Shown: piece by piece, positions 1-64,000 of the stretch
How positions within the stretch are numbered: position 1 is the stretch's first letter
How the letters are laid out: every line of letters begins with the position of its first letter
The notes under the pieces: model-generated
Told to the model about the DNA's origin: nothing
Database searches by the model: none
What the model saw: only the letters and a program-made list of their open reading frames with translations
Position numbers and translations under genes: made by a program
Assembly (NCBI GenBank): GCA_951406725.2
Contig: OX597817.1
Coordinates: forward strand, 88,970,001-89,034,000
Direction: 5' to 3'
Source of the DNA: Octopus vulgaris
Lineage: Eukaryota
DNA length: 64,000 bases

Positions 1-1521
1 GCCCGGTCGAGTTGCTCGGGGTCTGGTTCGGTCCGGACCTCCAAATGGAGAACTGGAACGAGATAACGAGTAGGGTGGTCACTCTCGCCCGGCAATGGGC
101 CGAGAGGAAACAGTCCCTAAAGGGTCGTGCGGAGGTGGCGAACACGTACATCGCGTCCATCATCTACTACCGCCTGATCGTCGTATCTTGTCCCGACCCT
201 ACCATCACCAAACTAGAACGCATTCTCTTCCGCTTCTTGTGGAAAGGAAGCGTCCTGATGGTCAGGCGATCCATTTGCTATCAAAACCCGTTAAAAGGAG
301 GGCTGGACATGCCGTGGTTGATGATGCGCAGACACGCGCTGAGACTGCGACATCTCCGGCTCTACGTAGACGACGATGAACAGGTGTGGTTGCCGTTTGT
401 GAGGCACGCTTTCCCGCAGCTCGTCTCGATGACAGAACAGCAGTCGTGGATCAAAAAGAGGCCGAGGAAGGGCGAATGGCACTGCGAGTGTCGCGTTGCT
501 CTCAAGCAACTATGCCGACCCGGGTCGACCTTGAGTGACTTCAACACAACCAAAGCATTCTATAGAGGATTAGTGGAGGAGAGGTACGACGACGATCTTG
601 GGGCGAACCTGGGCGTCGACGAGGAATACCTGACCCGCCTGTTTGAGAAGACCTTCGGGCCGGGACCTATGGACAACTTCCAGAGATCCCTGGCTTGGCA
701 GTGCTACCGAGAAGCGCTACCCGTTCGGGATAAGCTCTATAGGCATGTCTCGAGGAACACGGGGTCGACATGCCCGAGATGCGGGCAGAGCGACGAAACC
801 GTTCTGCACGCAATCGTGCAGTGTCCAACAATCTCCGACCTGTGGGCTTATGTCGAACGACTGCTGTCACGTGTGGGACGTGTCGGTTTATCGTTAATAA
901 ACCTCACGCCTCCTTCCTTCAAACGGGAAGGAAGAGCTATTTTTATCATACTTGTGGCTATGGCGAAAGAATGTATCTGGTGGACGCGTCTGAAAGGATT
1001 GGAGACAAACACTTTCCTCTCTGGTCAATCTCTCATCAACTTCTTCAAATATCACTTGAAAAGGAAAGTTAGAGTAGAGAGGCAAGTTTTGTCTAGTGAA
1101 TGTTTTAAAAAAAGATGGGTGAATGTAGCAAGGTTGGCACATATGAATGACGAAGCCACCTTGACTATGATCCTATGAAGCGTAAAAATTAATACAGAGA
1201 GTTGCTTATTTGTAAAAAAATATAACAGGTGGCTTCATTGACGAGGTTACCGTGGTCTTTTCCTTAGGCTTTTCTTTCCACGGGTAAACCTCACCTTTCC
1301 TCCCCTTTACACTTTATATTGACATTTCTGTGATAACGATCCCTATTGATCAATTTTTTCCTTTTCCTTTTTTTTCTTTCTTTTCCCTTTTCCTTTTTTT
1401 TCTCTTTCATTCCATTCACGATCGCTTTTGATCGCAAACCAACCCACCTTTTTTTATCTCCAAAAAGAAAAGCTCTAATTTGTCCCGTCTGTGTGCAGCC
1501 CTGTGTGGCTAATAAAGAAAC
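1..1521 (+). mobile_element. Tx1-like (L1 group) LINE, 3' part: ORF2 C-terminus with CCHC finger, T-rich 3' UTR and AATAAA
   Basis: ORF 12-1178 has LGVWFG, post-RT motifs SLKGRAEVAN/LFRFLW/GGL, and CPRCGQSDETVLHAIVQC zinc finger. AATAAA at 1511, then (TATC)n. Runs off the window start. Confidence 0.9.
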
Positions 1522-1522
1522 A

Positions 1523-1600
<78 letters not shown>

Positions 1601-1611
1601 ATAATATAAAT

Positions 1612-1680
<69 letters not shown>
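1523..1680. repeat. Compound microsatellite (TATC)n/(TA)n/(TG)n
   Basis: Directly visible. Confidence 0.95.
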
Positions 1681-1692
<12 letters not shown>

Positions 1693-1726
1693 ATATGTAC
1701 ATACATACACAGATATATATGCATAC

Positions 1727-1857
1727 ATGGGTACAGGACGTCACAAACTGTAAACAACATGAAATACGAAAACAAAAGAATTGAATACATAAACAACGAC
1801 AGAAACAAATGGATAACAGGGCAATGTTGTTTATTTTTTGCGACACCCTGTACCCAT
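1727..1857. mobile_element. Short foldback or MITE-like element with ~21-bp imperfect terminal inverted repeats
   Basis: ATGGGTACAGGACGTCACAAA ... TTTGCGACACCCTGTACCCAT, in a TA-rich context. Confidence 0.55.
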
Positions 1858-1860
1858 ATA

Positions 1861-1895
<35 letters not shown>

Positions 1896-2015
1896 ACAAT
1901 CAAGGAACGGCCATAATAGGCCATTCACCCACTAGAAATAACAGCCAAAAGCTTTAACCGCAAAATAACGTTAATTCCGTAAACCAGGAGAAAATTGAAA
2001 AACATTTACCCTGTA

Positions 2016-2122
2016 ATTTCTTAGACGATGCACCGTTTCATCTTCTGTTTAATGGAAAACTAACCTGATTAAATTAAATCAAGCCAATCTACCATAGGCC
2101 CTTAGAATCATCAGTAAGAAAT
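2016..2122 (-). ncRNA. Type I hammerhead ribozyme with extended stem II
   Basis: Reverse complement of 2759-2865. Confidence 0.8.
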
Positions 2123-2758
2123 AGCCAAGCCGGAACAGATATTTTTCACGAGGCATTCTCGTTGCTACCTCGTCAATATCTGACCTAAAATTTTCAAATC
2201 GTCGCACTCGCGCCAAATTTATCGGCAGCAAATAAATATAAGCCGCCGATTCCATTACGGAATTAACCAGAAAATTCATAATTAATCAATATAGGGTGGC
2301 AAAAAAAAATTTTGTAGAATTCTTTTGCCACCAGCGGCCTAGTGGGAAAAAATTAAATAGTCATAAACTATTTTAAGTTCAACATCAACAATCAAGGAAC
2401 GGCCATAATAGGCCATTCACCCACTAGAAATAACAGCCAAAAGCTTTAACCGCAAAATAACGTTAATTCCGTAAACCAGGAGAAAATTGAAAAACATTTA
2501 CCCTGTAATTTCTTAGACGATGCACCGTTTCATCTTCTGTTTAATGTAAAGAATTCTAGAAAATTCTACAAAATTTTTTTGCCACCCTATATTGATTAAT
2601 TATGAATTTTCTGGTTAATTCCGTAATGGAATCGGCGGCTTATATTTATTTGCTGCCGATAAATTTGGCGCGAGTGCGACGATTTGAAAATTTTAGGTCA
2701 GATATTGACGAGGTAGCAACGAGAATGCCTCGTGAAAAATATCTGTTCCGGCTTGGCT

Positions 2759-2865
2759 ATTTCTTACTGATGATTCTAAGGGCCTATGGTAGATTGGCTT
2801 GATTTAATTTAATCAGGTTAGTTTTCCATTAAACAGAAGATGAAACGGTGCATCGTCTAAGAAAT
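2759..2865 (+). ncRNA. Type I hammerhead ribozyme with extended stem II
   Basis: Stem I ATTTCTTA/TAAGAAAT; core CTGATGA (2767); 68-nt stem II; GAAA (2842); stem III ACGG-TGCA-TCGT; GTC cleavage triplet 2855-2857. Confidence 0.8.
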
Positions 2866-3253
2866 TACAGGGTAAATGTTTTTCAATTTTCTCCTGGTTT
2901 ACGGAATTAACGTTATTTTGCGGTTAAAGCTTTTGGCTGTTATTTCTAGTGGGTGAATGGCCTATTATGGCCGTTCCTTGATTGTTGATGTTGAACTTAA
3001 AAATAGTTTATGACTATTTAATTTTTTTCCCACTAGGCCGCTGGTGGCAAAAGAATTCTACAAAATTTTTTTTTTGCCACCCTATATTGATTAATTATGA
3101 ATTTTCTGGTTAATTCCGTAATGAAATCGGCGGCTTATATTTATTTGCTGCCGATAAATTTTGCGCGAGTGCGACGATTTGAAAATTTTAGGTCAGATAT
3201 TGACGAGGTAGCAACGAGAATGCCTCGTGAAAAATATCTGTTCCGGCTTGGCT

Positions 3254-3360
3254 TTTTCTTACTGATGATTCTAAGGGCCTATGGTAGATTGGCTTGATTT
3301 AATTTAATCAGGTTAGTTTTCCATTAAACAGAAGATGAAACGGTGCATCGTCTAAGAAAT
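3254..3360 (+). ncRNA. Type I hammerhead ribozyme with extended stem II
   Basis: Second + copy, 495 bp downstream, with one stem I substitution. Confidence 0.8.
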
Positions 3361-3594
3361 TACAGGGTAAATGTTTTTCAATTTTCTCCTGGTTTACGGA
3401 ATTAACGTTATTTTGCGGTTAAAGCTTTTGGCTGTTATTTCTAGTGGGTGAATGGCCTATTATGGCCGTTCCTTGATTGTTGATGTTGAACTTAAAAATA
3501 GTTTATGACTATTTAATTTTTTTCCCACTAGGCCGCTGGTGGCAAAAGAATTCTACAAAATTTTTTTTTTTTTTTTTTTGCCACCCTATATTGA

Positions 3595-3687
<93 letters not shown>

Positions 3688-3896
3688 GTAATCAGGAACT
3701 CGACGAAAGAAAACTCCAAATGGTCCGTCCTTGTTTTTTCTTGTCCTTTTTTGTATCATGTCTGGATGTCTTGTTGTCGCCCGTTGCATTCTTGTCCTAT
3801 TTTTTTGTATTCTTTTTTATATACATATAGCGGCATACCTACAATTTGGTCTCTTATATGTATGTACATACACACATATATACATACATACATACA

Positions 3897-3928
<32 letters not shown>

Positions 3929-3955
3929 CATACATACATACATATATATATATGC

Positions 3956-3995
<40 letters not shown>

Positions 3996-4044
3996 ATTTA
4001 TATTTTTATTTGATTGAACCCTACACATCCATTTCCAAGTAAGT

Positions 4045-4108
<64 letters not shown>

Positions 4109-4111
<3 letters not shown>

Positions 4112-4820
4112 CAAACGGGAAGGAAGAGCTATTTTCATCATCCTTGTGGCTATGGCGAAAGAATGTATCTGGTGGACGCGTCTGAAAGGATTGGAGACAA
4201 ACACTTTCCTCTCTGGTCAATCTCTCATCAACTTCTTCAAGTACCACTTGAAAAGGAAAGTGAGAGTAGAGAGGTAAGTTTTGTCTAGCGAATGTTTTAA
4301 AAAAAGATGGGTGAATGTAGCAAGGATGGCACGTATGAATGACGAAGCCACCTTGAGCATAATCCTATGAACCCAGAAATTGAAAACAGAGGGTTACCCA
4401 CTTGCAAACAAATGTGGTAACATATAACAATATTGACCAAGGTTACCGTGTTCTTTTTCGTAGGCTTTTCTTCCCACGGATAAACCTTACTTGCTTTCCC
4501 CTTTACACCATATATCATAACACTGTGATACACGATCCCTATTGATCGTTTTTTTTTCATCTTCCCCTTTTTTCTTCTTTTTTCATTTCTCTTTTCTTTT
4601 GTTCCTTTTCCTTTTCTTTTTTTTCTTTTTCTTTTTTATTTTATTTATTTCTTTATTTTTTTTGTTCTTTTCTTCCCTTTTACGATCCCTCTTGATCGAA
4701 AACCTACGCCACCCCTTTTTTTGTTTCTTTTGTTTTTTGTTTTTTTCATCCCCCAAAAGAAAAGCTCTACCTTGTAACTTGTCCCATCTGTGTGCAGCCC
4801 TGTGTGGCCAATAAAGAAAC
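4109..4820 (+). mobile_element. Tx1-like LINE, 5'-truncated 3' end
   Basis: Highly similar to ~917-1521 (FKREGRAIFIILVAMAKECIWW...), ends AATAAAGAAAC, preceded by (TATC)n. Confidence 0.9.
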
Positions 4821-4889
4821 TTATATGTATATATGGATGTTTATAATAATAATAATGATAATAATAATAATAATTATTAGTATTATTAT

Positions 4890-5359
4890 TGTACAGCTTC
4901 TAACGTTAGAGATGTACTACAGTGTCTGCTGTTCACTACCAGTGAACTAAAGTAACACCTCTTATTTTTCGAGCACCTTCCGGAGTATTCGAGTGGTTCC
5001 AAGAAGTGTTGTTTTCTGCAAGTGCTCCACCCTTATTGCAGCCCCTATTTGTTCCACCTACTTCTCGAGAGTTTTGTTCAGTGTTCCCAGCGCTCCGAAA
5101 ATCATTGATACTGCTGCTACCTTTTTCATCGATCACAACTGCTTAACTTCCCAAGCTAACCTGTCATATCTCTCGACTTTTCTTTCTTCCTTATCGCATA
5201 CCTTGTTGTCAGCTGGGCATGCTATGTCTATGATCCAGCATAGTTTGTTTTCTTTCTCAATTAAAACTATGTCCAGCCCTCTATTATCAATCTCATGGTC
5301 GCACTGAATCATAAAATCTCATAAGATCTTTACATTTCTATTTTCGACAATGCCTTCAA

Positions 5360-5360
<1 letters not shown>
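4890..5360 (-). mobile_element. R4/Dong-like LINE 3' fragment (restriction-like endonuclease)
   Basis: Minus strand reads DIVLIEKENKLCWIIDIACPAD; similar to 21190-21620; flanked by (TAA)n/(TTA)n. Confidence 0.8.
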
Positions 5361-5442
<82 letters not shown>

Positions 5443-5464
5443 TATTATTATTATCATTATTATT

Positions 5465-7600
5465 CAGTAGTCTTATTTTTATCACGTGCTTTCACTACAA
5501 TACCGAGCGCATCTCTGTGTGCCTTGGGTATGTGCTGTGGTTTGTTGTGGTACTCTTATTTTCACTGTATTGAAAGTGTTTGACGTAGGATATGTGCAGT
5601 GCCTAGTAGTGCTATTTCTGTATATTGTATATCTTGTAAGTACTGGAGTTTTTGTTATGTATTTGTCTGAATGTTTTTAAATCATACCTAATACGCTTAC
5701 TTTGACAGGAATTGTTTCTATTTTTAGGCACCACATTCGAGTTACCTCCATTCCCAGATCTTTGTTCTTTTGAAAGTTTCTCCGTTTCTTTTAGAGAAAC
5801 GTTGTGATCTATTTGTATTGATACATCGATTTGGAAGCATTTTTTCTTGGTGATCTCTGACAACTATATCCGGCTTATTGGCCTTAAGTTCTCTATCAGT
5901 GTGTATTGGTATATCCCATAGTGTGGTTGCTTTCTCATTTCCTGTGGCATTTTCTGGTGTGTGCCTATACCATCTTTTTCTTTTGTTATTCCATAGTGTT
6001 CTCATAGCTTCCAATGTATATAGATTCCGACTCTGTCGTGTCTGTGAATATATTCCTTCTTAGCCAGGACTGGGCAGCCAGAGATAATGATTTATTGTTT
6101 CTTGTCCATCTCCACATATTCTGCAATTATTTGTATTTCTTTTCATCACATGTTTTTAGTGATTTCAGTCTCTGCTTTGACTCCTGAGCTTCTCAGCTAT
6201 TGTTAAGGTTTTGCTTGTCTATTTCTTTTCTATTTAGCTTAACCCAATATGTACCATATAGGGGCTTTTCTTACCATCGTTTTATCATGATACGTTGCAG
6301 ATCCAGTTTTAGTTTGGGTTTCAGTTGTTTTACAGCTTGTGTTGTTTTTTTTCTTCATAGTTGTTAGGTACTTTGACTTCTTTCTTGTATTTGTCTGCTC
6401 CTTAAAAACTGAAAACAGTTTTTTGTTTTGTTCGTGCTTTGTGGCTATTTGTATTAGTTTTCCTTACTTCCGAAGTAGGTGTTTCTGTAGTTCTATGGTG
6501 CGTATTTTCTAATAGTTTTCTAACTGCATAAGGCCTCTACCACCTTCAATACGTTGTATATATAGCCTTTCTATGTCAGATTTTGGATGGTGCATCCTAA
6601 ATCCTGTCATTATTTTTCAGGTTTTCCCGTCTATTTTGATTAGTTCATTTATAGTCCAGTTAAGAATATTGTAGCTTATAACTTATAACTGGGACGGCTA
6701 GAGTGTTGATACCTATTATCTTGTTTTTTCGCATTGAGCTGTTTTCAGTATTAATCTAAATCGTCTATAGCATTCCTTTCTTATTCTCTTTCATTTGTGT
6801 TTGTTGTATTGTATCTAGCTAAATGATTCCTAAGTATTTGTATGTCTGGCTTTAGTTTAATTCTCTTATTTCATTTGCTTTATCTAGTGTGATGTCGCTA
6901 CTCTTAACTATTGGGTTGATGCATAATTATTGCGGCTTTTTCATTGTTTCCAGGTTTTAGATTTGTTTCGTATCCCACCCCCGTTCATATTTTTGTCTGT
7001 GGTGTTCTGGTTTGGTACATTTTGCACATCATTATACATTCCTACAGTCTGGGTTTGTTGTCTTTCGTTGTTTACTTCGTTTTTGTTGGACATGTTACGT
7101 CTGTCTTCGTATTTTAAATTCCAGTGCTTATGATATCTTTTGGCATTGCTGTGTGACTACCATCTACGTTTTCCTCATGTATTTTTCCTTTTAAGTGTTC
7201 TATTTCTATTTCTGATAAGTTTTTTGTTTTGAGAATATATTTCCGTATAATAGCTAGTTTATTAAGATTCATTGCTGTATCTAAATTCTTATCTAGGTTA
7301 TTCTTCTTCCAAATTTTATTTGTATATATTGTGTGTTTCCTTTCAGTGGGTAGAGCACTGCCATAAAATAAGCGTGTAAGGTTGAAATATATTCCTCACC
7401 TGTCCATTTTATGTGACATGAGGAATAACGTCCGGCCCTTTATTTTGATGGTCATAATTTTCGTTGGGTACCGATCCGTTCATTTCTGGTGTTAAATGGT
7501 TTTGCACGCGTAGTTTTCCGCACTTTATTTGTAACAAGTTTAAAGTACGTACTTCCCGTTTGTTATCCTTGGGTTGAATAATACGGGTATTATTTAATTT
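5465..7600 (-). mobile_element. R4/Dong-like LINE, degenerate and internally deleted
   Basis: WDIPIHTDRELKANKPDIVV endonuclease motif; MHHPKSDIERLYI...GGRGL; YKYLG; many stops; TTA repeats at both ends. Confidence 0.8.
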
Positions 7601-7879
7601 ATTTTTCAGTTTTATTATTTAATGTTTTATCATTTATTATTATCATTATTATTACTATTATTTTTGTAGTTTATCTATCAAAGTTCTTCCGTCACACATA
7701 CTGTGACCTCTTTAGCGATTTCCTGGATAAGAGGAGACATCTGGGGCAGTATGTGTAACGGAAGAACTTTGATAAATAAACTACAAAAATAATTAATAAT
7801 AATACAGCTAAAGTGAAGAGCAAATAGTGCGTATGCTTCATTGGTATGATGACCGTCCCCAAGTATAACAATATACTTT

Positions 7880-7980
7880 GTGAAGGTGCATGGCTTGGTA
7901 GTTAAGATGTTGTACTCACGATTGCAAGATCGTGGGTTCACTTCCCAGACTGGGCGTTGTGTTCTTGAGCAAAGCACGTC
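7880..7980 (+). mobile_element. tRNA-derived SINE head (family C), degenerate
   Basis: A-box/B-box-like TGGCTTGGTAGTTAAG ... GGTTCACTTCCC; similar to 57016-57292. Confidence 0.6.
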
Positions 7981-8159
7981 AGTAGACTGGAGAGGGTCTA
8001 TAAGGTGTCGTGCAAGCCTTATTGGACCTAAAACTCTACATAGGCATTGCTGACCCCTGCTTGATAAGTGCTGCTTTTTTTTTTACTTATATATATATAT
8101 TTATTTTATTTTCAGTATACATGTATCTTTATTTTTAGTAAATATTTATTTTATTTTTA

Positions 8160-11100
8160 TTCGGGTGTCCTGCGGCGATGGGAAGGTGGCGAAGCATGCA
8201 GACCTGACAGGGCTAGAAGCATGTGCACGTAGGCGGCCCATACTAGATATAAAGTCGTCTCCTTGTCGCCCAAGACAGCAATAGGATTCGGTCGCTGCAT
8301 GGGTGTCTGAGCAGCTCCATTTGGAGAGGGCACTGCTCACCCAGACACCGGGGAGGTTCTAGAAATGGTGAACAAAAAAATTCCCTGTCTTTCTATATCT
8401 GGTCAGTTTAGCGCGTTTGACGGATGTCCACCCTGCGCTCGAAAAACTATGAGAATTCTTTTTACAAAATCTGGATGGAACTTGAACATTTCATGTAGGG
8501 ATGTGTGCAGTCTGTTGGATAACGAAAGTGATTGTAGGCCTGAAAGACGCACTGCACTTGTTGCTGGTGAGTTGAACCGCTATAACTGATATAACTGCAC
8601 TTTCAGAGACTCGTATAGAAGGCGATGTTCAGCTGGAGGAAGTAGATGGATACATCTTTTTTTGGAAAGGGAGGCTGAAGGAGGAGCGCAGAGAGACTGG
8701 TGTTGGCTTTGCAGTTCGATCTGATATCCTTAAGAAGTTGGAGGAGCTTCCTGTTCTTATGAATGAACGTCTAATGACTACGGTTGTACCTGAAAGGTGG
8801 GCAGTTTGCTACTCTAAAAAGTGCTTATGCACCTACTTTGACTTGTTGTGATGAAGATAAAACTATTTTTTTATACCCATCTGAGAGCCATACTTAGGAA
8901 AATCCCCAATTCTGATGAAGTCATTCTACTGGGGGATTTCAATACCAGGGTTGGAACAGACTGGCAAACATGAAACTCTCTAGGACGTTTTGGTGTAGGA
9001 AAAATGAATAGCAATGATCTCATGCTGCTGGAGGTTTGCGATGAACATGGACTTTACATCGCAAGCACTCATTTTATGCACTAGGGTGATCACGCAACAA
9101 TGTAGATGCATCCAAGATCTAAAGTTTGGTACTTTCTGGATTGTCATCATCTGCAAGCGTGACATCTATGACATTTGTAATGCTAAGTCCTTTCTTGGAT
9201 CGGAATGCTGGACAGACTACAGTTTGGTGCGAGCAAAGTTCCGGATGATGATTAGAATGAAAGAGAGAAGAGAGCCAGTTGGCATTTCTCGGCGTCTGAA
9301 TGTCCACAAGATATATGATGCTGTGTTGAGGGAAGAACTTCAGACTCGCCTGTCCAGAATCGAAAATATGGGAAAATTTTCGGGACCAGGTTTTTCAATG
9401 TATTGCTGAAACATTGAGATATGCTTCTGCCAGACACAGAGACTGGTTTGACGAAAATGATGCTGAAGCTCAGCGACTATTGGTTGTAAAGGGCCATGCC
9501 CACAATGTATTGCTACACAGAGGACTGTCTGCTGTGCAGCGAAATCTATCACTTGCCCACTATAGCAGTGTAAAATCACTACTGCAGCGATCTCTGAAGA
9601 AGATGCAGAACCCTTGGTGGCACGAACTTGCTCGTGATGGAAAGGACAGCAAGAATCGTTTACCATCTTATGAAGCAAGTATATGGGCCTAAGAGCTCTG
9701 CATAAGTTCCTTTGCTTTCCACTCTACTCTATTTACTAAATCAACAGAAATCACAGGTCGGTGGATTGAACACTTCTCTGAACTCTTGAACCATGAGTCA
9801 GTGGATGAAACAATGATTGATATTATGCAACAAAATTGGCTCCTTAAATTCCACGCCCTCAGTAGGTAATGACAACAATAAGTATACTGAATCTTGGTAG
9901 GGCATCCGGAAGGGATGGAATTTGTGCTGAGCTCTTGCGATTTGGTGGTGTTTACATCATACTTCATGAACTTATTAGTGTAGTCGGGAGGGATGGTGCA
10001 ATGCCTAAGGATTGGAAGGATGCAATTATTCTTCCTCTCTATAAAGAAAAAAGGAGCCAGATTAATGTGTGGTAACTACAGAAGTATTGCTCTACTATCA
10101 GCTGCTGGCAAGGTTCTGGCAAATATTCTTCTTACCCGCCTGAATGGGTGTTTCGTAAATGATGCCTTATCTGAATCTCAATGTGGCTTCCGATCTGGTA
10201 GAGGGACAATGGATATGATTTTCACAGTAAGACAGATGCAGAAGAAGTGCCCTGAGCAGAATATGGATCTTGTCTAGGTATTCATTGATTTAACCAAAGC
10301 CTTTGATGCTGTGAATAGGGCCTTGCTATGGAAAATACTTGGCAAACTAGAATGTCTGGATCACTGGGTATCTATAATTAAATCATGGGATGGAGGCTTG
10401 GGTCAATGTTGGTGGTGGCATGCGGTACCCATTCTTGTAGAGAATGGTGTCAAGCAGGGTGACATCCTTGCCCCAACTCTCTTTTCTCTGTGCTTTGCTG
10501 CTGCTTTTACTCACGCTTTTGCTAAGGTTAGCTCTCTGGAAATATATGTCAAGTTTTGATCTTCCGGCCGCCTCTTTAATCTGTACCGATTTGCTGCGAA
10601 TTCAAAAGTTTTCAAGTCTCTTATTCGTGACCTCCTTTATGCAGATGACTGTGACTTAGTCACTCATACAGTGGATGACATGTAAATATTTATGAATCGT
10701 ATTTCTGCTTCTTGCAAGGCATTTGGACTCAACGTGAGCTTGGACAAGACAGTTATAATGTTCCAGCCTTCACCAGAAAAATCTATATGTGGAACCAGCT
10801 ATCTTGGGTGAAGGAGCAATACTGAAAGTGGCAGACAAGTTTGTCTACCTTGGCAGCACACTCAGCCGTTCTTGCTCTCTGGATGATGAAATATCTTTCA
10901 GGCTGCAGAAAGCAACTGGTTCCTTCCAGTCTCTGCAGTCTCGTGTCTGGTCCCAGTATGGCATCACAAGCCAAATAAAAATTGCTGTGTACTGCGCATG
11001 TGTTCTGACATCGCTCCTTTATTCATGTGAGACATGGACCCTTTACAAACGTCATGTAAGGGTCCTTGAACGCTTTCACCAGTGATGTCTGAGACACATT

Positions 11101-11662
11101 CTGAATGTTGGTTGGACCTTAAAAACTCCAGACACATAGATCCTAAGGAAAGCTGGTATCTTGAGTATTGAGGCGATGGTGCACAAGTACCGGTTACGTT
11201 GGTCTGGTACCTTATTAGAATGAAGGATAGCAGGTTCCCTAAACTGATGCAATATGGGGAACTTATTTGTGGAAAGAGACCCCGGCAGAAACCAAGGATG
11301 CAATGTAAGGACTGTGTCAAGTCCTCATTAAAGCCCTGTGATATGTAGGAGACTGACTGCAAGAGCAATGCCTGTCATTGACAGAGATGGAAGAAGCAGG
11401 TTAAGGAGTGGAGTCGACACCATTGGGAGAGCATGTATTCTGGATGAAGAATTTAAGCGTGCTCCTTGAAAGCACACTGCTAGTGTAGTGAATGGGGAAA
11501 GCTTGGTTTGCAATGTTTACAGCCGTGTATGCGTGTCAAGAGTAGGGCTCATTAGCCACCAACGGAGCCGCAAATGCAAAATATAAGTTAGCCCTAGAGC
11601 GCACGATGTTCCTGAAGGTTTGCAATGGTCTTCCTCGGTCACGAGTGAACGGCCATCATCAT
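8160..11662 (+). mobile_element. RTE-clade LINE, near full length but inactivated (APE + RT)
   Basis: RPERRTALVAGELNRYN, LLGDFN, NYRSIALLS..GK, ESQCGFRSGRGTMDMIF, GVKQGDILAPTLF, LLYADD, FVYLGS, LLYSCETW; many stops and frameshifts; 3' end CGGCCATCATCAT. Confidence 0.92.
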
Positions 11663-11666
11663 GTAT

Positions 11667-11711
<45 letters not shown>

Positions 11712-12211
11712 AATACATATATATGTACACACATGTAGGTGTGTGTCTGTGCGTGTGAGTGTACGTATATGCATATGTAAATGTAACTGAGTGCGTGAGG
11801 GTGTAAGGGTGTGAGCGTCTGTGTTTGTGTGTTTGTGTGTGTGCGTCTGCATAAATGCATATATGTATATGCATATATACAATGGTATAATATATATATA
11901 TATATGTATACACACATGCATACATATACATATACATATATATGTATGCATGCATGTGGGTATACACATACACACACGTACACACAAGTATACGAGTATT
12001 TATGAATGCGTACGTCCGTATGTTTATATAAACTGTTCGTGTGATTGCCTATACGTTTGTGTATATATGCGTAAGATACTGTATTTAGATGTTTGTTTAC
12101 TTCTGTATGAATATATAGAACACATGGAATCTATTTAGGTCAGAGTGTATACGTATGTATGCATCAGCCGCCTTATACGCATGTATGTATGTATGTATGT
12201 ATGTATGTATG

Positions 12212-12242
<31 letters not shown>

Positions 12243-12268
12243 GAGTGTTATATTTATGCAAGTATATA

Positions 12269-12502
12269 GGCGCTAGAGCGGCTGTGTGGTAAGAAACTTG
12301 CTTCCCAACCACATGGTTCCAGGTTCAGTTCCACAGTGTAGCACCTTGGGTATGTGTCTTCTACTATAGCCTCGGGTCGACCCAAGGCTTGTGAGTGGAT
12401 TTGGTAGACGGAAACTGAAAGATTTGTTCGACTAAAGGCGATGCTCCAGCATGGCCGCATTCAAATAACTGAAACAAGTGAAAGAATAAAACAATAAAAG
12501 AA
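12269..12502 (+). mobile_element. tRNA-derived SINE (family A, octopus-type), internally deleted
   Basis: GGCTGTGTGGTAAG..GCTTCCCAACCACATGGTTCCAGGTTCAGT..CACCTTGGG..GTGAGTGGATTTGGTAGACGGAAACTGAAAG; matches 60716-60878. Confidence 0.85.
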
Positions 12503-12869
12503 TGTATACACACACACACATAAGTATACAAATACATACACACACACACACGCACGCACACGCGCACACACGCACACAAGCACTCACGCACACAAAAACT
12601 TGGACTTCCATTGGCTAATTTTCATCCTAGCTCGTAAAAGTAGTTTAATTTATGCGTGCGTGCGTACGTGTCTGTGTGTATGTGTAAGTGTATGTGTATG
12701 CGTGCGTACATGTGTGTGTGTATATGTGAATGCGTGTGTGCTATATATTTGTGTGTACATACATATTTGCATATATATATATATTTATAGATATGTATAC
12801 ACACACATACGCATACATGCACTCATATACACATAAACACATAAATGGCAAAGTAGAATAACAGTACTT

Positions 12870-13080
12870 ATGTAACAGGGTGTTTTGCGACCCGCCCTGC
12901 CCTTATCTGCTAACCTAGTTAATAGCTCATCCACCAGCCTACCTACCTACCTACGTACCTTACCTCACTCTACATGCCTACCCCGACCACCCTCTTTGAC
13001 CTAGATTCTTCAACTCCCATCTGTCTCTTTCACTGCGGCAGTACTTCTAACTAAACATAGGCTCCCGTGTTTGCCTGCTA
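12870..13080 (+). repeat. Unclassified dispersed repeat with internal (CCTA)n; second diverged copy at ~14100-14360
   Basis: Shared GTAA.AGGGTGT, CCCTTATCTG, TGACCTAGATTCTTCA, CATCTGTCTCT, AGGCTCC..TGTTTG. Confidence 0.65.
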
Positions 13081-13081
13081 A

Positions 13082-13117
<36 letters not shown>

Positions 13118-13158
13118 CACACACACACACACACATATACATATATATAATACATATA

Positions 13159-13213
<55 letters not shown>

Positions 13214-13247
13214 ATATGTATATATATATGTATATATATATAAGTAT

Positions 13248-13315
<68 letters not shown>

Positions 13316-13388
13316 ATATATATGCATATATATATATAATATATATGTATATATATATATATGAATAAGTATACTTATATATATAAGT

Positions 13389-13465
<77 letters not shown>

Positions 13466-13892
13466 TGTATATATAATATATATAATATATATATATATGA
13501 ATAAGTATACTTATATATATAAGTATATATATATATAATATATATGTATATATATATATTATATATATATATATGAATAAGTATACTTACATATATGCAT
13601 GTATACATTATGTACGCGTATGCGTTTATCTGTATGGGAGTTTGTGCGTGTGTGTGTGCATGTGCGTGCGGGTATGATTGTGTGATCGCATCTTTGTTTT
13701 GGCTGTGTGTATGTGTGTGTTGATAAGGAGTTCTGAGTGCTCTGCCCTTTAGTTTGTAAACAAAAACAGTTACCAAATTATTTGTGTGCTCGTGCGTATG
13801 TACAGTTACACACACACACACACACTCACACACACATATATATATATATAAATTTGCACACACTCGCATACACACATACACTTATAAGAATA

Positions 13893-13946
<54 letters not shown>

Positions 13947-14729
13947 GATATACATAAGCACACAATGAAAAAATACACACACCCACACACGCGCACATAC
14001 ACACGCGCACATACACACAAACACATACACCCACACATCCACACACATATATATACACACATGCATCCATACATATATACATACACAGGCGGTGCTTATG
14101 TAAGAGGGTGTAAAGTTCCACGAACCACCCTACCCTTATCTGTTGACCTACTTAATAATCCACCCACCTACCTACCTACGCACGTACCTACCTACCTACC
14201 TATTTACCCACTGCCTACCTTCCATACACATCTACCCACACAACTACATACCTACATATTTACGCATCTACCCTAACATACCCCTGACCTAGATTCTTCA
14301 TCCCTCATCTGTCTCTATAGTACCATTTCTGTCTAATCACAGGCTCCAATGTTTGGCAGCTATTCGTGTGTGTGCGTGTGAGTGTGTATGTGTGTGTGTG
14401 TGTGTGTGTGTGTCTGTCTGTCTGTCTGTGTGTCTGAGTGCGTGCGCGTGCGTGTATGTGCGTGTGTGCGTACGTGTATGTGTATGTGCGTGTGTGTGTA
14501 TGTACAAATGCGTGTGTAATTGTGTATGTCTGTGTGTGTGTATCCTTTATATATGTTTACAAGCTGCACACACACATTTTCATATATGCATGCATAATTA
14601 TAAACAACTGCACATGCAGACAATAATGTGCATAATTACTTGCACATATGGGATGAATACGCTCATATATACATATATATACATGTATAATATACATATA
14701 TATATATATATAACCGACGGAGTGCCACG

Positions 14730-14801
<72 letters not shown>

Positions 14802-14834
14802 TTGCAGGTGTATGTATATATGCATGTGTTCGAG

Positions 14835-14891
<57 letters not shown>

Positions 14892-15242
14892 TATGTATAT
14901 GTATACATATATACACACATACATATACATATATATATGTGTGTGTGCGTGTGTATGTATGGATGTAGTATGCATGCATATTTAAAATTAATATAATTAT
15001 AAAAATTAAACACTAACTTACTTTCATGTAAACTAAATAAACTTAGTTTATTGCAGCAGAGATTTATCTCTCCGCGGACAGAAAACTGTATCAATCTGAT
15101 TAGCTTCATGTTGTGTGCAGCATTGATCAGGGACCATTTTATCGCTTTGTATCAACGCACGCAAACACACACAACCATAATTTTGTGTGTGTGTGTATAT
15201 ACATACATAGATTATATATTCATACAACCATGTACATAGAAA

Positions 15243-15419
15243 TGCGGGGTGGAGGTGCTGAAAAGTTCCGAGGTCTATAACAGGGCTTAGAAAAACCGAA
15301 AGACCGCTGCAGTAAGTATGTGAATCTGAGAGGTGAACATGTTGAGTAAAATCATAATTAACCGATCCTCCTGTATTTTCTTTTACCCAAAACCAGGAAC
15401 TTTTCAGCATTTCCTCGTA
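15243..15419. mobile_element. Mariner-type MITE, degenerate
   Basis: Inverted ends GAGGTGCTGAAAAGTTCC ... GGAACTTTTCAGCATTTCCTCGTA. Confidence 0.7.
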
Positions 15420-15422
15420 TGC

Positions 15423-15492
<70 letters not shown>

Positions 15493-15573
15493 ATATATAT
15501 ATACAAGGCATATGTGTGTGTGTGGAGGGAGAGAGAAAGATTGGGGAAGCAAAGGGGGAGAGAGAGGGAGAGA

Positions 15574-15622
<49 letters not shown>

Positions 15623-15812
15623 CTAGTGTGTACCAGACATATGGTGAGCCTTCATTAGCCCTTAAACAGCAAAACCACCTTTTTTGCAGTTTGCAACAGA
15701 AAAGAACACACCTTTGTTCCGGATTCGTTACGACGTGAATTTTCAAAGGTCACGAATTTTTATAAAAGCAAAATAATTGCAATGAAAATTACTGGTATTT
15801 TAAATTAATATA

Positions 15813-16025
15813 CAGGGTGTCCACAATAACACTCCCTGATTTAATGATACTTTGATATCTAAAGTAATTCAGATACATTGATTAATATAGTATTCACAGA
15901 TACTCCAACAATAATATTATCGTTTATTTTCAGGTGATTTACCATCTTTGGCGTGAATACAAGAAAATCCAAGATGGCCGCCACCTCACAGCAACGCAGA
16001 TGGGAGTGTTTTTGTGGATACCCTG
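15813..16025. mobile_element. Tc1/mariner MITE (213 bp) with TA target duplication
   Basis: TA-CAGGGTGTCCACAATAACACTCCC ... GGGAGTGTTTTTGTGGATACCCTG-TA. Confidence 0.85.
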
Positions 16026-17574
16026 TATAATTAAAGGTTGTGTTGTAACGTTGTTTTGGAATCTGACTTGGCGAACGAATGAGAACAAAACTGAATTTTT
16101 AATCTACTATATCACATTCTGTATTTATGTTCATGTTTTCATTTATCGTATTACATTGTGTATTTATTATGTTAATGTCTTGAATATTAGGCAACAGAAA
16201 GATCGTGGAAACCAGGGCCAGATTTATGAACGAGCCAATATGGACAATGGGTTATGAGACCTCAATGTTTAGGGGATCCCTTTAACTCAGAGGAGACTAA
16301 AACCTGGATTTAAAAATTAAGAAATATATTTTACAGCAATTAAATACATAATTTGTAAATTTTTTTTACTTATTCTTTTATTCTTTTACTTGTTTCAGTC
16401 ATTTGACTGCGCCATGCTGGAGCGCTGCCTATTTTTACAATATGGTTCTTTTAAAATTATTCAGTCCACTTTTGGTTTACTGGGTCCTTTTAGATTAAAA
16501 AACCCATTGAATTTAAGTGGGGGTCCCTCTGAATTAATTGAAGCTCTTTTAAGTTTTGAGGACTCTTCAAATTGATTGGTGCTTCTAGATTTAATGGGAG
16601 CCTCTCTATTACCTTATATTTTGAATTAGCAAAATCGTTAGGTCATCTAAAGCCTATTGGATCAGGAGCCTCGGACAACAGTTGGTCGTAACGCATGTCT
16701 GAATGAAGAGCATAAGATAGTGATTTTTTATTGTCTTGTCCCAGAATGGGCCTGATCAGGAGGAGTTGCCGTCTGAAACATTTTTACATATTCTATATGT
16801 ACAGGTAGATTATACATGTCTTCTTCTTCAAAGACGGTAGCGGATGGTTTGAAGGAGATTAACTGATATTTCAAGCAAGCTAAGGGTTCCTGTAAAAGTT
16901 CCTTTGGTGGCTGGCTTGCAAGATAGTGAGTTCAAATCTATTTCGGATATATCCGTTGGTGTCTGGACAGAACTCATTTTCCATTATCCTCAAGTAAATC
17001 AAAGAAAAGATGTGCGGTTTGAGAGTTGTTTTGGTTGCTATTTCTAGCAAGTCGGTCGACCATATAGAGGTTCTTTCTTTAGTCCGTACGTTGTGGAATG
17101 AATATCGTGTGCATATGTGTGTGTAAGTGTATGTATGTATGTATGTATGTATGTATGTATGTATGTGCGTGAGTGTGTACGTATGTAAATGAATGTGTAT
17201 GTTATGTATGTGTATGTAAGCCTATGTATTTGTTTCTGTGTATGTATCTATGTTTGTATCTGTATGTGTATGTATGACCATCTGTGTGTATGGGTTTGTG
17301 TGAGTTTATGTGTGTGAATATGTGTATGTGTACATATGTGCGTATAAGTGTGTGCGCGTGCGTTATGTGTGCGTGTGTGTGTGTGTATGTGTGTGTGTGT
17401 GTGCGCGCACGCGCTTCTATCTGTGAATAGTAAGAGCGTAAAAGAGAAGATAGGGAGAAGAATGAAAATAACTAGAATTAACATATAGGGACACATAGAC
17501 CTACATTCTCTCTGTCTAACTGACTGTCGCTTTCTCTCTCTCTCCCAACCTCTTTCTCATTCTGACCTCTTCCT

Positions 17575-17624
<50 letters not shown>

Positions 17625-17734
17625 ATATATTATTATATACATAAGCACGCAGACACAGGCATATATTATATAATATTCAAGGACACATGCACACACGCAC
17701 GGACACGCTTTTTCTCTCCCCGACTCTCTCTCTC

Positions 17735-17772
<38 letters not shown>

Positions 17773-18007
17773 CCGCCTATCCGCAGACGACATCGGTTGA
17801 TCAGCAGACGACACGTGCATCATCAATCAACGGATCATTTTAAATGCAAGAAAGAGAAGCCAACTTTCAATCACGTCTACTAACATCTGAAACATTCAGT
17901 GATGTAGTTAACTACTTGAAACATAGGAAGAAATGGTCATGGACGAAAGGCTTCAAAAATTATGTTTGCTCTGTCAAAGTTCACCAAAGGATATAAATAA
18001 CAACCGA

Positions 18008-18105
<98 letters not shown>

Positions 18106-18399
18106 ATATCTATCTATCTATCTATCTACCTGTCTGTCTGTCTGTTTGTCTATCTGTCTGTCTGTCTAACAGTATATTTTACGTATATACATATGAATAC
18201 ATGCATCTGTATATAAGTGCACACACACATATATATGCATATATATGTGTGTGCGTTTGTTTGTGTGTGTTTGTATGTGTGTTTGTGTGTGTGTTTGTGT
18301 TTCTCTCTTGAAAAGAGGAGTCGGACACACACACACACACACACATATCTATATACACACATACACACACACAAACACACACGCAAGCACACACTCACA

Positions 18400-18534
18400 A
18401 TGAGCTTCTTTCAGTTTTCGTCAATCAAATCCATTCACAATGCCCGAAGCTACACTAGAAGACAATGGGGACGGTCTGAACCCGGTCCTCTGTAGTTGGA
18501 AAGCAAAGTTCTTAACACACAACGAAGCCTGTGC

Positions 18535-18535
<1 letters not shown>
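18400..18535 (-). mobile_element. SINE family A, degenerate
   Basis: Reverse complement resembles the family A head and GGATTTG...GAAAACTGAAAGAAGC. Confidence 0.65.
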
Positions 18536-18574
<39 letters not shown>

Positions 18575-18577
<3 letters not shown>

Positions 18578-18787
18578 GAGTTTATCCAAACATGAAAGCA
18601 CCAAAAAACACAACACGAGGACGTGGAACAAATATAGTATTATTGGACGCTCAGGAAAGAAGGAAAGAAGGAGGGTTCAACGTTTCGAGCGGAGCTCTTC
18701 GTCAGAAACATAGGAGAAGGAAAGATCCAGAGAAGGGAAGACAGAGGAAAAAAAATCGCCAACGGTACACATGCGGTCACATTTTGA

Positions 18788-18792
<5 letters not shown>
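18575..18792 (-). mobile_element. Short HHR-bearing PLE terminal-repeat fragment inside (TA)n
   Basis: Flanked on both sides by (TA)n; closely similar to 60892-60985. Confidence 0.75.
18675..18709 (-). ncRNA. Minimal type I hammerhead ribozyme
   Basis: Minus strand: GTTT-CTGACGA-A-GAGC TCC GCTC-GAAAC-GTT-GAAC; loopless palindromic stem III (ACGT). Confidence 0.8.
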
Positions 18793-18851
<59 letters not shown>

Positions 18852-18973
18852 GAAAGAATGGAGTCGAACGAAGATGTTAACAAAATTCCTTTACTCTCGA
18901 CATATTGCTACCCAGGTTTCGGTTAAACGAATTTTCCATGCTGACGATAAACATAGGATAATTCATTCACCTA

Positions 18974-19011
<38 letters not shown>

Positions 19012-19453
19012 GTTTTATATATATATGGTTATGTGTGTATTTTTTTGTGTGTGTATGCACACACTAACAAATTTATCTATATGCATGTTTGAGTGTATGT
19101 GTGTGTGCATAATATGCGATTTCCTGCTTGCTCCAGGGCTTTCCTCCGCTGCCTCTCCCCTCCTCTCCTTCTCTCTCCTCCCCTCCTCTTCTCCCCATCT
19201 CCCCTTTCTTTCCATTTCATCTCCCCGACCTTTACCTCACTCTAGTCACCCATATACCTCTTCCCCTATCCCTCTCTTTGCATAGCACAATCCACCTCCA
19301 TCACACTGACATTTCTGTCTGTGTCTGTGTGTTCGTTACATTGTCCGTCATCTTTGTATTCTGATTTTGTATGTGATGCCATGTTTCTGAGTATGTCTCT
19401 CTCTGTACATATGTATGTCTGAGTATGTCTCTCTCTGTACATATGTATGTATA

Positions 19454-19567
<114 letters not shown>

Positions 19568-19568
19568 A

Positions 19569-19599
<31 letters not shown>

Positions 19600-19826
19600 T
19601 TGTCTGTCTGTCTATCTATCTGTCTGTCTGTCTGTCTGTCTGTCCATTTGCCCGTCTGTGTGTTCGTCTGTCCATCCGTCCGTGCGTCCATCTGTCCGTC
19701 CATCTGTCCGTCCATCAATCAATTCATCCACCCACCTACCCACCCTACATCCATCCATCCATCCATCCATCCATCCATCCATCCATCCATCCATCCATCC
19801 ATCCATCTATCCATCCATCATATCTG

Positions 19827-19883
<57 letters not shown>

Positions 19884-19948
19884 TTTACAGTATCTCACAA
19901 TTTTATCGACATCTGTACCTCCAACCACTGAAATCCTCTCCACTGCTC

Positions 19949-20001
<53 letters not shown>

Positions 20002-20936
20002 GTACACACAGACACGCACTCACACACACAAATCAATATCTCACACCTTATTAACCAACGTCAACACTCGCACATTTGTACAACTCCATACACATACACG
20101 CACACCACATTAACACGCACACTAATTCTCCTTACGCCCAATTTTGGATCTGGATACACGCTTATGTTTGCATCTAATACCTGCTCTTTCTTGCTCTCAT
20201 AACAGTATTTCCATCAGGTTTTAAATCTTCAGATGTATTTTCCCTCCTTGCTGACTATTTCTCTTTATCACTTCCTGTATGTACTCTTTCTTTTGATAAA
20301 GGACTAAAATCTGAAACGTTAAGACCATTCCACTTTCTATTAGAGTGTAAAGCTCGTACCTTGTGTTGTCTTTTTGTACATTACACATGTATGCACGTAT
20401 AAACACATGTATGCATGCATACATATATATATATATACACACATTTACACATATATACATATACATAAACACATACACACATACAGATTACATATACGCA
20501 TGCATAAATATATCTATATGTTTTTGCACATATATACGCGCTTTTGTGGAACAATGCATTTTAGGAATTGTTAGAGCAACGGGCAAAATGCCATGCGAGC
20601 TTTGTTTCGACTCTTTGTGTTTTTGGTTCAAATCCTATCGATGTCATGTTTGCAGTGTCGATGAACAAATGTACTGGGGTTAATTTTATCGACTAAACTC
20701 CAACTCTCATATTTCTAAGTCTTGCGCTTTTGTGGAATGTTTTCTGTGAGTGAAAGACTGGCGGTGTATTATTACAGCCCTTTTCATTCTAAGTTCATAT
20801 CCTGTCGAGTTCAATTTTATCTTTTATCGAGGTCAACAAAATGAAATATCAACCAAGGATCGAGGTCTTTCGATTAATCCACATCCGCAATTCTTAGCCT
20901 TGTTCTGAGTTCCAATTCAGGCAATATTGTAGGAAC

Positions 20937-20968
<32 letters not shown>

Positions 20969-21038
20969 TCTCCTCTTCCTCCTCCTCCTCCTCCCCCTCC
21001 TCCTCCTCCTCATTCTTCTTCTTCTTCTTCTTCTTCTT

Positions 21039-21136
<98 letters not shown>

Positions 21137-21185
21137 ACTGTTCAATGTCTCTTTTTCTTCTTCTTCTTCTTCGTCTTATTTTATT

Positions 21186-24802
<3,617 letters not shown>

Positions 24803-24849
24803 TATTATTATTATTATCTTTATTATTATTATTATCTTTATTGTTCAAC

Positions 24850-25593
24850 ATTTGATAGTTTGGGGCAAATTTCTACTGCATTACCTGCGACACCTCCGTG
24901 TTGCTGGAGTGTGTACAGCATTGTGTGTTCTTTTCTGTTGTTGGGAGTGTGCAAAGTCTTCCCTATTTTGTATTGTGTCAGTTTTTATCTCTTTTAAGGT
25001 GACGTGCAGTCTTTTGTTGTATTACTACTTTTATTGTGTGTTGAGTGTGTAATGCATTGGTTAGCTAGGTTGCTGGTGAAAGTTTATTTCATTGGATAAA
25101 TGCTGTATAGAATGTGTCTTGTGTTTGTTGGTTGTTTTGTTTAGGTTGTATTATTGAATTGATTGAGTCTTGCGTAGGGTGTGGGCTGTTCGTAGGAGGG
25201 CTGCTTTTTGGATAGTGTGTAGTGTTGAGAGTCCAGGTATAGCTTTTATGTTTTTGTTAATATGTTTTTATCATACCCAATGCTCCAATTATTATTGGTC
25301 TTGTTTTCACCTTCTGCATCAATTTCGAGGTCTTTGTACTTTGACAATTTCTCCACTTCTTTTTTGACAATACTTTGATCAGAAGGGACGGTAATGTCTA
25401 TCATAATAATCAAATCAATCCTTGAGAGATTAGTTTATATTTTTTTGTCGGTTTGAACCGTCATATCCCAGATGATTGTGGCCTGGTTGTTGTCTCGTAC
25501 ATTGTTTGGGACATGTTTATACCATCTATTATCAGTTTTAATGTTGTACCGTTGATATATTGTCCAGTGGATATAATTACTTATTCGGTCTTG

Positions 25594-25598
<5 letters not shown>
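24850..25598 (-). mobile_element. R4/Dong-like 3' fragment
   Basis: Degenerate WDM..RFKPT..IDITVPSDQS..EKLSKYKDLEI segment next to (TTA)n. Confidence 0.65.
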
Positions 25599-25632
<34 letters not shown>

Positions 25633-25643
25633 TATATAGAAGG

Positions 25644-25694
25644 AGCTTCTACAGGACTAGTACTGTTTCATTCAAGAGAAATCTTCAGGAAGCT
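25644..25694 (-). ncRNA. Type I hammerhead ribozyme
   Basis: Reverse complement of 29575-29625. Confidence 0.8.
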
Positions 25695-26092
25695 ATTTAA
25701 CAAGAATTGTATTAGCATTTATACATTTAGGCAGGTTTAAAGGAGTGGTGGTGGGGGACTTTTTGGGGGTAGGCATAGCGCAAAATATCATACTTGGGGG
25801 AGTGGTCAAGGAGTCAGTGGTAAGTTAGATGAAAGAATAGATAAATAAAAAAAAAAAAAAATAAATAAAAAAATAAAAAAATAAATAAAAATAAAAAATA
25901 AAATAAAAAAATAAAAAAATAAAAAATATAAAAAATATATATAAAAAAATATATATATAAAATATATATATAAAAAAATATATATATAAAAAAAGGGGGG
26001 ATAGAGTTATAGGTAAATAAGGAGATTCTCACTTATACCTATACACACATGTATACGTATCTACACACACATACATACATACACATATATAT

Positions 26093-26135
<43 letters not shown>

Positions 26136-26586
26136 CCTACACATACACACATACATACATACAAATATACATATACATATATATATATACAATCCAATAC
26201 AGGCCCATTCCCTAATTTTAATTTTATTATCTTCATTTATTACTTTTGTTATCTTTGATCGCTAGGGCTAAGAATCCTGGCAATGGCTGCATGTCCATTT
26301 GTCTGTCTACTAGAAGGCAAGTACTCATTCCCGCACGCACACTCATTAGCACGTACATTCACCCATTCGTACACTCATACACATACACGTACGCACGCGT
26401 TATATTCATACATACAAACATCTACATACGTTCACGTATATACACATACGTACTCGTACCTACAGATTCGTGTCTACACTTTAGGAGGCTAGTCTATACA
26501 TATACACCAATAAATATACATATATATATATATACCCGCATATACATACACACACACACATATATACTCCTACATACAGATACATA

Positions 26587-26630
<44 letters not shown>

Positions 26631-27427
26631 CACATACATACACATACACACATACATATACACACACATACATACACATATATATACATACACAAACATA
26701 TATACACACACATATATATACATACACACATACACACATACATACGTATACATACATACATACATCCATACATCCATACTTACATGCATTTATACGCATA
26801 CACACACCCATCTATATATATGTTATATATATATATATATATATACACACTCACACATACATATACAAATCTACGCACACACATACATACATACACGTAT
26901 ACGCATACACGCACATACACATATACATGCGTACCCATACATACCGCCCTATAAACCACCCCAATATATATACACCGTGTATATATATTTAAAATATATA
27001 TGCAACATATATATTGTATATATATATATATATATATGTATGATTATATATATATATATATATATTGTATGTGTGTGTGTGTGTATATGTGTATATGTGT
27101 TTGTATGTATATGTGTATATATGTATATGCATATGTATGTGTAAATGTATGTGCTTATGTATGTGTATGTATGTATAAAATATTATATAATTAGGGCTTA
27201 GGAAAATAAAATAAATTACTTTGCCACATACTAAACTTTCTAGAAATAGCAGCCAATAAAGTTTTTTAGCCTCTTCCACTACTTAGAGAATTTTTTTCCC
27301 TCTAACATTGTTTACTCAAAATAATAATGGTCCCTTTACATACTGAACACTTGATGAAATTGATTAATAACTAATTAACTTTACCCTCCCTTGTTGATAT
27401 ATATATACATATGTATATGTGTACATG

Positions 27428-27466
<39 letters not shown>

Positions 27467-27724
27467 ATGTGTGTATGTATGTATTTGTATATGTGTGTGT
27501 GTATATGTATGTGTGCGCGTGTGTGTGTATGTTTGTGTATGTATACTTGTATATGTATATGCATGAATGTATATATATGTGTGTGTATATGTGTATTATG
27601 TATGTATTTATATAGATATGTAGTTTATATATATATATGTATGTATATGCATCTGTCTGTGTGTGTGTATGTGTATATATGTGTATCATTTTTGCGTATG
27701 TATACATGTATATGTGTATATGTA

Positions 27725-27761
<37 letters not shown>

Positions 27762-27968
27762 GTGTATATATATGTATATATATATATATATGCATACGTA
27801 TGTGTATGTACATGTATATATGTATGTGTGTATATGTATATATGTTTATATATGTGAGTATGTAGTGATATAAGTATATGCATGTGTATGTATGGGTATG
27901 TGTATCAGTGTATATGTATATATGTATGTGTGTGTGTATGTATATGTATGTATATGTGTATATATGTA

Positions 27969-28001
<33 letters not shown>

Positions 28002-28070
28002 GTGTATATGTGTGTATGTATGTGTATGTGTATGTATGTGTATATATGTCTATATATGTATATATATATG

Positions 28071-28124
<54 letters not shown>

Positions 28125-28620
28125 TGCGTGTGTGTATGTATGCATATATGTATGTATGCATGTATATGTGTATGTATATATATGTGTGTAAGTGTGTGCA
28201 TATATGTATTTGTAAGTATGTGTGCGCGTATGAGTATGTATGTATGCTTGCACATGTGTGTATATATATGTGTGTGTGTGTATATATATGGATGCGCGTG
28301 CGTGTGTGCACGTGTATGGGTACGCATGTATATGTGTATGTGCGTGTATGCGTATACGTGTATGTATGTATGTGTGTGCGTAGATTTGTATATGTATGTG
28401 TGAGTGTGTATATATATATATATATATATATACATATATATAGATGGGTGTGTGTATGCGTATAAATGCATGTAAGTATGGATGTATGGATGTATGTATG
28501 TATGTATACGTATGTATGTGTGTATGTGTGTATGTATATATATATGTGTGTATATATGTTTGTGTATGTATATATATGTGTATGTATGTGTGTGTATATG
28601 TATGTGTGTATGTGTGTATG

Positions 28621-28666
<46 letters not shown>

Positions 28667-29117
28667 TATGTATCTGTATGTAGGAGTATATATGTGTGTG
28701 TGTGTATGTATATGCGGGTATATATATATATATGTATATTTATTGGTGTATATGTATAGACTAGCCTCCTAAAGTGTAGACACGAATCTGTAGGTACGAG
28801 TACGTATGTGTATATACGTGAACGTATGTAGATGTTTGTATGTATGAATATAACGCGTGCGTACGTGTATGTGTATGAGTGTACGAATGGGTGAATGTAC
28901 GTGCCAATGAGTGTGCGTGCGGGAATGAGTACTTGCCTTCTAGTAGACAGACAAATGGACATGCAGCCATTGCCAGGATTCTTAGCCCTAGCGATCAAAG
29001 ATAACAAAAGTAATAAATGAAGATAATAAAATTAAAATTAGGGAATGGGCCTGTATTGGATTGTATATATATATATGTATATGTATATTTGTATGTATGT
29101 ATGTGTGTATGTGTAGG

Positions 29118-29164
<47 letters not shown>

Positions 29165-29574
29165 ATATATATGTGTATGTGTGTATGTGTGTGTAGATAC
29201 GTATACATGTGTGTATAGGTATAAGTGAGAATCTCCTTATTTACCTATAACTCTATCCCCCCTTTTTTTTATATATATATTTTTTTATTTATATATATAT
29301 TTTTATATATATATTTTTTATATATATTTTTTATATTTTTTATTTTTTTTTATTTTTTATTTTTTTATTTTTTTATTTTTTATTTTTTTATTTTTTTATT
29401 TTTTTATTTTATTTTTTTTTAAATTTATCTATTCTTTCATCTAACTTACCACTGACTCCTTGACCACTCCCCCAAGTATGATATTTTGCGCTATGCCTAC
29501 CCCCAAAAAGTCCCCCACCACCACTCCTTTAAACCTGCCTAAATGTATAAATGCTAATACAATTCTTGTTAAAT

Positions 29575-29625
29575 AGCTTCCTGAAGATTTCTCTTGAATG
29601 AAACAGTACTAGTCCTGTAGAAGCT
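29575..29625 (+). ncRNA. Type I hammerhead ribozyme
   Basis: AGCTTC-CTGAAGA-T TTC TCTT GAA T-GAAA-CAG TACTAGTC CTG-TA-GAAGCT; predicted cleavage after GTA (29619). Confidence 0.82.
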
Positions 29626-29708
29626 CCTTCTATATAATAAATTAATTTTACTCTGCTATGTATTGAGTACCTTACTTACTGTGGTTAACCCCGAATCAAC
29701 CCGGGACC

Positions 29709-29747
<39 letters not shown>

Positions 29748-29795
29748 TCAGATTTGGCCAGGACTGGGTAGCCAGAGATGATGTGATCAACTGTC

Positions 29796-29863
<68 letters not shown>

Positions 29864-29864
29864 T

Positions 29865-30930
29865 CATTTGCAATGTGATGATCCTGTTAACAATGGATGA
29901 TTTAACTGACTCCCTATCAAGTTATGTAACCGCAGAATATTTGACGTTCCCAAAAGTGTGTTCTTTTGCCATGTCGTCATACTGAGACAGGTTCCAATTG
30001 TGTTAATGTGTTGCTGGAAGCTTTTTGTCATCGATCCAAGTGCTCCAGTCACGATTGGTACCACTGTTGCTTTGAAAGCATTCTCTCGACATTTTCTCGA
30101 CTTCTATTCTCAAATCTACATATTGTACGATTTTCTCGTTTTCTTTACCATTGATGTAATGATCCCCTGGGAAAGTTACATTGATCAGCAAACACGTCCA
30201 TACATTAAAGTTATGTCTGGCCTTGTACGTACAATAAATCTGTCTGTATTGTAAAGTCGCAAATGAGTTTCACAGTCCGATTTTCTTAGACCTTCTCTGG
30301 TTTGTGCAGTCACCGTTTCCCAGTGACTGGAAACCCAAATTTGTTTGCATAAAGACCAGTGGAGATGGAAGCATACTTTATTGTGAAACCTTTTATATTC
30401 TCTCTGTGCAAGCGTGTTACAGGCACTCACAATGTGTGTCACACTTTCCACCTTCTTCCCACACAACACACTTATATCTTTCATCTGGGCTATGCGCATT
30501 CCTTATTGGGTTTGTAGTTAGTACTTGATCCTGAACAGCCATCAACAAACTTTTTTTTTTGTCAATCAGTTCAATCAAGATTCTGCTTCGTTTTTCTTCG
30601 AAGTTTGTCTTTCGAATTGGCTGAGCTTAGTTTCCTCAGCTAGCAGCCTCTGCAATTCTTTATTTCTCAATAGTCTTAATGCATAGTCTCTGCTTTTGGC
30701 AACATAGCCTAAAAGTTCTTCTCTACTACTGGTGAAATACAAAATCTAAAGACTTGAATTTACTAGCTACGCAATCTTTCGTCCTCCTACGGTGCGCGGT
30801 GTACATAGCATCATAACATTCGTCTTTGGATGAAATGCACCATCGTCAACCATTTCCTATCAACTTATCCAACTTATCCAACTTCTCTAACTCACTTTCT
30901 TTTTATTCCAATTCAAAATAGCCTCACTAT
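29865..30930 (-). mobile_element. R4/Dong-like 3' fragment
   Basis: CGKKVESVTHIVSACNTLAQREYKRFH, RPDI, VPIVTGALG; ends at (TTA)n. Confidence 0.8.
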
Positions 30931-31029
30931 ACCTATCAACCGGCACAACTCAGACTTTGATAGCGGTAATCGACATCGTCCCTCTCAATTTCGTTTTCAG
31001 TAGCATCTATAACTTGTTTGGAAAGAACT

Positions 31030-31060
<31 letters not shown>

Positions 31061-31074
31061 CTATTATTATCAAA

Positions 31075-31275
31075 ACAGAATCATTGGCACACTGGACAAA
31101 ATGTCTATCGGCATTTCGTCCGCCTTCGCTTCCTGAATTTAAATACCACAGAGGTCGTCTTTGCCTTCCATCTTTTTCGGCTCGATGAAATATGTACCAG
31201 TTAAGCACTGGGGTCGATATAATCAAGTAACACCCTCCCCAAAATTTCAGGTCTTGTGTTTATAATAAAAAGGAT
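31075..31275 (-). mobile_element. SINE family B fragments (mixed orientation)
   Basis: GTACCAGTTAAGCACTGGGGTCGATATAATC core and degenerate head. Confidence 0.55.
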
Positions 31276-31357
31276 TCTTCTTCTTCTTCTTCTTCTTCTT
31301 CTTCTTCTTCTTCTTCTTCTTCTTCTTCTTCTTCTTCTTCTTCTTCTTCTTCTTCTT

Positions 31358-31450
<93 letters not shown>

Positions 31451-31455
<5 letters not shown>

Positions 31456-32065
31456 ACTGTTCAATGTCTCGCACAGAAAGAGTACAAGCGCAGACACCAC
31501 AAGGTAGCCCAACACCTCCACCGGTTACTATGCCGGAAGTATGGATACGAAGTAATGGGTGCTTGGTACCAGCATATACCGCAAAAGGTAATGGACGAAA
31601 AAGGGATGACAAAAATTCTCTTGGACTTTGATTTTCAGACAGACAAAATGTCAGAGCACCGAAGGCCGGATATAGTAACAAGAGTGCCTTATAATCGACG
31701 TGGCAGTGCCAAAAGATCAACATATCATGAAAGAAAGAGAAAAGATTGTTAAATATGGAGACCTGAGATTTGAGATCGCCAAGATATGGCAGCTACGAGA
31801 GTCATACATAAAGGTCGTCCTTGTCAGCGGAGCATTGGGTTCAATGCCATCCAACCTGAAAAAACATTTGGAAACTTTAGAAATACCCTACAATCAAAGG
31901 TGTATTGCAAAAATCGGCATTACTTGGAACTACACGCATATTGCCTGAAGTACTGTCTGTCAAAGATCTATGCTGTGACTTGACAGACAGTACAAGTCCC
32001 CGGTAGACACAATATCTTCAATGAACAGCATCACGATATTGGATACTGTGCGACGGCTTAAGTAA
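31451..32065 (+). mobile_element. R4/Dong-like 3' fragment
   Basis: KEYKRRH, ILLDFDFQTDKMSEHRRPDIV, KYGDLRFEI, GALG; followed by (TAA)/(TGA)n. Confidence 0.8.
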
Positions 32066-32088
32066 CAATAACAACAACATTAATAATA

Positions 32089-32141
<53 letters not shown>

Positions 32142-32159
32142 AATAATAATAATAATAAC

Positions 32160-32720
32160 GGTTTCAAATTTTGCCTCGAGGGCAGCCATTTTGGGAGAGG
32201 GGATTAGTCGATTGCAACGATCCCAGTGCGTAACTGGTACTTAATTTATCGACCCCGAAAGGATGAAACGCAAAGTTAACCTCAGCGAAATTTGAACTCC
32301 TAACGTAGCGAGAGACGAAATACCTATTTCTTTACTACTCACAAGGGGCTAAACATAGAGAGGACAAACAAGGACAGACAAACGGATTAAGTCGATCATA
32401 CCGACCCCAGTGCGTAACTGGTACTTATTTAATCGACCCCGAAAGAATGAAAGATAAAGTCGACCTCGGCGGAATTTGAACTCAGAACGTAGCGGCAGAC
32501 GAAATACCGCTAAGCATTTCGCCTGGCGTGCTAACGATTTGCCAACTTGCCACCTAATAATAATAACAATTCTTTCTACTATAGGCAAAAGGCCTGAAAT
32601 TTGAGGAATGGTGACTCCTGTGCTCAACAGGTACTTACTTCATCGATCCCGAAAGGATGAAAGGCAATGTCGACCTCGGTGGAATTTGCACTCAGAACGT
32701 AACGACAGATGAAATACCAA
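32160..32720 (-). mobile_element. SINE family B (Meta-core-like) cluster with internal tandem unit
   Basis: Repeated GACCCCAGTGCGTAACTGGTACTTA...CGACCCCGAAAGGATGAAAGGCAAAGTCGACCTCGGCGGAATTTGAACTCAGAAC. Confidence 0.85.
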
Positions 32721-32759
32721 TAATAATAATAATGCTGTCTACTACAGGTGCAAGAAGAA

Positions 32760-33930
32760 CATACTCAGAGTAGGTCCATTCAGCCTCTCCGGTTTTCCCC
32801 CTGACATCCAACCCCCAATAAATACACTGGAAGGCAGCAAGTACCTCTATATCCCCATGATGTTTTAAGAAATTGATGTGAGCTTGACTAGATATAAAAG
32901 TGCCTGTCCTCAAATCTTTGAAACGGGTCCACTATATATCCTCTCTCGCCATAGCCACTAAGCAGAAAAATCTGTTTCCCATCCAGGCCAAAGAAAGGTG
33001 GTATGTTGATCTTACTGCACACTCAGCTGACAGCCGGATTCATCTTACACGAGACTGCAGCTGCTCGACGCAAGCCACCAAGTCGCTAATGCACGGATAC
33101 TGAACGATTGCGTGCGGGGCGGTTTTGTCCTCCTGCATTCATCTCGGACAGGACCGACTGTTCAAGCTGCCATGCCTGAAGAGCTTGTTTCGAACAGGTA
33201 ATGCCTCCTTGTAGCACTGTCTTGCCAAGGACTTTTTGAAACTGTCCATTGTATTCGACCCGAAAGTCCTCCGAAAGAGATCACCCAGACTATCCTCGTC
33301 GATACCCAGAGTCAATGCTAGGCTATCATTCCTCAAACTCTCAACTAACTCCATCCGCCCCTAGAAATAGTAAGCTGTTTTCCCGTTAACGGCGTTGTCC
33401 AACCGTTTCAATGTTGTGAGCGTCTGGTAACATGCTAGATGCCAAACGCCCAATCTTGATCTCCGTTTGACCTACGACTCAGCCTGGTCAACGAGACGAG
33501 ATGTAAAAAGACATGTCGTACGAAAGACGCCCACACCGGTTTGCTCCTGTTGTCGTCGTTGACACCATCGAGATGATTCGGATATTTCTGCAGCTACCAC
33601 AGATCGTGCCAGTACATCACCAAAGAAGGAATTTGGAGACTATGACGGAGTGGGTGTTGTAAGCAGATGAATTTCCTGACCATCGGAACCTGATTTGTTC
33701 ATAAGAATCAGAAAAGTAAGCATTCCAATCTGGACTGAATTGGGATAAGGTACGGAAGTCAGGCGGTAGTACACCACTGAATTTTTCCATTCGGCCAGTC
33801 AGAAATAGGTTCTCCTCACCCCATTTCTGTGTAAGATCGGCAACCCTGCTTGTAACATTCCCAGTTTCTGTTCACTTGGAGTTCTGGTCCGAACCAGACT
33901 CCGAACACTTTCACAAGACCTTAGTCCAGC
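32760..33930 (-). mobile_element. Tx1-like LINE ORF2 3' fragment, degenerate
   Basis: FRRTFGSNTMDSFKKSLARQCYKEALPVRNKLFRHG..SCPR is homologous to ORF 12-1178. Confidence 0.8.
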
Positions 33931-35091
33931 GACAGAAATCACCTGCTTGGTGTCAAATTTTTACACAAGACCAGCAATATTAGGATAGGGGTTGGTTGCT
34001 TACAACGATTTCACTACTCAACTAGTTCTTATTCTATCGACTCCGCAATGATAAAAGGCAAATGCAACCAAAGTGGACGTTGTCGGGCTTCGTAAAACAA
34101 AGTACCAGTCAAGTATTTGGGTGGTGGTGGTGGTGGGGAGGGTCAGTGGTATCAACTAGCCTCAGTCTGCTCAAAAGTTACTGGTCTTCATTAGAAATTA
34201 GAAGCCATTATCATAATGAATTATTTAAATTTTTGTCTTTCGTTTTTGTCATTTCTCTTGCTTGGTCGCTTTTTTTATGTTAACCTCACACTGTACCGAC
34301 CTGCATTGTTTGGTGGCATTTAGTTATATCTCCCTATGTCCTGGATCGAGATGCCACAGAAGTCAACCTTCCGGATCCGGTAAAAATGGAGTATCAGTTA
34401 TACATTGGTGTTAATTTAATGGACACTATAGCACCCACTCCCACCTATCACCACCGCATGTAATTTTGTGCCTAGTATTGTTGACCTTGATGATTTTGCT
34501 GACAGCTAACTCGGACTGTTTTTGTCGGTCACTACCCTGCCAACCACCACCCCGCCAACAACCAACCGCCAACCACCACCACCACCACCACCACCACCAC
34601 TAAAATCATCATCATAATCGTCGTCGTCATTATTGCTACTACACTCTCTCCATCAACCCCACCATCATCCCCGCCATCAATCCCTCCCCCACCGACACTA
34701 CCATCACCACCATCAACACCATTATCTTCTCACTCCTGCCGTGCAACTACCACCGGATATCCTTTCTATCTCCGGTGTTTCACGTCTCATCAATACTGTC
34801 AGGGCAGCAGCAGTCACTGTAGTAGTAGTAGTAGTAGTAGTAGTAGTATATGCAACAACAACAATAACTGTAACAGCTGCAATATCAGCTGCAGTAACAT
34901 CAACTGGAACGATAGCAATTGCATCAATAATAAAAAACAGCAGCAGCAGCAGCACCAACAACAGTTGTAATATCAGAAGCAGCAGTAGGGACAGCAGCAA
35001 CAACAGCAGAAGCAGCAATGGGAACGGCAGCAGCAACGATGAGAGTAGCAGCAGTAGGAAACGAAGAAGCAGCAGCAGCTGAAATAGGATT

Positions 35092-35140
<49 letters not shown>

Positions 35141-35623
35141 AACAGCAGCAGCAGCAGAAACAGGAACAGGAACAGCAGCAGCAGCAACAGGGAGCAGGCC
35201 GCCATTGTTGTCTGGTGTCAACGACCTCGTTGCTGTAAGCCAGACAGTAACACTACCACCGCCACAACTGCCAGCGCATCCCTAAAATATTACCACCACC
35301 ACAACACTACTACAACCTATACTAGCATCTCAACCAGCACCACCGCTTCACTACTACCAGTAGCGCCTCCAAACATCACTAACTCCATAACAATTACTAC
35401 CACACTAACCAGCACCACCAATACTGTTGCTGGCACTTAAACTGTAATCAGCACAGCTACTAAGCCATCCCAAACACCAGTCTTAATTATTATCATCGCT
35501 ATACTAGAGACTATCCGAACAATTAGTAGACAAAGCCTCCCCTCTAGGGGTATTTATAATCTAAAAATAGTAGCATATATAGCTAGCTCATTGCACCCAT
35601 TGGCAATAAACACTACTTCCATG

Positions 35624-35654
<31 letters not shown>

Positions 35655-35901
35655 AAAAAGCTACAAGCTGTAGCATGACCGCCATTTACTAGAAATATCA
35701 CAAAAATCGTCGCCGCCTTCTGCTTCACCGCCACCGCCAACATTATCTCATTACATCACCACAACAAATGCAACCAGCAGTAGCAACCGCCGCCGTCGCC
35801 GTCGGCACCACCACCACCACCACCACTGTTGTTTTACTCTCTACCAGACCATCAATTCTACCACATCTCTCTCTTTCTCACTGTCCCTCATTCTCTTTGC
35901 T

Positions 35902-35961
<60 letters not shown>

Positions 35962-36396
35962 TCTCTCTTTCCCTCCCGCTTTACCCTTCCGTCTATCTCT
36001 CTCCTTCTCGCTGTCACACTCCCCGTCTTACACAGTCACTCCCATCTCGTCAGTCCTCTCCCTATCACACCCTCCTAGATTGACACCAGGCATCTTTTCA
36101 TTCACAGCTGTCTCACATACTCCACTTCACAGCGAGTCTATGCGCGAGCCCGCATGCATATGTGTGTGTGTGTGTGTGTCTGCGTGCGTGTATATGTATA
36201 TATTCTAGTTCAGATTGGTCTCACGCACACACACAGAGATGGATATATAGAGAGACGAACACATATATACGTATGCATATATATAATATATACATACATG
36301 GGATGTATAATATACATATATATATAATATATATGTATATGTATATATGTATATATACTTAAAGCACACACACAAACCGTATATATATACACACAA

Positions 36397-36474
<78 letters not shown>

Positions 36475-37084
36475 AAAATATATACCCACACATACATACA
36501 CATACACACGCGCACACACACATACACATATAAATGTGTGTGCTTGTGTGAATTGGCACGAAACTCTACGTACTTCAGCAAGTTAAGTATTCTGAGCTAA
36601 TAAGAAGAATTGTATGCATACGTATATGTATATGTATGTTTTCACCCCCTCCAAACACACACACATACATACACATATATAGTTGAAATTTAAAAAAAAA
36701 CAAAAGCGAAGACAGGTATATATCTATATCTATCTATCTATATATATATATATTTATATCTATATCTATATCTATACACACACACACACATATATGTAAA
36801 CATCCACTTCAACAACACTTTATCATCACGACTTCCTTCGCCCCACCGCCCCGACGAGAAAACGCAGCCGTCACCAGAACATACTCTGATTCCACCACCG
36901 TTGACACCGCTGCCGCCGCCACTACCATCACCACCACCACCACTATTACTAGGAGTTTTTCTACTACTGCTACTGCTACTACATGTCATCAAATATGCTC
37001 CCCTACCACCCAACATCCCTGTAGCAAACCCTCATAACACACTCATTTACTGACAAACTTACCCCTCTCACTATTATGTACATG

Positions 37085-37426
37085 CACACAAACACACACA
37101 CAGAGAAAAAAAACACACACACACACACAGACACAGAAAAACACACACACACACAGAAACACACACACACAGAAACACACACGCACAGAAACACACACAC
37201 ACACAGAGAAACACACACACACACACAGAAACACACACACAGAAACACACACACACAGAAACAGAAACACACACATACACAGAGAAACACACACACACAC
37301 AGAGAAACACACACACACACACAGAAACACACACAGAGAAACACACACACACACAGAGAAACACACACACACAGAAACACACACACACAGAAACACACAC
37401 ACACACAGAAACACACACACACACAG

Positions 37427-37457
<31 letters not shown>

Positions 37458-37500
37458 CACACACACACAGAAACACACACACAGAGAAACACACACATAC
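37085..37500. repeat. (CA)n-GAAA variant minisatellite
   Basis: Repeats of ACACACACAGAA/ACAGAGAA. Confidence 0.9.
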
Positions 37501-37975
37501 ACACGCTTGCAATACTTTCGCATGTTCAGTTGTTCACAGTTTAAGACATACTGAATAGGTATTTTTTTTATTTTGCACATGGCTACATACACATACACGC
37601 ATGAATGCATACGTACATACACACATATACACACTTTTCGGTCATATAAGTGTATGAGCGCGTGTGACTATGTGTATATATATATATATATCTACACATA
37701 CAAACTTGTAAGTATGTGTGTATGTATGTATGCTTGTATGTATGTATACACGCATATACATACACGTTTTCACTTTCGTACATCTGTATTGTTTATGTGG
37801 AGAAGTTTTTGTATTGAACCCATTTCAATACACGGATATTGTGCGTGCGAATATTCCTTTATATAGTCACTATACATACATACATACATACATACATACA
37901 TACATACATACTTACATACATACATACATACATGCATACATACATACGTACTTACATACATACATACATACATAC

Positions 37976-38010
<35 letters not shown>

Positions 38011-38179
38011 CATACATGGTATATATAATATAAATATATATATATATAAATTATATATATATATATATTATATATTTATGTATGTATGCATATATATGTT
38101 TATATAGAATATATACTTATATCTACATACGCACACATATATATATATACGTACACACATATACAGCTGTGTATAAGTA

Positions 38180-38292
<113 letters not shown>

Positions 38293-39309
38293 GCCTGCCT
38301 GTCTGTCTATCTGCTTGCCTGTCTGTCTGTCTATCTGCCTGCCTGTCTGTCTATCGCCGTGTCTCTGCGTGTATTTTGTCTTTCTTGGTGACATTTCAAG
38401 TAGGTGGATGTAGACATGTACGGTATATGCGAGGGTAATTGTGTACGTTTGTATGTAAGCATGTATATATGTGTAAGCGCATGCGATTGCATTTTTAGTG
38501 CATATGTATGCATCATACATGTGTGTGTATGTATTTGTATGTGTATGCAGTTGTGTGTGTGTGTGTATGTACATTGTATGAGCCTATTACAGAAGGCAGA
38601 CATACTGTCTTTCATTCCTTCACTATCCTCGCTTACCATGTCTTCTCTCAATCCCTTACCACACACACACACACACACAAACACTCACACACACAGCATT
38701 GCCACTCTCTTACTCAATCTGTCATCAGTCATCATCACTCTCGCCAACACCTTTGCCTTCGCAACACTTAACACACACATACACACGCACACATACATAC
38801 ACGTACACTCCACACACACACATACACACTCACATATCTGTATATTTATATGTATACACAGAGAAATAATTATGTACATATACCCATACGTTTATGTATT
38901 AATGCAAACACATACTTATAGAAGCACAGTGTTATATACACACATACAGACACACACACACACACACAACACATACACACACACCTAGATTAAGGTACAC
39001 ATGCATAAATTCACACACAGATACACAAGTATTGATAAAGATGCGCTTAGATAGACATACGCCGTTGCTAGCTTAGACGTTGTCAAAAGTCAGAGGTGCA
39101 CACATTTACACATATGGATGTACACATAGTCACATATATGTACACATAGAAACATATATACTACTGACATCCATCATATACATGAATAGATAGATAGATA
39201 GATAGATAGATATATTGCCTTCGTCTTTTGTCTATTTTCATAAAGCTTCCCGTTATATAGATACATACATACATAAATACATACATAAATACATACATAC
39301 ATACATACA

Positions 39310-39343
<34 letters not shown>

Positions 39344-40069
39344 AATGCATGCTTTAATATACATACATTGATGCTAACATCCATAAACATACATACATAA
39401 AAATACATGCATAAATGCACACATTGACACATATATAGATTCACAGATAGCTACATACACAGATGCAAACATTGACGCACAAATATATTTATATATATAT
39501 ATATGTCCCCTGAGTAATCTCCCTTCCTCTTCGTCTTTTTTGTATCTTATCGTCGTCCGTCACCCAGCTCTAATTTGTCACATTATATATAACACTGCAA
39601 AGCATTGCCCAACACCACATCACACTACATCACAGTGTACCATACCACACAATGCCACATTTAACTGTACTGCAACATAACACAATACTACACAACAATA
39701 CATTCGTCGTCGTTCTCACGTATCGTGCTCTTATTGCTGCGCGTTGATGACTCTACAATGAAGTCTTCCCGATTAAGCGTGATTTCTCCCATAATATGAA
39801 GCCACAGCATTACTCCGTTCTGATTCTCTCATTGTCTTTTCTTGGCAAGGATATCATAAGTGGTTTGCCATTACCTTCCCCAACTGGATGGCCGTTCGCC
39901 CACAAGGAGCACAACTACCCTTTGACGTATATTGGTTTTTAGTTTTGCTGTGTGTCCAGGTACCGTCCTCACAAGAGTAGCGTGCTACTATTCTAGTAGG
40001 GAAGCCGGTTTAGTCGCCGGTCACTCGACCATTGAACACGTGGTACTGGCTTACATGGTACCAGTAGCA

Positions 40070-40225
40070 GCCATGCTGGAGCACCGTCTTAAAGGGTTTT
40101 AGTCGAACAAAATCGGCACCAGGACTTATTCTTTGTAAGCCTAGTACTTATTCTACGGGTCTCTTTTGCTGAACCGCTAGGTACGGGACACCAGCATCAG
40201 GTGTCAAGCAATGGCTGGGGGACAA

Positions 40226-40256
<31 letters not shown>

Positions 40257-40387
40257 CATACACGACGGACTTCTTCCAGTTTCCATCTACCAAATCTATT
40301 CACAAGGCTTGTCCAAGGTGCCACACAATGTGACTGAACCCAGAACCATGTGGTTGGGAAGCAATCTTCTTACCACACAGCCACGCC
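40070..40387 (-). mobile_element. SINE family A
   Basis: CCAAGGTGCCAC..ACTGAACCCAGAACCATGTGGTTGGGAAGC..CTTACCACACAGCCACGCC. Confidence 0.85.
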
Positions 40388-40396
40388 ATATATATA

Positions 40397-40776
40397 TCTC
40401 TCTCTATATAAACGGCAGTTTGTCTGTGTGTGTTTCTGTGTGTCTGTTTTCTCGTACCCTCACTCTGACCATGGCTTTCAACCGATTCTGATGAAACTTG
40501 ACACACACATAGCCCAATGTCATAATTCAAAACTAACGCAGCGAAAATTTTGAAAAGTTCCCCCAGTTCTGAAAAAATCGATAAATTCGACATGGGGTCG
40601 AGAATCAGAAACACAAACCACAGACTGTCATGGGGACGCAACTCGACCTTTTTAACTCTCAAAAATATTTACCATAATTTTTTTTCCAGTTTTTTCTATT
40701 TTTTGGCTATAACTCCCTAAAAATGCTTTATAGTTATTTCCCTTACAAACCCGAGCAACGCCGGGCGATACTGCTA

Positions 40777-40777
<1 letters not shown>
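40397..40777 (+). mobile_element. Non-autonomous Helitron
   Basis: 5' A|TC start, subterminal hairpin CCCG-AGCAACGC-CGGG, 3' CTAG|T end, no target duplication, within (TA)n. Confidence 0.75.
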
Positions 40778-40824
<47 letters not shown>

Positions 40825-42042
40825 CATCACATCACATCGCACTATATGTACCACATAACGTCACACAACGAGACATTCATACAACAAAATACACAACGTT
40901 GTAAGACGCCGTATAAGACTACGATGAAGTACAACATAGCTCAGCGCACCACACAACATCGCAACCACAACACAACATATCACAGTGTATCACACCTCAC
41001 AACATCATGTCATTTTACACTACACAACACCACAAAATACTACAACACAACACAACCGCTAAACAAACACATCTCTCCGCCTCATAACCTATAACACTCA
41101 CCGTTTTTTTTATCGTCTTCTCCTCACCTCTGCCACGCCCCCTGTCTGCCTGTTTTCCTCTCACCCTCTCTCACTCTCTCTCTCTCTCTCTCATACATAT
41201 ATGCACATATAAATACCCTCTCTTATTCACTCCTCTAAAAACACTGCCTGTCTACGCTGTCCCTATTATCCACCAACCACACACACACACTTGTCTCAGC
41301 CAATCACCTTCCAACGTCTCTTACTACTACTACTACAACAACAACAACAACAACTACTACTACTACTTGCTGCCTCGATTTCAAGTTTTCAAGGTCAAGG
41401 CAATAAATGCAAAAATCGCACAAGTAAAAAAAAAAATTAATTACCATCATCACCATCACTACCACTTCTTCTTCTTCTTTCCACTTCCTCCTCCTCCTCC
41501 TCCTCCTCCTCCTTCTTCTACCACCTCTACCACCATCATCATCACTATTAATATTACTTTCACATATGTCATCACAGCCAACACAACTAAAATCTACAGA
41601 AGAATGGTCTTAGCTAGAAGGCCTTTGATTATTGGTCTTCTCAATAATAGTAGCCTAGAGCTAAACAACAAAAAACAACAACCGAAACAACAACAACAAC
41701 AACTGCAACAACATCAAACTCCATTATTACCATCCGTATAAGCATCATCACTATCACTATCATCATCATTGCTACCCTCGTTACTTGTACCACCACCTCA
41801 TCCTCGCCTGCCCCTCCTTCTCATCATCATCATCGTATCATCATCATCAACCTCACCACTTCAACGAGTGGTTGCTCGACCTGCAAGAAATAGCAGCCAA
41901 AGAATCCAACAATCTAAGAGGAATTAGTCAATGAACAAGAAGAGAGTAATCGAAGGAACATCGTTACGGTGTGACTAGCGATGAAAATTGCCTTTGACCT
42001 TTTCTTCAAGACAAGAAGGATGCATACTTTGGGCAGTGTGTA

Positions 42043-42101
<59 letters not shown>

Positions 42102-42499
42102 GCGTGTATGTGTGCATGTGTGGGTGTGTGAGTGCGTGGCAACAACGCCATAGCTGGGGTCTTTCATTGATAGCAACAAGCAGGTGCTATCCAATACCAC
42201 TTAAATATGTTCCAGTTTTTCAGCAAGTGACAGACAAGAGTCAGTGGAGTTAGTTACTTCGATAGTCTGCCACAACTCTTGCTGGAAGGTAAAATACTGT
42301 CAAAAGCCGATTTCTGCTGCTGAGGATGTGTTAATCAGCGGTTCTAGGAGCAAATCACTGGACTGTGTGATCTGCTTTTCGAACTGTTTTGTACCATATG
42401 AAATCTTTTTGCTTCTGTGATAGATGCCTATCGTAACTGGAACCAGTCTAACAAAATCAAAATTGAATTATTCATGGAGATGCGGCACTGATGAAGAAT

Positions 42500-43440
42500 A
42501 ATTGGGGGGGGGCAAAGTAGGCAACTTTAGTCCCATAACACTGGTAAACACCGAGTTAAATACTTTAGCAAAGGTGATCGTTATGAGGTGGGCACGAGCA
42601 CTAGGGTCGATAATGAGAAATTCGCAAACCTCCAACAACCTCTACATCAGTACTAGATCTATCTCAGGTGAGGACCTGATCGTTATAAGCCAACCTCATA
42701 ATAGCTACCAGCCGGTTTCAATCTCGTCTTCAGAGGCTGGATTGCTACAATGTTTTGCAGCATTTGTTCAGTGGCCAGACTAAATAAATGTGTCACGTTG
42801 AGATTGCTTCCTACCATACACTCAGTCCATGAATGTTTTAGCACTGAAAACGCTGTTAGGAAAGTTGGAAATATTGAGAGGCATGCAGTTCGAACTGTGA
42901 CAGGAAAGTCGTATCTTCATATACAGTCGACGTCATTGTGTTGGAATATCTTAAATCTTGCTGCTCGGCTAATTATCATAGAAGTACTAGGTGATAATAT
43001 GAACTCACATTAATCAAGCAGGGGTGGGGGGCTTGCGACTCGGTATCTGGTGAGTCCAGTCCATGCAGTTCTGTGGATTCTGTCGCCGGACCGACGTTCC
43101 GATTAAATTGCTTGGAGTTTGGTTCAGTTCGGACTGCTAGGTGGGTAAAAAGAAGACATTGTGAGTAGGGTTACTAGTTTCACTTAGAAATGTGCTGAGA
43201 AGAAACTATCCTTCATGAAAAGTAAAATGGTGAAGGCTAGGATTGAAATCGCTTTAGTACTTCTACTTTCGCCAGTGCTTCTACTACAATGATTTCTATG
43301 AGCAATTGATCAGATAGGAGTGTGTATTCTTTCACTTTCTGTGAAACTGACAGCTTCCACTGGTCAAAAGATCTATCTTCTACCTATACATAGTCCAATG
43401 TGGTATCAAGGTGCCGTAACTGATGATATGCTGATACTAA
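42500..43440 (+). mobile_element. Tx1-like LINE RT remnant, highly decayed
   Basis: GNFSPITLVNTELNTLAKV; LLGVWF near 43110. Confidence 0.6.
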
Positions 43441-43587
43441 AACACATGTAAAGAATCCTAAGGTGGGTGGAGTATGGTTTTTGGGTGGGTGTGTAGAAAT
43501 GTTCGAGTGCTAAATATTTTCCTGTTTTTCAATATTCTGGGGTCTGTTTTGTTATTGCAAGTGTAATTTTAATATTCTATCTGTTTA

Positions 43588-43790
43588 AGGCGGCAAGTTA
43601 TCAAGATTGTTAGCAAGCTTAGCGACATTTCGTCCGTCTTTAAGTTCTGAGTTCAAATGCTGCCGAGATCAACTTTGCATTTCGGAGTCGATAAAATAGG
43701 CACCGGTTGAGCACTGGGGCGGGGTAGATATAATCGATTTATCCCCTCTCCCGAATTTGCTGACTTTGTGTCAAAATTTAAAATCAATAT
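43588..43790 (+). mobile_element. SINE family B
   Basis: GGCGGCAAG..GTTCTGAGTTCAAAT..GTCGATAAAATAGGCACCGGTTGAGCACTGGGG. Confidence 0.75.
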
Positions 43791-43949
43791 TCTGTCTATT
43801 TATTGTATAGATTAGATGCAACATGTGCTGTGTTACTTTGTTGGGGTTGTTAGTGTGCCGTATATGTTGTATGAGTTGTGTGTGTTTTTTTAGTGTCAGC
43901 TGGCGATTCTGTAGAGTATGTATGGGTTGTGTTATATGGGTGACTGGTT

Positions 43950-44248
43950 ACAAGGGTTCCACTTGATCCGATCAACGGAGGAACAGTTTGCTCGTGAAAT
44001 TAACGTGCAAGTGACTGAGCACTCCACAAACACGCGTATCCTTAATGTATTTATCAAGGAGATTCTACGTGTCACAGAAAATGACAAGGTTATGCCTTTA
44101 AATTACAGCTACTACACATTTCTGCCAACTGAGCGGACGAGAGCAACGAGAAATAAAGTGTCTTGCTCAAAGACACAAGGCGGTTTTCGAACTTACGACC
44201 TCACGATCGTGAGTCGAATACCCCTAACCACTAAGCCACGCGCCTTCA
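43950..44248 (-). mobile_element. tRNA-derived SINE family C
   Basis: CGATCGTGAGTCGAATACCCTAACCACTAAGCCACGCGCCTTCA head on the minus strand. Confidence 0.75.
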
Positions 44249-44569
44249 TAATTAGGTGGTGATTTTGTTGAATAGTTGTTGTGCCTTCTTGTATTATATC
44301 ATTAAGTGAAGATAATGTTGAGTATTATTGGGGGGGGGGGGTGATGTACTGCATATTGTATATGTTGTGCATGCTGTGTTATTTTACTTGGCGGTAAGGA
44401 TGCAATGTATGTATGTACACCAAGAGTGTACACTGTCAGTTGTACAAGTGAATAAAAAGTGACTTGCGCATAACAGAGCTGGTTATTCTTTTGCGTTGGG
44501 TGTAGGTTTGTGATCCTTTGCATGGCTGATATGTTTTTGTTCAAGATTGTAATCGTATCTCGTGATCCA

Positions 44570-44960
44570 ATTGTTACTACTACTCTATTTTCATAACACG
44601 CATCTCGCTTGTTTCATTTCAAAATCTTTGTATTTTGATGGCTTCTCTATTTCCTCTGGAGCGATGTTTTAGTCACAAAAGATCGATATGCCTATCAGAG
44701 TAGAAAGATTCTCGTCCTTGTCATTGATAATTATTTGCCTTAAAGTCTTGTCAGTCTGGACAGACGAATTTGGTCAGATTGCTATCATATACAGTGTTTG
44801 GTGTAATTTAACATCATCCCTTCACAATTTTCACGTCGAAGGGTTGCCCATAGATACACCCGTTGATCGATTGTGACTGTGGATATATTCTGATTTGGCA
44901 GCAAGATCAGTGTTATCTTTAGAAGGGAATTCAGACATATAATTTCATATCAAAAAGCCT
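44570..44960 (-). mobile_element. R4/Dong-like endonuclease remnant
   Basis: QTDKTL.. / ..EEIEKPSKYKDFE resembles the other Dong-like 3' ends. Confidence 0.5.
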
Positions 44961-45595
44961 TTTATACTAATTGTGCTAGATTAAAACGTCTATATTTATA
45001 TTGCCCGGAGAGAAATGGAGGAACTAGCAAAAGTACATGACAAAAACTGGCTTTGTTGATAAAGTGTCGGATAGAATGCCTTGTGGTATTTGTTTCGGCT
45101 TTCTGCACTTTGAATTCAAATCCCGCCGACGTCAACTTTGCTTTCCATCTTCTGTAAACGATAACTAAAATGCCAGAGCAGATTGGTGAATAGGTAGAAT
45201 TGTTAGAGTGTCGGACGGAATGTTTCATGATGTCTGTTCCAATTCTCTGCGTTCTGAGTTCAAATTCTCTCTGGAGATTCAAAATTCCACCGGTGCCCAT
45301 GTCACCAGCCTCTTCACACACTGAGTGAAAGCTTCGAGGTAGACCATGAGGGACTGTGGAACCATCATCTCTACGTTAACTGAAAGGCATTCCATCTCAG
45401 TACAGTTATGTCATGGATATAGAGATTTTGAAGAGTAAGTTCTAGGGTATGGACCTGGCGACTCTTTCTTCTATACTATAGAATCTCACCACAAATGGCT
45501 CCCATGGTGTCAGAAATCGAAGAAGATTTTTAGACAATGAAGAAAATTGATGACGAGAACGATTTAACACCATCATTCTTAAACTGTCAAATACC

Positions 45596-46010
45596 TATTT
45601 CTTTATTGTCCACAAGGGGCTAAACACACAGGGGGACAAAGAAGGACAGACAAACGGATTAAGTCCATTACATCGACCCCAGTGCGTAACTGGTACTTAT
45701 TTAATCGACCCCGAAAGGATGAAAGGCAAAGTTGACCTCGGCGGAATTTGAATTCAGAACGTAGCGGCAGACGAAATACCTATTTCTTTACTACCCACAA
45801 GGGGCTAAACACAGAGGGGACAAACAAGGTCAGACAAACAGATTAAGTCGATTACATCGACACCATTGCGTAACTGGTACTTAATTTATCGACCCCGCAA
45901 GGATGAAAGGCAAAGTCGACCTCGGCGGAATTTGAACTCAGAACGTAGCGGCAGGCGAAATACGGTCATGCATTTCGCCCAGCGTGCTAACGTTTCTGCC
46001 AGCTCGCCGC
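45596..46010 (-). mobile_element. SINE family B with duplicated ~185-bp body and 18-bp target duplication
   Basis: CTTAAACTGTCAAATACC at 45578-45595 and 46011-46028; head GCGGCGAGCTGGCAGAAACGTTAGCACG. Confidence 0.9.
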
Positions 46011-48052
46011 CTTAAACTGTCAAATACCATGCTGTCACAAAATACTAAATTGTTTTAGCCCCTCCCACTTTTTATTAAGTGTTTCTAATTTAGGTATAAG
46101 GCCAGCAATTTATGAGAAGAATTCAGACCCATAAAATTCTCCTTACTGCGAAATAGTGTTGGACAAGTTTAAAAGTTGGAAACAATCTTAATTATATGAA
46201 ACATGTCAATTTATCTGCTTCCTTCACAATCTTCCCGGGCCCCAGCCCACAAGAAGCTTGCTCCTTTTTATGAGAAACACTGATTCCACACTTTATTTTA
46301 GGTCCCTTACACGCTATTTAATAATGCTTCTAAAAGTCTTCGGGAGGGACTCGGAAACAGCTTACTTGTGCAAGTATTGTGGATACATATTGGTATTCAC
46401 ATACCCGATACCAATATGTTTCAGGGATTATCACACACCGTTTCAAGGCCCTTCCCTTGACAACTCTGCGGCGCACCGACCGAGCTAACTGATTTGAGGC
46501 TCCCCTGACTGACTAGTATTCGTTCTTAAATCTATTTCGGAGATCATCATCACCATTCAAATTGTTGAGTTATGCAGGTGATTCGTCATATATGCAAACA
46601 GGGCAATGTCTCACACCTACACATCACCTCTCCAACAAGATTTCATCATACCTTTTCTGCTATTTCTCAACAGTAGTAGGAGCACTGGTGGTATGAAAGG
46701 CATTGAACCGACTTCAATACTCAATTTCACTTTCCAGGGGCACCTTCTCAGCGCATCTCTAAGTGAGATTGGGAACTCTATTCTGCTCCAGTTATATTGT
46801 TTTCTTCTAGTTTATGAGAAACTCATTTATTATTGTTACAATAACCACACATTTATAATCTCTTCCTTGTGAGCCTTACTGACACTTCTGTCACCTTTCA
46901 TCTATTGATCTTTAATCCCTATTCAAGTGTCACCAGTTCATCATTGATCTAATTTCTCTTGGTACTGAGCTCTTTACAACAATCAGGTCCCTTACTCACT
47001 CTGTTGTTATTGCTATTGTTGTTGATGTTTAGTTAAAGTTCTACTCTGATCATGCAAACCCGCGATGGAAGCTGTTTCAGCAAGGATCATACTGACATAT
47101 TTTATCCAAATGAGTACTTCTTTTGTAAAACGGAAGGCGTGATGTGAGGGAAACTTGGCTGTTATTTCTAACACACCATATGATTATGTAGAGGCACATT
47201 GTTGACACAGCAACCTATGGATGATTTAGGTGGAAACCCCAGAGTATCTTGTTCTTAAGCTTATTTATATAGGGAAGTTTGATGTTTCTGCCGTTTTTGC
47301 GTCCTTTATAATTCATACGTTCCTTGTAATTCAGAGAGGCACCTTATGGGATATTAGATGTTCTTTATATCCATTCTGAGCCCATTGCATTTACATTTCA
47401 AATAGATTCAGCGCTGAGTTGCTGAAACAGAATAACGTTATAGCAAATATTCTACTCAACACCAGACATTTGCTTGTAAGTTGCTTGACTGTAACCATTT
47501 GAGCATATCACTTAGTGGCTGACAATATGTGTATCTCTAACCATGAGCAAGAGTAGTGGGGGAGCATCATAGCCTTGTGTTGAGAGGGATTCTTTGAAGT
47601 TTAAATATATGTAACAATGGCAAAATTTGAAGGAAATATTAGCCATTTTTCATACTTTCTAGGGGAAAGCAGATAGGAAATAACAGCCGCTACCCAAGGA
47701 CAATAATCATGTTACACAGTGTTATCAAAAACTCCTCCGTGTCCTCCAGCTCCCAAATGAAGGGCAAGGGTTATCAGTGTAAGACTTTCTACACCGCATA
47801 CTTGCAGTTTTTCGATATTCAACGAAGTCTCCTTTGTCTATAGTCACTATCTGTTGCACATAGTTTTATTTTATTTTATCACCCATAAATAACACACGGT
47901 TGACGGCCATCTCACAACTAATCAATCATTTTTAAAATCTTTTCCTCATTTATCAAACGCTACAGATGGCTTAGATACTATAGTTTCCGTCTATGTGACA
48001 TTGTACTTAAATTAATGTTAACATAATTTATTGTAGGACAACATTATAATCT

Positions 48053-48205
48053 GTTCTACTCTAGGCACAAGGCCCGAAATTCTTGGGTAGGGGGCCAGTC
48101 GATTATATCGACCCCAGTACGCAACTGGTACTTAATTTATCGATACCGAAAGGATAAAAGGCAAAGTCGACCTCGGTGGAATTTGAATTCAGAACGTAAA
48201 GACAC
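48053..48205 (-). mobile_element. SINE family B, 5'-truncated
   Basis: Same core as 45596-46010. Confidence 0.8.
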
Positions 48206-48381
48206 ACGAGGGACGATATTATGATATAACAGTCATATTATTAACGTATTTCAATGTAGGACTATATATAGCATTGCCGTTAAACTAGTGTTAACACATT
48301 TTATTACAGGGATCTTAAAAACAACAAGTAACCTGAAATAATTATACGGTAAGGTAAAAATAACAACATTAGTCAGACATA

Positions 48382-49178
48382 AGGCTGCGAGCTGGCAGAA
48401 TCGTCAGCACGCCGGGCAAAATGTTTAGCGGCATTTCATTCAGTCTTCACGGTCTGAGTTTAAATTCCGCCGAAGTTGACTTTGCCCTTCATCGTTTCGG
48501 GATCAATAAAATAAGTACCAGTTGAGCACTGGGTTCGATGTAATTGATTTGTCCCCTTCCCTGAAACTGCTGGCCTTGTGTTAAAAATTGAAATCGATAT
48601 TAATCAAGGTGGCGAGCTGGTAGAAACGTTAGCACGCCGGCGAAATGCTTAGCGGTATTTCGTCTGCGGTTAGGTTCTGAGTTCAAATTCCGCCGAGGTC
48701 GACTTCGCCTTTCATGCTTTCGGGGTCGATTAAATAAGTACTAGTTACGCACTGGGGTCGATATAATCGACTTAATCCGTTTGTCTGTCCTTGTTTGTCC
48801 TCTCTGTGTTTAGCCCCTTGTGGGTAGTAAAGAAATATGTATTTCGTCTGCCGCTACGTTCTGAGTTCAAATTCCGCCGAGGTCGACTTTGCCTTTCATC
48901 CTTTCGGGGTCGATTAAATAAGTACCAGTTACGCACTGGGATTGATATAATCGACTTAATCTGTTTGTCTGTCCTTCTTTGTCCTCTCTGTGTTTAGCCT
49001 CTTCTGGGTAGTAAAGAAATATTTCGCCCGTCGCTACGTTCTGAGTTCAAATTCCGCTGAGGTCGACTTTGTCTTTCATCCTTTCGATAAATTAAGTACC
49101 AGTTATGCACTAGAGTCGATGTAATCGACTAGCTCAATTCCCTCAAATTTTAGTGCCCTTGTGCCTATAGTAGAAAGG

Positions 49179-49180
<2 letters not shown>
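48382..49180 (+). mobile_element. Two adjacent family B SINEs; the second (48608-49180) has three tandem body units
   Basis: Units restart at TATTTCG near 48656, 48840 and 49020. Confidence 0.88.
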
Positions 49181-49229
<49 letters not shown>

Positions 49230-49241
<12 letters not shown>

Positions 49242-49650
49242 GTCTTACTTTTCAGAGCCTTCTTTGATCTGGTTGATTCTGTGAGATCGGACAGCAGCCT
49301 TTTGTCAGAGTTCTCAGAGGGTCTCTTTCTGGACATTATAAGCTTTGACACTTGGTTGTTTATTGTCATAGAAGACATTCAACATCCAAGTAACAATCTG
49401 AAATCTTAGCTGTCCTAGTAGAGCAGTCTTTTAGGCTTGCTCTGCTGTCAATTCCGATTTCTCTGACATGTTTCTCGAACTTGGTTGTTAGTGTTCCGAA
49501 TGCCCCTACAACTACTAGGATGACAGACACTCTCTTCATAGTCCACATTCTTGCAATTGCGTCTTTTAGTAGTCTGTACTTTTTAATCTTTTCTAGTTCT
49601 TTGTCACTTATGCGTGCATCCCTAGGTATTTCGATAGCTATAATATTGGT
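49230..49650 (-). mobile_element. R4/Dong-like 3' fragment
   Basis: IAIEIPRDARISDKELEKIKKYRL..IARMW..VVVGAFG. Confidence 0.7.
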
Positions 49651-49661
49651 TTATAGATAAA

Positions 49662-49846
49662 GCCGGGGAGTTTGTAGAATCGTTAGCGCGCCAGATGAAA
49701 TGCTTAGCGTTATTTCGCCCGTCACTACCTACTGAGTTCAAATTCCTCCGAGGTCGACTTTACCCTTCATCCTTTCGGGGTCGATAAAATAAGTACCAGT
49801 TGAACATTGGGGTCGATGTAATCGACTCGTTCTCTCCTCCAAAATT
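49662..49846 (+). mobile_element. SINE family B
   Basis: Head plus GAGGTCGACTTTACCCTTCATCCTTTCGGGGTCGATAAAATAAGTACCAG core. Confidence 0.85.
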
Positions 49847-49849
49847 AAA

Positions 49850-52211
49850 GTTAAGGTCGATCTTCAGGGACCCGGACGGGAAGTTAGTGATCCTGGACGT
49901 GAGCAATAGTGGAGATAGTGTCTTTAGACTGGTGGCTGTCTACACCCCTACTGGAGCCAAACACCGGATTTCTTTAGGCGTCTGGAAGCCTTTCTAGGGA
50001 TTGTGTTGGAATAGCTGATAGAAGAGTGGGGTGCAAAAGCCTCAAGCACTTGGTCAGCCAGTTACAACTGTCTAACAAGTACCGACGAGATTGCCCTAAT
50101 GCGCCAGTGTGGACCTGAACCAATCGCTTAAGGTCATCTAGATCGTATATAGATAGGATTTTTATTAGGAAAATAGATAGTAATAGTGTAGGATGTCCAC
50201 TTTTTAAAACGGTCACCTATTCAGATCATAAGTTTGTAATCTGTACGATCGACCTAGATAAGACGCGTAGGTTAGGACCCGGGTACTGGATGCTGAACAT
50301 GTCATTTCCGTCACGTAAGGCTTACAGGGATCGGGTCGACAATTTAGTTTAGCAGAAGTTGACAGGCGGGCTCGTCAACAACAGGTGGTGGGGGGCTCTC
50401 AAAAGAGAGATTAGAGTAATACCGATAGGGTGTAACAAAGAAGTAGTGTTAAAAAATAGAAAGGAGGAGGGGCTAGTAGCTAAACTAGATGAGGCTATTT
50501 GCAGTGGCATTGCAACCGACGTGCGAGAATGGCATTAGACCGGTTCTTCAATGCGAAACATGACGGTTGCATTGCCAAAGCTAATGCGCGTGCTCTAAAA
50601 AATGAGGGGATCAAAGCTGTTCGATGGGCCCGCGTGGCAGAGGTGCAACGTGGTAACAGAACCAGAATTTGGTCTTTGACAAACCAAGATGGATACGAAC
50701 TGAATGATTCAGGCAGATGTGTGCGGCCTTTCGCCAGTACCTTGCTCGGTTGTCCGGGGAGAGTGGTGGGGAAGATATGGTGACGGACTTCAGTCTCTAC
50801 CTCGACGTCTTTCCGCGTCTCTCGATGGCTTGCTGCGTCTCTCAACGGCCGACGCTGAGCGCTGAGCGCTGTGAAAGGCAGATAACTTCAGCTGAAATTC
50901 ATGATGTCCTTGTTGGCTGCACGAAGCGCAACTCACCGGGTTTAGATGGTCTGCTCTGTGAACTTTGCGCAAGTATGCCCGACTTGATCTCCGATCTCCT
51001 CGAAGCCCTCTACTGCAACTGGCAGCAGTTCTGTGAGTCGGAGCGAAGTGACACTGATAAGGAAAGACGAAAGCAACAGGGACACATTAGATAACTTCAT
51101 GCCCATGACTCTGCTTAACACAGATTTTAAGATTTTGGCCAAGTGTTAGCGAAGAGGTTGGCGCTTGTCGTCGAGGATTTGGTTGGGGGAGGCGCAAACC
51201 TGCGCAATACCGACCAGTTCCATACACGACAATCTCCACCTCATGCGATACATCATAGAAAGGGTATGGTGTAAACCTGACTTTGGTGGTGCGCTGATCA
51301 ATTTAGATCAATCGAAGGTATTCGATAGGTCGACCATCAATATCAGAGCGGCTGGCTTCGGCCCCGTCTTCAGAGGCTGGATTGCTGCAATGCACTGCGG
51401 CATCTGCTCAGTGGTCAAAGTTAATGGCCACCTCTTGGAACCGTTTCAGATCTCCCGATAGGTCCGTCGGGGGTGCCCTCTATCCTCTCTTCTGTATGTG
51501 TTGACTCTGTATCCTCTATTGCAAAAGATGGAGTTGCTGCAGGGGATCCCGCTCGAACTGGGACACGGAAGAGCTGTGTCGGCTTATGCGAACGACATCC
51601 CGTACGTCATCTACTACCGCTTGACCGTCGTGTGTTGCCCCCGTTCGCGCCTCACCAAGCTGGAGCGCCGCCTCTTCAAATTCTTGTGGAGTGGACAGGT
51701 TCCATTGGTGAGGCAGTCCATCTGCTTGGCAGTGCTACAGGGGAACACTCGGTTTAAGATAAACTCTACAGGCACGGAAGTGCTGTCAGGAGAACCTGCT
51801 AGGGATGCACGCAGAGACGAAACCGTTCTGCATGCGCACATCCAGTATCTTTGCATTACTGACTTGTGGAGTTATGTGGAACAGCTGTTATCACGCGTAG
51901 GACGGATCCGGTTATCGGTCGAATCCACAGTAAAGATCGGTTCGCCGCCTTCTATCTGTTCAGAAAGGCAGGCAATTTTCCTCTGTCTGATAGCAGTAGT
52001 GAAAGAGGTTGTATCATGGACCAGGTTGAAAGGACTGAAGACAGACAATTTTCTTCTCGGACAATCCTTCATCAACTTTTTCAAATCTCACTTAGAAAGG
52101 AATATGAGGGTGGAGAGAGAAGTGTTGCCTCCCAGTACATTTGCTAAAAGATGGGTGAATGTTACGAAAATGGCCCGTGTGAGTGGACCTACTCTAAAAA
52201 TGCACCTGTAG
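49850..52211 (+). mobile_element. Tx1-like LINE ORF2 (APE C-half, RT, C-terminus) with internal deletions
   Basis: RDPDGKLVILDV..FRLVAVY; SDHK; SPGLDGL; QTCAIP..IHDNLHLMR..GALINLDQSK.FDR; GCPLS; SAYANDI; C-terminus homologous to ORF 12-1178. Confidence 0.88.
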
Positions 52212-52214
52212 GCT

Positions 52215-54340
52215 AGTGAATTTGCTTCCAGGGCGACCCCAGGAATCGAACATTTAAAAATCCTACTCTTAGTATGGCCATGTTGGCAAGCTAAAGAGAG
52301 AAGGGAAAAGTTTACTTACCTCCCGGTGTCTTGTGAAGGTCGGGTGGTTCGACTCCCATAATTGGTGGAGTCTTTTTTGAGGAATCCCTTTAAGAGCCTC
52401 GATTTGAGTCTCACGTCCGGAGTCCCCGCGTCCTCCGGAAAGCTCTCTCGAATTTTTTTTTGGAATCGAGCGTCATTCGCACCAGAAGTAAATCTTCTGG
52501 TACGCGAAATGTGTTCGATTCAAATATCATCTATCCCCCGTTTCAAATTCCGTGTTTTATGTTACGAGAGCCATCAGTTCCCCGTTGTCCCTTCTGATGA
52601 GTACGAAGTTGGGTGTTTTGTGTTGGTGTTGTTTAATTTGTTTGCTTGACTGTATTGACTGTGATGGTCCCGTTGTTGTTGTTTCTGTTGTATCTGTGTG
52701 TGCTGTGGGTGTGGTGTCTGCAGTTTTAGATGTTTGCGCGAGTGTCTGTTCCTGTTTAGGTTTGCGTTTGGGGGATTCTGGTGATAGTGATGGTGTTGGC
52801 TGTGTTGGTGTTTTGGGGGAGATGTTTGTGTTGGTGGTATCTGTATTTTTTTTATTGTGAGTGTTGTTATGCTATGTGGAATTTATTTTTGTGCTTTCTT
52901 TTTTTGTTTGTTCTTGGGACCTTTTGGTTTTCCTTCATCTTCACTACTGGAAGACGAAGGGTCTGTTGCTGTGTGTCTGTGTCTGTGTGTATTTTTATTT
53001 GGTGTGAGTGGGGTGAGCTTTCCTTGTTTTCCGCTAGGGTGGATATGTCTTCGGTGTTGTTGCTGATGGTTTTGCCGGTGCTGGTGTTGTTTGTGGTTCT
53101 CGTCCTGGCGTAGGCAGTAGTGGAGGCCTTTGACCCCTTGCACTTTGTACCAGTTGGGGGCAGCGAGCTCACAAATGAGTCGTTTCTCCACACCTGAAAC
53201 AATGAGGCTTTTTGCCCTCAGCCATGATAAGTATTTCCGTCCCGTTCTGGAGACAGGTGTGGTTCGGGATTTAAAAAATTATTTTTTGGTCTGATGAGGA
53301 GAAGTATCTCTAGGTCAACCCCGGACTAGTCTTCCCTGGCAGTTCTTGTCGCCTCTGTCGGGACAGTATCCCTCACCTCTACGATTATGCATCCTAGTAG
53401 CCACCAAATAGCTAGTCCTGGTAGGTTTCTAGGAATGCGAACACGAGCTGTACGTTTCTCCATGCAGGTGGGTTATATGATGACTTTGCTGGTTTTTTTA
53501 ATGTTTCATAGCTAGGGCTTCTGACTTAAACAGCACCGAATGGTGCCGTATTGCTTGCCCCTCGCTATGCATTCGTTGTCATTTCTGATGCACCTCAGCG
53601 CCGCCTCAATATCTACTTGGGCTATTAAGGCCGTTCTTTTCGTGACTGCTGAGATGCATCTGAAAAGCACCGTGTCTGCTTCAACTGCCTCTGATGGGAT
53701 AGTCAGGTTGGCCCAGGTATTCTCTTGTTCTATTAGTTTCCATGCCTGTGGTAGCATCTGCTCCCTATTTGTGAAATCTACGGTAAAGCGTTGTTTTTTC
53801 TTCGCTGTTACTGCAAGCGTGTTTTTGTTAGTTATTGGTATTATTCTCGTTGTTAGTTTTGTTGTTGTTACTGTTGCTGCTGCTGCTGCTGCCGTTGTTG
53901 TTGTCGTTATTCTTATCGATGTTGTTATTATTGGTTTTGTTGTTGCTGTTGTCACTTTTGCTTTCGTTGTTGTTGTTACTATTGCTACTGTCGCTGCCGT
54001 TGCTGTCTTTTTCGTGGTTGTTTTTGCTATCACTACTACTACTGCTGCGGCTGTTGCTGTTGCCATTTCTAGCGCTGTTAGTGTTCCTGCTATTATTGTT
54101 GTTACTGTTTGTTGGACTTTGTACCATGACAGTCTTGTTTTTCTCCTCCTCCTGTAACAGAGGAAAGGGGAGGGAAATCTTCATCCATTACCATATTGGT
54201 AGGAGCTTTTGTTTTGTTTTTTCTCAACTCTTTCAAGACGCGCTCCACCATCTTATTGAGTTGTATTCGATTCAATTAAATTTAATGCTCCCCAAAATTA
54301 TTTGGTAGGTCGAAAATCACCCCTCTGGGGGCTACAAAAA
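52215..54340 (-). mobile_element. Tx1-like LINE 5' part: ORF1 (low-complexity N-terminus, CCHC knuckle) and first codons of ORF2
   Basis: CFRCGETTHL*ARCP at 53157-53201; ATG at 52281 gives MAILRVGFLNVRFLG, like an APE N-terminal NVRxL motif. Confidence 0.7.
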
Positions 54341-54409
54341 ACAACAAAACAAAAAAAAAAACAGTAACGGGTTCCTTGTGTTTCTATTCACAACTGTGTT
54401 CCGCAGCAA

Positions 54410-54466
<57 letters not shown>

Positions 54467-54525
54467 TTATTATTATTATTATTATTATTAATGTTAGTAA
54501 TAGTAGAAGTAGTAATAGTAGTAGT

Positions 54526-54557
<32 letters not shown>

Positions 54558-55151
54558 CAGCAGCAGCAGCAAGAACAACATCACTACGACACTGACATGC
54601 ACACAAATTTTTCAGTAAAGCCCCAGCAATTCATGTCAGATAATTTAGATGAGTTTTCGCCAGAAAGGAACTGAGTGGCCACATGCACACCAGTAACGCT
54701 ATCTGAATGAATGACGTATATCTCAATTATTCAGATTCACTCGCTATTCCTTGACCCACCCCTTTCAAATTCTAATCGATACTAATTGCGGAGTTGTCTT
54801 ACCTGATTTTAAATAGATATGAATTTTCGCGTTGACAAGCATTATCATTAACACTAATGATTATTGTTATTATTTTTTTTATGTTACTGAGTTGACTTGA
54901 GCGATGTCAACGACAACGATGACTACAGCAGCAGTAGCAACAACAACTACACCAACAACAACAACACGTGTGTCTGTGTAGACGCATATCTCTGTCTTGG
55001 CTTATCTGTTTGAAACATTGTTAATGTATTCTGTTCACATAATTGATTAAAATGGCTCGCGACATTAAAGATGTTAGTCTGCGCTTAGCTATACATTCTT
55101 TAAGCAGAAGGCATTCATGGAAGATTTTCCGACGGACACATATGTAGACCA

Positions 55152-55250
<99 letters not shown>

Positions 55251-55329
55251 AGTCTGTCTGTGTATGTGTGTCTGTGAGTGAGTGAAAGAGAGAGACTGAG
55301 TGAGTAAGGGTGCATGTGTGTGCGAAGGT

Positions 55330-55454
55330 GCGAAGGTGCGCAGCTCAGTGATTAGGATATTCGTCTCATGAGCATAAGGTCGTCGAGACCAGGCGGTGCG
55401 TTGCGCCTTTGAGTTAAGTACTCCAATCAGCTCAGTCGTAATGAGTAAAAGCTG
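55330..55454 (+). mobile_element. SINE family C head, degenerate
   Basis: GAAGGTGCGCAGCTCAGTGATTAGGATATTCGTCTCATGA. Confidence 0.55.
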
Positions 55455-55978
55455 GTGATGGTGTCGGCTCTTCTAGTGACGTCTATAGTCGCCTGGGGCT
55501 AAATGCATCAGTAACACCCCCACCACCCCGCCCTGTCCCTAGCCACATTCAGATGGCTGATCCCGCTTATATTAAAGAGCAGTTACTGTTTATACCTCGC
55601 TCAGAGATTTATTATTGTTTTCGAACAGATTTTCGACGCCAGTGCCTGTGGTTACTGTGAAAATCTATATATATCTGGCCTGTACAGGAAGTCCCTCAAC
55701 GAAGAACGGTGCTTGCCATGCGCTGACGAGAGGCGATTACCTCGAAACCGGTCCGTGTGTAGCATCCGTATCTTCGGGGAGGCTGATCTCCCTTTGCAGG
55801 CCAGCAAGGACACCGTGATGGTGTCGGCTCTTCTAGTGACGTCTATAGTCGCCTGGGGCTAAATGCATCAGTAACACCCCCACCACCCCGCCCTGTCCCT
55901 AGCCACATTCAGATGGCTGATCCCGCTTATATTAAAGGGCAGTTACTGTTTATACCTCGCTCAGAGATTTATTATTGT
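55455..55978 (+). mobile_element. Retrozyme-like element: 360-bp monomer plus 164-bp terminal redundancy
   Basis: 55455-55618 is repeated at 55815-55978 with one mismatch seen; hammerhead in the unique part; 3' end runs into TA-rich DNA. Confidence 0.85.
55709..55765 (+). ncRNA. Canonical type I hammerhead ribozyme
   Basis: GTGCT-TGC-CATGCG-CTGACGA-GAGG CGATTA CCTC-GAAAC-CG-GTC-CGTGTG-T-AGCAT; predicted cleavage after 55753. Confidence 0.9.
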
Positions 55979-56088
55979 ATATTTATAAAGCTGTATATAT
56001 AAAGATGTATATATATATTTATAAAGATATATATATATATATATATAAGAAAAAAGGTTTGAAAATGCAATTTAAACGATGTTTATTT

Positions 56089-56129
56089 ACTTAACCGGTT
56101 TCACTCTTTGGTAAAAGATTGTCAAAAGT
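56089..56129 (-). ncRNA. Degenerate hammerhead motif
   Basis: Reverse complement of 56841-56881. Confidence 0.5.
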
Positions 56130-56840
56130 TACATTTAAGGAAACATTGAATAATATGGGTTCAAAAAAGTTTTTTACATAATTGTCACATTGAATATTAT
56201 GCATTCAAAAAGTTTTTTACATAATTGTCACATTGGATATTATGAATTCAAAAATGTTTTTTTATACATAATTGTCACATTACATGTATAAATATAGTGT
56301 TTGGTAACAGAGAAGTTCAATAGTGTGATGAGAGTATTTGGGAAAATTTGGCAGAAAAGGATAAAACAAATATATTATTGGGAATTGGTTGCGTTAATTA
56401 TTGGTTGTCGCAAATTGTCACATTACATGTATATATATACAATCTTTGGTACATATATACAGCCTTTTGACAGCAAAAGTTAAAATGGATTTTAAGTCAA
56501 AAGGCTGTATATATATACCAAAGATTGTATATATATATACATGTAATGTGACAATTTGCGACAACCAATAATTAACGCAACCAATTCCCAATAATATATT
56601 TGTTTTATCCTTTTCTGCCAAATTTTCCCAAATACTCTCATCACACTATTGAACTTCTCTGTTACCAAACACTATATTTATACATGTAATGTGACAATTA
56701 TGTATAAAAAAACATTTTTGAATTCATAATATCCAATGTGACAATTATGTAAAAAACTTTTTTGAATGCATAATATTCAATGTGACAATTATGTAAAAAA
56801 CTTTTTTGAACCCATATTATTCAATGTTTCCTTAAATGTA

Positions 56841-56881
56841 ACTTTTGACAATCTTTTACCAAAGAGTGAAACCGGTTAAGT
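56841..56881 (+). ncRNA. Degenerate or variant hammerhead motif
   Basis: ACTT-TTGACAA-T CTTTT ACC AAAGAG T-GAAAC-CG-GTT-AAGT; core has C3U and G8A relative to CUGANGA. Confidence 0.55.
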
Positions 56882-56957
56882 AAATAAACATCGTTTAAAT
56901 TGCATTTTCAAACCTTTTTTCTTATATAATCCCACTCGTGCGATACCCCACAACTCA

Positions 56958-57015
<58 letters not shown>

Positions 57016-57019
<4 letters not shown>

Positions 57020-57292
57020 CGTGACCGATCAGGCCATCAGATGTTGTTACACATCGCTGGTCACAATGCGCCTCGCATTGTTTTAGCCTTCAAATGACGC
57101 CACCCCGCTGGCTAAGCGAGCAGGCCAGAAGAAGAAAGAGTGAGAGAAAGTTGTGGCGAAAGAGTACAGCAGGGATCGCCTCGTGGAGTTTTAGGTGTTT
57201 TCGCTCAATAAACAACGTCCTGTCTGGGAATCGAAACCGCGATCCTACGACCGCGAGTCTGCTGCCCTAACCACTAGGTCATTGCGCCTCCA
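57016..57292 (-). mobile_element. tRNA-derived SINE family C inside (TA)n
   Basis: Minus head GGAGGCGCAATGACCTAGTGGTTAGGGCAGCAGACTCGCGGTCGTAGGATCGCGGTTTCGATTCCC. Confidence 0.85.
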
Positions 57293-57297
57293 CAATA

Positions 57298-57443
<146 letters not shown>

Positions 57444-57987
57444 TATAGATAGCTATGGATATATGTGAGTGTGTATTTATCCTCACATACACACATATAG
57501 TTATAAATAGACGATTACAGCATACCTCATTAGCAAGACTGCTGCTAAATGCAGACAAGAATTAAATGCTGTAAAATAAGTATTCGACCTTGCTATTAGC
57601 CCTTTCTTTGTTTTGACATTTCCATCATTCTATAAACGGAGGGGCCGCAACTAAGGCATCCACTCCTTCCTTTTCTCTTTTCAAAAATTTCCCACGCCAA
57701 ATACACGATCCACTTGGTGTTTAGTTTCTCACAGAACAATAAAGTATTCAGAAAGACAAACAAATTAATAATACAGAAAAAAAAGGTAGACAATTCTTCA
57801 GTTATATTATATGGGAAACTCTTAATTGTTGACTTTTGTATAAAACAAAAAAACAACATAACAACAATAGTTACGGTCCTTTACGTTCTGAGTTCAAGTC
57901 TTGCCGAAATCAACCTCGCAACGTATCTTTCTTAGCTCGATTAAATAATGTAGAAGTTCTTAGTTCAATTTACATATGTTGACGTAG

Positions 57988-58456
57988 ACACAGTTTTGTG
58001 GTTAATAAGCTCACTACGCAACCACATGGTTCGGGGTTCGATACCATTGCGTGCTACCTCGGTCAGTTATCGTTCCTCAGTTCTCTTGTGACGGGAAGAC
58101 ACGGAATGTGAAAGACTGCTATCTTTCCCGCCTTCCCTCCTTCCTCTTCTCCCCTTCTCTCTCTCTCCCTATATATATATATATGACGGTATTGACCAGG
58201 CTATCGGGTGTTGTTATACATCGCTGGTCACAATGCACTTCGCATCATTTTAGCTTTTGCCACCCTGTTAGCCAACATTCCTCCTAATCGGAAGGTTATT
58301 CCGTTGCAGGATTAACCATATACAGCTGAGTGGATTGGAGCAACGTGAAATGAAGTGGTTTGTGCAAGAAAACAACGCGCCACCCGGTAGCGGAATCGAA
58401 CCCACGATCTGGCGATAATGTGTGCATGACCCTAACCACTAGACCACACACCTTCA
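57988..58456. mobile_element. Degenerate SINE A (+, 57988-58110) and SINE C (-, 58185-58456)
   Basis: CAACCACATGGTTCGGGGTTCG; CCCTAACCACTAGACCACACACCTTCA and CATCGCTGGTCACAATGC shared with 57016-57292. Confidence 0.7.
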
Positions 58457-58854
58457 TATATATTTAAATATATATATACATATATATGCAACAAAAAGTT
58501 CCCCAACTAGAAATCCTTAATCAAGTATTACCCATAATTAGACTCCCAAAGAGGGACAATCACGCAATATCAATAACAAATTCAATCCTACAAGAAAAGC
58601 CTCGTTCAAGGACATAACGCGTCTTTTGGTTTAGGAATCGAATCCTATATATATGACCGGTACATTACCTGCAGCCAACCCTTGTTTTCCTTGATTCCAT
58701 CTCCCTGTGTTCGGTTTTAAGAATCTATTCCGGTCTGAGCAATAATTGTAATTATTATATACCTCCTAGAAGTATTCTTACCAGTCACACACACACGCGC
58801 GCGCGCGCGCATGCATACACATACAAATATATATACAGATAGATATACATCAGA

Positions 58855-59085
58855 TATCGTTGTGTGGGACCGTGAAGAAAAGATGTTCTGTTGTGGAAAC
58901 CAGCTGCCCTCTGGACACGAATGTGGTTAGAAAAATACAAGAGGAAGAAGACATCTATGAAGCATTGGTAAGGAATTTGCAAATCCAGTACTCAAGATAC
59001 ACTTTTAGCTTCACACTTCTTATTATTGGAGCAACAGGTTACATACCAACTTGTCTGCAGCAAAGTATGGTTGAACTTAGATCTT
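58855..59085 (+). mobile_element. RLE-type LINE endonuclease fragment
   Basis: CSVVETSCPLDTNVVRKIQEEEDIY..LIIGATG. Confidence 0.55.
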
Positions 59086-59179
59086 CTACATACATACATA
59101 CATACATACATACATACATACATACATACATACATACATACATACATACATACATACATACATACATGCATGCATACAT

Positions 59180-59212
<33 letters not shown>

Positions 59213-59337
59213 AACACATATATATATATTAAAAAGAGAACGAAAAGAACATACATACGTACATACATATATACATATATTATTTATATATTCATACATA
59301 CGTATGTACACACAGATATGCATACACACACATACAC

Positions 59338-59387
<50 letters not shown>

Positions 59388-59627
59388 GTAGATAGATATA
59401 TAGATAGGTAGATAGATAGGTAGACAGAATGATACAATATATTTAGATATAGATATTTGATAGATAAAATAAGTAAGGAAGTATGTACTGGAGTCTATAT
59501 GATCGACTAGAACATTGTGAAGGTGATAATCTAGCATGGCCATAATAAAAAAACAAATACAAAAATCCGTAAAAGAGTATACACAGTCAAAAACTCACTT
59601 AATATGAACTCTTTTTTCTTCTCATCC

Positions 59628-59663
59628 CTCTCTGTCGAAGGGCCTTGGCCCGAAACGTCAGAG
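59628..59663 (+). ncRNA. Minimal hammerhead, A6U core variant, in a PLE-type 3' end (~59590-59755)
   Basis: CTCT-CTGTCGA-A-GGGC CTTG GCCC-GAAAC-GTC-AGAG. Confidence 0.7.
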
Positions 59664-59764
59664 ACTTTTCCATTTTCGCCAAGCATCAAAGTGATACATC
59701 AGTATGTTGTTCCCTCACCTGTCTTAGTCTTTTGTTTTTTGTATATTTAAACCATGTATGTATG

Positions 59765-60190
59765 TATGTCTCTTTCCCTCCTCTTCTTTCCTCTTTCCTC
59801 TTCCCTCTTCCCCTTCTCTCTTTCTCTCTGCTCCCTCACTCCCCTTCTCTCCTCTCCTTTCCAATTCCCCCTCCTCTCCCCTCCTTTCCCCTCCCCCTCC
59901 CCATCTCCTCTCCCTCCCCCTTCCCTCTCCTCTCCTTCCTTCTTCCCCCTCCTTTCCCTTTCTCCTCTCCTCTCCTTCCTTCTTTCCCCCTCACCCCCTC
60001 ATCTCTCTTCCCTCCTCCACTCCTCCTTCTCTCTTCTCTACCCCTTTCACTCTCCCCACAACCCCCACTCTACCCCAACTTCCAGCCGAACCCACACCCC
60101 ACCTCCCCCTTTCACTCTCCCCACAGCCCCCACTCTACCTCAACCCCAGCCGAACCCACACCCCACATGACTTCCCCCCACTCCCACCAC
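59765..60190. repeat. Polypyrimidine and C-rich low-complexity tract with a short tandem duplication
   Basis: CT-rich; CCTTTCACTCTCCCCACA..CCAGCCGAACCCACACCCCAC occurs twice. Confidence 0.8.
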
Positions 60191-60485
60191 ACTATACTAC
60201 ACTACACCATACGACACTACACTACACCATACGACATTACACATCACATCATACATACATACACCCATTCAGACCTTTCATACGCACATACATACTCTCT
60301 CATACACACACGCACCCTTATGTTGGGGCGAGGTCATTTGACCTTGTTATCTCCCCTACTATCCCTCTTGCGTCTAACGTCTGATCTCTGACTTCTGGCC
60401 GAAATCAGACCGCCATGTTGATTCGTTAGCTCCTGCACGCATTTTTTTTCTCTCCTTGTTTCTCTCCGTATTTCTTTTCTGTGTA

Positions 60486-60523
60486 TCTTTCTGTTGAAGA
60501 GCGTAGGCTCGAAACGTAAAAGA
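60486..60523 (+). ncRNA. Minimal hammerhead, A6U core variant, in a PLE-type 3' end (~60310-60621)
   Basis: TCTTT-CTGTTGA-A-GAGC GTAG GCTC-GAAAC-GTA-AAAGA; followed by (TA)n at 60621; the same 3' tail recurs at ~39216-39255. Confidence 0.72.
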
Positions 60524-60619
60524 CTTGTTTTATTTCTATTCCTGAGCGCCATACTAATACAATTGTTTGTTTGTACTCCACCTGCCTTCGTCTTTTGTTT
60601 ATTTTCGTAAAGCTTCCTG

Positions 60620-60710
<91 letters not shown>

Positions 60711-60715
60711 TATAA

Positions 60716-60878
60716 GGCGCAGGAGTGGCTGTGTGGTAAGTACCTTGCTTACCAATCACATGGTTCCGGGTTCAGTCCCACTGCATTCACCTTGGGAAAA
60801 TGTCTTCTACTATAGCCTCGAGCCGACCAAAGCCTTGTGAGTGGATTTGGTAGGCGGAAACTGAAAGAAGCCCGTCGT
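60716..60878 (+). mobile_element. SINE family A
   Basis: GGCGCAGGAGTGGCTGTGTGGTAAG...GAAACTGAAAGAAGCCCGTCGTATA. Confidence 0.88.
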
Positions 60879-60932
60879 ATATATATATATATTTCCTCCA
60901 TCTTCCCTTCTCTGGATCTTTCCTTTTCTTAT

Positions 60933-60967
60933 GTTTCTGACGAAGAGCTCCGCTCGAAGCGTAAAAC
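60933..60967 (+). ncRNA. Minimal hammerhead with GAAA->GAAG change, probably impaired
   Basis: GTTT-CTGACGA-A-GAGC TCC GCTC-GAAGC-GTA-AAAC; same family as 18675-18709. Confidence 0.65.
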
Positions 60968-60985
60968 CCTCCTTCTTCCCTTCCT

Positions 60986-62675
60986 TCCTACCTCCTCCTA
61001 CCAACAGCGAGTGTCCTCCACCATCCACGACCTCATCTCCTCCTCCGCTCTCCCCCTCACCGCCACCAACCTCATCGTCCGCACACCCCGCACCTCCACC
61101 ATCTACTTCCTTCCCAAGATCCATAAACCCTCTAACCCTGGCCGTCCCATAGTCTCTGCCTGTAATTGCCCCACTGAACTCATCTCCCTATACCTCGACC
61201 GCATCCTGTCCCCCTTAGTCGCAGCCCTCCCATCCCACATACACGACACCAACCACGCCCTCCGTCTCTTCAATTCCTTTTCCTTCCCTTCCAGCCCCTC
61301 ACACCTCCTCTTCACCTTAGATGTAAAATCCCTGTACACAGTGATTCCCCACAATGACGGTCTCCTAGCCCTCCAACACTTCCTCGACCGTCGTCCCGAC
61401 CCCACCCCCAGCACCCCCACCCTTCTCCGTTTGGCTGAGCTCGTCCTCACCCTCAATTGCTTCACGTTCGCCGGGGAAACGTACCAACAGATGTCCGGGG
61501 TCGCGATGGGAACTAGGATGGGCCCCAATTTCGCCAATCTCTTTCTTGGCTACATTGAGGCCCAAGTGTTCTCCCAGTTCTCTGGGCCGACCCCCGAACT
61601 ATACGGTCGCTATATCGACGACTGTGTAGGTGCCACCTCCCTTTCCCGGGAACTTCTCGGCCAATTCATCTCTTTCCTTTCCAACTTTCACCCCTCTCTT
61701 CAATTCACCTCCACCATCTCCAACACCTCTGTCAACTTCCTTGACATCTCTCTCCGCATCGATCACCCCTCCAGCTCTCTCACCACCACCGCCTTCTTTA
61801 AACCTACGGATTCCCACCTCTATCTCAACTTCTCTTCCTCCCACCCCTTCCACACCAAACGAGCCATCCCCTACTCCCAGTTCCTCCGCCTCCGACGTTT
61901 GTGCAGCCGCGACCAGGATTTCGAGACCCAATCTCAATACCTGGCCCGCATGTTCAGACTCCGAGGTTACCCACCCACACTCCTCTCTGATGCCCTCACC
62001 CGCGCCCGTCGCATCGACCGCACTACCGCCTTGTCTCCTTCCCCCCGCCCACCCCCCAACCGCACCCCCTTCCCCCTCCTTTTCCACCCCTCTACCCTAC
62101 CCCTTCGTCGCAAGATACTACGTGCCTTCCGTCGCCTCCAGCTTGATCCCACCACCCGCCCCATTTTCCCTAACCCACCCCTGTCCTCTTTCAAACGAGC
62201 CCGCAATCTGCGTGACCTCCTGGTCCACAGCACCCTCTCCCCTTCCCCCTCAGCCCCACACGGATCATTCCCTTGCTCTAGATCCCGCTGCAACACTTGC
62301 CCCTTCATCACCAACACCACCGCTGTCACCGGCTCCAACCTGCATACTGTACGCATTAGGCACTCTTTTACGTGCACCTCGTCTGGCCTTATTTACTGCA
62401 TTAAATGCAACCTATGCGGGATGCTGTATGTAGGTCAGACGGGACGCCGGTTGTCCGACCGTTTCACTGAACACTTGAGGGACGTTCGCCTACACTCTTT
62501 TTCTCCCGTCGCACGCCACTTCCGCTCGGCCGGCCATTCCCGAGATGACATCTCAGTGTTTGGTCTCGCCCCCCACAATGGTCGCCCACTTTCCAGGCTC
62601 CACTTGGAGCAACGCTACATCTTCACCCTACAAACTACCACCCCACACGGACTTAACACAGCCCCCTCCTCTTGA
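60986..62675 (+). CDS. Penelope-like element polyprotein (RT + Cys-rich linker + GIY-YIG endonuclease; Neptune-like), 5'-truncated, no stops
   Basis: YFLPKIHK, GRPIVS, LDVKSLYTVIP, GVAMGTRMGPNFANLF, RYIDD, FLDI, KPTD, CSRSRCNTC, LIYCIKCNLCGMLYVGQTG..RF.EH, GLN. The ORF-track start (60837) lies in an unrelated SINE. Confidence 0.92.
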
Positions 62676-63477
62676 GACCGTTTTTTTTTTTTTTTTTTTC
62701 CGGACACACCACCCACACACACCCACCCACCTACCTACCTCCAACCCACCTACCTACCTCCCACACGCCTGTTCACACACACACATACGTAGACCCATCT
62801 ACGTACATACATTCACACATTTAATCACACACACTTACAGACACACATGCACATACACACACACATACATACATACACACACGCATACATACTTACACAC
62901 ACACACACACACACAGACATACATACACACATACACACACATACATACGCACATACATACACACACACTCACACACACTCACCGCACGTACATACTTCAC
63001 ACACACACACATGCACACATACATGTAGGCACATACATACATACATACCCACACATGCACACCCGTACACTGAATGCACACACACATACACCTTTTTGCA
63101 TCCAGGCAGCCCCCCTCTTTTCTGCTTTCCGGTTTTGGCTGATGGATCCTCGGTTCCCGCGTAGCGGGGCGTTCGAGGGCCTTTGCGCTCGCGCGCCTTG
63201 GCGCGCGCTGGGGGCTCGGTCGGCCCCTTTGGGCTTGCGTTGCACTGCTTGTGCGTTGTGTGCGTGAGCGCGCTTCGTGTGTGTGGGCTTGCTTCGGATG
63301 TGCGCTTGCGTATGTTTGCATACATACCCACACACTCGCATGCATCCCTACCCACATACATACACGCACACCTACTCACACACACACATACACACACACA
63401 CATACCCGCACACACACACACATACATACATACACACACATACCCACTTCAGACATACACACACACATACAGACATA

Positions 63478-63534
<57 letters not shown>

Positions 63535-64000
63535 ACGCACACGTACACATACACACACACACACACCCACATACATACATTACACTTGTATACACACACA
63601 CTTACATTCATACACACACACACCTACACAGCCATACCCTCACTCAGACACACACATCTACCTACACACACACAAACACACACTGACACACACCCATACA
63701 TACATACATCTACACACTCACGCCTACACACATACATACACACATACATAAACACACACACATACACATACACACACATACGCACACACGCATATACTTA
63801 TACACATGCACACACACACACATACATACATACACCCATATACATACACACACACATACCTACATACTCCTATACGCACATACATACACACAGACATACA
63901 CACATACACACTCACACAAACATACACACACACATACTTACACACACACTCACCTGCACGCGCACACACATGCATGACAAACACTCAAACACTCATACAC
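62676..64000 (+). repeat. CA-rich cryptic microsatellite region (probable PLE 3' UTR) containing a GC-rich hairpin island at ~63100-63310
   Basis: Starts right after the PLE stop and poly-T; runs off the window end. Confidence 0.65.

Follow-up and report, generated by a model that had tools for sequence, protein, structure and literature searches.

The insertion in the window

The window is a stretch of 64,000 nucleotides of Octopus vulgaris (assembly GCA_951406725.2, contig OX597817.1, positions 88,970,001 to 89,034,000), and the features of the repeat insertion that it carries are collected in Table 1. The insertion measures 1.7 kb and, by self-comparison, comprises two opposed arrays, 99% identical, with their 5' ends meeting at an 11-nt insert; the original prediction had taken them for one tandem of about 3.4 units. 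The period of 495 nt that it proposed was recovered by TRF over 2562-3570 (2.0 copies, 98% matches), and the type I hammerheads that it placed at cuts after 2857 and 3352 were identified by motif scan, with CUGAUGA cores starting at 2767 and 3262 and the corresponding GUC sites. The insertion contains three complete hammerheads, two of them in series on the plus arm only. The minus arm holds one complete hammerhead and another truncated at the junction, so that only the plus arm could release a monomer.

Table 1. Features of the insertion and of its borders, in window positions
Feature	Coordinates	Strand	Details
Left (TA)n run	1856..1891	none	presumed target site
Left arm, 1.34 units (locus L070)	1892..2550	minus	5' end at monomer position 461
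3' end of left arm, fixed end E1	1892		monomer position 132, counted from the cleavage site
Complete type I hammerhead motif	2016..2122	minus	core 2114-2108, predicted cut 2024/2023; motif scan and match 2024-2515
Head-to-head junction	2547..2561		11-nt insert repeating neighbouring unit sequence
Right arm, 2.1 units	2562..3599 (start about 2548)	plus	TRF, motif scan, self-comparison
3' end of right arm, fixed end E2	about 3599		monomer position 238-241
Hammerhead 1	2759..2865	plus	core CUGAUGA 2767-2773, GUC site after 2857; helix I of 7-8 bp; helix II with U.U closing mismatch and ~60-nt extension; helix III capped by palindromic UGCA
Predicted 495-nt monomer between the two cleavage sites	2858..3352	plus	
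Inferred priming site E1	2975..2989	plus	hairpin, then UUGAUU, then AU; mostly unpaired in the predicted circle
Inferred priming site E2	3083..3098	plus	hairpin, then UUGAUU, then AU
Hammerhead 2	3254..3360	plus	core 3262-3268, GUC site after 3352
Right (TA)n run	3600..3654	none	

The repeat is dispersed, multi-copy and non-coding and lacks an LTR layout; its units run head to tail within each arm, with one type I hammerhead motif apiece. The longest ORF inside the monomer has 66 aa, and the RT plus GIY-YIG ORF of an autonomous Penelope-like element is absent from the window repeat. A fold-back artefact of the assembly was rejected on sequence grounds, since the arms are unequal in length and phase, the flanks differ and the ends are fixed. 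A plain satellite or a MITE was also rejected, because the inner junctions vary and the two outer ends are different.

Other elements were identified close by in the window. Two related 3' fragments occupy 1-1530 and 4111-4825, each beside (TATC)n, and comprise an RT C-terminus and a U-rich 3' region ending AATAAAGAAAC; they presumably derive from an L1/Tx1-like element. LINE-like fragments, possibly of a microsatellite-targeting element, lie on the minus strand at 4890-5360 and 5465-6000 between (TTA)n runs.

The family and its ribozyme

The original prediction of a young, dispersed and structured type I hammerhead retrozyme, likely moved by Penelope-like elements, agrees with a family of about 1000 loci that has a conserved fold and a Penelope-type layout. 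The genome contains 2015 exact copies of a 16-nt hammerhead core (control 1), which bears out the dispersal; the first 100 of those listed span 120 Mb and group into 42 loci, giving roughly 1000 loci genome-wide. The DNA search returned at least 272 matches from the best 40 of 1006 candidates, the full-length ones being 95-100% identical. Divergence in the best 40 loci is 0.0036 substitutions per site within an arm, 0.0043 between the arms of a locus and 0.0104 between loci. A sister core, with 300 occurrences genome-wide (control 0), is carried by a 474-nt family about 75% identical and by intermediate variants. Across families the unit measures 474-497 nt; subfamilies differ by up to 25% and arrays are internally uniform. 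A pattern scan for a hammerhead relative with a short helix II gave one irrelevant match.

Sequencing runs under three other species labels also carry the repeat, one of them mostly with a GUA cleavage triplet; among the runs listed with the repeat, none is on record as RNA. Contigs from 4 of 23 listed runs provided coverage and a joint that goes back 495 nt. This joint is no evidence for circles because tandem DNA gives the same one, and neither ends, strand nor circles can be read from contigs.

In 258 parsed cores, position 7 is any of the four bases and the other core positions are kept. Where arrays cross the cleavage site (284 cases), H17 is occupied by C in 233 and by A in 51, G does not occur, and indels are absent (0/284). 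Helices I-III are kept with compensatory changes across 14 aligned variants, namely 13 of 15 cluster representatives (one long-insert and one same-locus unit being left out) and the window unit. In this alignment 94.7% of the cells are paired and 14 pairs are doubly changed, figures inflated by related sequences. Structure conservation is above all 500 shuffles on four of five measures and above only 488 of 500 for pair types; the structure scored is the window's own fold, and many of the pair changes are one family split counted several times. Judged from the variable N7, the exclusion of G at H17 and the covarying helices in these sequences, the hammerhead is under constraint.

The hairpins listed in the original prediction are present, among them the pairing of TTACGGAATTAAC at 2899 with GTTAATTCCGTAA at 3109, and they recur in the MFE fold. 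Folding of the 495-nt monomer in circular mode beats shuffles (z -8.0, 40 shuffles), as do its linear fold (z -6.0) and its antisense strand (z -5.9), while the hammerhead region alone folds no better than shuffles (z -1.67). Rfam gave nothing at gathering score in the window, the hammerhead being missed probably on account of the long helix II, and otherwise one chance match (E 0.04). The window copy is a minor variant with a U.U closing pair in helix II (16 of 258 cores), and its active hammerhead fold is predicted 5.7 kcal/mol above the MFE, against 0-3.9 in 12 other variants; this U.U variant is present in 21 arms and has therefore spread. Helix III is a self-complementary 12-mer, with a predicted -17.5 kcal/mol as a duplex and -0.2 as a hairpin, which together with an amphibian precedent (PMC7229834, in part) makes a double, dimeric hammerhead form plausible. 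E1 and E2 each follow a strong hairpin and both are mostly unpaired in the predicted circle. The third UUGAUU of the monomer sits in a stem and does not serve as an outer end.

Insertion anatomy, candidate enzymes and known relatives

The mapped set comprises 79 loci, 40 scored in the DNA search and 39 further ones in coordinate order on C1. The layout is simple minus-then-plus in 53 and compound in 2, the rest being one-armed or broken; in some of the one-armed loci a stub of the other arm is present. In 68 of the 79 loci each side has a TA run no more than 45 nt away, target site duplications being unreadable inside (TA)n. The array ends had been predicted to be permuted, as the inner ends are; the outer ends are fixed, clustering at monomer positions ~132 (E1) and ~238-241 (E2), ~109 nt apart. 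Typing succeeded for both outer ends in 51 of the 79 loci (30 of the 40 with the best scores, 21 of the 39 in coordinate order), and all 51 have one E1 and one E2, with E1 on the left in 21 and E2 on the left in 30. One end was typed in 24 loci and none in 4.

The same pairing was identified beyond this set. Junctions of E1 and E2 with TA number 461 and 631 genome-wide on the forward strand (controls 0), the reverse-strand counts being inflated by a gap. Positions 1-105.7 Mb of C1 contain 77 end-TA junctions, and the divergent pairs among them are all mixed (20/20), 9 being at loci outside the 79. Both strands occur in 18 of the 42 loci from the first 100 cores listed, all minus then plus by eye. 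Also by eye, 14 of 20 sister-family loci are two-armed and 13 of these are mixed. The exception is L163, with two ends at the E2 position, the left one not at a TA run.

The inner ends are spread round the unit (Rayleigh p 0.02), and none of 106 lies within 5 nt of the cleavage site (2.1 expected). The arms overlap at the inner junction by at least 2 nt in 25 of 53 loci and by at least 4 nt in 15 of 53, against a null of 2.2%, these overlaps being taken from BLAST ends and possibly overestimated; inserts were identified in 17. Arm lengths are similar, with medians of 821 and 745 nt, have a maximum of 5156, reaching about 10 units, and are uncorrelated between arms.

Several single loci present particular arrangements. 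Two complete small E2/E1 insertions are adjacent at L193 (G000:C1:69961876-69963349), 528 nt apart. At the junction L031:3343-3419 a short piece is duplicated in plus and minus orientation, which suggests that templates were switched repeatedly while the ends were joined. An insertion of ~100 bp at G000:C1:66450474-66450574 consists only of an E2 stub and an E1 stub, and many short copies lack the hammerhead.

The two arms of a locus share one haplotype. Of the rare variants in the 79 loci, 41 are carried by every unit of both arms, and fixation confined to one multi-unit arm is not seen; true arm pairs share 0.89 rare variants each, mismatched pairs 0.004. At 43 common polymorphisms discordance amounts to 16 of 1611 calls in true pairs and to 30.5% in mismatched ones, and 10 of the 16 come from three compound or broken loci. 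In only 6 of 29 loci does the opposite arm rank as the nearest of all arms, since many loci are almost the same in sequence.

Candidate enzymes are encoded in the same genome by at least two young families with intact RT and C-terminal GIY-YIG frames (781 and 776 codons), and by several older ones. The two young families are taken to be Neptune-type from their zinc-finger-like linker motif, not from a tree. Such a motif is described for Neptune (PMC8557442, in part). Both families are found in (TA)n with two ends 40-45 nt apart, and their inverted copies with both ends seen have one of each in 4 of 4 cases (L106, L108, L118 and L234); most flanks are too short to reach the ends of the second family. 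No sequence common to the repeat and the pLTR of a partner was identified in these two families or in the other GIY-YIG loci compared, drawn from the best 150 of 6136, 16869 and 18258 candidates, and the UUGAUU end motif is absent from both young families. A 57-nt match near GIY-YIG at L073 was rejected as a pLTR, being itself a retrozyme stub that lies about 1 kb from the GIY-YIG. Hammerhead motif scans of the Neptune-type elements gave nothing, and inspection by eye shows a minimal-type motif in L101 alone. For canonical Penelope elements only one ORF is described. In both Neptune-type families a further frame of ~480 codons lies upstream and overlaps the RT frame (L101-L119 and L223-L237); in the one family tested it gave no match in Pfam. 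The copies of the second family have in common a ~1.6-kb 3' region, largely microsatellite-like (L233:5823-7420).

The original prediction did not recognise the repeat as described, yet its class is already known (PMC7229834; bioRxiv 10.64898/2026.07.22.740005, both in part); the inverted two-arm layout with two fixed ends escaped it. Among the metazoan non-LTR retrozymes of PMC7229834 (in part), axolotl HHR_Amex2 likewise has a short helix III with a tetraloop and a basal U.U pair in helix II. The octopus repeat differs in its ~60-nt helix II extension, 474-497-nt unit, two-armed insertions and fixed paired ends, its circle being predicted only; the terms "inverted", "microsatellite" and "target site" are absent from the main text of that paper. 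The 2026 preprint (Li, Clavereau, Pollet; in part) presents vertebrate non-LTR retrozymes as Penelope derivatives, being tandem type I hammerhead repeats of 51-972 bp that co-occur with Penelope-like elements. Its Penelope link consists of co-occurrence and pLTR homology, whereas here the link is insertion anatomy and pLTR homology was not found in the families compared; "tail" and "orientation" are absent from the portion of its text cited here. The 495-nt unit, predicted to be at the large end of the size range, exceeds the 170-400 nt of PMC7229834 yet lies inside the range of the preprint. The class is thus a known one and the insertion anatomy is apparently undescribed in the literature examined, where neither retrozyme insertions with two arms and fixed ends nor twin priming of Penelope elements was found reported; the supplements of PMC7229834 and of the preprint may hold the family.

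The closest likeness in layout is to the EN+ Penelope-like elements, Poseidon PAc (PMC11167929), Naiad/Neptune (PMC8557442, in part) and those of Adineta (PMC3846280, in part). Common features are the inverted, 5'-truncated, head-to-head copy, a tail present at one end and delimited by two alternative 3' ends, targets that are AT-rich or (TA)n, and two internal RT starts. The octopus repeat differs from them in having no ORF, a canonical instead of a minimal hammerhead, a tail of ~109 nt instead of 30-40, and multi-unit arrays on both arms. The inverted layout prevails here, in at least 55 of 79 loci, whereas in Penelope-like elements it occurs "often".

Twin-primed, 5'-inverted L1 insertions, reportedly described by Ostertag and Kazazian in 2001, arise when both DNA ends prime one RNA, the 5' ends of the arms meeting, often with microhomology. 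In L1 such events are occasional, the position of the second start varies and each arm copies its own part of the RNA, whereas here both starts are fixed, either one may lie on either side, and the arms copy the same sequence repeatedly.

Origin of the two arms

The preferred reading, with a probability of roughly 0.6, is that of a non-LTR retrozyme insertion from a family of about 1000 loci, in which both cut DNA ends were extended by a Penelope-like enzyme on one RNA template, probably circular. The pairing of the ends in 51 of 51 loci, the single haplotype and the microhomology joins fit two-ended priming on one RNA. Uniform arrays over deep subfamily divergence, scar-free crossings of the cleavage site and 10-unit arms fit a monomer circle, and give indirect support to the rolling-circle copying of the original prediction. 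By the logic of target-primed reverse transcription, the variable 5' and fixed 3' ends indicate that the hammerhead-sense strand would be the template.

According to this reading an array would be transcribed and its hammerheads, as their conserved motif suggests, would cut out the monomer, which a host ligase would close (compare PMC7229834, in part). A Penelope-like RT/GIY-YIG protein, probably a dimer, would bind this RNA and cut both (TA)n strands, following PMC11167929. Each DNA 3' end would prime on a few A/U bases at E1 or E2, where the fixed paired ends are observed, and both enzymes would go round the template for 0.1 to 10 turns, the span of the observed arm lengths. The cDNA ends would be joined by microhomology or end joining, as the junction features suggest, templating each other's second strand. 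In PMC11167929 two internal start sites, extension of both strands and a predicted dimer are reported. A tentative proposal, at slightly less than even odds, makes double rolling-circle priming the normal route: a Penelope-like dimer would occupy two similar sites, 109 nt apart, on one circular ribozyme RNA, its subunits would each extend one end of the cut (TA)n and roll round the circle, and the cDNAs would join to complete both strands.

Some observations count against the preferred reading. Neither young Neptune-type family shares sequence or the UUGAUU motif with the repeat, and the tail exceeds the length described for Penelope. A single monomer circle is opposed by four arrays, L039 with period 4, L191 with period 3 and the mosaics L035 and L041, whose patterns could come from multimeric templates or from later DNA exchange. 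Insertion in vitro proceeds without need of hammerhead cleavage, uncleaved RNA being the main substrate (PMC11167929), and 8 of 9 predicted frog retrozymes did not cleave (bioRxiv 10.64898/2026.07.22.740005, in part). The weak predicted hammerhead fold of the window copy, the two E2-position ends of L163 and the 28 of 79 loci without both ends typed are further points on this side.

The alternative that survives best is itself unlikely: two-ended Penelope-type priming on a linear multimer, long and uncleaved, that was transcribed from a single donor array, the hammerhead being active only sometimes or in another role. It accounts equally well for the paired ends, common haplotype and scar-free crossings, and the use of uncleaved RNA in vitro, the mosaic arrays and the weak predicted hammerhead fold of the window copy speak for it. 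Such copying, however, only shortens arrays and passes on unit-specific variants, yet the 41 rare variants are fixed across units; variants common to two arms are never in register from the outer ends (4 cases, with column 220 beside a T run set aside), and the catalytic core is conserved over 25% divergence.

The shared haplotype would also be explained by a single priming event in which the inverted arm arose by fold-back or self-priming and the second fixed end is an endonuclease resolution cut. A fold-back origin has been proposed for Penelope inverted repeats (PMC3846280, in part) and the tail has been ascribed to endonuclease resolution (PMC8557442, in part); exact symmetry at palindromes was identified in 3 of 53 junctions. 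Only 5 of 53 junctions, however, lie within 15 nt of symmetry, where 3.3 are expected, and the longer arm is that of E1 in 24 loci and that of E2 in 25, so that neither end has a fixed first or second role. Both tail ends have been mapped to RT start sites (PMC11167929), and this origin is considered quite improbable.

Slightly less probable still are two RNAs from one active donor locus priming the two ends, or array growth at the DNA level with homogenisation after a short insertion. One donor per germ cell would also match the arms, the periodic variants fit block duplication, and unequal crossover is favoured for array growth by the 2026 preprint (in part). Two RNAs, however, leave the strict E1/E2 pairing without a reason, and homogenisation appears limited, as 162 rare variants are in a single unit and 16 are partly spread, the single-unit ones being biased from G/C to A/T as expected of later mutation. 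Template jumping between linear monomers is disfavoured because the 284 crossings contain no scar.

As a retrozyme alone the repeat is ordinary. That Penelope-like elements move animal retrozymes from circular RNA is so far only a hypothesis (PMC7229834 and the 2026 preprint, both in part), and the steps giving the inverted copy, tail and second strand of Penelope are unvalidated (PMC11167929; PMC8557442, in part). This family is a Penelope footprint on a protein-free and possibly circular template, numerous and with internal sequence markers, and it provides a rule that any model must explain: each of the two start sites used once, and a haplotype common to both arms. It also offers the existing in vitro assay a small, defined RNA whose two start sites are mapped. 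If double rolling-circle priming is true, about 1000 loci would record how Penelope makes its inverted repeats, tails and second strand, and would be direct genomic evidence for circular-RNA templates.
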